In this document: in pieces, positions 1 to 64,000 of the stretch
Layout of the letters: each line of letters begins with the position of its first letter
How positions within the stretch are numbered: position 1 is the first letter of the stretch
NCBI GenBank assembly: GCA_944322725.1
Contig: CALUPU010000007.1
Location: forward strand, 8,601-72,600
Length of the DNA: 64,000 bases
DNA from: Candidatus Gastranaerophilales bacterium
GTDB lineage: Bacteria; Cyanobacteriota; Vampirovibrionia; Gastranaerophilales; Gastranaerophilaceae
Direction: 5' to 3'
The notes under the pieces: generated by a model
Seen by the model: the letters and a program-made list of their open reading frames with translations, nothing else
Told to the model about the DNA's origin: nothing
Database searches by the model: none
Position numbers and translations under genes: made by a program

Positions 1-20
1 TAAAACTCATTAACTGCGAA

Positions 21-212
21 ATGGTGGATACTGATTTGTCCTTTGAATATTCCGATGTTGAAGCGGATATAAAAGGTCATGTGATTTCCGTCAAAAACCC
101 TAAGTCAGGTGTTATAACTTTAGACAGCCTAGATGAGTTAATTTTTGAGGATGCTGTTATGCCATGTGACGGTAAAGTCATTATAAGAAGCGAAGTTCAA
201 TCCTGCGCGTAA
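21..212 (+). CDS. hypothetical small protein (63 aa)
   Basis: Complete ATG-to-TAA ORF directly upstream of the PHP-domain gene. No recognisable motif, so coding status is unproven. Confidence 0.3.
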   Translation: MVDTDLSFEYSDVEADIKGHVISVKNPKSGVITLDSLDELIFEDAVMPCDGKVIIRSEVQSCA

Positions 213-262
213 CAGTTTATTTTTGATATAATTAAATCAGTAAATTCAAGGGAGTTTGACTG

Positions 263-1519
263 ATGTATTATTACGCTGACCTGCATATTCATTCAAAATA
301 TTCCAGAGCAACCAGCAAAAGCTGTAATCTTGAAGAACTTGCAATCTGGGCGCAGAAAAAAGGATTGAGCGTAATATCTACAGGTGATTTTACCCATCCG
401 GCTTGGTTTGAAGAAATAAAAGAAAAACTTGTTCCGGCAGGAGACGGTGTTTTTAGACTTAAACCAGAAATAGAAAAACAGATTTTAAAACCTGATAAAC
501 CGGTATGGTTCATATTGTCAGTAGAAATTTCCACTATATATAAAAAATGGGATAGAACCAGAAAAGTCCACCATGTTGTCTTTTCACCGGATTTGGAATC
601 CGCGCAGAATTTTAGACAAAAACTGGGTGCAATAGGCAATATATCATCAGACGGAAGACCTATACTCGGGCTTGATTCTCGTGATTTGCTGGAGGTCGCG
701 CTGGAGTCAGGCGAAGGCTCATATATTATCCCTGCTCACATCTGGACACCGTGGTTCTCTGCATTAGGTTCAAAATCAGGGTTTGATTCCATTGATGATT
801 GCTACGGCGACCTTGCAGAGCATATTTTTGCGGTTGAGACAGGCTTGTCCTCCGACCCGGAGATGAACTGGCATGTTTCCAGTCTTGATAAGTACAGACT
901 TGTGTCAAACTCGGATGCTCATTCTCCGTCAAAACTCGCAAGAGAAGCAACAATATTTGATACTGAGCCTGATTATTTCAGCATTATGAATGCACTGAAA
1001 ACAGGTAACGGATATGTGGGAACAGTCGAATTTTTCCCCGAAGAAGGCAAGTACCACGAGGACGGGCACAGAAAATGTAATGTGTGCCTGAGCCCTGAAG
1101 AAACCAAAAAACTCAACGGAATATGTCCTGTCTGCGGAAAACCCCTAACAATAGGCGTTGCATACAGAGTAAGTGAACTTTCAGACAGAAAAGGAGAGAT
1201 TGTTACACCTCCTGCAACAGCAGGAAAGGTAGTGAGCCTTGTTCCTCTGCCTGAAATTCTTTCAGAAATAATGCAGGTTGGTCCTGCAAGCAAGTCAGTG
1301 ACTTTCGAATACGAAAATCTTATTCAAAAACTCGGCTCTGAATTATCTATTCTTACGGAAGTACCTGTAGAAGACATTGAAAAAGTACATTCACCGCAGC
1401 TTGCCGAAGGCATAAAAAGATTAAGAGCAGGAAAAGTCATAAGGCATGCGGGTTATGACGGAGAATACGGTGTAATACGCTTGTTTGAAGATAACGAACT
1501 TGTAAAAAAAACTTCGTAA
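263..1519 (+). CDS. PHP-domain phosphoesterase with Zn ribbon, endonuclease Q-like (COG1379-type)
   Basis: N-terminal YYADLHIHSKYSRATS PHP metal-binding motif. Further His/Asp motifs (PAHIWTPW, SNSDAHS). Internal CNVC..CPVC zinc ribbon. Overall resemblance to archaeal/Bacillus EndoQ. Confidence 0.7.
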   Translation: MYYYADLHIHSKYSRATSKSCNLEELAIWAQKKGLSVISTGDFTHPAWFEEIKEKLVPAGDGVFRLKPEIEKQILKPDKPVWFILSVEISTIYKKWDRTRKVHHVVFSPDLESAQNFRQKLGAIGNISSDGRPILGLDSRDLLEVALESGEGSYIIPAHIWTPWFSALGSKSGFDSIDDCYGDLAEHIFAVETGLSSDPEMNWHVSSLDKYRLVSNSDAHSPSKLAREATIFDTEPDYFSIMNALKTGNGYVGTVEFFPEEGKYHEDGHRKCNVCLSPEETKKLNGICPVCGKPLTIGVAYRVSELSDRKGEIVTPPATAGKVVSLVPLPEILSEIMQVGPASKSVTFEYENLIQKLGSELSILTEVPVEDIEKVHSPQLAEGIKRLRAGKVIRHAGYDGEYGVIRLFEDNELVKKTS

Positions 1520-1609
1520 ATCTTAAACTCAATATTGATATTCCCGAGTCAAAACAGGAAGCAAAGAAAAAAGCGGATTTTTCTACTGTTTCAAATTTTG
1601 AAAAGCAGA

Positions 1610-3185
1610 ATGTTGAGCTCAGGCAGTAACAAAGAAAAAATCCTGCGACCTGGATGGATATCAAAGGGCTGCAGTAAAAAGCGAGGCAAAAAGACTGCTT
1701 ATTACAGCAGGTCCTGGCTCTGGTAAAACTACTGTTCTCACAAGGAGAATAGCATATCTTGTTTCCGAAAAAGATGTTCCTGCGGATAATATCCTTGCCA
1801 TTACATTTACAAGAAGGGCTGCGCAGGAGATGCGCGAACGTTTGCAAAAACTCTTACCTGATTTGTACGAAAGTATAAATATACATACCTTTCACTCAAT
1901 GTGCTTTTCTATCTTGAAAGAAAATGCAGCCAAAGCAGGCTTAAATCCTGACTTTAAAGTAATAAGCGAACAGGAAAGAGAGTTGTATAAAGAGGACTTT
2001 AAACCTGATGAAGCACTTGGTTTTGATGATTTAATATCGTACACATTAAAACTTTTTGAGCAGAATCCTGACATACAAACCTTTTATAGGCAAAAATTCA
2101 AATATGTTTCTGTGGATGAATATCAGGATGTGGACGAAAACCAGTATAAGCTTATAAGGCTCCTTGTGCCTAATGAAGGAAATATCTGTATAATAGGCGA
2201 CCCGAATCAGGCTATCTACGGCTTTAGAGGCGGTGATTCAAGATTTTTTAATAATTTTTCACAGGATTATCCTGATTCTCAAATTGTCTGCCTTCGTAAC
2301 AACTACAGCTCAACAGGTGAGATTGTTAATGCTTCAAACCAGATGATTGAATCTTACAATATTGTCTCACAATATGACAGTCCGTATGAAAAAATCACTA
2401 TACATACGGCGCCAACAGACAAAGCAGAGGCTGAATTTGTCGTAAGTACAATCGAGAATATGATAGGCGGAAACAGCTTTTTCTCAATTGACTCAGACAG
2501 GGCAGACGGCTCTGAAAAAGATTTGTCTTTTGGTGATTTTGCCATTCTTTACAGAACTTCTTCCCAGCTGGAGCCTCTTATTGATGCGCTGGAACGCTCA
2601 GGCATGCCTTTTGTTAAGCTGTCAAATGATTTGCTCTGCGATAAAAAACCGGTTAGAGAATTATTGTCCTTGCTGCGTAAAGACAGTCCGGTTGCTGAAC
2701 AATTAGAAGCTTTGTCAAAAGTTTTTGAAGAAAAAATTGATGATAATATTTTAAAGTTTTTAAAAGAAACAGCTATAGAATGTGCGGACAGAGATGATTT
2801 TGTACATCAGATTTCTCTGCTTACGGAGGCTGATACGCTGGATGAACGCGCTGACAGGATTGCTCTTATGACTCTGCACTCCTCTAAGGGACTTGAATAC
2901 AAATGTGTTTTTGTAACCGGTCTTGAAGATGGAATTATTCCGCTGTACAGAGCCAAAACACCGGAAGAAAAAGAAGAAGAGCGCAGACTTCTTTATGTCG
3001 GTATGACAAGAGCGCAAAGAAGACTCTTCTTATCCCACTGTTTAAAAAGAAAATGGCTCGGTACTTACAAAAACCTTGAGATTTCGCCATTTCTTGCAAA
3101 AATAAAAGAAGATTTACTTAAGTTGAGTAAGTTTGATAAAGAATACAAAGAAAAAGATAATACGGAACAGTTAAAGCTGTTTTGA
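1610..3185 (+). CDS. UvrD/PcrA-like superfamily-1 DNA helicase, 5' end frameshifted or mis-assembled
   Basis: The frame of ORF 1830..3185 stays open upstream to 1617 and there encodes LDGYQRAAV..ITAGPGSGKTT (Walker A). Later motifs are VDEYQDVDENQ, GDPNQAIYGFRGG, LMTLHSSKGLEYKCVF and YVGMTRAQRRL. There is no ATG/GTG/TTG in that frame between the stop at 1614-1616 and the Walker A. The only plausible ATG (1610) is in another frame. Confidence 0.75.
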
Positions 3186-3186
3186 T

Positions 3187-3220
3187 GATAAAAAAGAGGC
3201 TTATTAAAAGCCTCTTTTTT
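3187..3220. terminator. bidirectional rho-independent terminator
   Basis: AGAGGCTT-attaa-AAGCCTCT hairpin flanked by an A-run and a T-run. It lies between the helicase stop and the 3' end of the convergent tRNA-Val. Confidence 0.75.
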
Positions 3221-3223
3221 AAA

Positions 3224-3299
3224 TGGTGGGCGATACTGGACTCGAACCAGCGACCCCCACAATGTCAATGTGATGCGCTACCAACTGCGCCAACCGCCC
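3224..3299 (-). tRNA. tRNA-Val (anticodon GAC), CCA encoded
   Basis: The reverse complement folds as a cloverleaf: acceptor GGGCGGT/ATCGCCC, D-arm GCGC-AGTTGGTA-GCGC, anticodon arm TCACA-TTGACAT-TGTGG, T-arm GCTGG-TTCGAGT-CCAGT, then A-CCA. Confidence 0.93.
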
Positions 3300-3313
3300 A
3301 TTTATTTAATTAG

Positions 3314-3400
3314 TCAAAGCCATAGCTTTGAGATGTGCTACCACCCTCTCCTCGAACGTGACATTTAGTCACCTTCTCGTCGGCAGAGTGCCAACCGCTC
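3314..3400 (-). repeat. truncated tRNA-Val-like element (5' part plus hairpin module plus stem-loop)
   Basis: Minus strand reads GAGCGGTTGGC (10/11 identical to tRNA-Val positions 1-11), a 47-nt insert (3343-3389), GGTAGCACATC (D-arm 3' side), then the TCAAAGC-TATG-GCTTTGA hairpin. No T-arm or 3' acceptor strand. Confidence 0.7.
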
Positions 3401-3447
3401 ATTTTATTTATTTTTAATATTATCATAAAATTTTTATTTTCAAAATA

Positions 3448-3630
3448 TTAAAATAATTTTCTCATTTTAATGAGACATTTTTCTATTTTTTCTGCTATGT
3501 ATGAGTATGAGCCTGTTATATTATTTTCTTCATTGTATTTAATTGCACTAAACAAAAGTTTAGAGAGTGATTCAATGTCGTAGAAAAGGGTTTCCAGTTC
3601 AAATATGTCTATTGTAGAATTCTGTTTCAT
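3448..3630 (-). CDS. hypothetical small protein (60 aa)
   Basis: ORF in an AT-rich islet between tRNA genes, divergent from the HTH gene. No recognisable motif. Confidence 0.3.
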   Translation of the reverse strand: MKQNSTIDIFELETLFYDIESLSKLLFSAIKYNEENNITGSYSYIAEKIEKCLIKMRKLF

Positions 3631-3717
3631 TTTTACCTCATTGCATTTTAAGATGTATTATTACATAATATAATGTAATTTTCAACGTAATAATAAAATT
3701 TCAGATAATATTTTATT

Positions 3718-3945
3718 ATGAACGAAAAATCAATTATTAATGAAATTAAAATTCTGGCAATGGACAGGGATATGACTCTGACAAGGGTCGCAGAATTACT
3801 TTCACAAAAATTAAATAAAAAGTATTCCATGAATAATCTTTCTCAAAAACTGAGGAAAGAAACAATCCCATATAAAGAAATCAAGCTTATTGCTGAGATT
3901 CTGGATTATGATATCAGATTTATTGATAAAAAAAGAATGCACTAA
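3718..3945 (+). CDS. small helix-turn-helix DNA-binding protein (XRE-like)
   Basis: 75 aa. MTLTRVAELLSQKL..NLSQKLRKETIPYKEIKLIAEILDYDIRF resembles short XRE/Cro-type HTH proteins. Followed by a terminator. Confidence 0.5.
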   Translation: MNEKSIINEIKILAMDRDMTLTRVAELLSQKLNKKYSMNNLSQKLRKETIPYKEIKLIAEILDYDIRFIDKKRMH

Positions 3946-3971
3946 AAAAGACCTCATTAAGAGGTCTTTTT
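3944..3971. terminator. rho-independent terminator (usable from both strands)
   Basis: AGACCTC-attaa-GAGGTCT hairpin with a flanking A-run and T-run. It lies between the HTH gene stop and the 3' end of tRNA-Cys. Confidence 0.7.
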
Positions 3972-3978
3972 AGTAAAT

Positions 3979-4049
3979 AGGCGGCACCCAGATTCGAACT
4001 GGGGATAAAGGCTTTGCAGGCCTCTGCCTTACCACTTGGCCATGCCGCC
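3979..4049 (-). tRNA. tRNA-Cys (anticodon GCA), no encoded CCA
   Basis: The reverse complement is GGCGGCATGGCCAAGTGGTAAGGCAGAGGCCTGCAAAGCCTTTATCCCCAGTTCGAATCTGGGTGCCGCCT. Anticodon loop CTGCAAA, U73 discriminator, T-arm CCCAG-TTCGAAT-CTGGG. Confidence 0.9.
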
Positions 4050-4223
4050 AAATTATTTAAGAATGGATGAAAATCACACGACATTCAAGAAATCTTTGAT
4101 TTCGTAGAATGACGGGTGCTGGCGATTTGCTTTAGCAAATCGAACACGTAAACCGTAATACTAGCAAACTTGTTTGCGTAGTAATACGAGGTGAGAGTCT
4201 ATCTTTGGCTTTTAATGTACGAA

Positions 4224-4298
4224 TGGAGCGGAAGACGGGACTCGAACCCGCAGCAGCCTGCTTGGAAGGCAGGTACTCTACCATTGAGTTACTTCCGC
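4224..4298 (-). tRNA. tRNA-Gly (anticodon TCC), CCA encoded
   Basis: The reverse complement is GCGGAAGTAACTCAATGGTAGAGTACCTGCCTTCCAAGCAGGCTGCTGCGGGTTCGAGTCCCGTCTTCCGCTCCA. Anticodon loop CTTCCAA, U73, standard cloverleaf. Confidence 0.93.
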
Positions 4299-4480
4299 GT
4301 AGAGTTTTTTGTTTTTGCGTCCCTGCCTTCTCGGCAGGTAGTAAATCTAACTTCGAGTGCTCTGCACTCTTGGCATTGAGTTACTTCCGCGTAGAGTTTT
4401 TTGTTTTTGCGTCCCTGCCTTCTCGGCAGGTAGTAAATCTAACTTCGAGTGCTCTGCACTCTTGGCATTGAGTTACTTTT
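4282..4480 (-). repeat. 92-bp perfect tandem repeat (about 2.2 units) that includes the first 17 nt of tRNA-Gly
   Basis: Unit 4299-4390 is identical to 4391-4476, after which the second unit diverges. Each unit ends (minus-strand: begins) with GCGGAAGTAACTCAATG, which is tRNA-Gly positions 1-17. Units also contain GAGTGC-AGA-GCACTC and CCTGCC-GAGAA-GGCAGG hairpins. Confidence 0.9.
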
Positions 4481-4496
4481 ACAAAAATTATAAGTA

Positions 4497-4570
4497 TCGG
4501 GATGACACGATTCGAACGTGCGACCCCTTCGTCCCAAGCGAAGTGCGCTACCAAGCTGCGCCACATCCCG
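4497..4570 (-). tRNA. tRNA-Pro (anticodon TGG), no encoded CCA
   Basis: The reverse complement is CGGGATGTGGCGCAGCTTGGTAGCGCACTTCGCTTGGGACGAAGGGGTCGCACGTTCGAATCGTGTCATCCCGA. Anticodon loop CTTGGGA, standard cloverleaf. Confidence 0.93.
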
Positions 4571-4669
4571 ACCCTTTTGTGGAATCCGACGCGCACTTCG
4601 TGCTACCTCTCGTTCGAAATGACATTTAGTCATTTCTCACTCGGCAGAGTCAAGCTGCGCCACATCCCG
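4571..4669 (-). repeat. truncated tRNA-Pro-like element, proximal copy
   Basis: Minus strand reads CGGGATGTGGCGCAGCTTG (19/19 match to tRNA-Pro positions 1-19), a 44-nt hairpin module (4607-4650), then GTAGCAC followed by divergent sequence. No T-arm or 3' acceptor strand. Confidence 0.75.
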
Positions 4670-4711
4670 ATGTATATAGGAACGCAGCTTGGTAAATTTC
4701 TATACGGCACA

Positions 4712-4794
4712 CAGAAGCATTGCTTCTGACTCAGCCTGCCTCCACTCCGGCTTGACATTTAGTCAACCCTGCGCGGAGTCCTTGCCACATCCCG
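4712..4794 (-). repeat. truncated tRNA-Pro-like element, distal copy
   Basis: Minus strand reads CGGGATGTGGC (11/11 match to tRNA-Pro positions 1-11), a 41-nt hairpin module (4739-4779), then the CAGAAGC-AAT-GCTTCTG hairpin. It shares the 5' flank TATACAT with the proximal copy. Confidence 0.7.
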
Positions 4795-4852
4795 ATGTAT
4801 AACTATCAAATTACTATTATCTTTTCAAAGTACTATTAATTTCGTAACTATG

Positions 4853-4881
4853 AGTTTATCAACAACAATTGTCACAGTCAA
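4853..4881 (-). promoter_or_regulatory. candidate sigma-70 promoter for the tRNA cluster
   Basis: Minus strand has TTGACT, 17 nt of spacer, then TAAACT, upstream of the distal Pro-like element. Sequence match only. Confidence 0.35.
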
Positions 4882-4903
4882 GAGATATAACCTCTTATAT
4901 TGA

Positions 4904-5302
4904 CTACATTTTTCTTGTAACTTTTATCAAATGCCAGCCATGACGGGTTTTTACCGGGTCTGAAACTTCACCTATAGGCGTCTCAAATGCTGCATTTTCA
5001 AACTCCGGCACCATCTGACCTCTGACAAAATATCCTAAGTCACCGCCTTTTTCTTTTGACGGGCATTTTGAATATTTCAGAGCCAGTTCTTCAAAGCTTT
5101 CACCTTCTGTGATTCTTGATTTTATAGCCCAAGCCTGTTGTTCGTCATCCACAAGGATATGCTTTGCTCTTACAGTTTTGAATTGTGAGCCGTCTTCTGC
5201 CATTACGGCATTTGACTGCATATTTATTACAGGTACGGTACACAAACCGCAAAGTATAACCGCACAAATTATTTTAATAAAAGTTTTTGCATATATTTTC
5301 AT
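4904..5302 (-). CDS. parvulin-type peptidyl-prolyl cis-trans isomerase (PpiC family), secreted
   Basis: N-terminal signal-like hydrophobic segment followed by a rotamase domain: AKHILVD..FEELALKYSKCPSKEKGGDLGYF..MVPEFENAAF..GWHLIKV. Confidence 0.85.
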   Translation of the reverse strand: MKIYAKTFIKIICAVILCGLCTVPVINMQSNAVMAEDGSQFKTVRAKHILVDDEQQAWAIKSRITEGESFEELALKYSKCPSKEKGGDLGYFVRGQMVPEFENAAFETPIGEVSDPVKTRHGWHLIKVTRKM

Positions 5303-5376
5303 AATTTTCCCCTTTTTATTATGATTTAGATTTTAATTAAAATTTTAACAAAAAACAATTATTTAACAGGACTATT

Positions 5377-6291
5377 TTATAATTTATCAAGGTAATCGAC
5401 TTTTGGACCTTTATCAATCCTGTATTTGTTTAAAATGTCTGAAATCTCTCCTGCTTTTAATTTGTTGAGCGGGTCAACCTGACCTCTCGGGACAGCATAT
5501 ACTCCGTATTTTTTATGTAATTTCTGCCACTGCTCATTATTTAGCTGCCTGTTCATTTCGTTTAAATCTTCTACACCCATATGCAAATGCCATACAGCTG
5601 TCTCTCCTGTTCTGCCTACGATTCCGATTGTATCTCCGGCTTTGACATATTCTCCCGGTGCCTTGATGTCAAAATACTTACTGCCGTTATAATCCTCAGG
5701 TCTTGCCATGTGGTCGTAGGAATACATTTTTCCATCCGGAGACATGATTTTGATGCTATTTGCAATGAGGTTTTTCGGGTCTTTTTCAGGAGATTTTTTT
5801 GCACTTACCACAACACCGTCGGTCGCAGAGGTTATATAAACCGGTTTTGGGGGCTTTCTTCCGTACAACCGCGGGTATATATCCAGCCCCAGATGAGCTC
5901 TGCCGGCAGGTCTCGGAGAGCCGAACTGCCCTGTTGAAGGGATATACGGATGAAGTGCGGAATCTATGGGGAAAACGTATGATGTTTTTATTCTTGATGT
6001 TTTCAGGATATTTTGTATCTTTTTTAAATCCTCCACACAATAAGTATGAGAAACCCCTCCTCTTTCGTTGATTACAGTAATGGGAATAAAATTTTTTAAT
6101 GATTTTTGCACTTTTTCAATGCGGTGGGGTAATGTTTCACATTTTAGAATTTCGTCATAGCGCGGGAGGTTTTTTACAAAACTGTCCTGTGCTACTTTTG
6201 CGGGTGTGCTCAATAAGACTGCAGTAAGAATAACTTTAGCGGTTTTTTTGATATTAAATTTATTAACAACAGGCAATTTATTTATTCTCAT
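5377..6291 (-). CDS. M23 family metallopeptidase
   Basis: AHLGLDIY (HxxxD) and WHLHMGV (HxH) zinc-ligand motifs, GDTIGIVGRTG, and an N-terminal signal/anchor. Confidence 0.8.
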   Translation of the reverse strand: MRINKLPVVNKFNIKKTAKVILTAVLLSTPAKVAQDSFVKNLPRYDEILKCETLPHRIEKVQKSLKNFIPITVINERGGVSHTYCVEDLKKIQNILKTSRIKTSYVFPIDSALHPYIPSTGQFGSPRPAGRAHLGLDIYPRLYGRKPPKPVYITSATDGVVVSAKKSPEKDPKNLIANSIKIMSPDGKMYSYDHMARPEDYNGSKYFDIKAPGEYVKAGDTIGIVGRTGETAVWHLHMGVEDLNEMNRQLNNEQWQKLHKKYGVYAVPRGQVDPLNKLKAGEISDILNKYRIDKGPKVDYLDKL

Positions 6292-6333
6292 ATACGTTTA
6301 ATTCCCGTGAACAAATATTTTTGCCATTAATTT

Positions 6334-7728
6334 TTATACGCGTCCGTAAGCATCTTCGTATCGAATTATATCATCTTCCGAGATGTAGTCGCCTTTTTGT
6401 ACTTCGATAATTCTTAACTCTTCGTCATAGGGGTTTTGAAGCGAGTGTTTTGCCTTTAGCGGTATATCAATACTCTGTCCTGCCTGCAGATGGTTTTCTT
6501 TTCCGTCAAGTATAACCAGTGCTCTGCCTTCAAGCACAACCCAGTGTTCTGAACGGTGATTGTGAGACTGAATCGACAGCTTATGTTTTGGTGAAACACT
6601 TATTACTTTTGTTAAATAGCCTTCACCCTGCGCAAGACACGTGTAATAGCCCCACGGGCGAAAGACTGTTTTGTGGACTGTTCTTGTTTCTTGGTTTTCT
6701 TTTTCAAGCCTGTCATACAATTTTTTGACATCCTGAGCCTGGTCTTTTTTGCAAGCCATTATTGCATCTTCTGTCTCTACAAGGATTACATCCTCGAGTC
6801 CTGATACAGCTACAAGTTTTTTTGCACTGTATATCAATGAATTTTTTACATTGTCTGCAACAACATTGCCTTCAATAACATTACCTGCAGAGTCTTTTTC
6901 TTTTAGGTCATAGATTGACTTCCACGAGCCTATATCAAGCCAGTCCGACTCAAGCACAACCATAACGGCTTTGTCTGTTTTTTCCATTACCGCGTAGTCA
7001 AAGGAGATTTCAGGCATGTTGTCGTATACATCAAACGGAATATTCAACCCGTTTGAAAAATTCAGGTCTTTTACATTATCACTGATTTTATGGCAGTGTT
7101 TGATGGTTTCTTCTCTTAAAACAGATACCTTGCCTGTAAATATACCGCTGTTCCAAAAGTAGCTGCCGTCTTGCAGATAGTAATTTGCCTTTTGTTCGTC
7201 CGGCTTTTCTACAAAGCCTTTAACCTGATAATAATTATTTTCTTTGTTTCCGGCTTGTATGTAGCCGAATCCTGTTTCCGCGTAAGCAGGTTTAATCCCG
7301 AAAGTAACGATTGCTCCGTTGTTTATTGCATTTAGCGAATCTTTTATTGTTTTTTGAAATGCTTCAACATCTTTTATAAGGTGGTCTGAAGGCAGAATGA
7401 TTACTTCCTCGTCTTTATCAGAATTCTGTCTGATATATTCAAGCGCACAGAATATTGCAGGGGCGGTATTTTTGACGCAGGGTTCTGTTATTACAATACT
7501 GTTATTAGAAATTTGGCGCAATTGGAATTTTACATCATTGGAGTGTTTAATATTTGTAATACAGATACTTTTGTTTTCTTCAACAAGGTTTTCTATTCTT
7601 TTGCAGGTGCTTTGAAGAGGGCTGTCTTTGCCGTCCAGTGAAATAAGCTGTTTGGGGTATAGTTCTCTGCTCAACGGCCACAATCTGCTTCCTGTTCCGC
7701 CTGCCAAAATTATTGCGTACATTCTCAC
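6334..7728 (-). CDS. manC: mannose-1-phosphate guanylyltransferase / mannose-6-phosphate isomerase (type II PMI-GMP)
   Basis: N-terminal YAIILAGGTGSRLWPLSRELYPKQ nucleotidyltransferase motif. C-terminal cupin SIQSHNHRSEHWVVLEG. 464 aa. Confidence 0.88.
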   Translation of the reverse strand: MRMYAIILAGGTGSRLWPLSRELYPKQLISLDGKDSPLQSTCKRIENLVEENKSICITNIKHSNDVKFQLRQISNNSIVITEPCVKNTAPAIFCALEYIRQNSDKDEEVIILPSDHLIKDVEAFQKTIKDSLNAINNGAIVTFGIKPAYAETGFGYIQAGNKENNYYQVKGFVEKPDEQKANYYLQDGSYFWNSGIFTGKVSVLREETIKHCHKISDNVKDLNFSNGLNIPFDVYDNMPEISFDYAVMEKTDKAVMVVLESDWLDIGSWKSIYDLKEKDSAGNVIEGNVVADNVKNSLIYSAKKLVAVSGLEDVILVETEDAIMACKKDQAQDVKKLYDRLEKENQETRTVHKTVFRPWGYYTCLAQGEGYLTKVISVSPKHKLSIQSHNHRSEHWVVLEGRALVILDGKENHLQAGQSIDIPLKAKHSLQNPYDEELRIIEVQKGDYISEDDIIRYEDAYGRV

Positions 7729-7837
7729 TCCTTTAAATTCCGTTAAAACTTACACAAATTATACTTTAATAAAACACAGATTTCAAAGATTATGGTATGA
7801 TATAGTCACTTGAGTACTTTACGGGAATGAGAGTGAA

Positions 7838-9340
7838 ATGTTATCAACAACTGTAATCAACTGTTTTAAAAACTTAAAAATACTTTGTATCGGCGATATT
7901 ATGCTGGACAAATTTTTATACGGGGATGTGGAAAGAATCTCGCCCGAGGCTCCTGTTCCCATTTTTAAGATTGTTAAGGAAAAATCCATGCTCGGCGGCA
8001 CGGGCAACGTTATTGCAAACCTTGCTTCGCTCGATGTAAAAACAATGTTTATTGGTGCTGCGGGCAATGATGATTCCTGTGTGATGCTGGAGTATTTTTT
8101 AAAACAGACAGGATGTGAGTATTCTCTTTTGAAGTCAGACAAATACCCTACAACTACTAAGATAAGAATGATTGCAAACAACAATCACCTGATAAGAGCG
8201 GACAAAGAAACAGAACTGAAACTTGAACATTCTCAGATAGAACAGTTCAGGAATTTTGTTGAACAAGCGCTTCCAAAATGCCACATAGTACTTGTTTCAG
8301 ATTATAAAAAAGGTCTTTTGACAGATGAAACCACTCAAATGGTTATCTCTCTATGCAAACAGTACGGAAAAAAAGTTCTTGTAGACCCCAAAGAAAGAGA
8401 CTTTGCAAAATATTCAGGTGCAGATATTGTAAAGCCTAATCTTAAAGAGTTTGAACTTGTGTCCGGTGAAAAGTTTGATACTAAAGACCCTGACTTTAAA
8501 GAAAAAATTGCAGCTGCTGCGTATAAAGTAATGGAAAAATACGAAATAGAAAATCTTCTTATTACATTGAGCAAAGACGGCATGCTTTTTGTCCCATCTG
8601 ACAAAACACAGGAGGTTCTCCATATACCTGCGGAAGCAAAAGAGGTTTATGATGTGTCGGGTGCGGGAGATACATCTCTTGCTGTGCTTGGTGCTTCTAT
8701 TGCTGCGGGTGTTTACATAAGCGATGCGATGAAACTTGCCAATCTTGCTTCCGGTATAGTAGTTGGAAAACTTGGTACTGCTTGCGTTTCACCTTCCGAA
8801 CTTCGCAATGCAATTATTAGCGAAAATGCAAAAGGCAAGCTTTCTCAGAGCCTGAAAATAGTTTCTGTTGATGAAGCTGTTGAAATAGCAAAAGAATTGA
8901 AATCGCAAAACAAGGTAATAGGCTTCACAAACGGATGTTTTGATGTTCTTCATCTGGGGCATATTCATTCTTTTGCGGGAGCAAAAAAAGAATGCGACTG
9001 CCTGTTTGTCGGCATAAACTCCGACAACTCCGTGAAGAAAATCAAAGGCGAACAATTCCCGCTACAGGACGAAAAAACACGCGCTTACGTTGCAGCATCA
9101 CTGGAATTTGTGGATTATGTGGTATTGTTTGACGAAGACACTGCTCTTGAACTTGTTAAGAAATTAAACCCTGATGTAATAGCAAAAGAAGGGTTTAAGA
9201 TAGAAAACTGGCCAGAGGCACAGTATGTAATCTCACAGGGCGGAAGAGCAGTAGAATTGGAACGTATTGAGGATTACTCCACAACCGCAGTTTTGAATAA
9301 GATAGATAATTTAAAGGGTAATGGTGTTTTAAATGTATAA
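7838..9340 (+). CDS. hldE: bifunctional D-beta-D-heptose 7-phosphate kinase / heptose 1-phosphate adenylyltransferase
   Basis: The PfkB kinase half has ILCIGDIMLDKFLYGDVERISPEAPVP and DVSGAGDT. The cytidylyltransferase half has GFTNGCFDVLHLGHIHSF. 500 aa. Confidence 0.9.
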   Translation: MLSTTVINCFKNLKILCIGDIMLDKFLYGDVERISPEAPVPIFKIVKEKSMLGGTGNVIANLASLDVKTMFIGAAGNDDSCVMLEYFLKQTGCEYSLLKSDKYPTTTKIRMIANNNHLIRADKETELKLEHSQIEQFRNFVEQALPKCHIVLVSDYKKGLLTDETTQMVISLCKQYGKKVLVDPKERDFAKYSGADIVKPNLKEFELVSGEKFDTKDPDFKEKIAAAAYKVMEKYEIENLLITLSKDGMLFVPSDKTQEVLHIPAEAKEVYDVSGAGDTSLAVLGASIAAGVYISDAMKLANLASGIVVGKLGTACVSPSELRNAIISENAKGKLSQSLKIVSVDEAVEIAKELKSQNKVIGFTNGCFDVLHLGHIHSFAGAKKECDCLFVGINSDNSVKKIKGEQFPLQDEKTRAYVAASLEFVDYVVLFDEDTALELVKKLNPDVIAKEGFKIENWPEAQYVISQGGRAVELERIEDYSTTAVLNKIDNLKGNGVLNV

Positions 9341-10382
9341 TATAGAACAAGATTTTGAGACAATCAGCAGTAACTTTCAGAAGATAAAGACCCTTACTCC
9401 TGTGATAGAGAAGGTTGCAGATGCTTGTATAGAAAGTATTAAAAACGGCGGGAAGGTAATGTTTTGCGGAAACGGCGGCTCTGCTGCCGACTCACAGCAT
9501 CTTGCCGCAGAACTTGTCGGACGCTACAAAATGAATCGACCTGCACTCAATTCCGTTGCTCTGACTACCGATACATCTATTTTAACTGCGGTCGGAAATG
9601 ATTTTGGATACGACACGATTTTTGAACGTCAGGTTGAAGGCATAGGCAAAAAGGGCGATGTTCTTGTTGGACTTTCCACAAGCGGTAACAGCAAAAACGT
9701 ACTGCTTGCAATGGACAAGGCAAAATCTATGGGTATCAAAACCGTTGCAATGACCGGTGAAAAAGGCGGAAAGATGAAGGAAAAAGCCGATTTTGCACTC
9801 AATGTTCCATCTGATACAACAAACCATATTCAAGAAATGCACATTGCAGTGGGGCATATTCTGTGCGGAATAATTGAGAAAGAATGCGCTCCTAAAGTTA
9901 AAGCTTTGTTTTTAGACCGTGACGGCACGATTAATGTGGATTACGGCTATACTTTTGAAACAGAAAAATTCGAGTTTACAGACGGTATTATTGACCTTTG
10001 CAAAGACGCTCAAAACAAAGGCTACAAGATATTTGTAATCACCAATCAGTCGGGTGTTGAGCGCGGTTACTACACGATAGAGCAGATGGATACCTTTAAT
10101 GCCTATATGAAAGAGGAATTTCAAAAACACGGTATACAAATCACAGAAGTATACTGCTGTCCGTATCTTGAACATCCTGACAGAAAGCCTAATGCAGGCA
10201 TGTTCTTGAAAGCCCGTGACAGATATAACATTGATATGGCAAATTCTGTTGCAGTGGGCGACAAGGAACGTGATACGGAAGCAGCAATGGCAGCGGGTGT
10301 AAAGGTATCTTATTTGTTGAGCAAAGACGCTGCTCAATCGAAAGGCAGAATAGCAGCTTCCTTAAGAGAAATCAAACTGTAA
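9333..10382 (+). CDS. gmhA-gmhB: fusion of phosphoheptose isomerase (GmhA, SIS domain) and D,D-heptose 1,7-bisphosphate phosphatase (GmhB, HAD)
   Basis: The N-terminal half has GGKVMFCGNGGSAADSQHLAAEL..GLSTSGNSKNV..QEMHIAVGHIL. The C-terminal half has FLDRDGTINVD..VITNQSGVERG..RKPNAGMF..VGDKERD. It overlaps the hldE stop by 8 nt. Confidence 0.88.
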   Translation: MYNIEQDFETISSNFQKIKTLTPVIEKVADACIESIKNGGKVMFCGNGGSAADSQHLAAELVGRYKMNRPALNSVALTTDTSILTAVGNDFGYDTIFERQVEGIGKKGDVLVGLSTSGNSKNVLLAMDKAKSMGIKTVAMTGEKGGKMKEKADFALNVPSDTTNHIQEMHIAVGHILCGIIEKECAPKVKALFLDRDGTINVDYGYTFETEKFEFTDGIIDLCKDAQNKGYKIFVITNQSGVERGYYTIEQMDTFNAYMKEEFQKHGIQITEVYCCPYLEHPDRKPNAGMFLKARDRYNIDMANSVAVGDKERDTEAAMAAGVKVSYLLSKDAAQSKGRIAASLREIKL

Positions 10383-10432
10383 GGAATAAGTGGGAATTGA
10401 ATTGATTTTCATAGATGCTCTTTTTCTCTAAA
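10362..10432 (-). pseudogene. remnant of a paralog of the 10438..11085 gene (5' end only)
   Basis: About 45 nt (10385-10432) match 11058-11108 at roughly 85 percent identity, covering the RBS region and start. It would encode MKINSIPTYS.. (compare MKINPISTYS..) and stops after 16 codons inside the gmhA-gmhB 3' end. Confidence 0.55.
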
Positions 10433-10437
10433 ATTTA

Positions 10438-11085
10438 TCAAACAATCGGGAATTGTGGAGATTCATAATAATTAGGTTCATCTCGCCATATATGGATAAA
10501 TTCAGGTTTGAGAGCTATCAAATATTCATCCGGTATGAATTTTGTCATTGTATCAATAGCTTCGTTAATTGTTCTTTCAACCATTTTTTGAGTAGGCACT
10601 TTAAAATCTTTAATTTTATCTACATAAACATCCTCATCGCTAAGTACAGAATTACTGGTGAAAACAGTACTTAGCCTTGATAAATAAGCCTGAAATTTTG
10701 ATTCATCTTTTTCTAATTCTTTTAAATATCTATACTCATCTTCAAGTTGATTTCTTTTCGTATAATCAAGTATCTCTTTATGTGCTCTATGCACATCTTT
10801 AAACATTCCTTTAACCATAATATTAGATTTGATTTTACGTCTTTTTGTTTCACCATTTGTATACGGTTCTAAAATTAAAAGTATATTATCAGATCCAACA
10901 TTTTTAAATTTTCCGTCTATAGATTTAAAAATACTATTAATTGTATTAAAATGTTCATCAGGCATTTCGTGTTCAGAAAAATATGTATTCACTATTCTTA
11001 CATCTGCCTTAAAGTTGGTTTTCTGGTTGTTTTTATTATTTCTTTGATAATTTGATGAATAAGTGGAAATAGGATTAATTTTCAT
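10438..11085 (-). CDS. hypothetical protein (215 aa)
   Basis: Long ORF with coding-like composition and no recognisable domain. Its N-terminus MKINPISTYSSNY is duplicated as a remnant downstream. Confidence 0.55.
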   Translation of the reverse strand: MKINPISTYSSNYQRNNKNNQKTNFKADVRIVNTYFSEHEMPDEHFNTINSIFKSIDGKFKNVGSDNILLILEPYTNGETKRRKIKSNIMVKGMFKDVHRAHKEILDYTKRNQLEDEYRYLKELEKDESKFQAYLSRLSTVFTSNSVLSDEDVYVDKIKDFKVPTQKMVERTINEAIDTMTKFIPDEYLIALKPEFIHIWRDEPNYYESPQFPIV

Positions 11086-11189
11086 AGATGCTCTCTTTCT
11101 CTCTTTTTGATATTTTAGACTATATCACAGTTGATATATTATAGTATGTCGTATTTGATATGTTTTTATAATTTGTTACAATCGTAAGA

Positions 11190-11975
11190 TTAAATTTTGA
11201 ATTTGCTAAATGTGTTTGAAACAGGTATTTTGTATGGAACAGGTCGTGTTGTTTCAATTTGTTTTGTTTTATGTTTATCCTTCATTAATTTTTTCTGAAA
11301 ATAGTTTGCTGTTATGTTGCGTGCAATAGGTGTAAGCAGGTTGCTTGCCAGAACTGAGGCACCTACAGCAGTAATAACACCTAAGCCGTTTTTATATTTT
11401 TTAAAGTTTCTTTGTGCATCTTTTAATATTTGTATTTCTTCTTGAATCTGTTGAGAAGTTTTAAAATTTGCAAATCGCTTGTGGAATTTTAAATTACCAC
11501 GCTTTTCCAATTTGAAATTCAAATATTTTATTGAACCTTGCCAAAATTTTGATAAATTGCCTTTGATTTCTTTTATTTTTAATAATTTTTCATCTTGAGA
11601 AAAAAGCAAAAGCTCTCCTTTTACAATTTCTCCTAAACTATTAGGTTGTGAAGTTTGTAATTTCATAAGGGCATCATGAGTTTTTTGTGTTACAAAACAA
11701 CAGCTTTCCAGCAGCCAGTCGCCTGCTTTTTTTATCGCAGCACAAACAGTGTAATAAAGCGTGCAGTTTATCACACCGTCAGCAACCTCCTGCGGTATAA
11801 GGAATTTCTTTTCCTTCTTGTCTATATCTTTGTTGCGCGCAATCATCCCGATTTGAGCGAGTGCGGAAAATACCCAGCCTAAAGTCCCCAGCAGGATAAG
11901 ACCCTTGCCCGCATCACTGCCGCAAGAGTTCCATACGCGATTAACCAGTCCTTTTAAAATATTAACCTGAGGCAT
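11190..11975 (-). CDS. hypothetical membrane protein (261 aa), paralog of the upstream gene
   Basis: Hydrophobic segments near both ends (GLILLGTLGWVFSALAQIG; LGVITAVGASVLASNLL). Same layout as 11962..12522. 14-nt overlap suggests translational coupling. Confidence 0.55.
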   Translation of the reverse strand: MPQVNILKGLVNRVWNSCGSDAGKGLILLGTLGWVFSALAQIGMIARNKDIDKKEKKFLIPQEVADGVINCTLYYTVCAAIKKAGDWLLESCCFVTQKTHDALMKLQTSQPNSLGEIVKGELLLFSQDEKLLKIKEIKGNLSKFWQGSIKYLNFKLEKRGNLKFHKRFANFKTSQQIQEEIQILKDAQRNFKKYKNGLGVITAVGASVLASNLLTPIARNITANYFQKKLMKDKHKTKQIETTRPVPYKIPVSNTFSKFKI

Positions 11976-12522
11976 TATTCACCTCCGGCATTTTTTCCTT
12001 TTCCACCAGCTTTTTCATTTTTGGTGTCAGTGCTTTGGTAATAATTTTTGTAAGCGGAGCGTCTATTAAAAAGTTTGTGAATATCATTGTAACGGTAGCA
12101 AATACTGTCCCTAGTGTTTTAATCGAGTTATTATAAATGCCCTCAAATTCTTCACGTGTCATTTCTTTGTAAAAATCAGGTTTGAATTCCGGCATCAGAA
12201 CATCTCTGTTGCTTTTTCTTTTAATTGATGTGATAAACTTTTCTCCCTCTGTCAGCGTATATCGTGAAAATGCCTTTGCGCCTGCTATACAGCCGTATCT
12301 TACAAGTACACCCACCAGCGTGCCTGCAGCAATTTTGCCTATAGTTCTTGCAACGGAAACTGCTCTCGTGTCATCATCTGCGGCTTTGTTGTGAAAGTCA
12401 ATCAGAGGCTGCATTGCCAGTGCCGTCACACCTTGAATCAGTCTCTGTTCGGGGGAATTAATATGTTTGCCGACGAAGTCTGAAATAAACTTCTCGGTTC
12501 GGGGTTTGATAATAATAGACAT
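11962..12522 (-). CDS. hypothetical membrane protein (186 aa)
   Basis: Hydrophobic segments (GKIAAGTLVGVLVRYGCIAGA; LGTVFATVTMIFTNFLI). No recognised family. Confidence 0.55.
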   Translation of the reverse strand: MSIIIKPRTEKFISDFVGKHINSPEQRLIQGVTALAMQPLIDFHNKAADDDTRAVSVARTIGKIAAGTLVGVLVRYGCIAGAKAFSRYTLTEGEKFITSIKRKSNRDVLMPEFKPDFYKEMTREEFEGIYNNSIKTLGTVFATVTMIFTNFLIDAPLTKIITKALTPKMKKLVEKEKMPEVNNASG

Positions 12523-12622
12523 TTCACTTTTCCGCTTGTTGGTTATACAAAGCGCAAAGTTAAATTTTTTTGCTATTAAAAAATTTTTATTTTAAAAAAT
12601 CGTAATAATTGAAAGATTATTT

Positions 12623-12991
12623 TTACTTTGCAAGCATAAATCCTGCAAAAGTTGCACCCAGTCCGATTGCAAAACTCAAGAGCATATACATTGCACAATG
12701 TAAGATTTTTCCGTCACGTAAAAAGCAAAATGACTCACAGCTGAATGTGCTGAAAGTTGTCAAACCGCCCAGAAAACCAACGGTCAAAAAGAGTTTTAAT
12801 GCAGGAGGAAAAGCTTCTGCTTTGTGCATTGCTATACCGAAAATATATCCAATTAAAAAACATCCTATAATATTTGCGCTGAATGTTCCCCAGTGTGCAA
12901 TACCGAAAAACCTGTTCGAAATTATAGTTATCAAATATCTGCAGGCAGCTCCTATTCCGCCGCCAAGGAATACAGCCAGTATATTTAACAT
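12623..12991 (-). CDS. crcB: fluoride ion channel CrcB/FluC
   Basis: 122 aa with four hydrophobic helices. Motifs GGGIGAACRY, GTFSANIIGCFLIG and GFLGGLTTFSTFS. Confidence 0.88.
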   Translation of the reverse strand: MLNILAVFLGGGIGAACRYLITIISNRFFGIAHWGTFSANIIGCFLIGYIFGIAMHKAEAFPPALKLFLTVGFLGGLTTFSTFSCESFCFLRDGKILHCAMYMLLSFAIGLGATFAGFMLAK

Positions 12992-13885
12992 TTAATTTTC
13001 CTCGATTTTGTCTTTTGCTATAAAGCTGAAAAGATTGCATATTGCTTCTCTGTGGCTGAATATTTTTCCGATACAGCCTGCATAAAGAAGCATTTTTATA
13101 AACCACAAATTTTGTTTTGTTCCGTAGCAGAGTCGAAACAGCAGGTATTTGCTTTTCAAAAATTCAAAATACATCCTTTCTCTTTTCTTCGGAGATTTGT
13201 TATGAAGGTGTATGATTTTTGCTTCCGGAGTGATAAAAATTTTATATCCTGCTTTTTTGATTCTGTATTGAAGTTCGGCTTCTTCCGAATACATAAAGAA
13301 TCTTTCATCAAAAAACCCAGCTTTATCCAGTGCTTCTTTTCTGAGCATAACATCAGCACCTGTAATAAAATCAACGCTTTTGCATTCGTTGTTTTTATTT
13401 TCGCCTCTGTCTTTCATCTTTTTAAATCGTTTCGGGAAGAATATTCGCAGAGGGAAAGTTTTTATAAACAAATCAGTGAGGTCAAAAATATTTCCGTATG
13501 AGTGAATATTTTTGTTGTTTTCGTCGTAAAGATTTCCGCCGGCTGCCCCCATCATAGGGTCTGATTCCATAAAGTCATACAGGATTTTTATTGCATTGTT
13601 TATGAGAATTGTATCAGTATTCAAAAGAAAAGCGTATTTTGCATCAAATACACGAAGAGCGTGGTTGTTGCCCGCGCCGAATCCGTCGTTCACATCACTT
13701 TGTATAAACTTTACATCCGGAAATTCCTGTTTCAAAAGTTCGTCTATTCCGTCATAAGACGCATTATCCACAACATATATATCAAAATTCAGGTCTTTTG
13801 TCTTTTCATAAATTGACTCAATACACTGCTTTGTCAAATCTTTTGTCTTGTAGTTTACAAGAATTATTGATACATCTTTTTGCAT
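12992..13885 (-). CDS. family 2 glycosyltransferase
   Basis: VSIILVNYKTKDLTKQCIESI..YVVDNASYDG..GFGAGNN motifs. Start set at the internal ATG (13885), preceded by GGGGAG, rather than the longest ORF (14005). Its stop abuts the crcB start. Confidence 0.82.
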   Translation of the reverse strand: MQKDVSIILVNYKTKDLTKQCIESIYEKTKDLNFDIYVVDNASYDGIDELLKQEFPDVKFIQSDVNDGFGAGNNHALRVFDAKYAFLLNTDTILINNAIKILYDFMESDPMMGAAGGNLYDENNKNIHSYGNIFDLTDLFIKTFPLRIFFPKRFKKMKDRGENKNNECKSVDFITGADVMLRKEALDKAGFFDERFFMYSEEAELQYRIKKAGYKIFITPEAKIIHLHNKSPKKRERMYFEFLKSKYLLFRLCYGTKQNLWFIKMLLYAGCIGKIFSHREAICNLFSFIAKDKIEEN

Positions 13886-13975
13886 ATTAATACTCCCCGA
13901 TAAATAATAACATGAATTATTTGAATTATTATAGTATAATAATTTAAAATTTGTGAGTTTATGAGGGAGTATCAA

Positions 13976-14773
13976 ATGAGTACAAAAATTTCTGTTGTTA
14001 TACACACATTCAATTGTGAAAATATACTGAGAGACTGTCTGGAAAGAGTAAAAGATTTTGATGAAATAGTAATCTGTGATATGTACTCGGATGACAAAAC
14101 TCTTGAAATAGCAAAGGAATACGGCTGTAAAATAGTAATGTTTGAGCGTTCAGGTTATGCAGAACCGGCAAGAAACTTTGCTATTCAAAGCGCTTCCAAT
14201 GACTGGGTATTTGTAGTTGATTCTGATGAGTGGGTAAAAGAGCCTTTGAAAAAACAAATCAGAGATTTTGTGGAAAACCCGGGCGAATATACGGGTGCAA
14301 GAATTGTTCGCAGAGCAAGAGATATTAATGATAAGACGGTTTATTCGGATGATACAAAACTTGATATACCTGAATACCTTATTAGAGTGTTTAGAAAAGA
14401 TGATGTTGATTGGCCGCCGGAAGTGCATAGTTCTCCTATCATAAAATCAGGTAAAATTTATGATTTTCCTTATACAGGTGAAGGTGTTGTGCTAGATCAT
14501 GTTATGGATTTTTCTTGGCATGATTATATAGACAAATTGAACAAATATACGGATTTTGAAGTTGAAAAACTTGTCAGAAAAGGCAAAAAAGTAAATATTT
14601 ATTATACGTATTTTCAATCTATCTGGAGAACACTTGAAATGTTCTTTTTTGAAGGCGGATACAAGCAGGGCATAGAAGGATTTATCTGGTGTGCGGTTGC
14701 AGGATTCTACAAATTTTTGTCAAGAGCTAAATATCTAGAATACCTGAAAAAACAAAAACAAAAAATGAATTAA
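13976..14773 (+). CDS. family 2 glycosyltransferase
   Basis: ISVVIHTFNCENILRDCLERV..ICDMYSDDKT..VVDSDEW motifs. Start set at the second ATG, preceded by GAGGGAG. Confidence 0.8.
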   Translation: MSTKISVVIHTFNCENILRDCLERVKDFDEIVICDMYSDDKTLEIAKEYGCKIVMFERSGYAEPARNFAIQSASNDWVFVVDSDEWVKEPLKKQIRDFVENPGEYTGARIVRRARDINDKTVYSDDTKLDIPEYLIRVFRKDDVDWPPEVHSSPIIKSGKIYDFPYTGEGVVLDHVMDFSWHDYIDKLNKYTDFEVEKLVRKGKKVNIYYTYFQSIWRTLEMFFFEGGYKQGIEGFIWCAVAGFYKFLSRAKYLEYLKKQKQKMN

Positions 14774-14874
14774 CCTTTGTATAAAACTTAATAATATCTT
14801 AATAAAAAAGCCTTAATTTATAGTGCATTTTGCGCTATACTTGGCGTGTAAAATAAGAATATCGAGGAAAAATT

Positions 14875-15585
14875 ATGTTATTAGGTGTAAATATTGACCA
14901 TATAGCTACATTGAGAAATGCAAGAGGCGGATTGGAGCCGAATTTGATTCAGGCAGCATTGCTTTGTGAAAAAGCCGGTGCTGACGGTATCACAGTGCAC
15001 CTTCGAGAAGACCGGCGCCACACCCGCGACAATGATGTTATTGAGTTAAAAAATATTCTCAAAACAAGATTGAACCTTGAAATGGCACTGACTGACGAAA
15101 TGCAAAAGATTGCACTTGATGTTAAGCCTGAAAATATATGCCTTGTACCTGAAAAACGTCAAGAGGTTACAACCGAAGGCGGTTTGGATGTTGCTTCACG
15201 CGTTGAGTTTGTAAAAGACTTTGTGAAACCGCTTGTCGAAGCGGGTATAATTGTCAGCCTCTTTATTGATGCTGATAAAGAACAGGTAGAAGCAGCCGCC
15301 AAAACAGGCGCTCAGTTTATAGAACTTCATACCGGAAGATATTCGGAAGCCTGGGGAACTGCGCAGGAAGAAAAAGAAATAAATCATCTTAAAGAAGGTG
15401 CTGCTCTTGCTAAAAAACTCGGGCTCAAAGTTAATGCAGGACATGGGCTGACTTATGAAAATGTTCACAGGATGCGAGAAATTCCGGAACTTATCGAACT
15501 TAATATCGGTCATAATATTATAGCCAGAGCAGTATTTGACGGTTTGGAAAAAGCTGTAAAAGATATGAAAGATTTGATTGTTTAA
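14875..15585 (+). CDS. pdxJ: pyridoxine 5'-phosphate synthase
   Basis: [42 protein letters not shown] motifs. 236 aa. Confidence 0.92.
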
Positions 15586-15596
15586 GATTGTCCGAG

Positions 15597-15631
15597 AAAA
15601 TTTTGCGATAAGGAACATGAGCAAAATTTTT
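15597..15631 (+). terminator. candidate terminator after pdxJ
   Basis: AAAATTTTGC, a 14-nt loop, then GCAAAATTTT. The stem ends in a T-run. Confidence 0.45.
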
Positions 15632-15794
15632 GAGTGTCATTTGAAAAGGTGAGTAAGATGACGGAAATGTTGAGTTTTCGGCAGCTTACGACACTAGATT
15701 AGATTTTTGTTAAGAATTTTCAATCCGTACTTGATATTACACTGTGTTTACAGTAGGGTAAAATAAGAAACTAATCTTTGAAAGGAATATAGAA

Positions 15795-15986
15795 ATGGCA
15801 AAACAATGCGCAATATGCGGTAAAACAAGACTTAAAGCAGCTAAAATTTCTTTTTCACATAAACAACATGTGCACAGACAAGAAGTTAACCTTCAATCTG
15901 TAAAAGTTAAGCAGAACGGCACTGTAAAAAGAATTGATGTTTGCACTTCATGCATCAGAGCAGGCAAAGTTCAAAGAGCCGTATAG
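15795..15986 (+). CDS. rpmB: 50S ribosomal protein L28
   Basis: MAKQCAICGK..SFSHKQHVHRQEVNLQ..CTSCIRAGKV. 63 aa, zinc-ribbon form. Confidence 0.9.
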   Translation: MAKQCAICGKTRLKAAKISFSHKQHVHRQEVNLQSVKVKQNGTVKRIDVCTSCIRAGKVQRAV

Positions 15987-16007
15987 TTTTTTTAAAACAT
16001 TTTTAAA

Positions 16008-16036
16008 AGCCTCCTTAAATGCGGGAGGCTTTTTTT
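16008..16036 (+). terminator. rho-independent terminator after rpmB
   Basis: AGCCTCC, a 9-nt loop, GGAGGCT, then TTTTTT. Confidence 0.75.
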
Positions 16037-16167
16037 GTTTAAAATTTCAACCATTTACCTGATAGCCAAAAATATTTTTGTACTATGATAAATCTATACA
16101 ATTTGTGTTTTAATCACAAAAGTGATAATATTACGATAAGTAAAAACGGTAAAAGAGGGTACATACT

Positions 16168-16854
16168 GTGTCAGAAGGTCATTTAATTGCACATTTAGGT
16201 CAATTTAGCGTTAATGTTGATACAGTTATTACGATGTGGATTACAATGGGAATCCTCATTGTTTTTGCCTTTCTTGCAACACGTAAAATGTCTATTATCC
16301 CTACAAAAATGCAGGCTGTAGCAGAAGGAATACTGGGTGCGTTTGTGGGATTGACCGATTCTATGATAGGTAAAAACGGGCGTAAGCACATACCTCTTCT
16401 TGCAACATTATTCCTGTTTATTTTAACAGCAAACCTGCTTGGGCAATTACCTTGGAGATTGTACCACCTAAAAACCGGTGAGCTTGCTTCTCCGACTAAT
16501 GATATCAATATGACAGCCGCAATGGCTATAATGGTTTTGATATATTACGTTTATCAGGGCGTAAAGGTTAAAGGGCTCAAGTACTTTTTACACGAGTTCA
16601 GCGCGGTAGGTATAATAATGGCGTTGATTGAACTTTTAGAAATGGTTGTAAGACCTTTCTCACTGGCTCTCCGTCTTTTTGCCAACATACTGGCAGGCGA
16701 ACTTTTGATAGTTACTTTTGTCGGACTTTGTGCTTATCTTTTGCCTCTTCCGTTTATGCTTTTTGAGGTATTTGTGGCATTTGTCCAGGCGCTTGTATTT
16801 ATGCTTCTGTCCACGGCTTACATAGCAATGGCTGCACAGGAAGAAGAACATTAA
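16168..16854 (+). CDS. atpB: F0F1 ATP synthase subunit a
   Basis: GTG start. Multi-pass membrane protein with the LALRLFANILAGE motif (essential Arg). First gene of the atp cluster. Confidence 0.9.
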   Translation: MSEGHLIAHLGQFSVNVDTVITMWITMGILIVFAFLATRKMSIIPTKMQAVAEGILGAFVGLTDSMIGKNGRKHIPLLATLFLFILTANLLGQLPWRLYHLKTGELASPTNDINMTAAMAIMVLIYYVYQGVKVKGLKYFLHEFSAVGIIMALIELLEMVVRPFSLALRLFANILAGELLIVTFVGLCAYLLPLPFMLFEVFVAFVQALVFMLLSTAYIAMAAQEEEH

Positions 16855-16897
16855 TTATAAAAACAACAAGAATTAGTAAATAAAAAAGGAGAAAATT

Positions 16898-17143
16898 ATG
16901 GCAGTAGAACAAGTAGCAGTTGAAGTTGCATCAATGGCTAAATTGGGTGCAGGTATTGCAATCGGTTTTGGTGCAATCGGTGCAGGAATCGGTTTGGGTA
17001 TTGCAACAAAGGGACTTTTGGATGCTGTATCAAGACAGCCTGAAATTGCAGGTAAAGCATTGATTTACTTCATTATCGGTGCAGGTCTTGCAGAAGCTTG
17101 TGCTATCTATGCATTATTCATAGCTTTGCAATTACTTGGATAG
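16898..17143 (+). CDS. atpE: F0F1 ATP synthase subunit c
   Basis: 81-aa hairpin proteolipid with GIGLGIA..RQPE..GAGLAEACAIYAL (carboxylate Glu). Confidence 0.92.
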   Translation: MAVEQVAVEVASMAKLGAGIAIGFGAIGAGIGLGIATKGLLDAVSRQPEIAGKALIYFIIGAGLAEACAIYALFIALQLLG

Positions 17144-17279
17144 CGGATTCAGGCAGGCACGAAGCTGCCTATGTGAGCAGGGTTAATGCAGTGTAAAAAT
17201 TTTAGAATAAAATTTTGGAACGAAATTCTAAACCTTGTGAACGTCTGTAATCCAAGACGCGGTATTATAAGGAAAACAA

Positions 17280-17756
17280 ATGGAAATTAACGCAACTATA
17301 TTAGTATCAGCAATAAGTTTTATCGTATTCATTTTTATAATGAACAAAATTTTGTACAAACCCGTGCTAGATATCATGGAAAAAAGACAAAATTATATTG
17401 ACGCAAATAAAAATGAAGCGGATGAACATCACAAAAAAGCAAAACAACTTCTGGCAGACAAAGACGCAAGAGTTGCTGAAGCACAAAGAACTTCGCGTGA
17501 TATAGTTGCGTCAAAAGCCGATGCAATCAAAGAAGAAAAATCTAAAGTAATAAATGACACAAAAAACAGTGTCTCAAGCTACTTTAGTGAACAAAAACAA
17601 AACCTTGCTCACCAGAAGGAAGAAGCTGCTGCTAATATGAAACATGATGTAGCTGATCTTGCAAACCGTCTCACCACAAAACTTATGGGAGAAGGCATTG
17701 TATTTGAACCTGTAGGTGAACAGGAAGTCGAAGAGGTAATGAAGAAAAATGCTTGA
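17280..17756 (+). CDS. atpF2: F0F1 ATP synthase subunit b-prime (assigned by position)
   Basis: Single N-terminal TM helix followed by a long charged coiled coil. First of two tandem b-type genes. Confidence 0.7.
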   Translation: MEINATILVSAISFIVFIFIMNKILYKPVLDIMEKRQNYIDANKNEADEHHKKAKQLLADKDARVAEAQRTSRDIVASKADAIKEEKSKVINDTKNSVSSYFSEQKQNLAHQKEEAAANMKHDVADLANRLTTKLMGEGIVFEPVGEQEVEEVMKKNA

Positions 17757-18252
17757 TTTTAGCTTCTCTAACATATTACATTCAAACGTTATTAACTTTG
17801 CTATAATGATTGCTTTGTTTGCTTTTATTGCATACAAATTGAAAGTAGGACAGAAAATAGAAGATATGACAGCTTCTATAAAAAGCAAAGTGGAAGAGTC
17901 TGATGCAATCAAAGAAGAGGCTAAAAAAGATTTTCAAAACATTGCTGATTCACTTGAACATATAGAAGACGAATTAAAAGCTATTGTTGACAAAGCTGAA
18001 CAAACGGCAAAATCATTTGAACAGAAGGCAAGAGAAGACCTCGATAAATCTGTAGCTTTGCTCAAACAAAATATTGAAAAGCAAATTGAAACAGAACAAA
18101 ACCACATAAAAGGCGAGCTTCTTAACAATGTTGCTTCCTCTTCAATTGAAATTGCTCAAAGACAGATTAAAACAGCACTGGACAAAGACAAACAGCTGCA
18201 CAGAAAGTATATAGAAGACTTTATTAACAGCATTGATAAAGCAGATGTATAA
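17749..18252 (+). CDS. atpF: F0F1 ATP synthase subunit b
   Basis: N-terminal TM helix plus a charged helical stalk. Overlaps the previous gene by 8 nt. Confidence 0.75.
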   Translation: MLDFSFSNILHSNVINFAIMIALFAFIAYKLKVGQKIEDMTASIKSKVEESDAIKEEAKKDFQNIADSLEHIEDELKAIVDKAEQTAKSFEQKAREDLDKSVALLKQNIEKQIETEQNHIKGELLNNVASSSIEIAQRQIKTALDKDKQLHRKYIEDFINSIDKADV

Positions 18253-18264
18253 CGGATAAGAAAA

Positions 18265-18819
18265 ATGACGTCAAAAACCATAGATAATAAATTAATACCA
18301 CTTGCAAAAAGATACTCTGATGCTTTGAGCGAAGTAGCAAAAAGCAAAAATGAGTTTGATAACGTCAAGAATGACTTGCAGACAGTGTGTGAGGCAATGG
18401 ACTCTGTTGTTGAACTTGCAAATTTTCTTGCTCATCCTGTTATTCCGCTTGCGGAAAAAAAGGAGATGGTAAAGTCTGTATTCGAAGGTAAAATCAATAA
18501 CGACGTATTAAACCTTATCTTTATACTGCTTGAAAAAAATAAAATAAATCTTCTCGGCGCGATTCTTTATTGTTTTGAAGAATCAATGGATGAAGCTAAT
18601 AATATACTCAAAGTCGGTGTTGTATCTGCTGTTGAGGTGGATGAAGACTTAAAACAAAGATTGAAAGAAAAACTCGAACAAAAACTGCAAAAGTCTGTGA
18701 AGTTTGAGTTTGATATAAATCCCGAAATCATTGCAGGGCTTGTTTTAAAAATTCAAGACAAAACCATAGACGGTTCAATGGCTGCAAAGCTTGAAGGATT
18801 TAAAAAAGTATTAAGATAG
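18265..18819 (+). CDS. atpH: F0F1 ATP synthase subunit delta (OSCP)
   Basis: 184 aa. Its position between b and alpha, and the C-terminal IIAGLVLKIQDKTIDGS pattern, are typical of delta. Confidence 0.8.
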   Translation: MTSKTIDNKLIPLAKRYSDALSEVAKSKNEFDNVKNDLQTVCEAMDSVVELANFLAHPVIPLAEKKEMVKSVFEGKINNDVLNLIFILLEKNKINLLGAILYCFEESMDEANNILKVGVVSAVEVDEDLKQRLKEKLEQKLQKSVKFEFDINPEIIAGLVLKIQDKTIDGSMAAKLEGFKKVLR

Positions 18820-18846
18820 AAAGTACAATCAATAAAGGAAAGTAAA

Positions 18847-20367
18847 ATGGCAACAATAAGACCGGATGAAATTACTTCTATAATCAAAGCCAAAATTGAA
18901 AACTACGCTTCCGAAATGGAAGTTTCAAACATTGGCTCTGTACTGGAAGTTGGTGACGGTATTGCCCGTGTTTACGGCTTGCGTAATGCAATGTCAAACG
19001 AACTTGTCGAATTTGAAGACGGCAAAGGCACACTGGGTATTACTCTTAACCTTGAAGAAGACAACGTAGGTGTTGTTATACTTGGTGAATATCAGCATAT
19101 TAAAGAAGGTATGACTGTAAAAACTACGGGCAGAATTGCTTCTGTGCCGGTAGGCGACGGTCTTATCGGAAGAATCGTTAACCCGACAGGTAAACCTGTT
19201 GACGGCAAAGGCGATATCCACTACGAAAAAACAAGACCTGTAGAAAGAGTTGCTCCGGGTATTGTTTCAAGAAAATCCGTTCACCAGCCGCTGCAAACAG
19301 GCTTGACTGCGATTGATGCTCTGACTCCTATCGGACGCGGTCAGCGTGAGTTGATTATCGGCGACAGGCAAACAGGTAAAACTGCTATTGCAATCGACAC
19401 AATCATCAACCAGAAGGGTCAGGATGTAATTTGTGTTTACGTTGCAATCGGACAAAAAACTTCTACCGTTGCACAGCTTGCAAAAAAATTGGAAGACTTC
19501 GGTGCAATGGATTACACAATCATTGTTTCGGCTACTGCTGATGAATCTGCTCCTTTGCAGTTTATTGCACCGTTTGCGGGTGTTGCAATTGCTGAAGAAT
19601 TTATGGAACAGGGCAAACACGTTCTTATTGTTTATGATGATTTGACAAAACACGCTCAGGCTTATCGTGCAATGAGTTTGCTGTTGAGAAGACCGCCGGG
19701 ACGTGAAGCTTATCCCGGGGATGTATTCTACCTCCACTCAAGACTTCTTGAAAGAGCTTGCAAATTGAGCGATAAATTAGGCGGCGGTTCTATTACTGCG
19801 TTACCTATCATCGAAACTCAAGCCGGTGACGTTTCAGCTTACATTCCGACAAACGTAATTTCTATTACAGACGGTCAGATATTCTTAGAAACAGGCTTGT
19901 TCAACTCAGGTATCAGACCTGCTATCAACGCCGGTATATCTGTATCTCGTGTAGGCGGTGCCGCTCAAACTAAAGCAACAAAACAAGTTGGCGGTAAATT
20001 AAGACTTGACCTTGCACAGTTCAGAGAATTGGAAGCTTTTGCTCAATTCGCTTCTGATCTTGACAAAGCTACTCAAGACCAGTTGAGAAGAGGACAAAAA
20101 CTTACAGAAGTTTTAAAACAGCCTCAGTATTCACCTTTGAGTGTTGCTAAACAGGTAAGTATCCTGTTCGCTGCAAACGAAGGTATACTCGATGATATCG
20201 ATAACAAGAATATTCAAAAATTTAAAAAAGAATGGTTTGAATACTTTGATGCCAATATGTCTGACCTTGCTCAAAGACTCAACGATGGTGCTGCTTTGAG
20301 TGATGAAGACAAAAAAGCACTCAAAGAAAACTTAGAAACATTCAAGTCATCTTTATTCAACGCATAA
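18847..20367 (+). CDS. atpA: F0F1 ATP synthase subunit alpha
   Basis: [11 protein letters not shown] Walker [43 protein letters not shown]. 506 aa. Confidence 0.95.
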
Positions 20368-20376
20368 TTTGTAAAG

Positions 20377-20411
20377 TTTTCCGGCTTATTCACTTTGTGT
20401 AAGCCGGAAAA
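20377..20411 (+). other. intercistronic stem-loop between atpA and atpG
   Basis: 12-bp perfect stem TTTTCCGGCTTA / TAAGCCGGAAAA with no trailing U-run. More likely an mRNA stability or processing element than a terminator. Confidence 0.4.
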
Positions 20412-20434
20412 CAAGCATAATTAAAGGAAAATCC

Positions 20435-21373
20435 ATGCCAAATTTATTAGACATAAAAGACAGAATCTCAAGTATTCAAAATACAAAAAAAATTACTAAA
20501 GCTATGAAAATGGTTGCGGCTGCGAAGGTGAAAAAATCGCAGATTAAAGTAATCTCTGCCCGCCCGTTTTCAAGGGCTTTAGGCGAAGCATTTGCAAAAG
20601 TGCTTGCAAGTACTGAGGGCTTCTCGTCTAACGGTCTAAAAATTGAAAGAGCAATAGACAACTATCCTGTACTTATGCAAAAAAGAGAACAAAAAACCGC
20701 AGGTATCCTTGTTGTTACTTCAAATAAAGGGCTTGCCGGTGCTTATAACGCAAACGTTATAAGGTTCACTTTAAAGAGGATACAGGAATATAAAGAAAAA
20801 GGCATAGATTCTAAACTCTTTATTGTCGGTACAAAAGGTGTTGCTTCTTTGAAAAGAAGAGCACAGGAACAGGGCTTTGAGATAGTACAGACTTATACAA
20901 AAATTTCTCAGGAGCCTTCTTCTTCAAACGCTATTGTAATTGCAGAAGATATGGCTCAGGCTTTTGTAGACAACAAAATTGACAGTATAGAAATTATTAC
21001 TACCCGCTTTAAAAATATGATGTCATACAAAGTTGAGGATTGGAAAATTCTACCTGTTGATGACGTTGAAAAAGCACTCGGTGATAAACATGCAGAATCT
21101 CACTCAATAGACCCGCTTATGGCATTTGAACCTGATTCTGATCACATTTTGCAAAAAATTGTCCCTATGTTTATTACAAACATTATCTATCAAGCGTTGT
21201 TGGAAGCGGTTGCAAGCGAACTTGCTGCTAGAATGACAGCTATGTCCTCGGCAACAAATAATGCTGATGAAATGATAAGACTGCTCACAATTGATTATAA
21301 TAAAGCACGTCAGGCGGCTATTACGCAGGAAATCTCCGAGGTTGTATCAGGCGCTGATGCCTTGAAAAATTAG
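20435..21373 (+). CDS. atpG: F0F1 ATP synthase subunit gamma
   Basis: Starts with IKDRISSIQNTKKITKAMKMVAAAK and ends with ITQEISEVVSGADAL, both typical of gamma. Confidence 0.9.
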   Translation: MPNLLDIKDRISSIQNTKKITKAMKMVAAAKVKKSQIKVISARPFSRALGEAFAKVLASTEGFSSNGLKIERAIDNYPVLMQKREQKTAGILVVTSNKGLAGAYNANVIRFTLKRIQEYKEKGIDSKLFIVGTKGVASLKRRAQEQGFEIVQTYTKISQEPSSSNAIVIAEDMAQAFVDNKIDSIEIITTRFKNMMSYKVEDWKILPVDDVEKALGDKHAESHSIDPLMAFEPDSDHILQKIVPMFITNIIYQALLEAVASELAARMTAMSSATNNADEMIRLLTIDYNKARQAAITQEISEVVSGADALKN

Positions 21374-21415
21374 TACAATTTGGTATACAATACACTAGAC
21401 GTTATAAAACAGAGA

Positions 21416-22267
21416 ATGGTTATGGGATACAAAATATTAAGAAAAAAAGAATTATGTGCAAACCAGTATGAATTAACTATTCATGCTCCTTACATCACAA
21501 AAAATGCACAGGCAGGACAGTTTATAATTCTTAGAGTCTCAGAAGACGGTGAAAGGATTCCTTTAACCATAGCAGATTACAATAGAGAAAAAGGTGAACT
21601 GACTATTGTTTTTATGGCGGTTGGCTACACAACGAAACAGCTTGCGATGCTCGAAGTCGGAGATGAACTTGTTGATATTGTCGGCCCTCTCGGACAGCCT
21701 ACTCATATTGAAAAGTACGGCACTGTAGTTTGTCTTGCCGGCGGTTACGGCGCAGCTCCCTGTTATTTAATTGCAAAAGCTTTTAAAGAAGCCGGAAATA
21801 AGGTCTATATGATTATGGGTGCCAGAACAAAAGATTTAATTTTCTGGCAGGATAAAATGAAAGATGCCTGCACAGAACTTTTTATAACAACTGATGACGG
21901 CTCACTCGGTACAAAGGGCTTTGTAACAGGTGTTATGGAAGATATTATGAATAAAGAAAAGGTTGATTACGCAATTGCCGTAGGTCCTATGCCTATGATG
22001 AGAGCAGTTGCGGAATTGACGCGCGGCAAAGGAATCAAGACAGAAGCAAGCATGAACCCGATTATGGTTGATGGTACGGGTATGTGCGGTGCGTGCCGTG
22101 TTACTGTGGGCGGAGAAGTTAAATTTGCCTGTGTGGACGGACCGGATTTTGATGCTCACAAAATCGATTTTGATGAAGTTATAAATCGAACAAAAATTTA
22201 CAAAGATGAAGAAAGAAAACGCAGTGAAAACTGCAACCTGTATAAACAGGCAGAATCACTAAAATAA
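21416..22267 (+). CDS. PyrK/NfnA-like FAD/NAD(P)-binding electron-transfer subunit with a 2Fe-2S site
   Basis: AGQFIILRV..ERIPLTIAD (FAD-binding barrel), LAGGYGAAP (NAD fold), C-terminal CGACRV..FACVDGP cysteine cluster. The start is uncertain: 21380 TTG, 21416 ATG or 21422 ATG. Confidence 0.72.
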   Translation: MVMGYKILRKKELCANQYELTIHAPYITKNAQAGQFIILRVSEDGERIPLTIADYNREKGELTIVFMAVGYTTKQLAMLEVGDELVDIVGPLGQPTHIEKYGTVVCLAGGYGAAPCYLIAKAFKEAGNKVYMIMGARTKDLIFWQDKMKDACTELFITTDDGSLGTKGFVTGVMEDIMNKEKVDYAIAVGPMPMMRAVAELTRGKGIKTEASMNPIMVDGTGMCGACRVTVGGEVKFACVDGPDFDAHKIDFDEVINRTKIYKDEERKRSENCNLYKQAESLK

Positions 22268-22287
22268 TAATAACTAGGAGAATTGAT

Positions 22288-22464
22288 ATGGCTTCAATAC
22301 CAATATGCCCTTTAATGAGCGCAGGAAATGACATAGAAATAGTTTGTGCACAGGAAAAATGTGCCTGGTATCTTAAAAACTATAAAACTTGCTCTGTATA
22401 TCTTTTGGCACACAATGCCGCGCTGGACATAAAACAAAAACAATCGCAAATAAGCGGTAAATAA
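22288..22464 (+). CDS. small Cys-rich protein (58 aa), below the ORF-track size cutoff
   Basis: AGGAGA lies 7 nt before the ATG. The ORF is MASIPICPLMSAGNDIEIVCAQEKCAWYLKNYKTCSVYLLAHNAALDIKQKQSQISGK with four Cys (7, 20, 25, 35). A strong terminator follows immediately. Confidence 0.5.
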   Translation: MASIPICPLMSAGNDIEIVCAQEKCAWYLKNYKTCSVYLLAHNAALDIKQKQSQISGK

Positions 22465-22465
22465 T

Positions 22466-22499
22466 AAAAAAGAACTGATGTTGTATCAGTTCTTTTTTT
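22466..22499. terminator. bidirectional rho-independent terminator
   Basis: AGAACTGAT-gttgt-ATCAGTTCT hairpin with a flanking A-run and T-run, between convergent genes. Confidence 0.8.
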
Positions 22500-23670
22500 A
22501 TTCTTCTGTTTCTGGTTCGGATTCCGGTTCAGCTCCGGGGTTTTTTAATATATTATTTAATTTTTCAATATCTTCGTTTATTATTTGACCGGTTACAGCT
22601 TTTGTTAAAATAGCTTGCAATTTTTTGTAGTTTTCATCTGTGCATACTGCATTTTGTGCTTTAGCTTCTTCGCCAATCTTTGCTTCAGCTTTTGCGGTAT
22701 TTCGTCTTTGAATTATTGCGTTTATTTTTGCTGCTGTTTTTTCATCAAGTTTACCGGTATCATTTGCATTCTTTTTAATTGCATCCGCCGGTACTTGCGG
22801 ATATTTGCTTATTAGAGCAAGTGCTTTTTCTTCTTCTTCTGTATAGGTTTCTTTTGTTGGCTGATAAATTGCATCTAACTTTTTAGCATTTAATTCATTA
22901 TATTTTTCAGGATTTTCTTGTGCATCATTGAACATTGCCTCTGCAGTAGCTGATCTTTGTGCTTGAACTTGCTGTTCCTGATATGTCTGATACTGGTCTA
23001 AATATGTATTTTGTCTGGTATTCATATCTCCAATAAATGAATTGAGCATTGCATCAACATTTACATTCTGATTTTGTACAGGTGCATAACTGTATGATGA
23101 AAACTGCATATTATTCATCTGTTTCATTGCTTTTACAGCAAATACTCCTGACATTACAGTGCTGCCCATCATAAGACCGCTGCTGAGACCGGAGAGCAAT
23201 TGCCCTGAAAAATCATTTGCATTGCCTCTGTTAAAGGCCCAGGAATTGCTAAAGAATCCCAACACTCCTGCACCTGCAGTTGCAATAAACGGCATTGCTG
23301 CCATAAGACCATTGCCTAGTTTTTGCCAGAAATTCTTCTTTTTGGGTTGTTGCTGTATATATAATTGTTGTTGATATTGCTGGTATTGTGATTGTTTTGC
23401 TCTTGCTTCTTCTAATGCTTTTCTTTGTTCTTCAAATTTAGCATATTCTGCCAATTCTTCAGTAGTCATTTCTTCTTTTTTCAAAGACAAACCGCTTGCT
23501 TCCCAGAGTTCTTCTTTGGAAAGTGTCGCGCCGGAGGTTGTCCAGATGTCACCTTTGTCTATTCTACCGTTGCCGTTCTCATCCTTAACGGTAAAGGTAT
23601 CATTTCCTCTTGTAATAGTAAAGGTCGTTACACCATCTGTTGTTTGTCTGTTTACTTGAATGTCTGACAT
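22498..23670 (-). CDS. hypothetical Q/N-rich protein with a central Gly-rich hydrophobic segment (390 aa)
   Basis: Long ORF with charged, coiled-coil-like flanks (EEQRKALEEARAKQSQYQQYQQQ) and a hydrophobic core (GLMAAMPFIATAGAGVLGFF..LMMGSTVMSGVFAV). No recognised family. Confidence 0.55.
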   Translation of the reverse strand: MSDIQVNRQTTDGVTTFTITRGNDTFTVKDENGNGRIDKGDIWTTSGATLSKEELWEASGLSLKKEEMTTEELAEYAKFEEQRKALEEARAKQSQYQQYQQQLYIQQQPKKKNFWQKLGNGLMAAMPFIATAGAGVLGFFSNSWAFNRGNANDFSGQLLSGLSSGLMMGSTVMSGVFAVKAMKQMNNMQFSSYSYAPVQNQNVNVDAMLNSFIGDMNTRQNTYLDQYQTYQEQQVQAQRSATAEAMFNDAQENPEKYNELNAKKLDAIYQPTKETYTEEEEKALALISKYPQVPADAIKKNANDTGKLDEKTAAKINAIIQRRNTAKAEAKIGEEAKAQNAVCTDENYKKLQAILTKAVTGQIINEDIEKLNNILKNPGAEPESEPETEE

Positions 23671-23775
23671 GATATCCTCAATGTTTTATTCTTATATATA
23701 TAAAGTATATACAAAATGAATAATTGCATGGTTTGAGGATTTTTGTTAACAAAAGTTAACAATTATTCGATTAAT

Positions 23776-25461
23776 CTATGCCAGAGGCAGTTTTATAACA
23801 ACGCTGAAAATATTGTCTTTTGTAGATTCAAGTTCGATAGACCCGTTCATTGCAAGTATAAGACCTTTGACTATAAAAAGTCCTAAACCTGTCCCTCTGG
23901 TTGTCCTTGTTGTTTTATCATCAATTCTTGTAAATTTACCAAATAGCTTCTGCAGTTTTTCATGCGGGATATAGTCATAAGAGTTTGATATTTTAACAAT
24001 TGCGTGATTTTTATCCGTACTTGCCTCAATCAGTATAGGGGTATTCTCATAAGAGTACTTGTATGCGTTTTCAATCAGGTTGATAAAGACCTGTTCCAAT
24101 CTGTCTGTATCAGCAATAACATCGGGCAGATTCTCGGGAATGTTTATTCGCACTTCTCTGTCTGCTTTATGTTTTGTGGACAAAACAGCGTCATTGATTG
24201 AATCGGTAAGGTTTACCTCCCTTGGTATGAGATTAAGCTTTGCCCCTTCTATATCAGGTATAACCAGCAAATCTTCAACCATCCTGCTCAGGCGTTCGGA
24301 CTGATTTTTTATGATTTTAAGGGATTTTTGTATTGTCTCTTCATCGAGTTCTATATCCTGCCTCAAAAGACGTGAGGTATAACCTTTTATGCTGGTTAAA
24401 GGTGTGCGAAATTCATGGCTGACCGTATCAATCAGGTTTGAACGAAATTCGTCCAGTTTTTTCAGTTCTCTGTTTGTATGCTTAAGTTTTCTGTAGGTAT
24501 TGTTGATTTCATCAGCCATTTTGTTAAATTCTTCTGCAAGAAAGACTGTTTCATGCGGTGTAAAAACGCTTGTTAAAAGCCTTACCTTGCGTTTGTAATT
24601 CCCTTTTGAGAGAGCCATAATACCTTTTATCAGCTGGCGGATATTGATATAAAGGTAATATGTATACAAACCTACAACAAACATAATAAACAGCGCTGAC
24701 AGACACAAAGCCAGTATAATTTTTGAACGTGCCGTGTTGATTGTTGTTTTTGTAATATGATGGGTTGTGTTTACAATGATGGTTGTTTCAGGGTCAGAAA
24801 GCTTATAATAGGCAAGAGGCTGGTTTTTAACCTTTCCGAATATTACGGAACTGTCTTCAACAAGTTTTTTCGGCAGAGCATAGGTCACTCTTTTAAAGTC
24901 TTTTTCGTTATAATTGTGTGCGGCAACAAGTTTATTTTCTTTGTTGAGAATATAAATCTGCCTGTCGTCATTTCTGTATATGTTGAAAACCTGTTTTTCA
25001 AAGACTTTTACGTTAACTTTTGCCATAACTGCGTGATAGTCATCAAGTCTTTGAAAAATCTCTATATTTTTATTCAATTTGTTGTATGAAGAATAGTCGT
25101 TCCATTCTTTGTATTTATCCTTCTGAGCCTTATTAACAATATATAGTTCTGAAATTAAATTAGAACTTTTTAAAATATCCTTCATATAAATCTCTTTGCC
25201 AAAGTCCGAGGGAATATGGCGCAATGCAGTGACAATTTGGTTTAATTCGTCCTGACCGGATTCAGAAAAAGTTTCTATATTTGATGCAATAGACTCAGCA
25301 ATACTCAATGCGGAGTATTGCAGTTCGTTTCTGACAGCGTGCTGGTTGATATTGTTAACAATAATTGCACTGATTGTCGTAGGAACGATTACTGCAAGCA
25401 GAAGAACAATTATAATCTGCTCAACGATTTTCAATCTTTTAAATTTAATAGGATTTTTCAT
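23776..25461 (-). CDS. sensor histidine kinase (TM sensor, HAMP, HisKA, HATPase)
   Basis: H-box SHEFRTPLTSIKGY, N-box INLIENAYKY, G-box GTGLGLFIVKG, and two TM segments flanking an extracytoplasmic region. Confidence 0.88.
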   Translation of the reverse strand: MKNPIKFKRLKIVEQIIIVLLLAVIVPTTISAIIVNNINQHAVRNELQYSALSIAESIASNIETFSESGQDELNQIVTALRHIPSDFGKEIYMKDILKSSNLISELYIVNKAQKDKYKEWNDYSSYNKLNKNIEIFQRLDDYHAVMAKVNVKVFEKQVFNIYRNDDRQIYILNKENKLVAAHNYNEKDFKRVTYALPKKLVEDSSVIFGKVKNQPLAYYKLSDPETTIIVNTTHHITKTTINTARSKIILALCLSALFIMFVVGLYTYYLYINIRQLIKGIMALSKGNYKRKVRLLTSVFTPHETVFLAEEFNKMADEINNTYRKLKHTNRELKKLDEFRSNLIDTVSHEFRTPLTSIKGYTSRLLRQDIELDEETIQKSLKIIKNQSERLSRMVEDLLVIPDIEGAKLNLIPREVNLTDSINDAVLSTKHKADREVRINIPENLPDVIADTDRLEQVFINLIENAYKYSYENTPILIEASTDKNHAIVKISNSYDYIPHEKLQKLFGKFTRIDDKTTRTTRGTGLGLFIVKGLILAMNGSIELESTKDNIFSVVIKLPLA

Positions 25462-26180
25462 TAATCTTGTCCGATTTCCGATATAGGTGTAAGTTTGTAT
25501 CCGACGTTAGTTACAGTGTGCAGGTATTTGGGATTTTTTGTATCGGATTCGATTTTTTGTCTGAGACCGCCTACGTGCACTCTTACCATTCTGACATCTT
25601 CGTCAGAATCGTAGCCCCATACCTCGTCAAGCAGCACTGCAAGTGACACCGAATCGTTAAAGTGCTGCATAAGACAGTACAGTATTTCAAATTCAGTAGG
25701 TGTAAGCTTGATTTTTTTGCCTTCTATTGCAGTTTCGAGAGATTCCGGGAAAAGTTCAATATCTCCAATTTTGAGTATTTCCTGTTTAAAGGCTGTATCG
25801 CTGTTGGAAGAATCCGTATTTCTTCTTAAAAGTGCTTTTACTCTTAGCAAAACCTCTTGAATGTCGAAAGGTTTTACAAGGTAATCGTCAGCACCGCAGT
25901 CAAAGCCCTGTGTTTTGTCACCGATTGTGCCTTTTGCAGTCAGAAGAAGAACAGGAATATCGGGTTTTGCTTTCCTGAGGTTTTTGCAAACATCAAAACC
26001 ATTCATCTTGGGCATCATTACATCAAGCAGTACAAGGTCATAGGAGTTTGTAACGGCTTTGTTCAACCCTTCCATTCCGTCACAGGCTGTATCTACGCTG
26101 TAACCGCTGTGAGACAGGTCAAATTCCAATAACTCTCTGATTTCGTCATCATCATCAACAACTAATAATCTTTTTGCCAT
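25461..26180 (-). CDS. OmpR-family response regulator
   Basis: Receiver motifs VVDDDD, LLDVMMP and VKPF, plus a C-terminal winged helix (LTPTEFEILYCL..VRVHVGGLRQKI). Confidence 0.9.
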   Translation of the reverse strand: MAKRLLVVDDDDEIRELLEFDLSHSGYSVDTACDGMEGLNKAVTNSYDLVLLDVMMPKMNGFDVCKNLRKAKPDIPVLLLTAKGTIGDKTQGFDCGADDYLVKPFDIQEVLLRVKALLRRNTDSSNSDTAFKQEILKIGDIELFPESLETAIEGKKIKLTPTEFEILYCLMQHFNDSVSLAVLLDEVWGYDSDEDVRMVRVHVGGLRQKIESDTKNPKYLHTVTNVGYKLTPISEIGQD

Positions 26181-26248
26181 TTATTATCACCCCTTTTATA
26201 CGCTTATTTTCTCACATCATAGGGTTTGAGACAATAAAATGTAAAAAT

Positions 26249-27478
26249 TTATTCATATCTCAAAGCTTCGATAGGATTGAGCAAAGATGCTTTGTATGCC
26301 GGGTAGTAGCCGAAGAGCATACCGACAAGTCCGGAAAAGCCGAAAGATATTAAAACCGGTACAGGAGAAATTATTACAGTCATATCAGAAAACAGGTCTA
26401 CTATTTTTGAACCGGCAATACCGATGAAAACACCGATTAGCCCTCCTATTAACGATAAAAGCAGGGCTTCTACAAGAAACTGGATTCTTATATCCATTGC
26501 AGTAGCACCGATTGCCATACGTATGCCGATTTCTTTTGTACGTTCAGTTACGGATACAAGCATAATATTCATAATCCCGATTCCGCCTACGAGCAGTGAT
26601 ACTGAAGCTATGGAACCAAGCAGTAATGCCATTGTGTTGGATGCCTGTTTGGCTGTTTCCAGCATCTGTGTAAAGTTTCTTATTGTGAAATCATCGTCTT
26701 TATTTTTACCGAGGTTATGGCGTTCTCTTAAGAGTTCTGTTATTTCTGCCTGTGCTGATTCAAGACTTTCCTCATCTTTTGCCTGAACGCTTATATGTTT
26801 TACCATACCGGGGAAGTCTGTACCGAACAGTTTTTTCTGTGCTGTTGTAATGGGAATCAAAACGGTATCGTCCTGATCCTGCCCCATTCCGTTTTGACCT
26901 TTTGATTTTAAAATACCTATTACTTTAAAAGGCATACCGCCTATACGGATGGTTTTGTTAATAGGATCCATGTCACCAAACAGGTTTGTCGTAACTGTTG
27001 AGCCTAAAACCGCTACTTTAGTAGTGTTTTTAAGGTCATCCTGTGAAATACTTCTACCATCTTCAATTTCCCACATACGTATGGGCATATACCCGGGCGT
27101 TATGCCGTTTACGGTGGTAGACCAGTTCTGGTTGGAATAAACAAGCTGCTGCACCTGCCCTACTGTAGGTGCTACTTCTAACACGGAAGGACATCGTTTA
27201 AGCATTGCTTCTGAGTCTTTTATTGTAAGTGTCGGCTGTGTGCCGCTGCCCATTCTCACCCCGCTTGAGGTAGTAGAGCCGGAAAGCACCATCAAAAGGT
27301 TTGAACCCATTGATGAAATTTCTTTATTAATTCTTTCTTTTGCTCCTTCTCCTATGGAAAGCATAATAATAACCGCGCTAACACCAATAATTATGCCAAG
27401 GCTTGTTAAAATAGAGCGCATTTTGTTAATGTAAAGCGAACGAAGAGATATTTTAAAGGTAGATTCAAAATCAATCAC
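26249..27478 (-). CDS. ABC transporter permease, MacB/FtsX-like
   Basis: N-terminal TM, a large periplasmic domain, then a C-terminal FtsX-type three-helix bundle (ERTKEIGIRMAIGA). Overlaps the ATPase gene by 4 nt. Confidence 0.85.
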   Translation of the reverse strand: MIDFESTFKISLRSLYINKMRSILTSLGIIIGVSAVIIMLSIGEGAKERINKEISSMGSNLLMVLSGSTTSSGVRMGSGTQPTLTIKDSEAMLKRCPSVLEVAPTVGQVQQLVYSNQNWSTTVNGITPGYMPIRMWEIEDGRSISQDDLKNTTKVAVLGSTVTTNLFGDMDPINKTIRIGGMPFKVIGILKSKGQNGMGQDQDDTVLIPITTAQKKLFGTDFPGMVKHISVQAKDEESLESAQAEITELLRERHNLGKNKDDDFTIRNFTQMLETAKQASNTMALLLGSIASVSLLVGGIGIMNIMLVSVTERTKEIGIRMAIGATAMDIRIQFLVEALLLSLIGGLIGVFIGIAGSKIVDLFSDMTVIISPVPVLISFGFSGLVGMLFGYYPAYKASLLNPIEALRYE

Positions 27479-28212
27479 AGTATTCCCTCCGAATTAACTT
27501 TATCCAGTGAGTCGAGCCCTTTTTGATATGAATTTTTTTCATCCGAAATAATTTGTCCATCTTTAAATCTGACGATTCTTTTGCAGTATTCCGCTATATC
27601 AGGCTCGTGAGTAACCAGAATTATAGTTTTGTTTGCAACTGCATTAAGTTTTACAAAAAATTCCATTACTTCGATAGATGTTTTTGTATCAAGGTTGCCT
27701 GTCGGCTCGTCAGCAAGTATTATTGGTGCATCGTTTACAATAGCTCTTGCTATAGCCACACGCTGCTGCTGACCGCCTGACATTTGATTCGGCATATGGC
27801 TTTCCCTTTTTTCAAGTCCCACAATTTTTAAGGCTGCTTTTGCCCTTTTTATGCGTTCTTCCGGCTCTATACCTTTGTAAATCATCGGCATTTCAACATT
27901 TTCGAGCGCGGAAGTTCTTGATATAAGATTGAAACCCTGAAAAACAAATCCGAGTTTCCTGTTACGTATAGCAGAAAGTTCATCCATTGACATTTTGCTT
28001 ACGTCAATCCCGTCTAAAAAATATGAACCGGATGTAGGCTTATCAAGGCAGCCCAGCATATTCATAAATGTAGATTTTCCTGAACCAGATGCACCCATAA
28101 TCGCAACAAATTCGCCATGTTTTATGTTCAGAGAAACACCGTCCAGTGCGTTGAACGATGTATCACCTGTTGCATATGTTTTTATCAAGTTTTTAATTAC
28201 TATTAAATCCAT
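27475..28212 (-). CDS. ABC transporter ATP-binding protein (MacB/LolD-like)
   Basis: Walker A GASGSGKST, signature MSGGQQQRVAIARA, Walker B ILADEPTG. Confidence 0.9.
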   Translation of the reverse strand: MDLIVIKNLIKTYATGDTSFNALDGVSLNIKHGEFVAIMGASGSGKSTFMNMLGCLDKPTSGSYFLDGIDVSKMSMDELSAIRNRKLGFVFQGFNLISRTSALENVEMPMIYKGIEPEERIKRAKAALKIVGLEKRESHMPNQMSGGQQQRVAIARAIVNDAPIILADEPTGNLDTKTSIEVMEFFVKLNAVANKTIILVTHEPDIAEYCKRIVRFKDGQIISDEKNSYQKGLDSLDKVNSEGIL

Positions 28213-28258
28213 AAATATGCATTCCTTATCATTTTATTGGAGATGTTCGTTTGGATTT

Positions 28259-29425
28259 TTAGAACATTCTCATTGGAGGACGTCTTGTTGCCGTTGTTGT
28301 ATTTTTGTCTCCTTTTTTGCTCATTATGACTCTGTCATTTTCTTTTAAGTCTTTTGATATAATTTCTGTTTTGTCTGAATCTTTTGCACCCGTTGAAATG
28401 CTTATACGTACAGGTTTGTTGTCTCTTAATATCCACAAGCCCTGTTCTTTATATTTTTTACCTCCTGTTATTTCTTTAGGAGTAAATTTGAGTGCGTCAG
28501 TAGGTACGCAGATAACATTTTCACTTTTATTTGTGATTATAGATGCATTTGCTGTCATACCGGGAATCATTTTCTGGTCTTTGTTATTAACATCAACAAT
28601 CACTGTATATGTTACAACGTTAGAAACCGTTGTGGGGGCAATACGTACCTCTGTTACTTTGCCGTGAAATACAGAATCTGCATAGCCGTCCAGTGTATAT
28701 TCTACTTCCTGACCTTTTTTGATTTTTCCTATGTCGGCTTCTGATACGTTTACTTCAATCTGCATGTTCGTTAAATCCTGTGCAACCTGAAATAAGGTAG
28801 GTGTCTGGAAGCTTGCTGCAACAGTCTGACCTACATCAACCGCACGCGATACAACTATGCCGTCAACAGGTGAAACAATTCTTGTATATTTTAAATTTGT
28901 CAGATTGTTGTTTAATGTTGCCTGTGCCTGATTGATTGTTCCCTGTGCTGCTGCAAGCTGTGCCACATCTGATTTGTAGGTTGCCTCTGCAAGGTCAAGG
29001 TCGCTTTTTGCTACATAATTTTTTGCGTAAAGCCTTTTATATCTTTCGTAATTTTTTTTGTCATAAACAAGCATTGCTTGAATTTTTGCCTTGTTGGAGC
29101 GTGCTGCTTCAAGGTCTCCTCTTGCTTTGTCTACCTGTGCCTGAAATAAAGAAGGGTCAATTTGTGCCAGCAGCTGCCCTTTTGTAACTTTGGAGTTGTA
29201 ATCTACGTATATGTCTTTAATCATACCTGATACCTGAGAACCGATATCAACAGTATTAACCGGATTTACCGTGCCCGAGGCTTCTACAGCTTCTGTTATT
29301 GTACAGACTCTGGCAGGTACTGTGTTGTAGCCCGAATCTCTGTGCTTGTTAAAATAAAACGCAAATCCGCTGACAAAAAGGACTGCAATAAGTGTAGACA
29401 CTGATATAATTATACGTTTTTTCAT
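28259..29425 (-). CDS. efflux periplasmic adaptor (membrane fusion protein, HlyD/MacA-like)
   Basis: N-terminal anchor, a coiled-coil hairpin region (LEAARSNKAKIQ..DLAEATYKSDVAQLAAAQ), and beta-barrel segments (IVSPVDGIVV). Confidence 0.85.
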   Translation of the reverse strand: MKKRIIISVSTLIAVLFVSGFAFYFNKHRDSGYNTVPARVCTITEAVEASGTVNPVNTVDIGSQVSGMIKDIYVDYNSKVTKGQLLAQIDPSLFQAQVDKARGDLEAARSNKAKIQAMLVYDKKNYERYKRLYAKNYVAKSDLDLAEATYKSDVAQLAAAQGTINQAQATLNNNLTNLKYTRIVSPVDGIVVSRAVDVGQTVAASFQTPTLFQVAQDLTNMQIEVNVSEADIGKIKKGQEVEYTLDGYADSVFHGKVTEVRIAPTTVSNVVTYTVIVDVNNKDQKMIPGMTANASIITNKSENVICVPTDALKFTPKEITGGKKYKEQGLWILRDNKPVRISISTGAKDSDKTEIISKDLKENDRVIMSKKGDKNTTTATRRPPMRMF

Positions 29426-31056
29426 CGTACCCCCATTGATTTTTGGAACTGTTCTTTTGCTACGTTGTAGTCAAAGACTGCCTGAACGAATGCAAGCTGT
29501 GCATTGTTATAGTTTGTTTGAGCCTGCTGCAATTCTATAAAATTACCCAGCCCCACGGTGTATCTTCCGTCTGCAAGTTCGAAATTTTCCAGTGTTTGCT
29601 GTACTTTTTCAGCCATTTTGGGAATTTTTCTTTGCAGAACAACCATATTTATATAATTGTTTTGTACTTCAAAATAAATATTCTTTTTTGATAAATTTAT
29701 GTTTTCTCGTGCAATATCAAGGTACTGATGACCTTGATCCACGTTATATTTTACACCCATTATATTTAATGTTGGCAGGCTGGCATTTACTCCGATGTTC
29801 ATACCTGTATTTGCAACTTCACTGTTTCTTCTGTAATTGTAGCCTGCACTGAGGCTTATTACAGGCATGTACTGCCTTCTTATTACTTTTAAAGATTCTT
29901 CCTGTACTTTTTCAACCATTAATAGGGACTTTAAGTCGGGACGGTTTTCATAAGCTTTTTCTATTGCTTCATTAACCGGAAGTATAAGAGGCTTAAATTT
30001 GTAATCCTGTAATATATCCTGTTTTTCAATACCGGAAGTGAGCAGGGTTGTTTGTTCGTATTCATTATCGCCGCTTTTTGCAGGTACATAAGATATGTTT
30101 ACTGTTTCACTTGATGTTTCTGTTCTCTTAAAATTAAAACTTTCCGTGTTTTTTATATTGTATTCAGGAGCGTCTGTCAGATACATTGCGTTGTTTAAGT
30201 TTATTATTGCAGCATCGTATTTTCCCTGTGCATCAATAAGAGAAACTTCTGCGTCCGTCAAATATACCTGTGCGTTGACAACATCAATTTTTGATTTTAA
30301 TCCTTCTTGAAAAAGCGCATTGGTTCTGTCGTAATTAAGTTTGTTAATTCTGACGGAGCGTTCATATACATCCTGATTTGCAAGTGCGGCAAGAGCCTTA
30401 AAATAAGCAAGTTTTACATTGTACACGGTATTGAGAATCGTGTTTTCCAGATCATATCCGACAGATTCTTTATTGTATTTTTGCATATTTATGTTGGCAA
30501 CAGTTTTGCCAAAATCCCATATAAGCTGGTTTATACCGAGATTCAGCTGATAATAGTTGTTGCTTTTTGATGTACTGCCGCCCTGATTATAGAAGCCTCC
30601 GCCTGAGCCCGAGTTTCTGTTCTGCTGAGAGGTAAAGCCTGTGCTTGCAGTAAGATTTGGAAAATATCCTGATTTTGCTATGCCCAGTTGTGAATGCGCA
30701 ATTCCTTTTTGTGTTGTATAGATTTTTATGTTCGGGTCGTTTTTCAATGCTATGTTTATACAATCATCGAGTGAATATTCAATAAATTCATTTTTTTCTG
30801 CTTTAATTTGTACTGCCGGAGTATCCTGTTTTTGTTCAATTTGTTCTTTTTTATTCTTTTTAAAAGGCAGTGAAAACGCATTGGCAGCAGGACACATACC
30901 TGTTATACAAAAACAGATAAGTATAAGTGATGATGTTATTTTTTTACAAAAATATGTGCTCAAAGCGAAAAACCTTCTATTTACTGAATATTCTATAAAA
31001 TAAGCCGATGTTTTAAATCCTCTTATTATCTTAATTTTCTTAATTGTCAAAATCAT
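29422..31056 (-). CDS. TolC-like outer membrane efflux protein
   Basis: Two repeats of the OEP coiled-coil/beta pattern, ending in ..YNVAKEQFQKSMG. The longest ORF probably over-extends. A TTG at 30963 would give MSTYFCKKITSSLILICF.., a signal-like N-terminus. Confidence 0.8.
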   Translation of the reverse strand: MILTIKKIKIIRGFKTSAYFIEYSVNRRFFALSTYFCKKITSSLILICFCITGMCPAANAFSLPFKKNKKEQIEQKQDTPAVQIKAEKNEFIEYSLDDCINIALKNDPNIKIYTTQKGIAHSQLGIAKSGYFPNLTASTGFTSQQNRNSGSGGGFYNQGGSTSKSNNYYQLNLGINQLIWDFGKTVANINMQKYNKESVGYDLENTILNTVYNVKLAYFKALAALANQDVYERSVRINKLNYDRTNALFQEGLKSKIDVVNAQVYLTDAEVSLIDAQGKYDAAIINLNNAMYLTDAPEYNIKNTESFNFKRTETSSETVNISYVPAKSGDNEYEQTTLLTSGIEKQDILQDYKFKPLILPVNEAIEKAYENRPDLKSLLMVEKVQEESLKVIRRQYMPVISLSAGYNYRRNSEVANTGMNIGVNASLPTLNIMGVKYNVDQGHQYLDIARENINLSKKNIYFEVQNNYINMVVLQRKIPKMAEKVQQTLENFELADGRYTVGLGNFIELQQAQTNYNNAQLAFVQAVFDYNVAKEQFQKSMGVR

Positions 31057-31225
31057 TAGCCCGGCAGGGCTATTTAAAAGAGTTATATAATAATAAATCT
31101 TTTATATAAAAATAAACGATTAATTTTTATATTTGTTCATTAAGTTATAAATTTTGTAAAATTTTTTAGGATGTAAACGTGAAAAAAATTTTTTATGTGT
31201 TTTCATATAGAAAAAGGATTCTTTT

Positions 31226-31723
31226 ATGTTTACTGTATCTATGCACGCATTAGTGAAGAAAAAAGCTGTATTCAATCCTGCATTTAAAGGGGATATGAAT
31301 ACTGTTCGTTATGTTATTGTTGATGGTCACGTTACAGACGACAAAAAAGTTATGGAAGATGTTACAAAACAACTTGTTAAGTCATTAAGATACTGCAACG
31401 AAGACAATGTAGAATTAAGACGCTCCGTGAAAAAAGCAATTCCTGAATATTACTGGCTTAACGGATATCAAGAAACAAAATTTTTAAAACTTAATATGCT
31501 GGGTAAGGAGTTTAATATAATCGTTGGTAATTCTGCGCAGAAGTTGAAATTTATATGGGAGCAGGCAGGAGTTTCTCTTGCAGAGAAAAAAAGACAGGCA
31601 TCAGATGTGGTAAAAAGACTTATCTATGACAAGACCTCCAAACACATTGCAATAAATGCAGTCTCAGAAACAATAAAAGGTAAAGTCAAATATATTATAA
31701 AAAATATATTTGTTACCATATAG
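31226..31723 (+). CDS. hypothetical protein (165 aa)
   Basis: ORF with an AAGGA RBS and no recognised domain. Confidence 0.5.
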   Translation: MFTVSMHALVKKKAVFNPAFKGDMNTVRYVIVDGHVTDDKKVMEDVTKQLVKSLRYCNEDNVELRRSVKKAIPEYYWLNGYQETKFLKLNMLGKEFNIIVGNSAQKLKFIWEQAGVSLAEKKRQASDVVKRLIYDKTSKHIAINAVSETIKGKVKYIIKNIFVTI

Positions 31724-31734
31724 AAGAAAAAACT

Positions 31735-32310
31735 TTATTCGGAAGGAATTTGATTGATAACACTTCTTTTTGCAATGGGTTTTCCTTTTGCATTATATCC
31801 GGTATTGCCTACCCAGTGGGCTTTTAGCTTGCCGTTTTTTGTATAAGCATATTGTTCATCTTCTGATATATAAAGACCTATGGAAATTAAATTTCCTGTC
31901 AATGCACTATATTTACCGATTTTGTAGGGGTATTGACCTTCTTTGTGCTTTGTATCAACATCTATGGCAACAAGAGTCCCTCCTGCTGCGTAATAATATG
32001 CATAATCAGGCTTGTCTTCATAAACCACAACATAACCCTTTACGATTCCTTTTAGCATTTCAAAGGACATAAGATACCTGCCTTCGGGTTCTGTATTATT
32101 TTTCAGGGCAAGCAGATTCTCTTTGTTGTTTTCATCATAAAGATATGGTTTTATGTGTTTTTTATCAAGTTTTAATTCTAGCCCATCAAAAGCAAGTTTA
32201 CGAGCAGATTCCACCGTAAATGCAACGCTCCCTCTAAGAACGGTTTCCTCTGCAATGCAGGGAAGAGATATATTAAGTAACAAAAATAATATTATGATTA
32301 TTTTTTTCAT
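31735..32310 (-). CDS. hypothetical secreted protein (191 aa)
   Basis: Clear signal peptide MKKIIIILFLLLNISLPCIA. Tyr/Gly-rich beta-type sequence. No recognised family. Confidence 0.55.
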   Translation of the reverse strand: MKKIIIILFLLLNISLPCIAEETVLRGSVAFTVESARKLAFDGLELKLDKKHIKPYLYDENNKENLLALKNNTEPEGRYLMSFEMLKGIVKGYVVVYEDKPDYAYYYAAGGTLVAIDVDTKHKEGQYPYKIGKYSALTGNLISIGLYISEDEQYAYTKNGKLKAHWVGNTGYNAKGKPIAKRSVINQIPSE

Positions 32311-32312
32311 TT

Positions 32313-33767
32313 TTACACCAATACTTCTTTAAAAAATTTTCTTGTGGAATAAAACAGTGTGTAATAAAACAAAAGTAAAATATTTATCTGCAAAAGCGGA
32401 AGAACCGAAGAATTTTTTAATACATACCACAGCACTGCTGCCAGTATAAAACAAACAGCAATATGCAAAATTCTTTTGAATGGAATTTTCCACTCGAGAT
32501 TAGGTATAACAACAATAACTGTCAATATGAAATATAAAAGATTTGAACACAGAGTTGCTATGCCGACTCCAATAAGCCCGTAATTTTTTATTAACAGAAT
32601 GTTCAAAACCAGTCCGATAACGGCAGAAATCACTTTCAGCGTTGTAAGTATGTAAGTCTTGTTTGCAAGATGGTACTGGTAGGTTGTATAATCGGTAAAA
32701 CTCAAAAAGAATGCACTAAATGCAAAATAAGGCAGCAGCACAGCTGCATTTCCATAACTGCGGCTGGCAAAGATATTAATAATGTCTTGTGCATAAAGAC
32801 TCATTATTGTCACAACCGGCAGCGATATTAACATATAATAACCTGTAAGCTTTGATATAACGGGACGTACATCAATTTTATCTTCAAAAAGATTTATGAT
32901 TCGGGGATATGCAGCAATTGTAATGATTGCAAACAGTGTCATAAGAATAGGAAAAGTCATATTATATGCCGCACCGACAAGACCTGCATCACTCAAGCCG
33001 TGATAATGAGTCGTGATAAACTTGTTGCTCTGGTTAATTACCCAGAGGCTTATCGCTGCAACTGCAATCGGTATACCGTAAATGAATATGGACTTAAGCA
33101 TTTTAAGGTTCGGCAGTTCCGAGCGCAAAAAGCCGAGAATATTTGTCTGAAAAATTAATATTATATCTATAATCGTTATGGAAACAGCCATTGCAATCAG
33201 TATAGATGCAGCACCCAGATTGAAGAATTTTAATATTAAAACAGCAATACCTATTGTTAAAATCTGATTTATAATTGTGGAAACAGTAAACGCACCCGGC
33301 TTTATCTGTGCTCTTAATACCTGAAACAACAGTGCTCTTATTGCAACAGGAATAATTAGAATCAGCAGGAACATAAATATTTTAGGCGGAATGTTGAAAT
33401 ATTCATAGAACTTGTTCTTGAAAATAAAGCATAACAAATACATTACACAAAGGTTGGAAACAAGTATCATGACAAGAGTGGAAAGATATTTAGGTATCCT
33501 GTCACACAGCTGATTCTGCCTGAAAAATCTTAAGCCCGCAAGCCCTATCCAATCTGAAAACAATATACACAAAAAACTCAATACAGCGAGAGAGATTGCA
33601 TAGATTCCATACTGCGAAGGAGACAAAAGATGTGTGTATATTGGGACTATTAATGCATTGCCCAGCAAGCCGAAAATCTTAGACGGTGCATATTTAAGCA
33701 TATCTTTGAAGATGTGCTTCATAGGAATTGCGACTTCTTGTATATATTTGTCAATTTCCTTTGTCAT
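32313..33767 (-). CDS. polysaccharide/oligosaccharide flippase (MOP superfamily, Wzx-like)
   Basis: 484 aa with about 12-14 hydrophobic helices. N-terminal KYAPSKIFGLLGNALIVPIYTHLLSPSQYGIY is typical of the polysaccharide-biosynthesis-protein family. Confidence 0.75.
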   Translation of the reverse strand: MTKEIDKYIQEVAIPMKHIFKDMLKYAPSKIFGLLGNALIVPIYTHLLSPSQYGIYAISLAVLSFLCILFSDWIGLAGLRFFRQNQLCDRIPKYLSTLVMILVSNLCVMYLLCFIFKNKFYEYFNIPPKIFMFLLILIIPVAIRALLFQVLRAQIKPGAFTVSTIINQILTIGIAVLILKFFNLGAASILIAMAVSITIIDIILIFQTNILGFLRSELPNLKMLKSIFIYGIPIAVAAISLWVINQSNKFITTHYHGLSDAGLVGAAYNMTFPILMTLFAIITIAAYPRIINLFEDKIDVRPVISKLTGYYMLISLPVVTIMSLYAQDIINIFASRSYGNAAVLLPYFAFSAFFLSFTDYTTYQYHLANKTYILTTLKVISAVIGLVLNILLIKNYGLIGVGIATLCSNLLYFILTVIVVIPNLEWKIPFKRILHIAVCFILAAVLWYVLKNSSVLPLLQINILLLFYYTLFYSTRKFFKEVLV

Positions 33768-33842
33768 TACCGCAAATTATATCATATAATAAATCCTCCT
33801 GATAAACCTTTACTAAATTTTAAAATTCATTATTATAAAATT

Positions 33843-34406
33843 ATGAAAAGAATTGCATTATTATTTATGAGTTTGTTTTTTGTCTCCGGATGTCAGTGTT
33901 TTGCAGATGATGCGGATTTTTGGGATGAACCGATGAAAATAGATTCCGCTGCAAAAAGCCAGCAAAAAGCTGTTACTGATCAGGAATTTGAAAAAGTCTT
34001 GAAAATGTTTAAAAAGAAGAAAAAGGATAAAAAGGCACCGGAGGGCAGTCCGATAGGTCCGCAGATTCAAGAAAACCAGACTCCTGCTGATGCAAATGCC
34101 TTCAAAGTCACATATGAGGAGTATCCTACAGTGATGATTCCGGTCACGCTTTTGACAGGTGATTCTGCAGAGATTCCGCCGGGGTATTACAGGATACTTT
34201 CTGTAAAAAAAGACCATGGATATTTTTTGAATTTTTATCAGGGAAATTCGCTTGTAGCAAAAGTTCCTGCTGTTAATACAGGGAATGACCATAACCAGAA
34301 ATCACTGAATTATGCAAAAGTTATACCCGTAAACGATACTTTAATGAACGTGATATACGGTGACATTGATTGTAATATCGAAGCAAGATTGGATATTAAG
34401 CAGTAG
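33843..34406 (+). CDS. hypothetical lipoprotein (187 aa)
   Basis: Start set at the internal ATG, giving MKRIALLFMSLFFVSGCQ with lipobox-like VSGC. The longest ORF (33714) would overlap the divergent flippase gene. Confidence 0.55.
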   Translation: MKRIALLFMSLFFVSGCQCFADDADFWDEPMKIDSAAKSQQKAVTDQEFEKVLKMFKKKKKDKKAPEGSPIGPQIQENQTPADANAFKVTYEEYPTVMIPVTLLTGDSAEIPPGYYRILSVKKDHGYFLNFYQGNSLVAKVPAVNTGNDHNQKSLNYAKVIPVNDTLMNVIYGDIDCNIEARLDIKQ

Positions 34407-34485
34407 ATTTTACATACATATTGTCTTGAATATAATAACAATCTTTGTTATTATATATACATATATTGTTATTAATGAGGCAATT

Positions 34486-34722
34486 ATGAACATATCTTTA
34501 ACACCGACATTAGAAAAATTTGTGCAGGATAAAGTTGCTTCCGGATTGTATAATTCAGTAAGCGAAGTGATAAGAGAAGCTTTAAGACTTATGGCATCAA
34601 AAGATGTAATTTCACAAGATAGAATTGCACAGTTAAACAAAGATATTGAAGAAGGCTGGAATGACAAGACTATATATACTGGTCAAACTGCAATGGAACA
34701 ATTAATGCAGAAATATGAATAA
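34486..34722 (+). CDS. parD: type II antitoxin, ParD family (ribbon-helix-helix)
   Basis: MNISLTPTLEKFVQDKVASGLYNSVSEVIREALRLM matches the ParD N-terminal pattern. GAGG RBS. Overlaps the toxin start by 8 nt. Confidence 0.8.
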   Translation: MNISLTPTLEKFVQDKVASGLYNSVSEVIREALRLMASKDVISQDRIAQLNKDIEEGWNDKTIYTGQTAMEQLMQKYE

Positions 34723-35017
34723 TTTTGAATTGGAAATAACAAGTAAGGCTTATTCAGATATAGAGGTAATTCTGGATTATATTTCTTCTTATAATAAAGT
34801 AGCTGCACATAAAATGATAAAATATTTATTCAAATCATTTGATTTTTTATGTGCACATCCAAATTTAGGGAAAAATAGACCCGATTTTACATATTTGGAT
34901 GTAAAATTTTATGTTGTTAAGAAACATTATTTAATAGTCTATAGATTAATTGATGACAAAAAACTGAGAATTTTAAGGGTTTTGTCTGCTTATCAAGATA
35001 TATGTTCTCAATTTTAG
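34715..35017 (+). CDS. parE: type II toxin, ParE/RelE family
   Basis: 100 aa with ..AYSDIEVILDYIS..HPNLGKNRPDF..YLIVYRLIDDKKLRILRVL pattern. Coupled to parD. Confidence 0.8.
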   Translation: MNNFELEITSKAYSDIEVILDYISSYNKVAAHKMIKYLFKSFDFLCAHPNLGKNRPDFTYLDVKFYVVKKHYLIVYRLIDDKKLRILRVLSAYQDICSQF

Positions 35018-35066
35018 ATTGAATATTTCTGTTTGAAAATAATCAGCCAGTTTATTGAGCCGTTAG
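35016..35066 (-). pseudogene. 3'-terminal fragment of an XRE-family HTH gene
   Basis: About 50 nt match 36079-36131 (the 3' end of CDS 36057..36278) at roughly 88 percent identity. It would encode RLNKLADYFQTEIFNL (compare RLDKLADYFQTETFNL) and is preceded by an in-frame stop. Confidence 0.6.
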
Positions 35067-35124
35067 GTAATCTACCGAGACATCGACTGCAATATAGAGG
35101 CGGTTGTGCGCATTAAAAATTAGC

Positions 35125-35421
35125 TTATGCAACCTGAACGGTGTAGCCTAATTCTTTTATAATTTTTAATGCAGTAGAAAGCTGCGGCTGTTGTTCTCCT
35201 TTAAAGATTGCATATAGATTGCTTCTTGATATACCTGTCTTTTTTGATATACCGGAAATAGAATCTTTGGCACGAACCGCATATTCCAGTGCTTTTAAAA
35301 AAGCGTTCAGGTCATTGTCTTGCAAAAATTCTTCAAAGCCTATGTTTATCCATTCTTTTATATCTTTGTCAGTTTTTAAGTCATTTAAAATATATTCGTT
35401 AAAGGATTTTGATTTATTCAT
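35125..35421 (-). CDS. higA: HTH antitoxin of the addiction-module antidote type (HigA-like)
   Basis: ..NAFLKALEYAVRAKDSISGISKKTGISRSNLYAIF..PQLSTALKIIKELGY. Start set at the ATG preceded by GGAGG. Overlaps the toxin stop by 8 nt. Confidence 0.78.
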   Translation of the reverse strand: MNKSKSFNEYILNDLKTDKDIKEWINIGFEEFLQDNDLNAFLKALEYAVRAKDSISGISKKTGISRSNLYAIFKGEQQPQLSTALKIIKELGYTVQVA

Positions 35422-35740
35422 TTTTAAGCCTCCAAAGTTCAAGATATTCTTTTGCTTTTTCTATATCTTTAGATTGTCTGGATTTGTCTCCGCCATTGAT
35501 TAATAGAACGATTGTACTATTTTTTTCTGTATAATATACCCTGTAACCTTTGCCAAAGGCGAAGCGTAATTCTGAAATTTCATTTGATAATTTTTTGCAA
35601 TCACCAAAATTGCCATCTTCTATACGCAATATTTTTTGGTTTATACGTTTTCTTGTAACGCTGTCTAATGAGTTTAACCATTCAATCACAGGTGCTTTGC
35701 CATTGGGAAGAATAAGAAATTCAATCTTGTAATGATTCAT
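35414..35740 (-). CDS. higB: addiction-module killer protein, RelE/HigB-like toxin
   Basis: APVIEWLNSLD..RKRINQKILRIEDGNFGDCKKL..ISELRFAFGKGYRVYY..IVLLINGGDKSRQSKDIEKAKEY pattern. Toxin-first gene order. Confidence 0.8.
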   Translation of the reverse strand: MNHYKIEFLILPNGKAPVIEWLNSLDSVTRKRINQKILRIEDGNFGDCKKLSNEISELRFAFGKGYRVYYTEKNSTIVLLINGGDKSRQSKDIEKAKEYLELWRLKNE

Positions 35741-35748
35741 ATTTTTAT

Positions 35749-35766
35749 TGTACTGTGTACAGTACA
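35749..35766. promoter_or_regulatory. inverted-repeat operator candidate upstream of the higBA-like operon
   Basis: Perfect TGTACTGT-gt-ACAGTACA palindrome 9 nt upstream of the toxin start codon. Confidence 0.45.
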
Positions 35767-35821
35767 GTTTGTCAATTCTGTTTAGTGGTGTGGTTATCTA
35801 TATGTTATAAATGGGGTTGAG

Positions 35822-35993
35822 AACAGGGGCTTCGCCCCTGTTGTGGTTTTAATTAGAAACAGTTATGTTTTGAAAAGATTTTGACCACAACTTGTCGTGG
35901 CAAAATCTTTGAAAAAACAGTACTGTTTCTTTTGATAAAGCGAGTTTCTTTCTTTTGGTTCGTTTTCTTTCTTTGCTTCGCAAACAAAGAAAG
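35822..35993. other. hairpin-rich non-coding segment (possible small RNA or repeat element)
   Basis: AACAGGGGC-ttc-GCCCCTGTT (35822-35842). AAAGATTTTG..CCAC..GTGG..CAAAATCTTT (35874-35910). AAACAG-ta-CTGTTT (35915-35928), with alternative long-range AGAAACAG/CTGTTTCT pairing. TTTCTTTCTTTGC-ttc-GCAAACAAAGAAA (35963-35993). No credible ORF. Confidence 0.4.
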
Positions 35994-36056
35994 AAAATGA
36001 ACATTAAATAAAAAAATACTTTTTATTAATCAGGCAAATACACTGAATAGACACTA

Positions 36057-36278
36057 CTAATTTTTGTTATTTTTTAATAGATTAAATGTTTCTGTTTGAA
36101 AATAATCAGCCAGTTTGTCAAGCCTTTCAATTGTAATGTTGATTTTTTGTTTTTCCAGTTTTGAGATATATGAATTTTCAAATCCTAAAGTCAAAGACAA
36201 AGCTTCTCTCGTCAGCTTTGCTTCAGTTCTCAATTTCTTGATATTTTGTGCAAGAATTATTTTAGAATTTTGATTCAT
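36057..36278 (-). CDS. XRE-family HTH transcriptional regulator (73 aa)
   Basis: AQNIKKLRTEAKLTREALSLTLGFENSYISKLEKQKINITIERLDKLADYF is a typical Cro/C1 HTH. Start set at the ATG rather than the upstream TTG. Confidence 0.8.
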   Translation of the reverse strand: MNQNSKIILAQNIKKLRTEAKLTREALSLTLGFENSYISKLEKQKINITIERLDKLADYFQTETFNLLKNNKN

Positions 36279-36309
36279 AGTCAATATTCTGAACTTTGTT
36301 TATAAAATT

Positions 36310-36323
36310 TGACAGGAATGTCA
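36310..36323. promoter_or_regulatory. operator-like inverted repeat upstream of the XRE gene
   Basis: TGACA-ggaa-TGTCA. It shares ACAGGAATGnCA with the site at 36590-36602. Confidence 0.35.
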
Positions 36324-36344
36324 GTCCATAAATGTTGCAAAATA

Positions 36345-36554
36345 TTAAATAAAAAAATCCCTTAATGGAGTGTTAAAATAGTTGGATATTTTTTCTAATC
36401 TATCGATTGTTATATTTACTTTGCATCGTTCAAGCTTGGAAATATATGAGTTATCAAAGCCTAATGCAAGAGATAACTCTTCCCTTTTTAAATTTGTCAA
36501 GAGCCGTAACTCTTTGATTTTATTCGCAATTGTTTTTCTAGCATCTTGACTCAT
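36345..36554 (-). CDS. XRE-family HTH transcriptional regulator (69 aa), tandem paralog
   Basis: ANKIKELRLLTNLKREELSLALGFDNSYISKLERCKVNITIDRLEKISNYF is clearly paralogous to the neighbouring gene. Confidence 0.8.
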   Translation of the reverse strand: MSQDARKTIANKIKELRLLTNLKREELSLALGFDNSYISKLERCKVNITIDRLEKISNYFNTPLRDFFI

Positions 36555-36589
36555 AATCCAATAATGGATTATTATTTAACACAAGTACA

Positions 36590-36602
36590 GGAATGACATT
36601 CC
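36590..36602. promoter_or_regulatory. operator-like palindrome in the divergent XRE/TRL promoter region
   Basis: GGAATG-a-CATTCC perfect palindrome. Confidence 0.35.
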
Positions 36603-36618
36603 ATATTTGGAGATAAAT

Positions 36619-36990
36619 ATGAAAAGACTAATTCTATCACTTATGCTGCTTTGCACATTAACTCAATGCGCCCACGCTATTGGTATTAACAAATCAGCCT
36701 TCTATGACAAAGGCTTGCTTTTTTCGGGTACAACGTTTCCTCAATCTACTGCCAATGACATCAACAATGAGAATACACAAAAACAGCAAACTCTTAAAAC
36801 AGGCATGTCTGCCACAACAAACTTTCTCGGCTTAATTGAAGTAGGCAACGCTTCAATCGACTCTGCAGCAAAACGGGCTAATATTACCAAAATTCACTAC
36901 GTCGATACAAATGTCAGCAAGGTGTATATCCCCCTGCTGTTTATTCCAATCTATGCAAAAACCATAAGAACAACAGTTTACGGAGAATAA
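36619..36990 (+). CDS. TRL-like family lipoprotein/secreted protein
   Basis: Signal peptide MKRLILSLMLLCTLTQCAHA. C-terminal FLGLIEVGNASIDSAAKRANITKIHYVD..TTVYGE matches the TRL-like pattern (..GDAsI..AAk.ggI.kI..vD...YGE). GGAG RBS. Confidence 0.7.
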   Translation: MKRLILSLMLLCTLTQCAHAIGINKSAFYDKGLLFSGTTFPQSTANDINNENTQKQQTLKTGMSATTNFLGLIEVGNASIDSAAKRANITKIHYVDTNVSKVYIPLLFIPIYAKTIRTTVYGE

Positions 36991-37004
36991 AAAGGAGTAT
37001 CTCA

Positions 37005-37325
37005 ATGAAAAAATTTATTACAACAATGGCACTGCTTGCACTCACTGCCCTGTTTAGTCAAAGCATGGCAAACGCTACGGCACTTTTCTATACAGATGCA
37101 ACCTATCCTGTAACGGCAACAGGTGTAAAAGTGGAAAACCTGCATAATCTGAAAAAAGGCACTGCCTCATCCAGTAATATTCTGTACCTTATAGAAACAG
37201 GCGACGCCGGAATTGAACAGGCTGCCAAAAACGGCAATATTAAAAAAATAACATACATAGATGTTAACGAAAAAACTGTTTTTATCTTCTGGCGAAAAAT
37301 TACTGTAACGGTTTATGGCGAATAA
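37005..37325 (+). CDS. TRL-like family secreted protein
   Basis: Signal peptide followed by ALFYTDATYPVTAT..SSSNILYLIETGDAGIEQAAKNGNIKKITYIDVN..VTVYGE. Confidence 0.75.
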   Translation: MKKFITTMALLALTALFSQSMANATALFYTDATYPVTATGVKVENLHNLKKGTASSSNILYLIETGDAGIEQAAKNGNIKKITYIDVNEKTVFIFWRKITVTVYGE

Positions 37326-37335
37326 AATTTAGAAT

Positions 37336-37368
37336 AAAAAAGAGGCTTTAAAAAACCTCTTTTTTTTA
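37336..37368. terminator. bidirectional rho-independent terminator
   Basis: AAAGAGG, a 10-nt loop, CCTCTTT, with a flanking A-run and T-run. It lies between the TRL gene and the convergent rpoD. Confidence 0.65.
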
Positions 37369-37371
37369 TGA

Positions 37372-38451
37372 TTAAACTTCTACATATTCTCTTAAGCGTT
37401 TGCTTCTGTTGGGGTGTCTGAGTTTTCTTAAAGCTTTTGCTTCAATCTGTCTGATACGTTCTCTTGTAACACCGAACAACTGACCCACTTCTTCGAGTGT
37501 TCTCTGTCTGCCGTCATCCATACCGAAGCGGAGTCTTAAAACATCTCTTTCACGTGGAGACAGACCGCTCAATACTTCAGCAAGGTCTTCTCTTAAGAGT
37601 TCGTGAGCAACTGTTTTGACAGGAGCGTCAGCGTCTTTGTCTTCGATGAAATCACCGAGTCTTGAATCTTCTTCTTTACCGATAGGAGTTTCAAGAGAGA
37701 GAGGTTCTTGTGCAACTTTGATGATTTCTCTTAATTTTGAGATGGAAATATTCATTTCCTGTGCGAGTTCATCTTCGGTCGGTTTTCTTGATAACTCTTG
37801 AGCAAGTTTTCTTGTTACTTTTTTCAGCTTGTTGATAGTTTCAACCATGTGAACAGGGATACGGATAGTACGCGCCTGGTCAGCGATTGCTCTTGTGATA
37901 GCCTGACGAATCCACCATGTTGCATAAGTTGAGAATTTGTAGCCTCTTTCGTGGTCAAATTTTTCTGCCGCACGGATTAAGCCGAGGTTGCCTTCTTGAA
38001 TAAGGTCTAAGAAAAGCATTCCTCTTCCTACATATTTTTTTGCAATAGAAACAACAAGTCTCAAGTTTGCCTGAACAAGTTTTCTTTTAGCAATAGCACC
38101 TACGTTGCCGCCTTGAATAATTTTTCTGGCTAAATCGATTTCTTCATCAGCTGTTAAAAGTTTGATACGGCCGATTTCTCTTAAATACATTCTGACAGGG
38201 TCATCAAGAGAAACACCTCTGGGGACTGCCAATTGCGGTTCATCCTCAGAGTCCATATCTTCTGAAGGCTGCATATATATTTCGTCTGCTGCTGTTGAGC
38301 CGGATTTTCCGATGATTACATCAATACTGTCTGTTGTTATTGTTTCGGGTTCGCTAAATAAATCATCACCTGTTGTATCATCATCATTTTGAAGTTCGTC
38401 TTCATCAATAATACTAACGAGTGATTTGTCTGACATTCTTTTTCTGCTCAT
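37372..38451 (-). CDS. rpoD: RNA polymerase primary sigma factor (group 1, sigma-70)
   Basis: Region 2 has [36 protein letters not shown]. Region 3 has [11 protein letters not shown]. Region 4.2 has [30 protein letters not shown]. Acidic N-terminus. Confidence 0.93.
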
Positions 38452-40367
38452 TAATTGTCTCCAGTTCTTAGCTTGTTTTTATTTTTTAAAAATTCTTTTA
38501 GTTGAATCTGCTGTTCAATAGCCTTTAATTCGTCGTCATTTACCTGTTTGTATTGAGAACGTAAATGACTTTGCATTTCCTTTTGTTTAAAAGCATTAAT
38601 AGTTTCAATATTTTCATTAATTGCTGTTTTAAAATCTTTTTCCGACAAATTTTTAAAACTGTCGGATAAATATATCAAATCTGTAATTAAATCTTTGACT
38701 TCATAGTCCTCGGCAAATTCTGTGTACAGGGCTTCGATTAATTCTTTAACATTATTTATCCGTCCGACCAATTTGTCAATTGTATTTTTTACAATTATTA
38801 ACGTATTATTTGTATATTCAATTTCCTTTAAAATCGCATTTAATGTTTGGATACTATATGTACTTTCAGTTATTAAATACATCGACAATAAATTTTTTTG
38901 CGCTTTTTCAGAAATATTTAAAGATTTCTTTACAATTGGTGCGAGTTTCTTTTCCTGCTTGGGCTTTGGAGAAAAAGTGTCAAACTCACCTTTTTTCAAA
39001 GACTGCTTTAACTCTGTTATAAGTGCATTTTCATCAATTTCTAAACGTGAAGCAACAATCTTTGTATATTCATTTCTGACAATGTTATTGTTAATCTCTG
39101 AAAGGTACGGAATTACTTCTTTTACAATGGCGCTTTTTTCAACCGGCGTCATCCCTTTTTTATAGGATTTTAAAACACTGTCGATTTGAAAATCCACAAG
39201 TAAGGGTGCCTTCAAAAGTTCCTGTTGATAGGCTTGTGCGCCGTTTTCTCTGATAAATTCGTCAGGGTCTTTGCCCTCGGGCGGTACAACAACCCTGAGT
39301 TCACACGAATATCTGTCAGATGTTTCTGAAATTGAAGCAAAACTTTCATCAAACTGCTTTATGCTGCCGAGTCCGGCAAAAGCTTCTTTTATTACCTCAG
39401 CGCCTCTTTTTGTCGCCATCTGTCCTGCTCTGTCCGTATCAAAAGCAAGATAAATTTTGCGGGAAGGCGTGTATCTAGATATAAGTTTTACATGGCTGTC
39501 TGTCAGCGCTGTTCCGCACGCCCCAACGGCATTTTTTACTCCGTTTACCTGTGCTGATATTACGTCAAAATACCCTTCCATAATCACTATGGAGTCATTT
39601 TCTTTTATAGCTTCTTTTGCCTGATACAGCCCGTATAAAATGTGGCTTTTATTGTAAACAACTGTATCCGGAGAGTTCAGATATTTTGGGTTTTGTCCAG
39701 CTTCTATTGCACGTGCTCCGAACGCAACAATATTGCCTTTTTCATCAAAAATCGGGATTGTAATTCTGTTTCGGAATCTGTCTATATATCCTTGAGCGTT
39801 TTCTCTCTTTATTATAAGCCCTGCTTTTTCCTGAATTTCTTCTGAATATTTTCCTTTCAATGCCTTTTGCAATCCGTCATAGGCGTTTGGTGCAAAGCCG
39901 AGCATGTATTTATTTATATTGTCGTCGCTGATTTCTCTGCCAGAGAGATATTTATACGCTTCGGAACTTTTATTTTCCAGAAGCGTCTTTTTATAAAACT
40001 CTGTTGCATCTTTCATGCAGGAGTAAATTTGTTCTTTTATATCTTTATTATCTTTTGATTTGTCAAAGCCCTGCGGGAGTTCTATACCCAGCAGTTCCGC
40101 CTGTTCTTTAACAACTTCATGGAACGACTGGTTGTTGATTTTCATAAGAAAACTCAATACATCTCCGCCCTCACCGCAGCCAAAACATTTGTATATCTGT
40201 TTTGCAGGGCTTACGCTGAAAGACGGCGTTTTTTCATTATGAAAAGGACAGCACCCCCAGTAGTTTCCTCCGGATTTTTTGAGGATTACATATTTGGAGA
40301 CAACATCGACGATATCCAGTCTGTCTTTTATCTGTGTTACAACATCTTGATAAGTTAAACCATTCAT
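38451..40367 (-). CDS. dnaG: DNA primase
   Basis: CHC2 zinc finger [26 protein letters not shown]-like core [38 protein letters not shown]. Confidence 0.93.
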
Positions 40368-40593
40368 CTTGATAAATATTATAACACAAGCAAACTGTTA
40401 CAAATGTATTACATTGTTATATACGATTTTAACGAAATTTACATTAAGTGTACTTTGGACTTTTCAAAAGTGAAAAGATATGTTAATATTCTTAATACAA
40501 TTTTTGTTAAACAGGCAATTTCTTTTCCTAATATGTTTTTAAATAAGTGTGAAGGTATAAAAAAGAAATTGTGTGTGAAAGGAAGTCTCTAAC

Positions 40594-40698
40594 ATGATGG
40601 AAGTTATTTCGAAGTTTTTTGAAGAATTGGCTGCAGGTCTTTATGAATTAGCCCCTGTATATATCTGTGTAGAATCTGATAATTATAAAAAATATTAA
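40594..40698 (+). CDS. possible 34-aa micro-ORF
   Basis: AGGAAG lies 9 nt upstream of the ATG. It would encode MMEVISKFFEELAAGLYELAPVYICVESDNYKKY. No other support. Confidence 0.2.
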   Translation: MMEVISKFFEELAAGLYELAPVYICVESDNYKKY

Positions 40699-40752
40699 TT
40701 ACGTATCGGAGTTTGGGGATTTTTACCAATAATTTTGCGCTTTGTTAAGCCT

Positions 40753-40780
40753 TTGGGTTTTGCTGTTTTTGCTGTATAAT
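40753..40780 (+). promoter_or_regulatory. candidate sigma-70 promoter for the CpaE-like gene
   Basis: TTGGGT, 16 nt of spacer, then TATAAT (preceded by TG), about 35 nt upstream of the ATG at 40815. Confidence 0.45.
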
Positions 40781-40814
40781 AATACTACGGTTGGTAAAGC
40801 AAAAGAGAATTTTT

Positions 40815-41993
40815 ATGGGCGAAAGCATTAACGTAATCATTATTGATAAAGAGGAAAATTCCAGAAATATTATAAAAAATTATCTTTCTTCATTCGGCGA
40901 TGTTAATATTTGCGGAGAGTTTTTTGATTACGATTTGGGCTGTGATTTTGCTTTAAAATCCGGCAAAGTTCTGATTTTTATTGATGTGTCTCAAGAGCCT
41001 GATAAAGCACTCGATGTTATAAAGAGGTTAAAAGAAAACTCTAAACAGTCTTATATCGTTGCTATGTCTAATAAAACATCAACTGAAACAATAATTAAAG
41101 TTATGAGAGCCGGCGCAAAAGAGTTTGTTACCAAGCCTTTTATAGAATCTGAATTTAAAACGCTTGTTGAAACTATTACTGCAGAGTTCCGAAATATTGA
41201 AACTCCGGATACCTGTAAAATTATATCTACTTTTTCAAATAAAGGCGGTATCGGAAAGACTTCTATTGCCGTTAATCTGGCTGTAGAACTTGCCCAAATG
41301 TCTAAAGAAAAAGTTGCTCTTATTGATTTAAATTTACAGCTTGGTGATGTTGCAACATTTCTGGATATGACGCCTCCGTTTGCAATGGATTATATTGCTG
41401 ATAATATCTCGCACCTTGATGAGGAAGAACTTTTGAAAACTCTTACAAGGTATAAGAATACAAGTCTTTATGTTATTGCAGATCCTTTGAACATAGATAA
41501 GTCAAAAGAAATTACAGCTGAACAAATAAAAAATATTCTTAATGCTTTGAAAAAAATATTTTCATACATTGTTATTGATATAGGCACAAATATTGACTCA
41601 AAAACAATAACTGCGCTGGACAGCAGTGATTTGATACTCTTGATTGCCATAGTGAACCTCCCTGCTATACGCAGTACTCAAAGATGTATGGATTTGTTTA
41701 ACAAACTCGGATATCCGCCTGAAAAAATCAAATTGATTTTGAACAGATACATGGAAAACGAGGATATTAAAACATCTGATATAGAAGAGGTTGTTAAACA
41801 AAAAGTTTACTGGAAAATCCCTAACAATTATCTTACAATGATGTCAGCTATTAACAAGGGAGTTCCCGTAAGCGAGATTAATTCGGAATCCAATATAGCC
41901 GTTAATTATAAGGATTTTGCTTCAAAAGTTTCGGATTATCTTATTACGCAGAAATTAAATAAGGATTACAATAACCGAGAATTAAGAATATAA
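40815..41993 (+). CDS. receiver-like domain fused to a ParA/MinD-type ATPase (CpaE/TadZ-like)
   Basis: N-terminal CheY-like fold (VIIIDKEE..LIFIDVS..VAMSNK..FVTKPF). Deviant Walker A SNKGGIGKTSIAVNLA. Start set at the ATG at 40815 rather than the upstream TTG. Confidence 0.72.
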   Translation: MGESINVIIIDKEENSRNIIKNYLSSFGDVNICGEFFDYDLGCDFALKSGKVLIFIDVSQEPDKALDVIKRLKENSKQSYIVAMSNKTSTETIIKVMRAGAKEFVTKPFIESEFKTLVETITAEFRNIETPDTCKIISTFSNKGGIGKTSIAVNLAVELAQMSKEKVALIDLNLQLGDVATFLDMTPPFAMDYIADNISHLDEEELLKTLTRYKNTSLYVIADPLNIDKSKEITAEQIKNILNALKKIFSYIVIDIGTNIDSKTITALDSSDLILLIAIVNLPAIRSTQRCMDLFNKLGYPPEKIKLILNRYMENEDIKTSDIEEVVKQKVYWKIPNNYLTMMSAINKGVPVSEINSESNIAVNYKDFASKVSDYLITQKLNKDYNNRELRI

Positions 41994-42004
41994 TTGGAGA
42001 GGAT

Positions 42005-42394
42005 ATGTCACTAAGAGACAGATTAAAAAGCAAAAAAGAAGCCAGATTATCAGCACAGAGAGGCGAGTATAAAATCTCTATTGCTAAGGTTATTAAAGCC
42101 GTAAACAAAACAAAAAATGCAGCTGATTTGGGGAATATTATTAAAGAATTTTCTAAATTTTTGAATACTTTAGAAGCGCAAAATGCCCAAATAGTTTTCA
42201 GCGGTGACTTTGATACAGGTCAAAGAACCCTGCTCAACTGTATACTTGGCAGTTTTATAGATGACGGTTCAGAGATTTTTGACTGTTCTTCGGATGAGGA
42301 GCAGGAAAATAAACCCGCTGCAAAACTCATAAGAAAGAGAAAATCTGTCAAAGCCAGGCTTGCTGAAGCTGAAGAGTCAGATAACGAAGAATAA
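42005..42394 (+). CDS. hypothetical protein (129 aa) with an acidic C-terminus
   Basis: ORF 11 nt after the CpaE-like gene with a GGAGAGG RBS. It contains IVFSGDFDTGQRTLLNCILG, which looks like a degenerate P-loop. Confidence 0.5.
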   Translation: MSLRDRLKSKKEARLSAQRGEYKISIAKVIKAVNKTKNAADLGNIIKEFSKFLNTLEAQNAQIVFSGDFDTGQRTLLNCILGSFIDDGSEIFDCSSDEEQENKPAAKLIRKRKSVKARLAEAEESDNEE

Positions 42395-42398
42395 ATTT

Positions 42399-43289
42399 CT
42401 ACAGGAAAATTTTTCCTGCATTTGTATCAAGCATTGCACTTTCTCCAATGGGAAAAGTCTGCTTTTCCTGCTCATGACCAAATTTTAGACCGCTTATTAA
42501 AGGAACTTTTAGTTCATTTGAAAGTTCTTTAAAAAATTCAGCAAAGTATCTTTCGTTATCAATTCCTGAAAAATCACCCAGCACAAGACCCGACATATTG
42601 TTTTTAAATTCTTTGATGTTCAAAAGCTGGGTAAACATTTTATCTATCTTGTATACAGGTTCATTTATATCTTCTGTGACAAAAATAAATTTTTCTTCCG
42701 GTATAAAGTCAATGCCGCACAATGACTGAATTGTCGACAAATTGCCTCCCCAAAGTACACCTGATGCTATTCCTGCATAGATTACGTTCGGTCTGTCTAT
42801 TGCAATTTCTTTTATACCATTTTCTATTACATTGAAAAATGATTGCTTTGTGTAGTCATTGATTTCCGTACCAAAGTCCGAATAAGCCATCGGGGCATTA
42901 TATGTAACAAGCCCTGTTTTTTTATATATCATCAGCTGAAGAGCTGTTATATCAGAGTATCCGCCGAAAAACTTCGGGTTATTTTTTATAGCCTCATAGT
43001 CAATTTTATCAAGAATCCTTATTGCGCCGTATCCGCCCCGGCATGCAATTATTGCATTTATATCAGGATTTTTAAAAAATTCGTTTAACGCCTGTGCTCT
43101 TGTTTCATCCTCCGCACAAAGATAATTCTTTCTTGTTTTTGCAGTGTCTGAAACAACAACATTGTAACCCTGCTGTTCAAAAAGTACTTTTGCCTTTTCA
43201 ATACGAGAAAAGTCTTTTATATCTCCTGCCACAGAAAGGAAACCTACTGTATCTCCTTTTCTTAATTTTGGCGCAATAATCTTATCCAT
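42399..43289 (-). CDS. ldcA: LD-carboxypeptidase (peptidase S66, muramoyltetrapeptide carboxypeptidase)
   Basis: LRKGDTVGFLS.., CRGGYGAIR, and GGYSDITAL (nucleophile Ser). C-terminal ..FGHEQEKQTFPIG. 296 aa. Confidence 0.85.
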   Translation of the reverse strand: MDKIIAPKLRKGDTVGFLSVAGDIKDFSRIEKAKVLFEQQGYNVVVSDTAKTRKNYLCAEDETRAQALNEFFKNPDINAIIACRGGYGAIRILDKIDYEAIKNNPKFFGGYSDITALQLMIYKKTGLVTYNAPMAYSDFGTEINDYTKQSFFNVIENGIKEIAIDRPNVIYAGIASGVLWGGNLSTIQSLCGIDFIPEEKFIFVTEDINEPVYKIDKMFTQLLNIKEFKNNMSGLVLGDFSGIDNERYFAEFFKELSNELKVPLISGLKFGHEQEKQTFPIGESAMLDTNAGKIFL

Positions 43290-43328
43290 AGTATAATTAT
43301 ATTATAGGAACAGACTTGGAGCAAAGTT

Positions 43329-45212
43329 TTGGCAGAAAGATATTTACCTCTATACAGAAAATACAGACCGCAGACATTTAAGGACTTAATCGGTCAGGAA
43401 AACATTGTAAAAGCTTTATCAAATGCGATTAATTTGAATAAAATTTCGCATGCGTATCTTCTTTGCGGACCGAGAGGAACAGGCAAAACAACCACTGCAA
43501 GGATTATAGCAAAATCATTGAATTGTGCACAGGGGCCGACACTGGAACCCTGCGGTGAATGTCCGAGTTGTAAAGATATAGCAAACTCTACACCTATTGA
43601 CGTTATTGAAATAGATGCTGCGTCAAACAGAAAAGTTGAAGATGCAAGAAACATCTTAGAAAAAATTCAGTTTGTGCCTGTGAACGGCCGCTTTAAAATC
43701 TATATCATAGATGAAGTTCACATGCTTACAACAGAAGCTTTTAATACACTGCTCAAAACACTTGAAGAACCGCCTGAAAATGTTATCTTTATACTTGCAA
43801 CAACAGAACCTCACAAAGTTCTGGATACTATTATTTCACGCTGTCAGAGATTTGATTTTAGAAGAATCACGACAGAGGATATTGTTGCTAGACTAAAATA
43901 TATATGTGAACAGGAAAAAATTAGCATTACAGAAGATGCCTTGTTCACAATCGCCCGCAGTTCAGCCGGTGGTATGAGAGATTCACTTGCTCTTTTAGAC
44001 CAGATAAGCGTTCTTGATGCAGACAAGGAAATAACATCTGATGACGTTAATGAAATGCTTGGCAGGCTGTCCTTTGAAATACTCTATGACCTAAGCACGG
44101 CAATAATAAATTCTGATACTCAGGCGGCTATTACATTGTTAGATAAGGTTTACAACAAAGGTAACGAACCTTTTCAGATAATTACAAACCTTATACAGTA
44201 TTTCAGAAATCTGCTTGTTGTTAAAAACTGTACTGACAGGTCAATTGCTTCTGAACTTACACAGCTTAGCGAGGCTCATATTCTGAAACAAAGAGAGCAG
44301 TCTGAAACTATCGAACCAGAACAGATTCTTTATACAATAGAAAGGCTTTCTTTCTATTCAAAAGAAATAAAAGAAACGACAAACAGGTATTTGTGGCTTG
44401 AATTGTGTATTATAGAACTTGCTTCAAATATCAAATTTAGTTCATATTCACAGCTTTTAGACAGGATAGAAAAGCTGGAGGCAAGCGTAGTATCAGGAGA
44501 TATTAAGCCTTCTTCCGTTGCACCTGCCCCTGTTTTTAAACCTTCAATAAAACATCAGGAACCTGAATTTTCTCAAGCATCGCAGCAGGCAGTACAAAAA
44601 GAAGAACCTGCTCCTGTAAATAAAGATGAACACATGGTTGAGCCTGAAATTCAACAGCAGGTACCAACTGTTGAACAGCCACTACCAGCAAAGCCTCAGA
44701 TGTCTGCTCCGGCAGATGCAGGGCAAGACTTAGCTTCTGCTTGGCAGGGTATTTTGCAGAATATAGACAGTATTCCTTCGAGAATGTTTTTCTATAATCT
44801 GTCTAAACCCTTAGAATTAACTCCCCAAGGGGTTACAATAGCGTTTATGAAAGAGATTTTTGTTAAGCAGGCGCAGGAGGATTCTAAAAATGCACCGCTT
44901 AAAAAGGCTGCAATGAATTATTTTGGTGTTGATGATATAAATATCCACATAAAACTTGCTGACTCAAATGACGTTCCTGCTGTAAAACCCGCACTGGAAA
45001 ATCTAGAAAGAAAAACACCTCAGACACCTTCCGTTCAAGTATCTAATGCTGTAGATTCGTCAGAAGAAGAGAACGCACAGCTTTTAAAGGAAACATTTCA
45101 GCCGGCTGTAAAAGAAACGCCTGTTCAAAAATCATCGGATGATATACCCGAACATCTGTCTGAACAATCAAAAATGGTTGTTGAACTTTTTAACGGCAAA
45201 TATATTGAATAA
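43329..45212 (+). CDS. dnaX: DNA polymerase III subunit gamma/tau
   Basis: TTG start preceded by GGAG. LYRKYRPQTFKDLIGQ, GPRGTGKTT, Zn module CGECPSC, IIDEVHML, SRCQRF. Pro/Gln-rich linker and tau C-terminal region. Confidence 0.92.
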   Translation: MAERYLPLYRKYRPQTFKDLIGQENIVKALSNAINLNKISHAYLLCGPRGTGKTTTARIIAKSLNCAQGPTLEPCGECPSCKDIANSTPIDVIEIDAASNRKVEDARNILEKIQFVPVNGRFKIYIIDEVHMLTTEAFNTLLKTLEEPPENVIFILATTEPHKVLDTIISRCQRFDFRRITTEDIVARLKYICEQEKISITEDALFTIARSSAGGMRDSLALLDQISVLDADKEITSDDVNEMLGRLSFEILYDLSTAIINSDTQAAITLLDKVYNKGNEPFQIITNLIQYFRNLLVVKNCTDRSIASELTQLSEAHILKQREQSETIEPEQILYTIERLSFYSKEIKETTNRYLWLELCIIELASNIKFSSYSQLLDRIEKLEASVVSGDIKPSSVAPAPVFKPSIKHQEPEFSQASQQAVQKEEPAPVNKDEHMVEPEIQQQVPTVEQPLPAKPQMSAPADAGQDLASAWQGILQNIDSIPSRMFFYNLSKPLELTPQGVTIAFMKEIFVKQAQEDSKNAPLKKAAMNYFGVDDINIHIKLADSNDVPAVKPALENLERKTPQTPSVQVSNAVDSSEEENAQLLKETFQPAVKETPVQKSSDDIPEHLSEQSKMVVELFNGKYIE

Positions 45213-45227
45213 AGCAAAAAAGTATAT

Positions 45228-45260
45228 AAAAAAAGAAACTCTTTTTAGAGTTTCTTTTTT
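45228..45260. terminator. bidirectional rho-independent terminator
   Basis: AGAAACTCT-tttt-AGAGTTTCT hairpin with a flanking A-run and T-run, between convergent dnaX and fabF. Confidence 0.8.
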
Positions 45261-45279
45261 GCTTCTGCTAAATATCTTT

Positions 45280-46536
45280 TTATGCTTCGTACTTTTTGAA
45301 AAGTATTGATGCATTGTGTCCGCCAAAACCAAAAGAGTTTGTTAAAGCATATTTAACATCTGCTTTTTGTGCTTTGTGCGGTACATAGTTCAGATTTGCA
45401 ACAGCTTCATCCTGGTTATCAAGATTGATTGTAGGTGGAACTATGCTGTTATTTATAGTTTTGATACAAACAATAGACTCTGCTGCGCCTGTTGCACCGA
45501 GCATGTGTCCGTGCATAGATTTTGTAGAACTTACTTTCAAATCAGGATTTGTAGAAAGGTCGCCAAATACTCTTGCAATAGCTTGAGATTCAGCAATATC
45601 GCCAAGACCTGTACTTGTACCGTGAGCGTTTACATAATCAACATCTTTAGGTTGAATACCTGCATCCTTAACTGCAAGTTCCATAGCTTTTGCAGCACCT
45701 GCTCCGTCAGAAGCCGGAGCAACAATGTCATAAGCATCAGCTGTTTGACCATAACCTACAACTTCTGCATAAATTTTTGCGCCGCGTTTTTTAGCATGTT
45801 CAAGTTCTTCAAGAACCAGAACTGCTGCTCCTTCTGACATAATAAAACCGTCACGGTCTTTGTCATAAGGACGGGAAGCCTTTTGCGGTTCGTCATTGTG
45901 TTTTGATAATGTTCTTGCACTTGTGAAAGCGCCTATACCAAGTTTTGTAATAACTGCTTCTGCTCCGCCAGCAACAACTACATCAGCATCATCCCATTGA
46001 ATAGAACGGAAAGCATCACCTACTGAGTGAGCAGATGTTGCACAAGCTGTAACAACTGCTTTGTTAACGCCTTTTGCACCGTGCTTGATAGAAATTCTGC
46101 CTGCTCCCATATCTGCAATAATCATAGGAACTGTAAACGGTGAACATTTTGTAGGTCCTTTTGCTGTAATAATATCATGTTGTTTTTCAAAAGTATCGAA
46201 ACCGCCTGCTGCAGAACCGACTATGACACCGTATCTGTACGGGTCAACATTTTCGCCTGCAACAATACCGGAGTCAGCAATTGCTTCATCAGCAGCAACC
46301 ATTGCAAACTGGTTATATCTGTCCATTCTTCTTGCTTCTTTGGGGTCAAGATATTCTTCAGGTTTGAAATCTTTGATTTCACCGGCAATATGAACGGTAT
46401 GACCTTCAAGCGAAATATTTTCGATAGTAGAAATACCGCTTTTTCCTTCTAAAAGACTGTTCCAAAACTTGTCAACACCGACTCCGAACGGAGAAACAAT
46501 CCCTAAACCTGTAACAACAACTCTTCTTTTACTCAT
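45280..46536 (-). CDS. fabF: 3-oxoacyl-ACP synthase II
   Basis: RRVVVTGLG, active-site ACATSAHS, HGTSTGLGD, GHMLGATG, SFGFGGHN. 418 aa. Confidence 0.95.
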   Translation of the reverse strand: MSKRRVVVTGLGIVSPFGVGVDKFWNSLLEGKSGISTIENISLEGHTVHIAGEIKDFKPEEYLDPKEARRMDRYNQFAMVAADEAIADSGIVAGENVDPYRYGVIVGSAAGGFDTFEKQHDIITAKGPTKCSPFTVPMIIADMGAGRISIKHGAKGVNKAVVTACATSAHSVGDAFRSIQWDDADVVVAGGAEAVITKLGIGAFTSARTLSKHNDEPQKASRPYDKDRDGFIMSEGAAVLVLEELEHAKKRGAKIYAEVVGYGQTADAYDIVAPASDGAGAAKAMELAVKDAGIQPKDVDYVNAHGTSTGLGDIAESQAIARVFGDLSTNPDLKVSSTKSMHGHMLGATGAAESIVCIKTINNSIVPPTINLDNQDEAVANLNYVPHKAQKADVKYALTNSFGFGGHNASILFKKYEA

Positions 46537-46609
46537 TACTAGAACCTTTTCATAAACTCAAAATAAAAGTCAAAATAAAAGGGATTCCAAACAAAAATAC
46601 TATCCCTTT

Positions 46610-46643
46610 GAAAAATTACGGGGAGTATTGTTCATGCTCCCCG
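46610..46643 (-). terminator. attenuating terminator between acpP and fabF
   Basis: On the minus strand, CGGGGAG, an 11-nt loop, CTCCCCG, then TAATTTTTC. A second stem-loop (AAAGGGAT/ATCCCTTT) follows at 46578-46609. Confidence 0.55.
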
Positions 46644-46666
46644 CAATTTAAATCTATTGCATTAAA

Positions 46667-46900
46667 CTATGAATGAGATTCAATGTAGTTTACTGCGTCT
46701 TGAACAGTAGCAATTTTTTCAGCTTCTTCATCAGGAATTTCGCAACCGAATTCTTCTTCAAAAGCCATAACCAATTCAACTGTATCCAAAGAATCAGCAC
46801 CTAAATCAGCTGTAAAGCTTGCTTCAGGAGTAACTAAATTTTCGTCAACGCTCAATTGTTCAACTACTACTTTTTTAACTCTCTCAAGAACTGTACTCAT
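46667..46900 (-). CDS. acpP: acyl carrier protein
   Basis: 77 aa with the [19 protein letters not shown] phosphopantetheine-Ser motif. Confidence 0.96.
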
Positions 46901-46947
46901 GTTTTTTCATCCTCTTTTTAATTAACTACGTATGTTTTCCAAACATT

Positions 46948-46975
46948 ATTATACTATTTCAATATAAATATGCAA
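46948..46975 (-). promoter_or_regulatory. candidate sigma-70 promoter for acpP
   Basis: Minus strand has TTGCAT, 16 nt of spacer, then TATAAT. It lies about 45 nt upstream of the acpP ATG and downstream of the fabG terminator. Confidence 0.5.
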
Positions 46976-47040
46976 TTTTGTAAAGCGTTAGTACAGAGTT
47001 TTAAAGATTATTTACAAATAATTTTGAACATAATTAACAT

Positions 47041-47080
47041 TAAAAACAAAAGGCTTTCCGGATAAACAGAAAGCCTTTTG
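47041..47080 (-). terminator. rho-independent terminator after fabG
   Basis: On the minus strand, AAAGGCTTTC, a 9-nt loop, GGAAAGCCTTT, then TGTTTTTA. Confidence 0.65.
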
Positions 47081-47100
47081 TCTAAGATAATCTGTGTTAA

Positions 47101-47832
47101 TTATATCATCAAACCACCGGCAACTTCGATAGCCTGACCTGTAACATAGTCAGTATCAAGTGCCAGGAATTTAACAACTTTAGCAATATCTTCAGGTGTA
47201 CCGAGTCTTCTCATAGGAATAGCTTTTAAGTATTCATCAATATTAGCCAATTCTGCAGTCATTGCTGTTTGAATAAATCCCGGACATACAGCATTTACTC
47301 TGATATTTCTTGAGCCAAATTCTTTAGCTAATGTTTGTGTTAAACCGATAAGACCTGCTTTTGATGCTGAATAGTTAGCCTGACCCGCATTACCATGGCG
47401 TCCTACAATACTTGACATGTTGATGATAGAACCTTGGCGCGCTTTCATCATGTATTTGACAACAGCATGGGTTACACAATAAGCACTGGTTAAGTTGATT
47501 TTAATAACTCTTTCCCATTGTTCCATATCCATTCTTATAAATAAACCGTCTTTTGTGATACCTGCATTGTTTAAAAGAATGTCAATTTTGCCATGTTCAG
47601 CTATCATTTTGTCAACAGCAGTCTGAACTTGTTCGTCATTTGAAACATCAAATTGATAGAAATATGCATTAACGCCCAAAGCTTTGATTTCATCAATAGC
47701 AGGTTGAGCTTTTTCTGCATCGCAAATATCATTGATAATGATGTCGCATCCGGCTTTAGCAAGTTCCAATGCACAAGCTAAACCGATACCTCTTGAACCG
47801 CCGGTAATTAAAGCAATTTTTTTGTCTGTCAT
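47101..47832 (-). CDS. fabG: 3-oxoacyl-ACP reductase
   Basis: TGGSRGIGLA, NNAGIT, catalytic YSASKAG, and PGFIQT. 243 aa. Confidence 0.93.
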   Translation of the reverse strand: MTDKKIALITGGSRGIGLACALELAKAGCDIIINDICDAEKAQPAIDEIKALGVNAYFYQFDVSNDEQVQTAVDKMIAEHGKIDILLNNAGITKDGLFIRMDMEQWERVIKINLTSAYCVTHAVVKYMMKARQGSIINMSSIVGRHGNAGQANYSASKAGLIGLTQTLAKEFGSRNIRVNAVCPGFIQTAMTAELANIDEYLKAIPMRRLGTPEDIAKVVKFLALDTDYVTGQAIEVAGGLMI

Positions 47833-47868
47833 AATTATTTCTCCTTATCTCTCAATTTTACATATTTA

Positions 47869-48804
47869 TTATTTTTGATTTAACAATTCTGCAGCAGCAT
47901 TTAACGATTCTTCGTCAAAAACATTAAGTACATTGATTGCAGGGTTAATTTTCTTAACAAGTCCTGCAAGAACCTTACCCGGGCCTATTTCAACGATTGT
48001 ATCAACTCCGTCTGCTGCCATTTTTTCGATTGTTTGTGTCCACATAACAGAAGAATAAATCTGCGCGGTCATTTTTGCCTTAAATCTGATGGCAGAAGTC
48101 GTAGGCTCAGCATCAACGTTAGTGAAAACAGGGATTTTTGCGTCTTTTATCTCGCAATCGTCAAGTATTTCTGAAAACTTAACGCTTGCTTCCTGCATTA
48201 GCATAGAGTGAAAACCGCCCGAAACAGGAAGCGGAATAACTCTTTTTGCTCCGGCTTCTTTGAGCGCTTCGTTTGCCTTTGCAACCGCTTCAGCCTCACC
48301 TGTGATAACGATTTGTGCGGGTGAATTGTAGTTTGCAACTGAAACAATTCCGTTGATTTTCTCAATTGTGTCAAGAATGTCTTCTTTGCTCATGCCGATG
48401 ACTGCTGTCATTGCGCCTTTTGTGGTTTCAGCAGCTGCGTTCATTTCGCGTGCACGTTTGTCGATTAATTTCATTGCTGTTGCAAAATCAACTACTCCGG
48501 CAGTATAATATGCGCCGTATTCGCCCAGAGAATGCCCTGCAACGCACGCAGGTTCAACATTTGTTTTTTCTTTCAGTGCTTCCAGTGCCGCAATCGATGT
48601 AACAAGGATAGCCGGCTGGGTGTTGATGGTTTGTTTTAAATCTTCTTCAGGTCCTTCAAAGCATAGTTTTGAAACGCTTCTGCCAAGAACTTCATCGGCT
48701 TTATCAAAAATTTCTTTAGCTTTTGCAGAAGTTTCGTATAAAGATTTGCCCATGCCAACGGACTGTGAGCCCTGACCGGGGAATACGAACGCAATTTTTC
48801 CCAT
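47869..48804 (-). CDS. fabD: malonyl-CoA:ACP transacylase
   Basis: FVFPGQGSQ, active-site GHSLGEY, and VSGGFHS. Confidence 0.94.
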   Translation of the reverse strand: MGKIAFVFPGQGSQSVGMGKSLYETSAKAKEIFDKADEVLGRSVSKLCFEGPEEDLKQTINTQPAILVTSIAALEALKEKTNVEPACVAGHSLGEYGAYYTAGVVDFATAMKLIDKRAREMNAAAETTKGAMTAVIGMSKEDILDTIEKINGIVSVANYNSPAQIVITGEAEAVAKANEALKEAGAKRVIPLPVSGGFHSMLMQEASVKFSEILDDCEIKDAKIPVFTNVDAEPTTSAIRFKAKMTAQIYSSVMWTQTIEKMAADGVDTIVEIGPGKVLAGLVKKINPAINVLNVFDEESLNAAAELLNQK

Positions 48805-48830
48805 ATTAATTTCTCCTTAATAAAGTATAA

Positions 48831-49838
48831 TTAAGCAATACCTTCTCTGAGTCTTACAATAACGGTTCCCCAGGTCAAACCTGCACCAAATCCGCTCAGG
48901 ATAGCTTTACAAGGAAGTTTGATTTTTCCTTCTTCAATTCCCTCTGCCATTGCAAGCGGAATGGATGCAGCAGAAGTGTTGCCGTATTTTTGAAGGTTTA
49001 CAATAATTTTGTCATCGCTGTAATTCAATCTTGAAGCCATTGCCTCGATAATTCTGTAATTTGCCTGATGCGGAATAAGATAATCAACATCATCAGGCGT
49101 CAAACCTGCTTTGTCAAGGCAATTGCTGATGGATTCCGGCATTGTTGTAACCACAAATTTGTATACCTCTCTGCCGTTCATAACGATTTTTTGCTTTTTT
49201 TGCTCACATGGTTCAACCAGCGGGCAGTTTTCGCCGTTCATCGGCATTACAATGAAATTGCCGTCTTTGCCGTTTGAATGCATATCCATTGCAATGATAT
49301 CATCAACGCCGTCAATCGATTCTTTCAAAACAAATGCACCTGCGCCGTCACCAAACAGAACGCAGCTTGTTCTGTCGTACCAGTCAATAAATTTTGAGTT
49401 TGCATCTGTTGCAACAAGCAGAACATTTTTATAAATACCTGAAGAAATAAAGGATTTAGCAATATTCATCGCATAAATCATGCCCGTGCATGCCGCCGTG
49501 ATGTCAAAAGCCGCTGCTTTATCAGCCCCGATTGCCGCCTGAATTTCACATGCCGTAGATGGATACGGATGAGCCGGAACAGAAGCTGCTGCGATGATTA
49601 AATCGATATCTTCTGCATTCATTTTTGCTTTTTCAAGCGCATTTTTAGCAGCTTTTATGCCGAGTGTAACCGCATTTTCTTCACCGGAAACCACGCGTCT
49701 TTCTTTGATGCCTGTTCTTGTTGTAATCCATTCGTCGCTTGTGTCAACGAGTTTTGTCAAATCATCGTTTGTTATTACCGTATCGGGTACACCGTAGCCT
49801 ACGCCTGCAATCATTACAGGAATTAAATTTAATGACAT
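48831..49838 (-). CDS. fabH: 3-oxoacyl-ACP synthase III
   Basis: DEWITTRTGI, active Cys in AACTGMIYA, HQANYRIIE, GNTSAASIP, and GFGAGLTWG. Confidence 0.94.
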   Translation of the reverse strand: MSLNLIPVMIAGVGYGVPDTVITNDDLTKLVDTSDEWITTRTGIKERRVVSGEENAVTLGIKAAKNALEKAKMNAEDIDLIIAAASVPAHPYPSTACEIQAAIGADKAAAFDITAACTGMIYAMNIAKSFISSGIYKNVLLVATDANSKFIDWYDRTSCVLFGDGAGAFVLKESIDGVDDIIAMDMHSNGKDGNFIVMPMNGENCPLVEPCEQKKQKIVMNGREVYKFVVTTMPESISNCLDKAGLTPDDVDYLIPHQANYRIIEAMASRLNYSDDKIIVNLQKYGNTSAASIPLAMAEGIEEGKIKLPCKAILSGFGAGLTWGTVIVRLREGIA

Positions 49839-49843
49839 AGATT

Positions 49844-50896
49844 CTATCCTTCGTAAAACTCTGTTATTTTCTTGTTAACTTCTGATTCCACAGCTTCTTT
49901 TGCCACTCTTACGGCATTTTTAATAGCATAAGCCATACTTCTGCCGTGAGAAATAACAGTAATGCCTTTAACCCCTAAAAGTAAAGCACCGCCGAATTCT
50001 TCATAGTTAATTCTTTTAAAAATTCTTTTCATTGCAGATTTTGCAAGAAGACCGATTACCATTGAAATCGGATCTCTTTTAAATTCCTGCATAATCATCT
50101 TAAACAGCATTGATGAAGCACCTTCAATACTTTTTAATGCAACATTTCCTACAAATCCGTCACAAACAACGACATCACAGTCGCCTAAAAAGATTTCTTT
50201 ACCTTCAACGTTTCCAACGAAATTTAATCCGTCTTTGTTTTCTTCGAGCAGCTTATATGCAGCAAGGGCTAGTTCATTACCTTTGCCTGCTTCTTCACCT
50301 ATGTTTAGGACACCGATTCTGGGATTTGAATTACCTAACACATTCTTAGAAAAAGCCGAACCCATAATTGCAAACTGATATAGCATATCTGCCGAGCAAT
50401 TACTGTTAGCACCTGCATCTATTAAAACAACAGGCTTTTTCATAGTGGGCAGAGTTGTAGCAATTGCCGGTCTCTCAATGCCCGGTAATCTTCCTAATCC
50501 AAAAAGGCTGGAAGCCATAGCTGCACCTGTAGAACCGGCTGCAACTACCGCCTGAGAACTTCCTGTTGCAACGGCTTTAACCGCAAGCACGATAGAAGAA
50601 TCTTTTTTCTTTCTGATTGCTGCACCGGGGGCTTCACCCATTTCAATAACTTCAGAGGCAGGAGTAATTTTTATATCAAGTTTGTCAATATTAACTCTGA
50701 TTCTGCCTTTGGGAGAATTGATATTATTTGTTCTGATGCCGTTACGTCTTACATCATCAATGACTTTTTGTATTTCGTCTTCTTTTCCGACAAGTTCAAT
50801 CGCAACATTGTATTCATCGGCAGCCCACAGTGCACCTTTTACAATCTCATGCGGTGCGTGGTCTCCACCCATTGCATCTATCGCTATTCTTGTCAT
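49844..50896 (-). CDS. plsX: phosphate acyltransferase
   Basis: RIAIDAMGGDHAP.., IDAGAN, VCDGFVGNV, and GGALLLG. Conserved position between rpmF and fabH. Confidence 0.93.
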   Translation of the reverse strand: MTRIAIDAMGGDHAPHEIVKGALWAADEYNVAIELVGKEDEIQKVIDDVRRNGIRTNNINSPKGRIRVNIDKLDIKITPASEVIEMGEAPGAAIRKKKDSSIVLAVKAVATGSSQAVVAAGSTGAAMASSLFGLGRLPGIERPAIATTLPTMKKPVVLIDAGANSNCSADMLYQFAIMGSAFSKNVLGNSNPRIGVLNIGEEAGKGNELALAAYKLLEENKDGLNFVGNVEGKEIFLGDCDVVVCDGFVGNVALKSIEGASSMLFKMIMQEFKRDPISMVIGLLAKSAMKRIFKRINYEEFGGALLLGVKGITVISHGRSMAYAIKNAVRVAKEAVESEVNKKITEFYEG

Positions 50897-50989
50897 AAAA
50901 AACTCTTCTCCCTTAAACTTCCATTAATTACCAAACAAATCAATATTTTTTGAATGCGCCGACTTTAATCGGCGCATTATAAAAATAAT

Positions 50990-51358
50990 TTATTCTTCAG
51001 AAGATTTTTCTTCTTCAGCAGGAGCATCAGTTGTTTCTTCAGCTTTTACTTCTTCGATTGTTTCTTTGGCTTTAGTTTCTTCAACAACCGGTGCTTCTTC
51101 TGCTTTTTTCGTTTTTTTAGCAGGAGTTTTTTTAGTTTTTGCTGCTTTTTTAGGTTCTTCTTTTATTTCTTCAACAAAACCTTCTGCTTTTCTTGAAACA
51201 ACTTTTCCTTTATATTGACCGCAAGCTGTGCATACTGTATGAGTCAAAACTAATTCACCGCAGTTCGGGCAAGTAGTAGTTTCGGGTACTGTTGCTTTCC
51301 AGTTTGATCTTCTGTGTCCTTGTGCTGATGCACCTGTTCTTTTCTTTGGTACTGCCAT
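50990..51358 (-). CDS. rpmF: 50S ribosomal protein L32 with a long Lys/Glu/Ala-rich C-terminal extension
   Basis: MAVPKKRTGASAQGHRRSNWK and a CPNCG..CTACG zinc ribbon in the first ~55 aa, then ~65 extra residues (..KKAAKTKKTPAKKTKKAEEAP..EEEKSSEE). Confidence 0.88.
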   Translation of the reverse strand: MAVPKKRTGASAQGHRRSNWKATVPETTTCPNCGELVLTHTVCTACGQYKGKVVSRKAEGFVEEIKEEPKKAAKTKKTPAKKTKKAEEAPVVEETKAKETIEEVKAEETTDAPAEEEKSSEE

Positions 51359-51374
51359 TGTTATTTTCCTTCTT

Positions 51375-51875
51375 CTAGTTATTAATCTTCAAATTTTTAA
51401 AAACTTCCAAACGCGGGTCTGAAACTTCTTTTTTTATGTATTTTTCCATTTCAGAATCTCCATTACAATTTATATCACAAACACAAGGATTTGGAATGTT
51501 TAATGTTACAGATTGATAAATTAAATCATCAACATCAACCTCATCAGTACCTGTCAATTCTGTGACAAAATCGCCGTCTTTGAGTTCGATTTCTTGTCCG
51601 GAATGCGCTTCTTCATTGGATATAAGGCTTCCGAGTTTATAAGTTTCGTCCACATCAACTTCAATATTTTTTGTAAAATCTTTCAAACATCTGTCGCAAA
51701 CAAGCTTAACATTTGCAAAGATTTTTCCTTTTGCATTTATGAATGAACCATATGCACTAAAAACCAAATCCGCAACAACAGAACCTTCTGTTGAAAGATT
51801 TTTTACTTCGTTGTCGAAATGGATTTTAAGTGATTGGTTTTTAGCGTTTTTTATGTCATCTATGGAAATATTCAT
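51375..51875 (-). CDS. yceD: YceD/DUF177 family protein (23S rRNA accumulation protein)
   Basis: Conserved position upstream of rpmF. CDRCLKDF..VDVDE.. and a C-terminal CVCDINCNG Cys cluster, typical of DUF177. Confidence 0.8.
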   Translation of the reverse strand: MNISIDDIKNAKNQSLKIHFDNEVKNLSTEGSVVADLVFSAYGSFINAKGKIFANVKLVCDRCLKDFTKNIEVDVDETYKLGSLISNEEAHSGQEIELKDGDFVTELTGTDEVDVDDLIYQSVTLNIPNPCVCDINCNGDSEMEKYIKKEVSDPRLEVFKNLKINN

Positions 51876-52014
51876 GGTTTTTTTATTGTATTTGAGACAA
51901 AAAGCGTTGTCAAAAAATTTTTAAAAGTATTAATAATTTTATGAATAATGACATACATATTTGTTTAAGATATTATTTTGTTAAGCTAAACGGAATTTAA
52001 AAGGATAGATTTTG

Positions 52015-53799
52015 ATGAAATTAAAAGACACACTCGCGCAAAATTCATTTGATTATGCATATCTTACAAAAAGAATGTATAAATATCTAAAACCCTATAT
52101 GTTCAGAATCATACTCGGCTTTTTGATTGCGCTTCCTGTCGGAGCACTCGATGGTGTAATTGCTTATGCACTAAAGCCGTATATGGATGAAGTACTTATT
52201 AAGAAAAACATGCTTCTTGCATATATTATACCGTTTGGTATTGTAGCTTTTGCTGCTTTGCAGGGTGTTTTAAGATACATAAACGACTATTTGACAAGCT
52301 GGACAGGACAGAGAGTTACAAATGATGTAAAACTCGGACTTTTTCAAAAATTGGTTCAAATGGATTCAAAGTTTTACGATGAAAATTCTTCAGGTATAAT
52401 CCTCACAAGATACCTCACAGACCCTGAATTTGCATCTAAAGGTATACTTGATAATTTAAAAGCATTGATGAGTTCCGGTATAGGCGCACTTGCTCTTATT
52501 GGCGTAATGCTTTACAACTCCTGGCTGCTGGCTGCTGTCGGTGTTGTTGTTTTGTGCATAGCATTTTTGCCTGCAGTAATTATAAGAAAAAGAATCAAAG
52601 CCGCCTCTAACGCAACAATGAAAATCGGCGGTAATATCATGACCGATTTTAATGAGACAACTCAGGGCAATAAGATTGTGACTGCATATAATCTTGATGA
52701 GTACCAATTTTCTAAATTTTCAAAAGAAATCAGAGACTCGTTTGACGTTAATATGTCTCTTGTAAAAAGAGTCTCCTGGATGTCTCCGATAATGTATACA
52801 ATTGCTTCTGTCGGTATTGCAATAGTAATGGCATTTGGTACATATCTTGTTCTGTCAGGACGGATGACAAGCGGAAGTCTGCTTTCTTTTGTAACTTCGC
52901 TTTTGCTTTTGTACAAGCCTGTTAAAACCTTCGGCAACACGCTTACAAATATTCAGACAATATTTGTTTCTCTTTGCAGAACGCTTGAATTGTTTGATAT
53001 AGAGCCTGAGATAACTGATAAGGAAAATGCCGTTGAATTAACGGGAATCAAAGAAGGCGTTTCTCTTGAGAATGTATGTTTTGAATATGTTGAAGATACT
53101 CCGGTCTTAAAAAATATCAATCTTAACGCACATGTAGGAGAAACTGTTGCAATTGTCGGGAATTCCGGCGGCGGTAAGTCTACAATTGCCAGTCTTATAC
53201 CAAGATTTTATGATGTTAAATCAGGAGCAATAAAAATTGATGGTATTGATATAAGAGATATAAAACTGGATTCTTTAAGACAAAATATTTCTGTGGTTTT
53301 TCAGGATAATTTTTTGTTTACCGGAACAATAAAAGAAAATCTTTTAATGGGTAATTTTAATGCAACGGATGAAGATATCGAACGTGTTGTAAAAGCTGCT
53401 CATCTGGACGAATTTCTTGCAGAAATGCCAGACGGTATTAACTCAGAAATAGGGGAAAGAGGAACAACTCTCTCGGGCGGTCAAAGACAGCGTGTAGCTA
53501 TTGCAAGAGCAATGCTAAAGGACTCGCCTATTATTATTCTTGATGAAGCAACATCAGCTCTGGATAACAAATCTGAGGCAATAGTTCAAAAAGCTCTTGA
53601 TAACCTTATGCAGAACAAAACTGTTTTTGTTATTGCACACAGGCTTTCAACAATTAAAAATTCCGATAAGATTGCTGTTATCAATGAAGGTGAACTTGTT
53701 GAACTGGGTACGCATGATGAACTTTTGGCAAGAGATAACGGTTTTTATAAACGTCTGTATGAAATGCAGTTCGCAAAATCAAATGTTGCTGCTAACTAA
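52015..53799 (+). CDS. ABC exporter, fused permease-ATPase (MsbA-like lipid/LPS flippase family)
   Basis: Six N-terminal TM helices. Walker A GNSGGGKST, signature LSGGQRQRVAIARA, Walker B IILDEATSALD. Confidence 0.85.
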   Translation: MKLKDTLAQNSFDYAYLTKRMYKYLKPYMFRIILGFLIALPVGALDGVIAYALKPYMDEVLIKKNMLLAYIIPFGIVAFAALQGVLRYINDYLTSWTGQRVTNDVKLGLFQKLVQMDSKFYDENSSGIILTRYLTDPEFASKGILDNLKALMSSGIGALALIGVMLYNSWLLAAVGVVVLCIAFLPAVIIRKRIKAASNATMKIGGNIMTDFNETTQGNKIVTAYNLDEYQFSKFSKEIRDSFDVNMSLVKRVSWMSPIMYTIASVGIAIVMAFGTYLVLSGRMTSGSLLSFVTSLLLLYKPVKTFGNTLTNIQTIFVSLCRTLELFDIEPEITDKENAVELTGIKEGVSLENVCFEYVEDTPVLKNINLNAHVGETVAIVGNSGGGKSTIASLIPRFYDVKSGAIKIDGIDIRDIKLDSLRQNISVVFQDNFLFTGTIKENLLMGNFNATDEDIERVVKAAHLDEFLAEMPDGINSEIGERGTTLSGGQRQRVAIARAMLKDSPIIILDEATSALDNKSEAIVQKALDNLMQNKTVFVIAHRLSTIKNSDKIAVINEGELVELGTHDELLARDNGFYKRLYEMQFAKSNVAAN

Positions 53800-53898
53800 T
53801 TGTAAATATTTGTAACGATTTATATATTATTTGCATACGGAGTATATCTTTAGTTTTTATATATATAGTGTAGAAATAAAAGAATACGGTGGTATGTT

Positions 53899-55323
53899 AT
53901 GAGTAATCCATTTGCGATTAATTCAGATGATTTACTTAAACGAGGACAAGGTGTCAACGGTACACAAGAAACTCAAGGTTCTCAGAACACTAAAGAAACC
54001 AGAGAAGCGAAAGAAAAAGAACAGCTTCGCGGTACTAATGTTCTGAATGAGACGAACGGCGGCTCTATGGCGACTACTGACGGTACTTTTCTGAATTTCG
54101 ACGGATTTGTCAGATCAGGAGCAGGTATGCCGAATACACAGATTGCTAAAGAACAGGCTCAAAAACAAGAAGCTCAGGCTGTCGGAAATGCAGCAGAAAA
54201 GGGTACCAGCGATGCCAAAGCAGGTAAATCTCAAGCTGAAGATATATCGCAACAGGCTCAGCAAGACCAAAATACAATGAAATCAACAGCCACTAAAGTT
54301 AAATCACAGGAAAAAACAACAAAAAGTATTGTTGAAAAAAATAATAACGAAAAAGAAAAACTTGAAAGTAAAAACAGTTCAATCAAATCTGACATAGACA
54401 GTATAAATTCAGAAATTGAATCATTAATGGCAGAAGATGGACAAGATTATACACCTGATGAACTTCCTGAGGGCAGTGCACAGGCTGCACCACAGCCACA
54501 GGCAGCAGATGCAGGCGGCGTTGATTCAGGAGTAATGACTTCTGCCGGACAGGAAACAACAAGTGCAAGTACAGGCATCGGTTCCCAATCAACCGCAGCA
54601 GGAGGTATTGACGCAGGCGGTCAGGGGGCATTTGCAATGAATTCTTTGCCTTCCGGAAACAACGCGGCTGCTCCGACATCAGAAACAGCAGTTTCTGCAC
54701 AAGCACAGCAAGGTCAACAGTCGGGACAGACACAAGGTGCACAGAATCAAGGACAGTCTGGCGGTAAAGCCGGAGGCGGAGCAAATAGTGGAAATTCACT
54801 AAAAGCATACGCTTCAAAATTTACACAACCACAAGGTAAAAATGCGGATAAAATAGCAGATTTACAGGCAGAACTCGGAAATAAAACAAGTTCATATACA
54901 TCAAATTTCGGAAAAATTACAAGCCTGAATAAGACAAATGCCAGTAAAGTTAAATCAACAACTAGCTATATAAAATCAGCACAAAGCAGCGCAAATAATA
55001 CAAAAAGCAAAGCTGCAGATAATACAAAAAATTTACAGACTATACAAACAGTAGGAGCAGCAACAACTCTTGCAGGCGGAACATCAACATCTCTCGGAAC
55101 ACTGATGTTGTCTCAAGTCTGGACATTTGGAGCCTCTCAAACAGTCGGCGGATGGCTTGTCGGAACAGGTGTTGCAGCAACAACAGCAGGCGGATCGGCA
55201 TCTATAGCAGCCAGTGCATCACAGGGTGATGTAAATGGAGCAATGAGTAATGCAAACTCAACATTGAATCAAGCAACAAACTCTTTAGTATCAATGAAAA
55301 ACCTTGGTGTTATGGGGAAATAA
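53899..55323 (+). CDS. hypothetical low-complexity (Q/S/T/G/A-rich) protein with a C-terminal Gly-rich hydrophobic region (474 aa)
   Basis: Long ORF with a GGTGG RBS-like element, a coiled-coil-like middle (KEKLESKNSSIKSDIDSINSEIESL), and a C-terminal GGTSTSLGTLMLSQVWTFGASQTVGGWLVGTGVAATTAGG. No recognised family. Confidence 0.55.
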   Translation: MSNPFAINSDDLLKRGQGVNGTQETQGSQNTKETREAKEKEQLRGTNVLNETNGGSMATTDGTFLNFDGFVRSGAGMPNTQIAKEQAQKQEAQAVGNAAEKGTSDAKAGKSQAEDISQQAQQDQNTMKSTATKVKSQEKTTKSIVEKNNNEKEKLESKNSSIKSDIDSINSEIESLMAEDGQDYTPDELPEGSAQAAPQPQAADAGGVDSGVMTSAGQETTSASTGIGSQSTAAGGIDAGGQGAFAMNSLPSGNNAAAPTSETAVSAQAQQGQQSGQTQGAQNQGQSGGKAGGGANSGNSLKAYASKFTQPQGKNADKIADLQAELGNKTSSYTSNFGKITSLNKTNASKVKSTTSYIKSAQSSANNTKSKAADNTKNLQTIQTVGAATTLAGGTSTSLGTLMLSQVWTFGASQTVGGWLVGTGVAATTAGGSASIAASASQGDVNGAMSNANSTLNQATNSLVSMKNLGVMGK

Positions 55324-55338
55324 ACCCGATAAAAAATC

Positions 55339-55379
55339 AAAACTAAAAAAGCATCTTTATAAGATGCTTTTTTAGTTTT
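55339..55379. terminator. bidirectional terminator (19-bp perfect palindrome)
   Basis: AAAACTAAAAAAGCATCTT-tat-AAGATGCTTTTTTAGTTTT. It overlaps the last codons of the convergent ROK gene. Confidence 0.75.
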
Positions 55380-56364
55380 GAATAACTGTATCTTTATACA
55401 GCATTTTTTCTAGGGCCTCTTCAAGAAAGCACGCCCCTACAACACCGGAAAAATCACCCAATTTTGCTTTTCTAAATTGAATTTTTGAAGCAGGTACCGG
55501 CAGTGCTTTTGCTTTTGCCTTGGTAATGGTTCTTTCATAGAAAGCATCTATTGCATCAATCAAGCCTCCTCCCATAACAATGAGTTCAGGATTATAGAAA
55601 TTAATTATTGTGGCAAGACCGTTAGACAGATAATCAGATGCTTCAAACAGAACCTGTGTTATGAGTTCATCCTGATGCTCCAGTGCTTTTCGTATCATCT
55701 TGGAACTTATTGCCCTGTCATCGCGCATAAATTCTGTAATGATGGATGGTCTGCCTTTTTTCAATGCCCCCAGTATTCTTGCTTCGATTGCAGTACGGGA
55801 TGCATAAGCCTCGAGACATCCGTTTGCACCGCAGCCGCAGGGTCTGCCTCCTGCGTCTACAATGATATGTCCGATTTCTCCTGCCGTACCTGTTGCACCG
55901 CGGCGGACTCTACCATCCTGCGCAATACCCGAGCCTATGCCGGTACCGACAAATATACACACAAAATCATTAAACCCTTTGCCCGCGCCGAATTTCATTT
56001 CTCCGAGAGTGGCAATTTCGACATCGTTGCCTATAAAAGTCGGAATAAAAAATTCACGTTCCATAATTGCTTTTAAATTCAGATTTTCACAATTAAGATT
56101 CGGGGCAGAAACAAGTATTCCTTTCGCCCTGTCGACCTGTCCGGGAGCGCCTATGCCTATTGAATCTATCTGCGCAATATCAAAATGAGAGGTTTCTATA
56201 AGTTCTTTAATAGACAGTTTAAGCTTTTCAACTATTGTTTCAGCGTCTTTTTCTTTGCCTGTTTTTTGTTTGATTGAATAAAGAACTTCGCCTGTTGCTT
56301 TATTTACAATACCTGACAGGATTTTTGTTCCGCCTAAGTCAATTCCGATTGCATAATTTGGCAT
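55372..56364 (-). CDS. ROK family sugar kinase (glucokinase-like)
   Basis: IGIDLGGTKI, GAPG, GNDVEIATLGE, zinc motif GHIIVD..CGCGANGCLE, and GGGL. Confidence 0.88.
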   Translation of the reverse strand: MPNYAIGIDLGGTKILSGIVNKATGEVLYSIKQKTGKEKDAETIVEKLKLSIKELIETSHFDIAQIDSIGIGAPGQVDRAKGILVSAPNLNCENLNLKAIMEREFFIPTFIGNDVEIATLGEMKFGAGKGFNDFVCIFVGTGIGSGIAQDGRVRRGATGTAGEIGHIIVDAGGRPCGCGANGCLEAYASRTAIEARILGALKKGRPSIITEFMRDDRAISSKMIRKALEHQDELITQVLFEASDYLSNGLATIINFYNPELIVMGGGLIDAIDAFYERTITKAKAKALPVPASKIQFRKAKLGDFSGVVGACFLEEALEKMLYKDTVIQN

Positions 56365-56412
56365 ATATTAAATTGGCTCCGTTAGTCTGTTCTTAATTTT
56401 GATTATAGCATA

Positions 56413-56958
56413 TTATTTTCTGATACTAAACTCACATCCGCAGTACTGCTGGCGGTAAAACTCATTCTTTTTCGCAATTTCCATTGTTTTTAGAAACCCG
56501 TTCTGCTTTTTAAAATCCTGCGCGAGAAAATTTATATTGTAGTTATGTGCGGCTTTTTCTCCCTCTGCAAAGATATTTTGGGAGATCTTATGCGGACTCA
56601 CTGTAAGTGTTGTTGTAAAAATATCAATACCGAGTTCAGCAGTTTTTTTCGCTGCTTCATTAAGCCTGTATTCAAAGCATTTATTGCATCGCAAACCTTT
56701 TTCAGGTTCTTGTTCCAGCCCGTTTATGTATGCGTACCATTTTTCGGGTTCGTATTCGCCTATGATATACTCATATTCCTGCTCTTCGCAGTAGCGTATA
56801 AGTTCATCTCTTCTTCTTATATATTCTTCTTCGGGGAATATATTCGGATTGTAAAAGAAAACTACGGGATTGTAGTTTTCCTTCAAAAGTTCTGTCGGAT
56901 AGCCCATGCACACTGCGCAGCAGGCATGGAGAAGAATTTTAGGTTTATTTTCTTTCAA
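56413..56958 (-). CDS. queH: epoxyqueuosine reductase QueH (DUF208)
   Basis: ILLHACCAVCMGYP, CNKCFEYRL, and C-terminal YRQQYCGCEFS are the Cys motifs typical of QueH. Confidence 0.85.
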   Translation of the reverse strand: MKENKPKILLHACCAVCMGYPTELLKENYNPVVFFYNPNIFPEEEYIRRRDELIRYCEEQEYEYIIGEYEPEKWYAYINGLEQEPEKGLRCNKCFEYRLNEAAKKTAELGIDIFTTTLTVSPHKISQNIFAEGEKAAHNYNINFLAQDFKKQNGFLKTMEIAKKNEFYRQQYCGCEFSIRK

Positions 56959-58150
56959 CTGCTCCCGCCTTTATAAGTTTTTGCTTAAGTTCTTCATATG
57001 GCATAATTCCGACTTTTGTTTCCATATTTATTCTTATTGCCGGAGTCCCGTCTATACCAATGGCATTTGCTTCATTGATTTCACGCTTTAGTTCTTTAAG
57101 CGTCTCTTCTGAATATGCATCTTTTTTCAATTGTTCAATATCCAGCCCCTTAATACTTTTGGCATTTTCAAGTATGGATTGTTCGCCTTGAAATTCTTTA
57201 TCAAAAAGCATGTTATTCATATCCCAGTATTTACCCTGAAAACCTGCAGCGATTGCGTATTTTGCCAACATGCAAGAACCTTCATGCATCTGTGTTTTTA
57301 ATAATGGATTGCACTCCATATCAAGAGGCAGGTTGTGGTGGACGACTTTTATATTTTTAAGTTCGCTCACTGCACGCTGGAGCATTGTGTTTAAGACAAA
57401 ACAGAACGGGCACTGATAGTCGGTATACTCATGTACAACTATTTCTGCATTCTCATCACCGAGCGTATTGCCTGAAACTTTATACTCATGATTTCCGGAA
57501 GAGTAGTAGTTAAGTTCTTTTTGCATTTTTACCTGAGGAGCAAGTACGTCGGTAATTGCTGTGTAAGTAAGAACTCCGGCGGCTGCAATTAAGACAGCTG
57601 ACAGTGCAATTGCATATTTTTTTACCTTTATTGCATCAATAAAGTCCTTAAAGCTTGTTATAAATACACCAAATATACTTTCGTCTTTAGGCTTTGCAAC
57701 AAGACCAATAAGCAGATTGAGAATATATGTAAAAAAGCAGAGTATACAAATTTTATGGATTTCAAATATAGAAATTCCTGCAAGTATCATTGAAATTGTA
57801 AAAGCAATAATACCGATTGCACAGATGTATGAGAGAGGATTTTTAAAGACATCAAAATAGGCAAAGATTCTGAAGCCTTTAATAGAAATGTTTTTTAGCT
57901 TGTCCACATATGTAAAAAATAAGAATACAAAGTATAAAAATAATCCCCAGAACGCAAGAGGCACACCGAAAAATTGGGAATGGGTTGTCTTTGCTACACC
58001 GTCACAGTCAATCAGATCGTTTATTGAGCAGAAACTTGAGAGTGCGTACGGATTGAAATTTGCATCCCAGTAAATTATTGACAGTTTTATTGATGTAATA
58101 AAACCTATTAAAGCAAGAATAGTAAGCGTTATTCTTTTGGCTAAAGTCAT
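56945..58150 (-). CDS. vitamin K epoxide reductase (VKOR) domain fused to a DsbA/thioredoxin-fold domain
   Basis: N-terminal 4-5 TM helices with the loop Cys pair CSINDLIDC and membrane CILC. C-terminal soluble domain with the YTDYQCPFC active site. Confidence 0.8.
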   Translation of the reverse strand: MTLAKRITLTILALIGFITSIKLSIIYWDANFNPYALSSFCSINDLIDCDGVAKTTHSQFFGVPLAFWGLFLYFVFLFFTYVDKLKNISIKGFRIFAYFDVFKNPLSYICAIGIIAFTISMILAGISIFEIHKICILCFFTYILNLLIGLVAKPKDESIFGVFITSFKDFIDAIKVKKYAIALSAVLIAAAGVLTYTAITDVLAPQVKMQKELNYYSSGNHEYKVSGNTLGDENAEIVVHEYTDYQCPFCFVLNTMLQRAVSELKNIKVVHHNLPLDMECNPLLKTQMHEGSCMLAKYAIAAGFQGKYWDMNNMLFDKEFQGEQSILENAKSIKGLDIEQLKKDAYSEETLKELKREINEANAIGIDGTPAIRINMETKVGIMPYEELKQKLIKAGAVERK

Positions 58151-58152
58151 CT

Positions 58153-59535
58153 TTATACCTCTTTGTTTTCAAGTTTGTTCTTAATCATTACAGAAGAACC
58201 CATTGCAATCATTGTCCAGAATAAGAACTGCACCTGCGGTCTGAAATATATTGTATCAAACATTCCATGCATCATCACACCTAGAAGGAGTAATATTGCT
58301 GAACAAACTACAATCTTATCGGCTACTCCGTTTTTCGCAACAGATGCTGTAATAAATTTATATGCATCAAAAATAAATAAGCCTATAAAAGCAAGGAATG
58401 CAATAAGCCCGAATATTCCGCTTTCCACAGCAATTTCTAAAGGTACGGAATATGTGCTCAATGCGTCATATCCTGTCAGCATATAAAGCCCGTATATTTC
58501 TCGAAATGTCTGGTTTCCTGCACCTATTCCCAGAATAAAATTATCACAGAACATTTGCCAGGAAGAATGATAAACATTCATTCTAAAAGATGTTGATGAA
58601 TCGCCTCTTAAGATAAATATGGATAAAAGCCTTTTGGTTATTTGGGGTACTGCAATCAAAATAAACACAAAACCGCCTATTATTGCGGCAACAATTCTGT
58701 GCCACAATGCTTTTATTTTTTCAGCATATGAAAAATCAGTGTTTATTATTACAGTAACAAGAGCAATCATTCCCGCAACAATTGCCCCCAATCCCAGATA
58801 TGCGCCTCTTGAGCCTGTTACAAAAACAGCAAGAGAGCAAATGACAAATACAGCGAGACTTGTAATAAAACGTTTTTTATTGTTTTTGACAAGACAGATA
58901 AAACCAGAACCTATTATGTACGGCAATCCTGCGACAAGGTAGCCGCCGAGAAGATTAGGGTTATACGGTTTTAATGTTCCATATGCACGTGCAATGGCAT
59001 CTTCCGGATTTATATAATTGGAATCCTGCCATGTGGAAATTTGTTCTACGCCTGCAAAGTTTTGAAATATTGCAATAAGCCCCTCTATACAGCACAGGCT
59101 TGCTACAAGCATGAAAATCCATCGGATTTTGTTTTGATTTGTTTGGAAATAATTTGCCGCACAAAAGTAATAAAAGATATAAATAACGGTTTTTAAAAAT
59201 CCGTGTATACTTTGCGGGACAAGCGTAGAGTTTATTGTACTGATAAAGCAGATAACAAAATACACAAAAATTGCTCCATCAAATTTTGTCATTGCAATTC
59301 CTGTACCTTTTTTCGTAAATAATTTTATAATTGTTAAAAGCACTACAATTATTGCAAATGCGCCGATTTTTTCACTCTCGAGAAATGTTGATGTAAATAA
59401 GGTTAAGGTAATAAACAAAAGTATTATTTCATCAATCTTTGACAGAATAAAACTGTTTTTAGCAATGTTCTCCAGTTTATCCTGAAAGAATCCGTAAAAA
59501 TTGTTTTTTAAATCAATAAATCTGCTATCAATCAT
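58153..59535 (-). CDS. O-antigen ligase-like (Wzy_C domain) polytopic membrane protein
   Basis: About 11-12 TM helices with TGSRGAYLGLGA, characteristic of the O-antigen ligase/polymerase domain. Confidence 0.7.
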   Translation of the reverse strand: MIDSRFIDLKNNFYGFFQDKLENIAKNSFILSKIDEIILLFITLTLFTSTFLESEKIGAFAIIVVLLTIIKLFTKKGTGIAMTKFDGAIFVYFVICFISTINSTLVPQSIHGFLKTVIYIFYYFCAANYFQTNQNKIRWIFMLVASLCCIEGLIAIFQNFAGVEQISTWQDSNYINPEDAIARAYGTLKPYNPNLLGGYLVAGLPYIIGSGFICLVKNNKKRFITSLAVFVICSLAVFVTGSRGAYLGLGAIVAGMIALVTVIINTDFSYAEKIKALWHRIVAAIIGGFVFILIAVPQITKRLLSIFILRGDSSTSFRMNVYHSSWQMFCDNFILGIGAGNQTFREIYGLYMLTGYDALSTYSVPLEIAVESGIFGLIAFLAFIGLFIFDAYKFITASVAKNGVADKIVVCSAILLLLGVMMHGMFDTIYFRPQVQFLFWTMIAMGSSVMIKNKLENKEV

Positions 59536-59537
59536 AA

Positions 59538-60131
59538 TTATTCAGCACTTTTTTGTTCTTTCTCAACATTTTTCACAGGCGCATTAATAGCGTCTTTTTG
59601 CTCCTGCAAGTGTTTGTTGATTAATTCAACATCTTTGTCCTCAAGTACTTTAACATTTGAAATTGTTCCGCCTATACGATAATTGAAGCCTTCAAGGACA
59701 ATAGGCAGACCGATTTTTATTTTGTTGCCGCCTACAACAGGACCGTCCTTTGTAATCTTTGCTTCATCAATGAGGCTTATTACAAAATCATATTGGAACG
59801 GTTGTGACAAATCATCAATCACAGCAAAAGGCTGTGAGGGATTGTCTATCGGAATGATTGCTTTTTTGGGCTGATAAGCAACATCGATAATCTGCAATTT
59901 TGTATAGGGGACATTTCTTATTGTAATAAATGATTCTTCACCTGCTTTAAAAGGTATCTCAGAATCGGTTACCGAGACGCTTTTTAGCATAACCTGAAAA
60001 GCAATTTTCTTTGTTGCTTCAACAGGTGATTTAGAAAATTTATTTTTGCCAAGATATATAAGTGCTCCCATCAAAAGCACTGCAATAACCGCAGCAATAA
60101 TTATGTAATCAAAAGGTTTAAGTTTTTTCAT
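59538..60131 (-). CDS. hypothetical membrane-anchored protein (possibly DUF4330-like)
   Basis: N-terminal anchor KPFDYIIIAAVIAVLLMGALIY followed by a beta-rich domain. The family assignment is tentative. Confidence 0.4.
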   Translation of the reverse strand: MKKLKPFDYIIIAAVIAVLLMGALIYLGKNKFSKSPVEATKKIAFQVMLKSVSVTDSEIPFKAGEESFITIRNVPYTKLQIIDVAYQPKKAIIPIDNPSQPFAVIDDLSQPFQYDFVISLIDEAKITKDGPVVGGNKIKIGLPIVLEGFNYRIGGTISNVKVLEDKDVELINKHLQEQKDAINAPVKNVEKEQKSAE

Positions 60132-60155
60132 CTATGACTCCTCAATGTTATAACA

Positions 60156-61199
60156 CTATGCTTTTATTGTGTAATTCTCCATATTCATTTTGTTTAAGCT
60201 TGATTTAATTTCATCAATTGATGTAGTTGCACATCCGAATGAACGGATAACAATACTTGCAGCTATATTTCCGATAATTGCGGCGTATTTAGGCGGAGCA
60301 CCTGCTGCCAGTGCAAGTGTAAATGATGCAACAACTGTATCTCCTGCACCCGTTACATCAAATACATTTGTTTTATTGAATACAGGTACGTCAGTGTGCT
60401 CCTGTTTTCCTTTTTCAAATACAGCCATGCCATCGCCTCCTCTTGTGAGAAGAAGAACCTGTGCATCTGTCATTTTTAAAATATCAGCACCTGCACTGTT
60501 TAAAGTCGCTGCGTCTTTTATAAAATAGCCAGCTGCTTTTTCACTATCAGGCTGGTTCGGGGTAAGAGCGTATACCCCTTTGTATCTGTGCATATCTTTT
60601 TGTACATCAGCTACGACAATTTTTCCATGCTCTTTTGCACAGGTTACAGTAGCAGCAATTATTCTGTCAGTCAAAAGACCTATGTTGTAGTCCGAAAGAA
60701 TTACCGCATCATGAAGAGGTATTGCTTTTTCTATATTTTCAATAATTTTATCTTCTGTTTCTTTGGACGGCGGGTTTGTTGCAAGTCTGTCTATTCTTAC
60801 AATCTGCTGTGTAACGGAGTGGAAGCTTGCGCCGGAAATTCTCGATTTAACTGTTGTCGGTCTTGAATTGTCCTGTACCATAAAATCAGTATTGATTCCT
60901 GCATTTTTGAATGCATCAAGAAGCATTGGACCGTAATAATCATTGCCGTATAAACCTATTGCAGAAACTTTGCCTCCGTTTATTGTTGCAAGGTTGTGTG
61001 CTGCGTTGGCGGCCTGCCCCAGTATAATTTTTGTACTGGCATGTCTGAGAATAAGAACGGGCGCTTCTCTTGAGATTCTTTCCGTATCTCCGTATATCAT
61101 TTCATCTATGCCCATATCTCCTATTATCAGGATATTAGGCTCAGTAAGTTTATCAATATATAGTTCAAGTTTTTCTTTATCAAAATCAAAATTCTGCAT
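60156..61199 (-). CDS. PfkB-family carbohydrate kinase, RfaE domain I-like (heptose 7-phosphate kinase-like)
   Basis: ILIIGDMGIDEMIYGDTERISREAPVLI parallels the hldE N-terminus. DVTGAGDT is the PfkB signature. No adenylyltransferase half. Confidence 0.78.
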   Translation of the reverse strand: MQNFDFDKEKLELYIDKLTEPNILIIGDMGIDEMIYGDTERISREAPVLILRHASTKIILGQAANAAHNLATINGGKVSAIGLYGNDYYGPMLLDAFKNAGINTDFMVQDNSRPTTVKSRISGASFHSVTQQIVRIDRLATNPPSKETEDKIIENIEKAIPLHDAVILSDYNIGLLTDRIIAATVTCAKEHGKIVVADVQKDMHRYKGVYALTPNQPDSEKAAGYFIKDAATLNSAGADILKMTDAQVLLLTRGGDGMAVFEKGKQEHTDVPVFNKTNVFDVTGAGDTVVASFTLALAAGAPPKYAAIIGNIAASIVIRSFGCATTSIDEIKSSLNKMNMENYTIKA

Positions 61200-61327
61200 A
61201 TTTTTTAATATCCTTTAATTGCGGGTCATATTTTTAAAAATAGTGTAGTATAATATTTTTAGTTTAGCACAAAAATATGTTGCAACTATAAATAATAAGT
61301 AACATATAAAGCAAATACAGAGGTAAA

Positions 61328-61909
61328 ATGACGGATACTCCTGATAGCAATAATGATGATTTTCACAGTCTCGATTTTGATGAAAAAATGGAGATAGAAA
61401 AACTTCAGGCTACGATAAGAAGCATGAGTAATTTTTCCGATGATTCGGAAGGATTTTTGTCACAAAGTCCAAAAGCGCTTATGGATGGAGGCTTTAATCT
61501 TGAAGCACAGGATTTGGAATTCGATCCGTATGCTGAAATTGAAAAACCCGTTGTAAGAACTCAGGGTCCAAAGGCAAAGAAATTTGTTGTTATGGTTAAT
61601 GCTGATAATGTTGAGTTTTTTGATAAAATACCAATGGAAGAACGTACTCAGCTTTTTAATAATCTGCTTTCCGATTACAAACACGGTCTTGAAAATACTC
61701 AAAAAAAGAAACATCTTATAAAATTTTCCAAACATATGTTTGTCGGAATAATGACGGTTCTATTGTCTTTACCTATAATGTTTGTCGTTGTAAACAAGTC
61801 GATTGAATTGACTATTCAAAACTACAAAGATGTACAAAACAGTTTTGAAAAACTCTATGAAAGCAGAAACAGAGGCAGATTCAATACAGTACACAGAACA
61901 ATATACTAA
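61328..61909 (+). CDS. hypothetical protein with one TM helix (193 aa)
   Basis: Acidic N-terminus and a single hydrophobic helix (MFVGIMTVLLSLPIMFVVV). No recognised family. Confidence 0.5.
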   Translation: MTDTPDSNNDDFHSLDFDEKMEIEKLQATIRSMSNFSDDSEGFLSQSPKALMDGGFNLEAQDLEFDPYAEIEKPVVRTQGPKAKKFVVMVNADNVEFFDKIPMEERTQLFNNLLSDYKHGLENTQKKKHLIKFSKHMFVGIMTVLLSLPIMFVVVNKSIELTIQNYKDVQNSFEKLYESRNRGRFNTVHRTIY

Positions 61910-61926
61910 AATTAAAAAGGTTTTTG

Positions 61927-62580
61927 ATGATTAAGGATAGCGAACTAAAGAATATAAAGTTTGAGAATAAACTTTACTTTGCCGGAATATCACTGGGATC
62001 TTCTTCTACAAATGAAACCGGTGTGGCAATAATTGACAGAAATTTAAATATTATTACGCTTGATAAGCTTTTTTCCATGGAGGATGTCAGATTCTTTTTT
62101 AAACGAATGGTAGGAAAACAGAATGCCATTATAAATGTTGCTTTGCCGGAAAACCCGCAAATGCTTAATGCAAAATGGAAATTGACCTCCCGCGAATATC
62201 AGCTTATTCAAAGCAGTGAACTTATAAACCATGACAGCGACTGGATTCAGAGATATTCTCATAGAGGATGTGACCTTTTTAAAGAATTAAAAGAGCATGG
62301 GGTGGATATTTTCAGGTATGATATACATGAATTAAAGTCGTCTCTTGGCTTAGCAGGGATTTATAAAGATCGTTCACCTGTTGACTGTAAGGCTCTTCAA
62401 AGTGCATTAAAATACAGATTTGGATTTAAAGAACTTCCTTCAAATATGCTTCCAGTCTCTCAGCTGGAGGCTATTCTCGGGGCATATCTGGGAATTATTA
62501 TGGCTGATACAAAAACAGGTTATGATTGCAAGGTCAAAACAATATATCAGGATATCGAAGTAATAGGTCTTTATTTATAA
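61927..62580 (+). CDS. hypothetical protein (217 aa)
   Basis: ORF with start set at the ATG after the TTG. YFAGISLGSSSTNETGVAIIDRN at the N-terminus faintly resembles RNase-H-fold/DUF429-type proteins. Not assigned. Confidence 0.5.
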   Translation: MIKDSELKNIKFENKLYFAGISLGSSSTNETGVAIIDRNLNIITLDKLFSMEDVRFFFKRMVGKQNAIINVALPENPQMLNAKWKLTSREYQLIQSSELINHDSDWIQRYSHRGCDLFKELKEHGVDIFRYDIHELKSSLGLAGIYKDRSPVDCKALQSALKYRFGFKELPSNMLPVSQLEAILGAYLGIIMADTKTGYDCKVKTIYQDIEVIGLYL

Positions 62581-62676
62581 ATTTAAGTTTTCCTCTTTAC
62601 AAAAAAAATTTATCATGTATGATAATAGTTGTCGAAAGACCAACACCACAGGTGTGTATATAACACAAAAAATTGT

Positions 62677-62749
62677 GGGGGTTTAGCTCAGCTGGTAGAG
62701 CACCTGCTTTGCACGCAGGGGGTCAGGAGTTCGAATCTCCTAACCTCCA
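62677..62749 (+). tRNA. tRNA-Ala (anticodon TGC), no encoded CCA
   Basis: GGGGGTTTAGCTCAGCTGGTAGAGCACCTGCTTTGCACGCAGGGGGTCAGGAGTTCGAATCTCCTAACCTCCA, with the G3:U70 identity pair, anticodon loop CTTTGCA and a standard cloverleaf. Confidence 0.94.
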
Positions 62750-62754
62750 AAAAT

Positions 62755-62786
62755 AAAGGGACATCATCAGATGTCCCTTTATTTTT
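62755..62786 (+). terminator. rho-independent terminator after tRNA-Ala
   Basis: AAAGGGACATC-atca-GATGTCCCTTT, then ATTTTT. Confidence 0.8.
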
Positions 62787-62936
62787 GGCTTGTTTTGGTA
62801 ATGAGAACCTTCCAATGTACGAAGTACATTTAAAAGGAGTTGCGCGAGTGAGCTGAGGCTGGAGTGCTTTTGTTGAAAGGGCTGTAAGCCCTGTAAACAA
62901 AACACGGAATTGCCGTTAAACGCGAACGAGCAAGAC

Positions 62937-62954
62937 CGAATCTCCTAACCTCCA
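62937..62954 (+). repeat. direct repeat of the tRNA-Ala 3' end (18 nt)
   Basis: CGAATCTCCTAACCTCCA is identical to 62732-62749 (T-loop, T-stem 3' side, acceptor 3' strand and discriminator). Confidence 0.85.
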
Positions 62955-62980
62955 TCATTCAAAAAAAAGCTTATTTCTTT

Positions 62981-63367
62981 TTATGCCATAAAGTTTAATC
63001 TGCTGTTTGTTTGCAGGTTTTGTGCCTGCGACTTTATTGCAGAAGCTTCGGCTGCAACTTTGTAATCCTGAGAGGAAGGATCAGACGGTGCCATTGCTGC
63101 TTTTATTACTGTATTTGCGTGTTCTATTGTCTTTTTAGGGTTCTTTTTGTCAAGAACAGGCATTTTTATCGGAACATGACCTGCAACAGGTATTCCGTCA
63201 GAATTCTTTTCAATTGTAATGGCACCGGCAAAAGAACCGCCAGCTATTTTATGTGCCATTTCATGAGCATAAATATGATTATAATTTTTTTGAATTAAAT
63301 CATCTTTTTGCTTCTGTCTTTCTCTTAACGGAGTAGAAAAAGAATTTGAAAAACTGTTTATTAACAC
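62981..63367 (-). CDS. putative metalloprotease, SprA-related / CJM1_0395-like family
   Basis: HEMAHK motif followed by ..GIPVAGHVPIKMP..TIEHANTVIKAAMAPSDPSSQDYKVAAEAS, a pattern I associate with the SprA-related family. GTG start. Confidence 0.45.
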   Translation of the reverse strand: MLINSFSNSFSTPLRERQKQKDDLIQKNYNHIYAHEMAHKIAGGSFAGAITIEKNSDGIPVAGHVPIKMPVLDKKNPKKTIEHANTVIKAAMAPSDPSSQDYKVAAEASAIKSQAQNLQTNSRLNFMA

Positions 63368-63414
63368 ACCAAGCCCTTTTTGTGATAATTTTCTCTAATA
63401 ATATTTTACTACAT

Positions 63415-63663
63415 TTATAATACTTTGTGAAGTGTTAAGAAAATTATGTATTTTTTTATAAAATCAAGAATATAATCTCTTAAAACAACAGCATTGTTAA
63501 TAGTTGGTGATTTAGCACCATATATTAATGTTACGTTGTCTGTTTTTAAAAAATCTGTTATTTTTTTTATATCATCAGTATGGTATTTTAATTCATCACG
63601 ATATTTTTTAGAAAACTCTTTAAACTTTTCATAACTATACTGTATTTTGTTCTGAAATAACAA
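63415..63663 (-). pseudogene. DUF488 (YeaO-like) protein, N-terminally truncated
   Basis: The C-terminal half resembles E. coli YeaO: ..YEKFKEFSKKYRDEL..VTLIYGAKSPTINNAVVLRDYI compared with ..LTLLYSAKNTTQNHALVLADWL. About 50 N-terminal residues are missing and only a TTG start is available. Confidence 0.5.
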
Positions 63664-63710
63664 ACATCACCATATTTTCTAATTTTTTGTCAGGTGATAA
63701 TATTAAAGTT

Positions 63711-64000
63711 ATGACTGATTTATTCTATAAAACAGATTATATTTCACCATTAGGTAAGATTACCATTGTTTCTGACGCTGAAAGCATTGCAGGTGTATGG
63801 CTTGAAGGACAGAAATATTTCTGCAATACGATTGATGAAAGTATGATGGAATATAAAGATATAGATATTTTAAAATCGGCAGAAAAATGGCTGGACAGAT
63901 ACTTTGCAGGCGGCAAACCGGAGATTGCGGAATTATCTTTAAATCCCTCCGGTAATGAATTTAGACAGTCTGTTTGGAAGATTCTATGCGAAATACCATA
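63711..64000 (+). CDS. ogt: methylated-DNA-protein-cysteine methyltransferase (Ogt/MGMT), 5' part, runs off the window
   Basis: The ATG at 63711 opens a frame to the window end: MTDLFYKTDYISPLGKITIVSDAESIAGVWLEGQKYF..DRYFAGGKP..NPSGNEFRQSVWKILCEIP is a typical MGMT N-terminal and early DNA-binding region. Confidence 0.75.
   Translation, partial: MTDLFYKTDYISPLGKITIVSDAESIAGVWLEGQKYFCNTIDESMMEYKDIDILKSAEKWLDRYFAGGKPEIAELSLNPSGNEFRQSVWKILCEIP

Follow-up and report, generated by a model that had tools for sequence, protein, structure and literature searches.

E. coli tRNA-linked repeats of the tyrT/rtT type consist of tandem units located downstream of a tRNA gene, each of which carries its 3'-terminal segment and is co-transcribed with it. 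The window analyzed here (the whole stretch of 64,000 nucleotides, from a member of Candidatus Gastranaerophilales) carries units which, compared by description, are likewise non-coding and tandem, adjoin a tRNA gene and include a copy of a terminal segment, and units at the 3' ends of tRNA genes in relatives (loci L055, L065, and L075) share the rtT layout. However, most of the units in this order copy the 5' end and lie upstream, a module common to many tRNA types occurs order-wide, and foldback antisense segments are present. The preliminary description had opposed the 5' copies to the known 3'-end repeats, which holds for the window, but relatives also possess mirror units at tRNA 3' ends. 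The window units were not classified as rtT-type because of their upstream location and their copy of the 5' end, and because the 3' version in relatives shows the opposite module polarity.

The module resembles REP/BIME sequences and MITEs in being a short, imperfect palindrome whose stem covaries and whose ends are conserved, in its intergenic, multicopy, and clade-specific occurrence, in its occasional nesting or tandem arrangement, and in its tendency to break short-read assemblies. Like REP/BIME elements, it is extragenic and found in either orientation relative to genes. The two hallmarks of MITEs are lacking: the module has no terminal inverted repeats, ACTCTGCCGA and CCTCTC(G/A) (the reverse complement of the 3' end) having about 4 nt in common, and no fixed-length target-site duplication. 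It also differs from these elements in that about three quarters of the classifiable copies lie in copies of tRNA ends, strictly polar toward the gene, and in that, across the 121 loci examined (each at most 8 kb long), no transposase-like ORF such as a RAYT (Y1 HUH transposase) gene recurs next to it. As in att duplications at tRNA genes, direct repeats of the gene end bracket inserted DNA and an intact gene is kept, but the inserts here measure about 100 nt (roughly 80-110 nt), are non-coding and partly tRNA-derived, mostly concern the 5' end, and show a variable repeat without any integrase; the window encodes no homologue of the small recombinase that lies near the arrays in 4 loci.

Judging from its sequence, the base of the module can be drawn as a K-turn, the site of L7Ae-family proteins, with a C-stem CUC/GAG, a bulge, G.A and A.G pairs, and a regular stem, and one subfamily shows a second tandem G.A (CGAG/CGAG); the bulge, however, has 4 nt (UGCC) instead of 3. 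With tRNA-like elements (mascRNA, YrlA, tRNA-like leaders) the units share tRNA-derived sequence presumably contained in a longer transcript and, in many cases, an acceptor-like closing stem, but they lack a T-arm, are missed by RF00005 and ARAGORN, and are identical to the 5' part of the neighboring tRNA rather than generic mimics. A CRISPR-like array was rejected because entire units are repeated, including the "spacer"-like head, and no cas-like ORFs recur, and split tRNA genes of the Nanoarchaeum type because each unit directly precedes an intact cognate gene. The arrangement matches no Rfam 15 family and is undescribed in the literature searched. Rfam searches returned no match for the units, either at gathering thresholds over the whole window or at E <= 10 over positions 3100-5000; when 18 non-tRNA host loci were searched at gathering thresholds, one ordinary tRNA, elsewhere in L124, was the only match.

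Organization of the tRNA cluster

The features of the cluster, all on the minus strand, are as follows.

3224-3299 (-), tRNA-Val (GAC), intact, found by ARAGORN and Rfam, followed by a terminator hairpin at 3189-3221
3300-3400 (-), Val unit, orthologue in L087, z = -4.4, covariance-model score 70.4 bits
3390-3400 (-), head of the Val unit, GAGCGGTTGGC, 10/11 identical to the gene
3345-3389 (-), type-1 module of the Val unit
3335-3342 (-), D-arm remnant of the Val unit, GGTAGCAC
3314-3331 (-), hairpin of the Val unit, TCAAAGC-TATG-GCTTTGA
3300-3313 (-), leader of the Val unit
3945-3971 (-), terminator-like hairpin and T run 3' of tRNA-Cys, read from the sequence and repeat analysis, absent from the terminator-scan listing
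3979-4049 (-), tRNA-Cys (GCA), found by ARAGORN and Rfam, without a 5' head copy
4050-4223 (-), conserved structured Gly-to-Cys spacer, starting with GACTCTCAC, closed multi-arm fold, z = -4.5
4224-4298 (-), tRNA-Gly (UCC), intact, found by ARAGORN and Rfam
4299-4390 (-), Gly-proximal unit, head at 4374-4390 (17/17), insert and foldback hairpin as in the Gly-distal unit, z = -4.0
4391-4482 (-), Gly-distal unit, degenerate head GTAAAAGTAACTCAATG at 4466-4482, insert hairpin GAGTGC-AGA-GCACTC, foldback hairpin CCTGCC-GAGAA-GGCAGG, z = -4.3
4496-4571 (-), tRNA-Pro (UGG), intact, found by ARAGORN and Rfam
4571-4669 (-), Pro-proximal unit, one long hairpin, z = -4.8, 64.4 bits, orthologues in L079 and L125
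4651-4669 (-), head of the Pro-proximal unit, 19/19 (20/20 counting the preceding T)
4606-4650 (-), type-1 module of the Pro-proximal unit
4600-4605 (-), D-arm remnant of the Pro-proximal unit, TAGCAC
4591-4600 (-), CGAAGTGCGC of the Pro-proximal unit, antisense to tRNA-Pro nt 22-31
4581-4590 (-), 3' strand of the Pro-proximal unit, GTCGGATTCC, pairing with the head
4671-4794 (-), Pro-distal unit, z = -4.2, 30.6 bits, orthologous units in L125
4784-4794 (-), head of the Pro-distal unit, CGGGATGTGGC, 11/11
4739-4783 (-), type-2 module of the Pro-distal unit, AAGGACTCC...GGAGG, with the apical TGACTAAATGTCA at 4753-4765
4712-4728 (-), hairpin of the Pro-distal unit, CAGAAGC-AAT-GCTTCTG
4683-4694 (-), TACCAAGCTGCG of the Pro-distal unit, exact antisense to tRNA-Pro D-arm nt 10-21
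4679-4688 (-), 3' strand of the Pro-distal unit, GCTGCGTTCC, pairing with the head
4853-4881 (-), candidate sigma-70-like promoter from a consensus scan, TTGACT-17-TAAACT including a TG, preceding the Pro-Gly-Cys cluster

As first described, one or two units lie upstream of each of tRNA-Val, tRNA-Gly, and tRNA-Pro and start with an exact or near-exact copy of the first 11-19 nt of that tRNA, and this rule proved to be more general than the window shows. The heads given above agree with that description, as do the three stem-loops it quoted, except that the distal Gly head keeps the last 13 nt, not 14. Its claim of a common insert applies to the module shared by the Val and Pro units, but the Pro-distal insert is a variant of this module (type 2) and the Gly insert is a different hairpin. 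The T-arm is absent, as stated, but the two Pro units do have a 3' acceptor-like strand, which is G.U-rich and complementary to the head, with which it pairs. The units were rejected as tRNA genes or pseudogenes, since they have no T-arm and ARAGORN and RF00005 find only the four genuine minus-strand tRNAs in 3100-5000, none of the units matching even at E <= 10. tRNA-Cys indeed has no copy, and none of the four tRNA-Cys genes across the loci has a 5' head copy. Several listed small ORFs overlap the units; they were disregarded because the tRNAs and repeats account for the region.

All five units fold at z = -4.0 to -4.8 relative to shuffled sequences. The two Gly units form a perfect tandem repeat of 92 nt, and their number varies between genomes (two in the window, one in L087 and in L003, three in L125), the orthologous units in L087 and L125 showing the compensatory change from GAGTGC/GCACTC to GAGAGC/GCTCTC. 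The Gly-to-Cys spacer is 79-87% identical to its counterparts in L125 and L087; it ends in L125 in a copy of the tRNA-Gly 3' end, which is degenerate in the window. L125 also has a similar promoter-like site in the same place, and the terminator scan predicted no terminator inside the Pro-Gly-Cys cluster. Co-transcription of the units as leader RNAs, one of the explanations initially proposed, is plausible, as we infer from the promoter-like site, the absence of a predicted internal terminator, and the strand-specific fold.

The assembly is genuine, as seven independent metagenome contigs from other samples match the Pro units base for base, those reaching furthest (L003, L005, and L006) extending into the Gly units; a three-unit array is also present in a HiFi-assembled relative (OZ006972.1, L065). 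Short-read contigs often break within the repeats, which might have pointed to a contig-specific mis-assembly, but the identity of independent assemblies and the arrays of the HiFi relative refute it. Random duplication debris, proposed initially as recombination debris, is refuted in the same way, because the family is order-wide, specific to tRNA types, conserved in position, and structurally constrained, and obeys a strict cognate rule.

The hairpin module and its distribution

The module is a hairpin of about 45 nt with the core ACUCUGCCGA-stem-GAC UAAAU GUC-stem-GAGAGG. Its base reads CUC-UGCC-GA...GA-GAG, its stem comprises 12 bp, and its apex is usually GAC-UAAAU-GUC. In the stem, 7 of the 12 pairs change on both sides (134 cells, versus 46 in shuffles; 0/500), and the base is invariant across copies. 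It possibly forms a tandem G.A, K-turn-like loop; since the K-turn columns are invariant, covariation is uninformative there. Type-2 modules show the tandem G.A without the bulge. The tRNA-sense strand folds more stably than its complement in 44 of the 45 units (mean 7.7 kcal/mol, p = 6e-9), and many units form three-way junctions. The stem closing head and tail is modestly cognate-specific (30/45 units; -9.8 vs -8.5 kcal/mol), and because of this modest support it was ranked as common rather than defining.

The pattern scan covered one genome per species, and the counts of loci are those of the matches listed and therefore lower bounds. The module was detected at no fewer than 120 loci, nearly all in Candidatus Gastranaerophilales/Melainabacteria MAGs, the closest relatives among the matches listed being L087, L079, and L125. 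The pattern of the base alone gave 145 copies in 0.9 Mb among the matches listed, versus none in reversed controls. Only one match (L129) came from a viral contig, and the family is therefore not mainly phage-borne. Among the matches listed, 115 copies could be classified, and 72 of them are found in sense orientation 5' of a tRNA on the same strand, directly after a copy of its first 8-26 nt. The others consist of 12 mirror units at tRNA 3' ends, where the head is the reverse complement of the 3' end and trailer, 27 intergenic copies with no tRNA nearby, and 4 copies at other tRNA-adjacent positions. The intergenic copies are not biased toward either strand of the neighboring genes (5 sense, 8 antisense, 8 divergent, and 3 convergent). 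Each 3'-type unit of the relatives (L055, L065, and L075, for example) has a terminator hairpin at its end, on the same strand as the module.

Sister repeats with and without the module were found in L113 and in L125, the only two such pairs, in which GTTA or GTAA is replaced without any target duplication. Modules are nested in L016, L039, L061, and L114, and orthologous sites differ in the module variant they carry; no empty orthologous tRNA site was seen among the loci compared. The repeated stretch consists of a head of 8, 11-12, 17-19, or 26 nt plus a variable leader, with no fixed-length duplication. No transposase or other protein recurs near the module in these 121 loci. A small Phage_integrase-only (tyrosine) recombinase occurs near the arrays in 4 of these 121 loci; its inconsistent position, and the absence of a homologue encoded in the window, led us to set it aside.

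Correspondence between units and tRNAs

In a survey of 97 tRNAs, 49 of 91 have a further copy of their cognate 11-nt head in the 450 nt upstream, a frequency biased upward because the loci were selected for carrying the module, versus 17 of 1881 (0.9%) for non-cognate heads in the same upstream test. Among the matches listed, an exact head of 8, 11-12, 17-19, or 26 nt directly precedes the core in 56 of the 72 5' copies, and these cases span tRNA Met, Lys, Leu, Pro, Val, Ile, and Thr. A 5' unit comprises a copy of the upstream leader, the head (first 8-26 nt), the module in place of the D-loop, and a tail made of further tRNA pieces, usually a D-arm and reverse-complement foldback hairpin and often a head-complementary strand; GGTAGCGC, the Ile anticodon loop CCTGATAAGGGT followed by CCAGCCC, and foldbacks occur in the tails. 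In 16 of 57 units, a stretch of 9 nt or more is exactly antisense to the cognate tRNA, versus 16 of 570 non-cognate pairs.

The heads follow the tRNAs they adjoin: tRNA-Pro carries G at position 9 in the window but A at this position in L125, and each head matches its own tRNA. The window Pro-proximal unit shares just 20 nt with tRNA-Pro, the exact head being surrounded by diverged flanks, and degenerate heads are those of the outermost units. Units are retained at the same tRNA types across diverged genomes of roughly 2 Mb, and at the same tRNAs in genomes in which a flanking rotamase gene is 72.5% identical.

Origin and possible role of the units

The reading we prefer, which in our opinion has an even chance of being correct, is that the units represent partial duplicates, in tandem and now degenerate, of the ends of tRNA genes, which were colonized by a clade-specific REP/MITE-like module, stay matched to the tRNA through unequal recombination, and are probably co-transcribed as structured leaders. 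Among the explanations first proposed, the one invoking dead tRNA genes that received a small insertion element and were later replaced by duplication comes closest to the evidence and is partly supported: the units are degenerate partial tRNA copies (head, D-arm 3' side, sometimes anticodon loop and 3' strand), and the module, which interrupts them, behaves as a small insertion, as the with/without pairs and the nested and intergenic copies indicate. The module would be a small palindromic DNA element inserting in the first-arm loop of cloverleaf-forming sequence, on the strand read from the outer end of the gene, and this choice of strand would account for its constant inward orientation at both ends of the gene. 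Only where the end of a tRNA gene had been partly duplicated in tandem, so that the copy was redundant, would such insertions survive; the arrays might grow and shrink through unequal crossing-over or gene conversion over the shared leader and head, a process that would also keep the heads identical to the live tRNA, with the outermost units decaying. Since they probably lie within the tRNA transcription unit, the 5' units would be transcribed as compact structured leader RNAs, removed in pre-tRNA processing. Against insertion stand the lack of a recurring protein at the 121 loci, module ends which are not inverted repeats, the lack of a fixed-length target duplication, and the existence of just two with/without pairs and no empty orthologous tRNA site. 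Moreover, the retention by tRNA type and the exact heads amid diverged flanks could equally reflect selection on an RNA function.

Such a function is the core of a tentative alternative, to which we give a rather low probability: the units might be a dedicated class of RNAs whose head and antisense tail address the cognate tRNA or pre-tRNA and whose module base serves as a K-turn-like protein handle, the RNP controlling folding, 5' processing, modification, or stability, or acting as a decoy for a tRNA-binding factor. The stable strand-specific folds of 44/45 units, the covariation in the module and the Gly hairpin, the invariant base, heads that each track their own tRNA, and the conserved position and tRNA type across genomes about 72% identical would all fit, and the cognate-specific antisense to tRNA nt 10-30 (at 4683-4694 in the window, for example) exceeds the needs of internal pairing. 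Given the terminator hairpin of every 3'-type unit, these units might be small genes in their own right, antisense to the 3' end of the tRNA. Yet both orientations of the module are found with respect to tRNA transcription, neither strand is favored at other intergenic sites, copy number is unstable, modules are sometimes nested, with/without pairs exist, units at the edges decay, no canonical module is present in the Gly units, the head:tail stem is just modestly cognate-specific, the module has no known protein partner, and its 4-nt bulge departs from the 3 nt of a standard K-turn. In its most novel form, to which we give the same rather low probability, this proposal would make the units a new class of tRNA-addressed RNAs or RNPs, in which the cognate-specific head and antisense tail would direct each unit to a single tRNA species and the invariant K-turn-like module would recruit a protein for isoacceptor-specific maturation control or for protection from tRNA-targeting factors; its counterpart at the DNA level would be a cloverleaf-recognizing, single-strand insertion mechanism duplicating tRNA gene ends. 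An origin of the head copies as att-site duplications is, in our view, improbable; they would have been left by tiny integrative elements that depend on an integrase, recombine in the tRNA gene end, and carry a replacement copy of it, or by what remains of such elements after decay. Direct repeats of leader and head do flank every insert, a 25-nt repeat of the tRNA 3' end flanks the L125 spacer after tRNA-Gly, and the small recombinase lies near four arrays, but 4/121 loci does not exceed the expectation from synteny near tRNAs, its position is inconsistent and it is missing from the window, the inserts are short, non-coding, and contain tRNA-derived sequence themselves, and the repeat varies from 8 to 26 nt. 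A small hammerhead-like self-cleaving ribozyme processing the tRNA leader seems very unlikely indeed: CUGCCGA-stem-GAG resembles the core CUGANGA-stem II-GAAA, and the three-way junctions of many units have the topology of type I hammerheads, but the essential A6 and A14 are C and G here, stem III is not placed immediately after the core, Rfam gave no match to a hammerhead or any other ribozyme even at E <= 10, and type-2 modules and intergenic copies lack the junction; these core mismatches and the geometry led us to reject it.

This repeat or RNA family spans a whole order of uncultivated gut bacteria and follows an unusual rule, each unit copying the end of the adjoining tRNA gene and keeping pace with the evolution of that tRNA. 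If the units are only selfish DNA, they would point to an insertion preference for the arms of the tRNA cloverleaf and to a reason for the fragmentation of MAGs at tRNA loci; if they are functional, they would constitute a new means of addressing individual tRNA species. In either case, the covariance model and the head rule allow annotators to recognize these elements, instead of unexplained gaps or spurious ORFs. The weak match of the covariance model at 38213-38256 falls in a coding sequence and is attributed to chance.

tRNA genes and 5' units of the window

The four tRNA genes of the region were identified by both ARAGORN and Rfam:

3224-3299, minus strand, tRNA-Val(GAC)
3979-4049, minus strand, tRNA-Cys(GCA)
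4224-4298, minus strand, tRNA-Gly(UCC)
4496-4571, minus strand, tRNA-Pro(UGG)

The preliminary description placed partial 5' copies before the Val, Gly and Pro genes, as borne out by reading the minus strand and by a repeat finder. Two such units precede tRNA-Pro, their heads (copies of the gene's own 5' end) matching it at 11/11 (4784-4794) and 19/19 positions (4651-4669). The two units preceding tRNA-Gly form a perfect 92-nt tandem in the repeat finder; the proximal head matches at 17/17 positions and the distal one retains the last 13 nt. The single tRNA-Val unit has a head (3390-3400) matching at 10/11. An exact hairpin core, TGACTAAATGTCA, is common to the Val unit and both Pro units, and the only matches of a covariance model of this module across the 64-kb window were the three copies already known. 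No such module is present in the Gly insert, which carries its own covarying hairpin, kept in the relatives L087 and L125; the insert may have diverged from a relative of the module. The folds of all five units gave z-scores from -4.0 to -4.8. In these folds, a new 3' strand, rich in G.U pairs, pairs with the head in both Pro units; for Pro, the earlier statement that the units have no 3' strand was therefore wrong.

The units are not an assembly artefact. The flanking rotamase protein is present on contigs of many independent metagenomes, the Pro units occur at 100% identity on seven contigs from independent metagenomes (L003, L005 and L006 reaching furthest, into the Gly units), and a three-unit array is present in a HiFi-assembled relative (OZ006972.1). 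Short-read contigs often break within the repeats, and those of the same strain (L001-L008) end inside the repeats at 4374-4910. L003 has one Gly unit versus two in the window, which reflects either assembly collapse or real copy-number variation.

Two neighboring segments were also observed. The tRNA-Cys terminator is separated from the Val unit by approximately 580 nt (3401-3978), within which are two short ORFs that matched nothing in Pfam:

3448-3630, minus strand, 60 aa
3718-3945, plus strand, 75 aa

Since this segment is absent from L087, where the Cys-Val distance is 294 nt, it looks like a lineage-specific insertion. The 174-nt Gly-Cys spacer (4050-4223, minus strand) is conserved in L125 (1801-2055) and L087, and its fold in the window is closed and multi-armed (z = -4.5). 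In L125 it terminates in a 25-nt duplicate of the 3' end of tRNA-Gly and its trailer. The spacer may be an element of another kind that duplicates tRNA ends, or a small RNA.

Architecture of the units and the hairpin module

Alignment by tRNA type gave four parts: a leader copied from the upstream leader of the tRNA, a head consisting of its first 8-26 nt, the module, and a tail. The module stands in place of the D-loop, or of the D-stem 5' strand in the case of initiator Met, and is placed at the 26/27 junction in that of Ile. The tails carry further tRNA-derived sequence (GGTAGCGC; in Ile, the anticodon loop CCTGATAAGGGT and then CCAGCCC). The units are thus derived from complete or partial copies of tRNAs and lack the T-arm. 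A tail usually contains a foldback hairpin consisting of D-arm sequence and its own reverse complement. Stretches of 9 nt or more that are exactly antisense to the cognate tRNA were found in 16/57 tails, versus 16/570 non-cognate pairs, and are centred on tRNA positions 10-30 (in the window, 4683-4694 and 4591-4600). Many units, but not all, have a strand complementary to the head; head pairing was better with the cognate in 30 of 45 units (-9.8 vs. -8.5 kcal/mol, p = 0.003).

A motif, TTGAMAAYTWAATA, was also observed approximately 4-12 nt upstream of the +1 position in many tRNAs and unit heads, across different types, and was copied together with the heads (for example in the window leader 3300-3317, TTGACTAATTAAATAAAT). 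It could be an unusual promoter or processing signal.

The 125 unique module copies belong to two types: type 1 reads ACUCUGCCGA-stem-UGAC UAAAU GUCA-stem-GAGAGG, and type 2, found in the Pro-distal unit of the window, reads AAGG-ACUCC...GGAG with the same apex. Among 62 type-1 copies, both-sided changes occurred at 7/12 stem pairs (134 cells vs. 46 ± 5 in shuffles, 0/500), and pairing dropped from 89.6% to 33-53% in slid registers. One possible drawing of the invariant base has CUC/GAG followed by a UGCC bulge and by G.A and A.G pairs; as drawn it would resemble a K-turn, although the bulge has 4 nt instead of 3. A pattern restricted to the base found 145 copies in 0.9 Mb versus none in reversed controls, 10 of them with other apical hairpins, and the base is therefore the defining part of the module.

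Distribution, cognate rule and concerted evolution

The observation was not only confirmed but extended to an order-wide family. When a one-genome-per-species collection was scanned, more than 120 loci matched the core pattern among the matches listed, versus approximately 10 expected by chance (a rough calculation from the pattern and the collection size). Among these matches, nearly all the hosts are gut MAGs (human, rumen, mouse, horse and goat) of Candidatus Gastranaerophilales/Melainabacteria, and in this region those closest to the window have 80-88% identity to it; one match came from viral contigs. Four module-bearing contigs (L015, L018, L027 and L081) are labelled as Methanomethylophilaceae, Muribaculaceae or Clostridium MAGs; because their tRNAs match Gastranaerophilales sequences, mis-binning is suggested. 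No Rfam family describes the arrangement, based on gathering searches of the whole window and on searches of the window units (even at E <= 10) and the non-tRNA host loci, and no description of tRNA-end units with a hairpin module was found in the literature searched.

A same-strand tRNA lies 45-319 nt downstream of 72 of the 145 module copies, the tRNAs being Met, Lys, four Leu, three Pro, Val, Ile and Thr. In 56 of these 72, the core is preceded, mostly directly, by the exact first 8, 11-12, 17-19 or 26 nt of that tRNA, and the remaining heads differ from it by 1-2 bases. Independently of the module, the cognate 11-nt head was repeated upstream of 49/91 tRNAs, versus 17/1881 for non-cognate heads; since the loci were picked for the module, this 54% is biased upward, cognate specificity being unaffected. 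In the loci sampled, units always accompany Gly-UCC, Pro-UGG, Pro-GGG, Leu-CAG and Leu-UAA, and never Cys, Tyr or Thr-UGU.

The layout of the window recurs in L125: rotamase, promoter, two type-2 and one type-1 Pro units, tRNA-Pro, three Gly units, tRNA-Gly, a structured spacer and tRNA-Cys. The rotamase gene is only 72.5% identical at the DNA level, and the element region 75-79%; L087, which is 85-87% identical, has Gly and Val units. Position 9 of tRNA-Pro is G in the window and A in L125, and every head tracks its own tRNA. Together with the variable copy number and the fact that the degenerate heads are the outermost ones, this is the signature of homogenisation by unequal exchange.

Possible readings: a mobile hairpin or a dedicated RNA

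At tRNA 3' ends, twelve module copies occur in a mirror-image layout. Their heads, on the strand of the module, are reverse complements of the tRNA 3' end with its trailer (exact over 10-18 nt in 10/12), the module lies in the T-arm region, and the terminator is repeated in each unit. Given both arrangements, the module is therefore always aimed into the gene from outside, whichever way the gene is transcribed. Another 27 copies, with no tRNA within 400 nt, are intergenic, many of them placed in loops of other hairpin repeats, and show no strand preference relative to the flanking genes (5 sense, 8 antisense, 8 divergent, 3 convergent). Sister repeats that differ in having or lacking the module occur in L113 and L125, modules are nested in several loci, and no transposase recurring near the copies was found among the loci examined. 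The best-supported reading is that of partial, degenerate copies of tRNA gene ends, arranged in tandem and colonised by a small hairpin module that is strand-specific and of the REP/MITE kind. The module would favor the first arm of a cloverleaf, and the units would be homogenised with the live tRNA gene and probably transcribed as structured leaders.

The main rival explanation is that the units have a dedicated RNA function, consisting of cognate addressing and a protein handle. At the RNA level, the tRNA-sense strand was predicted by folding to be more stable than its complement in 44/45 unique units (mean gap 7.7 kcal/mol, p = 6e-9), G.U pairs being commoner on the sense strand. These strand-specific folds, a promoter-like site upstream of the first Pro unit and the fact that no internal terminator was predicted in the Pro-Gly-Cys cluster make co-transcription of the units with the tRNAs likely.

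A protein of approximately 180 aa, having only the Phage_integrase catalytic domain, was observed in four loci at distances of 128-2030 nt from module arrays, at no consistent position; the window has no homologue:

L065, 3459-4019, beside tRNA-Leu-CAA
L116, 716-1255, beside tRNA-fMet
L123, 1566-2120, beside tRNA-fMet
L028, 3442-3978, beside an Ile-like unit

Some non-tRNA copies lie inside a conserved non-coding region that contains GGTGAG...GACACTAGATTAGAT, upstream of unrelated genes such as RecF-like and sigma-factor-like ones (L038, L053, L096, L060/L119/L124, and two sites in L105). This region, which matched no Rfam family, may represent a 5' UTR or promoter element common to the clade. 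A further short repeat with GTCATTCTGAG / TCAGAATGAC recurs often in these genomes and at times hosts the module (L011, L012, L024, L052, L113 and others).

Follow-up and report, generated by a model that had tools for sequence, protein, structure and literature searches.

Short hairpin modules in truncated tRNA-gene copies of Melainabacteria: a possible family of REP-like DNA repeats

tRNA loci of the window

The window (the whole 64-kb stretch of Gastranaerophilales DNA that was analysed) carries three minus-strand copies of a short hairpin module, each located in a repeat unit that contains partial tRNA copies. Two units lie at the tRNA-Pro gene and one at the tRNA-Val gene, and comparable arrangements with other inserts occur at tRNA-Gly and, on the plus strand, downstream of tRNA-Ala. 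The features are listed below, with bit scores from R1, a covariance model trained on module copies from other genomes:

3224..3299, minus strand: intact tRNA-Val(GAC) (ARAGORN, Rfam)
3300..3342, minus strand: remainder of the Val unit, with GGTAGCACATC (tRNA-Val positions 18-30), the hairpin UCAAAGC-UAUG-GCUUUGA and a leader copy
3343..3389, minus strand: module A, Val, with a stem of the tandem G.A type (CGAG/CGAG); R1 67.4 bits
3390..3400, minus strand: copy of tRNA-Val positions 1-11 (GAGCGGTTGGC), with a duplicated AT-rich leader upstream (repeat family D12)
4299..4482, minus strand: two identical 92-nt Gly units (repeat family D1), of the same architecture with a different insert
4496..4571, minus strand: intact tRNA-Pro(UGG), source of the copies in both Pro units (ARAGORN, Rfam)
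4572..4603, minus strand: remainder of the Pro-proximal unit, reaching the tRNA-Pro 5' end, with a GCAC D-stem remnant, CGAAGTGCGC and a degenerate T-arm-like stretch
4604..4650, minus strand: module A, Pro-proximal, ACUCUGCCGA GUGAGAAA UGAC UAAAU GUCA UUUCGAAC GAGAGG UA; R1 66.4 bits, E 2e-13
4651..4670, minus strand: copy of tRNA-Pro positions -1 to 18 (TCGGGATGTGGCGCAGCTTG), directly 5' of the module, 20/20 identical to the gene (repeat family D5, flank-to-tRNA alignment)
4671..4736, minus strand: remainder of the distal unit, with a second hairpin, CAGAAGC-AAU-GCUUCUG, at 4712-4728 (inverted repeat I23, fold)
4737..4779, minus strand: type-2 module, Pro-distal, ACUCC G CGCAGGGUUGAC UAAAU GUCAAGCCGGAG U GGAGG, without the GCCGA bulge; R1 34.3 bits
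4780..4795, minus strand: diverged tRNA-Pro 5'-end copy (TCGGGATGTGGCAAGG) before the distal module (repeat family D5, 70%)
4853..4881, minus strand: TTGACT-17-TAAACT, a promoter-like site that precedes the distal unit and is kept in L088, L131 and L137
62751..62955, plus strand: counterpart on the 3' side; tRNA-Ala is followed by a partial 3' copy, ..GGAGTT / ~120-nt "module B" / CGAATCTCCTAACCTCCA, broken at the T-loop

The sequences that an earlier note had quoted for the three module copies were all verified. The copies, placed here at 3343-3389, 4604-4650 and 4737-4779, share a covarying stem and an exact 13-mer, TGACTAAATGTCA, which occurs three times with 0 mismatches each and nowhere else in the 64-kb window, even with up to two mismatches (the chance expectation for a single exact 13-mer is ~0.002). 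The pattern ACTCTGCCGA-N(18-45)-GAGAGG is found twice in the window and 0.00 times across 100 shuffles, and R1 recovers the three sites with E values of 1e-13 to 8e-6, giving no convincing score in the rest of the window. As had been described, the base pair adjoining TGAC/GTCA covaries between G-C, A-U and U-A, the outer helix changes from CUCU/AGAG to CUCC/GGAG, and 44 nt of the Pro-proximal unit (4607-4650) lie exactly between G18 and G19 of the tRNA-Pro 5'-end copy, which then continues with GTAGC. The family consensus places the boundary of this module at 4604/4606-4650 rather than 4607-4650, and its 3' end overlaps the D-loop GGUA, because the consensus ends in GAGAGG(UA).

The remainders of the Pro units contain further traces of the gene: CGAAGTGCGC is antisense to tRNA-Pro GCGCACTTCG, and TACCAAGCTGCG (4683-4694, distal remainder) is a perfect antisense of the tRNA-Pro D-arm. 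The hairpin at 4712-4728 belongs to another recurrent motif, GUCAGAAGC..GCUUCUGYGUGC.GUAUA, which is conserved in L088, L025, L047, L078 and L109. Relatives of the type-2 module are found in L016, L047, L053, L070, L083, L111 and Caenarcanum loci, and the Val locus has an orthologous array of three units in L092. With the promoter-like site located upstream of the distal unit, the Pro units would belong to the pre-tRNA leader.

Each Gly unit combines tRNA-Gly positions 1-17 with a hairpin (GAGUGC-AGA-GCACUC), which takes the place of the D-loop, and with an anticodon arm whose loop is altered. They had been linked to the module through a shared string, CTGCCGAGAAGG; the string is present, as a remnant of the tRNA-Gly anticodon arm (TACCTGCC...GGCAGG), but the repeat is not a copy of the module and R1 gives it no score. 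The Gly repeat shows a parallel arrangement around another insert and does not belong to the family. Two Gly units are present in the window vs one in a contig of the same species (L003) and none in L131, and their orthologue in L088 shows a compensatory change from U-A to A-U. Module B is also found downstream of tRNAs in L011, L028, L066, L070, L112 and L123.

Family consensus and covariation

A scan of public genomes enlarged the family by more than 140 copies from at least 115 loci, which belong almost without exception to Melainabacteria/Gastranaerophilales. Melainabacteria are non-photosynthetic relatives of cyanobacteria, and the family is lineage-specific in that it has so far been seen in Melainabacteria/Vampirovibrionia only. 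The copies are hairpins of 45-49 nt, all intergenic, with the consensus ACUCUGCCGA-N8-UGAC-UAAAU-GUCA-N8-GAGAGG. The base of the hairpin is constant (5' ACUCUGCCGA ... GAGAGG(UA) 3') and the apical hairpin is variable; 31 module positions are kept invariant throughout an entire order. The TGAC-TAAAT-GTCA tip, on which the earlier note had centred the module, is the commonest one and is exact in the three window copies, but it does not define the family: the scan pattern itself required the 13-mer, and copies found by the base alone carry other tips (ACGAU-UAAGU-AUCGU, AGCC-AGUG-GCUG, AAGAC-UAAAU-GUCUU and CAAC-UAAAU-GUUG).

The stem comprises ~12 bp, with double changes at 7/12 pairs and 65 stem haplotypes in the family. 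In 87 distinct copies, 173 compensatory cells are observed vs 56 in shuffles (0/500), and pair 18-32 occurs as four Watson-Crick types with zero mismatches. The covariation that was only suggestive in three copies is now statistically supported, which greatly strengthens the original proposal of a pairing-selected hairpin at the D-loop position of tRNA-like copies. The covariance models of Rfam 15, which include hammerhead and other small ribozymes, rtT and T-box, found only tRNAs in the window at the gathering threshold, and the modules remained unmatched at E values up to 10; in 18 further loci Rfam likewise returned nothing on the modules.

The mismatch spectrum is strand-specific, with 13 G.U vs 3 A.C and 98 purine-purine vs 2 pyrimidine-pyrimidine mismatches, and the conserved mismatches of the sense strand, G.G and tandem G.A, are the same in every context. 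A K-turn joins a C-stem, a 3-nt bulge, tandem sheared G.A / A.G pairs and an NC-stem. In the module, G9-A10 and G40-A41 could supply the tandem pairs beside the variable stem, but with a 4-nt bulge (UGCC); variants with C4 changed to G (8/87) break the -1b/-1n pair, and the motif is wholly absent from type-2 copies. A hammerhead-like core (CCGACGAG resembling CUGANGAG, with CGAA after the stem) was considered and rejected, having no Rfam match at E 10 and differing at key positions. Whole units fold far better than shuffles (z -4 to -4.8).

Placement in truncated tRNA copies

The preferred home of the module is a truncated, non-functional tRNA-gene copy directly beside the intact gene: ~70% of the placeable copies lie within such truncated copies adjoining the intact cognate gene, and ~30% are without tRNA-derived flanks. 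Two classes can be distinguished. Class 1 is in sense orientation in the D-loop of 5' fragments, upstream of the intact gene, and class 2 is antisense in the T-loop of 3' fragments, downstream of it. This polarity has no exception among 71 tRNA-embedded copies, of which 58 occupy 5' or internal fragments in sense orientation and 13 occupy 3' or anticodon fragments in antisense. The host tRNA copies end after ~positions 25-45 or begin at ~45 and are not called as tRNAs; a tRNA intron (group I or bulge-helix-bulge) was rejected because these copies are incomplete and are not functional tRNA genes.

In both classes the sequence to either side of the hairpin corresponds to a single strand of the adjacent tRNA gene, ~6 target nucleotides being left opposite the hairpin base. 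The 5' flank of the module is in every case complementary to the 3' acceptor strand of the tRNA. Pro, Val and Thr units from several genomes read GCAGCTTG / module / GTAGC; the insertion is clean, and no bases are repeated around it as a target-site duplication of the MITE kind. It was also considered that the module always occupies the loop of a host hairpin; this holds for the D and T arms and for L061, L098 and L106, but flank complementarity is not generally enriched (mean z -0.3). Similarly, a closing helix for the units is not general across copies.

Partial tRNA copies are frequent (31/61 tRNAs, in a sample biased toward module-bearing loci, and 4/5 in the window) and are accompanied by duplicated leaders and terminators. 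They derive from gene DNA and not from mature tRNA, since CCA is included only where the gene encodes it (present in L050 and L104; absent in L060, L073, L094 and L112). On the same CCA pattern we rejected a reverse-transcription primer-binding site, as might be read from the class-2 left flanks, which are complementary to the tRNA 3' end.

Gain, loss and exchange among relatives

The units can be dispensed with, and the element acts as an insertion cassette, being present or absent at orthologous sites, exchanging its interior, and occurring as identical copies at unrelated sites. The orthologous ppiC-tRNA-Pro-Gly-Cys locus of L131/L133 is empty and consists of the promoter, tRNA-Pro, 28 nt, tRNA-Gly, 20 nt and tRNA-Cys. 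At this degree of relatedness (70% PpiC identity) every unit is missing, and promoter and tRNAs are as in the window. In L137, 98.6% identity over 286 nt gives way abruptly, at the module base, to a different interior, and the 4572..4603 remainder is wholly different in this near-identical relative. Tandem units of L092 have the same flanks but different module interiors, and a host repeat is found as filled copies in L046/L114 and as an empty copy in L109. One N8/N8 haplotype is shared by tRNA-linked copies (Leu, Val and Met) and by copies away from tRNAs in different genomes. Other small hairpin motifs adjoin the module, which gives it a mosaic habit.

The Pro leader is also a case of persistence, its architecture and sequence being retained between the window and L088 despite a PpiC identity of 56%. 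In L088, position 9 has changed from G to A in the tRNA and in both units, an instance of co-evolution.

Transcription signals and neighbouring genes

Class-1 copies, the majority, lie between promoter and tRNA and are hence predicted to be sense-transcribed, and class-2 copies are antisense to the tRNA, beyond its terminator, with no visible promoter. For 30 non-tRNA copies there is no excess in module sense of promoters upstream (3 sense, 6 antisense) or of terminators downstream (2 and 2), and independent sRNA genes were rejected for want of these signals. Module orientation relative to neighbouring genes is random; this was judged uninformative, as no preferred orientation would be expected of free-standing sRNA genes either.

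In ~119 fetched loci of up to 8 kb each, neither a transposase nor any other recurrent protein was seen beside the copies, all-against-all clustering of 751 ORFs from the loci gave no family common across contexts, and no Y1 (RAYT) transposase was found among the window ORFs scanned. Three of the ~119 loci encode a ~180-aa tyrosine recombinase no more than 2 kb from module arrays, and the window has none; the gene between an inverted module pair in L109 is dnaN. A phage or plasmid origin was discarded, as there is one match in 2.9 million viral contigs and no meaningful BLAST match in phage/plasmid records. Lagging-strand insertion of the IS200/IS605 type was likewise rejected: there is no GC-skew bias (46 loci vs 51) and no constant target tetranucleotide 5' of the module, and convergent copies occur around one tRNA. 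CRISPR or TIGR-like guide arrays were dismissed too, since whole units, the "spacer" part included, are identical within arrays and the loci searched show no adjacent effector family. Nothing describing the module family was found in the literature on tRNA-linked repeats in Melainabacteria or cyanobacteria.

A probable selfish DNA element

The earlier note had named an RNA structure as one of two possible readings of the module. The pairing stands, but the evidence points to a DNA repeat element, because there are antisense copies beyond tRNA terminators, non-tRNA copies free of signals, and polymorphism in both presence/absence and interior. The module most likely spreads as a small selfish DNA element rather than as a tRNA-linked functional RNA. 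More specifically, the hairpins may well represent a REP/BIME-like, non-autonomous palindromic DNA element moved by a putative enzyme encoded elsewhere, an identification to which we attach about even confidence.

In such a scheme, the hairpin would form as a single-stranded nucleic acid on one particular strand, and an enzyme encoded elsewhere in the genome, for which a HUH/Y1 transposase is by analogy the obvious candidate, would recognise its base. The enzyme would place the element in loops that lie exposed where tRNA DNA forms a cloverleaf, and the target would not be duplicated. For a tRNA gene present once in the genome, such an insertion should be survivable only in one member of a tandem duplicate, and the disrupted copy would be trimmed afterwards, until only the part outside the module stays identical to the gene. 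The outer side would keep this identity because recombination there merely adds or removes units, and the inner side would not, because recombination there would leave a broken tRNA as the sole copy. Tandem arrays, variable copy number, concerted evolution with the tRNA and precise loss would all follow from this scheme. The units of the window would ride in the pre-tRNA leader and be removed by normal 5' processing.

REP, BIME and REPIN are repetitive extragenic palindromes that are mobilised by RAYT Y1 transposases. To our knowledge, placement of ~70% of copies in tRNA copies with strict polarity has not been described for REPs. In REP families, nesting in palindromes, subfamilies with complementary stems, GT pairs and unpaired GA in stems of 12-13 bp have been documented (PMC3733652). 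The module and REP/BIME resemble each other as short, imperfect, intergenic palindromes with complementary stem changes, G-T pairs, conserved internal mismatches, unpaired conserved tags at the foot of the hairpin and no target-site duplication, and they also share mosaics with other small motifs, nesting in palindromes, and long vertical persistence with turnover (PMC3733652). The tags differ, being ACUCUGCCGA and GAGAGG in the module and GTAG or CGTC in REPs; GTAG does occur within 10 nt 3' of the module in 47/101 distinct copies, mostly as the tRNA D-loop GGUAG, and is absent in 54. In loci of up to 8 kb the module is without RAYT or transposase association, whereas REPs are RAYT-mobilised. 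By contrast with REPs, it carries an exchangeable tip on a constant base, and its copy number is seemingly modest (3 in 64 kb), where REPs number tens to thousands in a genome.

Other small repeats offer partial parallels. MITEs, Correia/NEMIS, RUP and Rickettsia palindromic elements are, like the module, non-autonomous, structured, nested and polymorphic for presence and absence, and Rickettsia palindromic elements also insert into RNA genes. The module is much shorter than MITE-type elements (45-49 nt), makes no target-site duplication, and resides in dead tRNA fragments and not in functional genes; we know of no autonomous insertion sequence related to it. The 178-bp repeats linked to tyrT in E. 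coli (rtT RNA) are tandem units by a tRNA gene, co-transcribed with it, each with a fragment of the tRNA 3' end, and the rtT family is probably part of Rfam, whose models do not match the modules. They comprise 3'-end copies only, share no hairpin cassette, and are confined to a single locus in one lineage, whereas the present arrangement recurs with many different tRNAs throughout an order and is found to either side of the genes.

Alternative readings

Several observations count against a mobile DNA element. The order-wide conserved positions and the retained Pro leader exceed what is usual for selfish repeats and fit a host function, the strict polarity does not follow from any demonstrated mechanism, and the lack of a transposase beside the copies in the loci of up to 8 kb, of a constant GTAG/CGTC tag, of a GC-skew orientation bias and of general flank complementarity is unfavourable to it. 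The main rival, possible though less likely, is a functional structured RNA, namely a hairpin that binds a protein, may have a K-turn-like base of tandem G.A pairs, and lies in the leaders and trailers of pre-tRNAs. The tRNA-like flanks would then serve RNase P processing or co-regulation with the cognate tRNA, and the DNA dynamics would be a by-product of unequal crossing-over and of gene conversion between repeats. Strong covariation, the G.U, G.G and tandem G.A of the sense strand in every context, the sense transcription expected from the position of the class-1 copies, which are the majority, and the folding of the units speak for it, as do the conservation of the Pro leader in L088 and the co-evolution of its tRNA-like segment with the tRNA. 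A functional RNA is harder to reconcile with class-2 copies lying antisense behind the terminator, with non-tRNA copies lacking a promoter/terminator signature, and with the loss of all units in the 70%-PpiC relative that keeps promoter and tRNAs. Moreover, near-identical genomes have exchanged the entire module interior, other apical hairpins can stand in for the usual one, Rfam gives no match, and the closing helix is not general.

It is very improbable that the module is the scaffold hairpin of a bipartite, guide-like RNA or DNA, whose tRNA-gene-matching flanks would direct a recombinase or modifier to tRNA genes or tRNAs, in the manner of an H/ACA pocket or of the loop with which an IS110 bridge RNA binds its target. 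The two-sided match to one gene strand with ~6 nucleotides left opposite the hairpin base, the strict polarity and the constant complementarity of the 5' segment to the acceptor strand would suit such a device. In an equally improbable programmable version, the units would be used by a lineage-specific enzyme, encoded away from them, for recombination at tRNA genes or another action on these, and the inward polarity would be a mechanistic requirement. Yet no recurrent effector gene was found nearby in the loci searched, ~30% of the placeable copies have no tRNA flanks, and sense class-1 flanks are unable to pair contiguously with the tRNA itself; the flanks are more simply remnants of duplicated genes, because duplicated leaders and terminators come along.

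Little credence can be given to the view that the units are decayed attachment-site scars of tRNA-integrating elements, with the module as an arm-type site for an integrase or excisionase. CIMEs and tandem accretions likewise consist of direct repeats of tRNA parts that flank short non-coding DNA, sometimes in arrays, and partial 3' tRNA copies downstream of a gene are a classic footprint of integration, to which the tyrosine recombinase near module arrays in three loci may be added. Unlike CIMEs, however, the module also occurs with 5'-side fragments, as a cassette inside the fragment, without integrase linkage and away from tRNAs. Most copies are in upstream 5' fragments, which integration at tRNA genes does not make; the module interrupts the tRNA fragment rather than abutting it, the units measure merely 90-125 bp, the recombinase is missing from most loci and from the window, and viral contigs give the single match mentioned above. 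Covariation and purine-purine mismatches are, in addition, unexpected for a duplex binding site.

A double-stranded operator TGAC-N5-GTCA for a dimeric DNA-binding protein, the alternative offered in the earlier note, is scarcely credible, as the 13-mer, invariant in the three window copies and most family members, was demanded by the scan pattern and gives way to other tips in a base-only search, and the asymmetric conserved flanks, the covarying N8 stem and the strand-specific G.G and G.A mismatches indicate a folded single strand.

Significance

Were the structured-RNA reading true, the family would constitute a clade-wide, uncatalogued RNA motif on tRNA operons, with a binding partner worth finding. 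If instead the module is a mobile DNA repeat, as preferred here, previously undescribed small palindromic repeats would have colonised the flanks of a large proportion of Melainabacteria tRNA genes, and the R1 signature could be used to find the mobilising enzyme via phylogenetic profiling. This would also explain why metagenome assemblies of Melainabacteria break at tRNA loci. It would provide a testable case of an essential single-copy gene that tolerates a parasite, in which the parasite is sheltered by a truncated tandem copy and recombination is harmless on one side of the module only.

tRNA units and hairpin copies in the window

The 45-49-nt hairpin repeat referred to here as module A, or the module, is a conserved, strand-specific cassette subject to gain, loss and exchange; it lies mostly in truncated tRNA gene copies with a fixed polarity. 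Two tRNA transcription units, Pro-Gly-Cys and Val, were located on the minus strand of the window from the sequence and a tRNA scan. Beside their intact genes stand "units", truncated tRNA copies carrying an insert, and every unit in the window starts by repeating the first 11-20 nt of the tRNA next downstream.

Features of the two tRNA transcription units, in minus-strand order
4881-4853, minus strand: promoter-like TTGACT-17-TAAACT, start of the Pro-Gly-Cys unit
Next, minus strand: 125-nt distal unit (module at 4737-4779), 99-nt proximal unit (module at 4604-4650), tRNA-Pro(UGG)
Next, minus strand: two identical 92-nt Gly units, tRNA-Gly(UCC), tRNA-Cys
Second transcription unit, minus strand: 101-nt unit (module at 3343-3389), then tRNA-Val(GAC)

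The three hairpin sequences quoted in the earlier note are present as written and have in common an exact 13-mer that is absent elsewhere in the window. The pattern ACTCTGCCGA-N(18-45)-GAGAGG has two matches in the window, against 0.00 in shuffles. The Pro-proximal insert, as claimed, interrupts the D-loop exactly between G18 and G19, with 44 nt inside a 20/20 copy of the tRNA-Pro 5' end. No Rfam family matched the module up to E 10. The two Gly units (4299-4482, minus strand; 92 nt each, 100% identical) carry a D-loop insert that differs from the module, GAGUGC-AGA-GCACUC, and an anticodon-arm loop GAGAA instead of UUCCAA.

The spacer between tRNA-Gly and tRNA-Cys (4050-4223, minus strand) has 174 nt and three hairpins, against 20 nt in the corresponding spacer of the relative L131, so that here too small structured repeats have probably been inserted. 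An AT-rich leader motif, TTGA(C/A)AATT(A/T)AATA, occurs at 3300-3318 and in many of the loci from public genomes compared with the window (L001-L137; e.g., L028, L091, L115), immediately before most units and most intact tRNAs, and contains UGAC...UAAAU, letters that also make up the module tip. Elsewhere (34715-35740 and 36619-37325), the window encodes a ParE-family toxin, a Gp49/HigB-like protein and two adjoining TRL-like proteins, with no relation to the module.

Family and structure of the module

A scan of one genome per prokaryotic species with TGACTAAATGTCA-N10-GAGG matched at least 119 loci. Among the matches listed, all labelled records are Melainabacteria (Gastranaerophilales, Vampirovibrio, Caenarcanum, Limenecus), except four chance-like matches and three apparently mis-binned contigs. 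At least 142 copies reduce to 87 distinct 47-mers of the main type with the consensus ACUCUGCCGA-N8-UGAC-UAAAU-GUCA-N8-GAGAGG, in which conservation of the 13-mer and GAGG is partly circular, because the collection pattern fixed both. The true family is broader than this set.

In the 87 distinct copies, at N8 positions unconstrained by the search, 7 of the 12 stem pairs change on both sides. Compensatory cells number 173 against 56 +/- 6 in shuffles (0/500), although the events are fewer than the cells because many "independent" sequences are subfamily copies. The paired fraction falls from 90% in the true register to 37-54% in slid registers. The pair beside TGAC/GTCA (18-32), proposed to covary from three copies, occurs in all four Watson-Crick types with no mismatch. 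Two thirds of copies have G.G at pair 17-33, whereas 12-38 and 13-37 are Watson-Crick pairs in some copies and a tandem G.A/A.G in the others. The outer-helix covariation proposed earlier exists only between types: CUCU/AGAG does not covary within the main type, and CUCC/GGAG marks the type-2 form, to which the Pro-distal copy belongs. Stem mismatches are asymmetric in every context (G.U 13 vs A.C 3; purine-purine 98 vs pyrimidine-pyrimidine 2), and therefore one specific strand is the folding strand.

When the conserved base alone was used to find copies, some bore other tips on the same foot: ACGAU-UAAGU-AUCGU, AGCC-AGUG-GCUG, AUGCC-AGU-GGCAU, AAGAC-UAAAU-GUCUU and CAAC-UAAAU-GUUG. The hairpin base, and not the TGAC-N5-GTCA tip, is therefore the defining part of the module, and such replaceable tips count against the suggestion that TGAC-N5-GTCA is a duplex palindromic operator.

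Placement in tRNA-derived sequence

Among the matches listed, 71 of 102 placeable copies are embedded in sequence that comes from a tRNA gene no more than 500 nt away. In the sense copies (n=58) the left flank runs from tRNA position 1 to 8, 11-12, 17-20 or 26, the right flank restarts at about position 18-20 (34 for Ile), and the intact cognate gene is 60-330 nt downstream of the copy. Such copies were seen for Val, four Leu isoacceptors, Thr, Met, Ile, Lys, three Pro isoacceptors and a second Met(CAU) gene whose 5' end is CGCGGGAU. The antisense copies (n=13; Leu, Arg, Glu, Met) stand in place of the T-loop, in one case of the anticodon loop, in a 3' fragment found downstream of the intact gene and past its terminator. 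This polarity has no exception among the 71 tRNA-embedded copies, and in L060 and L087 both kinds converge on one tRNA. About 30% of placeable copies have no tRNA nearby and are set among other small hairpin repeats.

Partial tRNA copies reach beyond module A: these positions are also repeatedly occupied by other inserts, for example the hairpin of the Gly units and a ~120-nt "module B" in T-loops. Partial copies accompany 31 of 61 tRNAs with complete flanks, in a sample biased towards module-bearing loci. One module B lies within 62751-62955 (plus strand), downstream of tRNA-Ala (62676-62750) and after its terminator, where the partial 3' copy reads GGAGTT, the ~120-nt insert ending in ...ACGGAATTGCCGTTAAACGCGAACGAGCAAGAC, then CGAATCTCCTAACCTCCA. 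Module B was also seen downstream of tRNAs for Val, Leu, Ile and Arg, again at the T-loop position (L011, L028, L066, L070, L112, L123).

Two further hosts were observed. In ~115-nt tandem repeats (TAGCACCCACC..., with G-rich and C-rich hairpins; L106 830-1200, L061 3600-3900), module A sits in the hairpin loop of one unit, and the loop is intact in adjoining units. The widespread repeat GTCATTGCGAG...GAAGCAATCC contains module A or its type-2 form in L031 (2500-2600), L113, L013 and L082.

Gain, loss and exchange between relatives

In L088, whose PpiC is 56% identical, the orthologous ppiC-tRNA-Pro locus is laid out as in the window and shares much of its sequence, including a Gly-unit orthologue with a compensatory change. 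In a closer relative (L131/L133; PpiC 70% identical), the promoter and three tRNAs are kept, the units are absent and the spacers measure 28 and 20 nt. Between the ppiC end and ACTCTGCCGAG, L137 and the window agree in 282 of 286 nt; past that point L137 abruptly has another module interior and another unit tail. Same-species contigs (e.g., L003) have one Gly unit, against two in the window and none in L131. The three tandem Val units of L092 share their flanks and differ in module interior, identical N8/N8 haplotypes recur at different tRNAs and non-tRNA sites in different genomes, and one host repeat is filled in L046 and L114 and empty in L109. It follows that the units can be dispensed with, and that the module behaves as an exchangeable cassette.

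L132, L135 and L136 (2910-4090) have two minus-strand genes (210 and 191 aa) between ppiC and the tRNA-Pro promoter, with the promoter and compact tRNA operon otherwise unchanged. Ten same-species metagenome contigs with identical PpiC (L001-L010) nearly all end 250-730 nt past ppiC, within units; the repeats thus break short-read assemblies.

Nature and proposed origin of the module

The closest known kind is the repetitive extragenic palindromes (REP/BIME), whose published families have unpaired GA in stems of up to 13 bp, stem subfamilies with complementary changes and G-T pairs, nest in palindromes and form mosaic clusters (PMC3733652). However, the GTAG/CGTC tag that defines REP super-families is not constant in the module, and neither REPs nor MITEs are described as residing in tRNA fragments with strict polarity; the module is therefore set apart from those super-families. 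No target-site duplication was found at the module, nor any relative in phage and plasmid records.

Functional RNA is less likely as the primary level of the module, although folding is strand-specific, most copies are predicted to be transcribed in sense within pre-tRNA leaders, the Pro leader is kept in L088 and units fold well (z about -4 to -4.8). Antisense copies lie behind terminators, and units are lost and swapped between relatives. In 30 non-tRNA copies neither promoters (3 sense vs 6 antisense) nor terminators (2 vs 2) are in excess in the module sense, the gene calls and signals of these orientation tests coming from crude ORF and consensus scans. CCA occurs in tRNA fragments only where gene-encoded, so the fragments are copies of DNA.

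The search for an enzyme behind a specific DNA mechanism found no protein family that recurs beside the copies in the fetched loci, and the copies have no GC-skew bias and no general enrichment of flank complementarity. A ~180-aa tyrosine recombinase consisting of a catalytic domain alone is encoded 0.1-2 kb away from arrays of the module in L073 (3458-4019), L124 (716-1258) and L036 (3442-3978), and is absent from the window and all other loci examined.

We give an even chance to the module being a REP-like non-autonomous element, inserted and maintained by the following scheme; a functional RNA is the less likely main rival, and guide-like, attachment-site-scar and operator readings share the remainder. 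A candidate enzyme encoded elsewhere would recognise the module at the hairpin foot and, with no target duplication, insert it into loops exposed where tRNA DNA forms a cloverleaf. The insertion would persist only where the gene is duplicated in tandem, in one of the duplicates. Selection would purge homology on the module's inner side, where recombination breaks the gene, and homology on the outer side would be tolerated, as recombination there only adds or deletes units. This scheme would account for the arrays and their copy-number variation, for the change from G to A that the tRNA and both units of L088 show in concert at position 9, and for clean loss as in L131.
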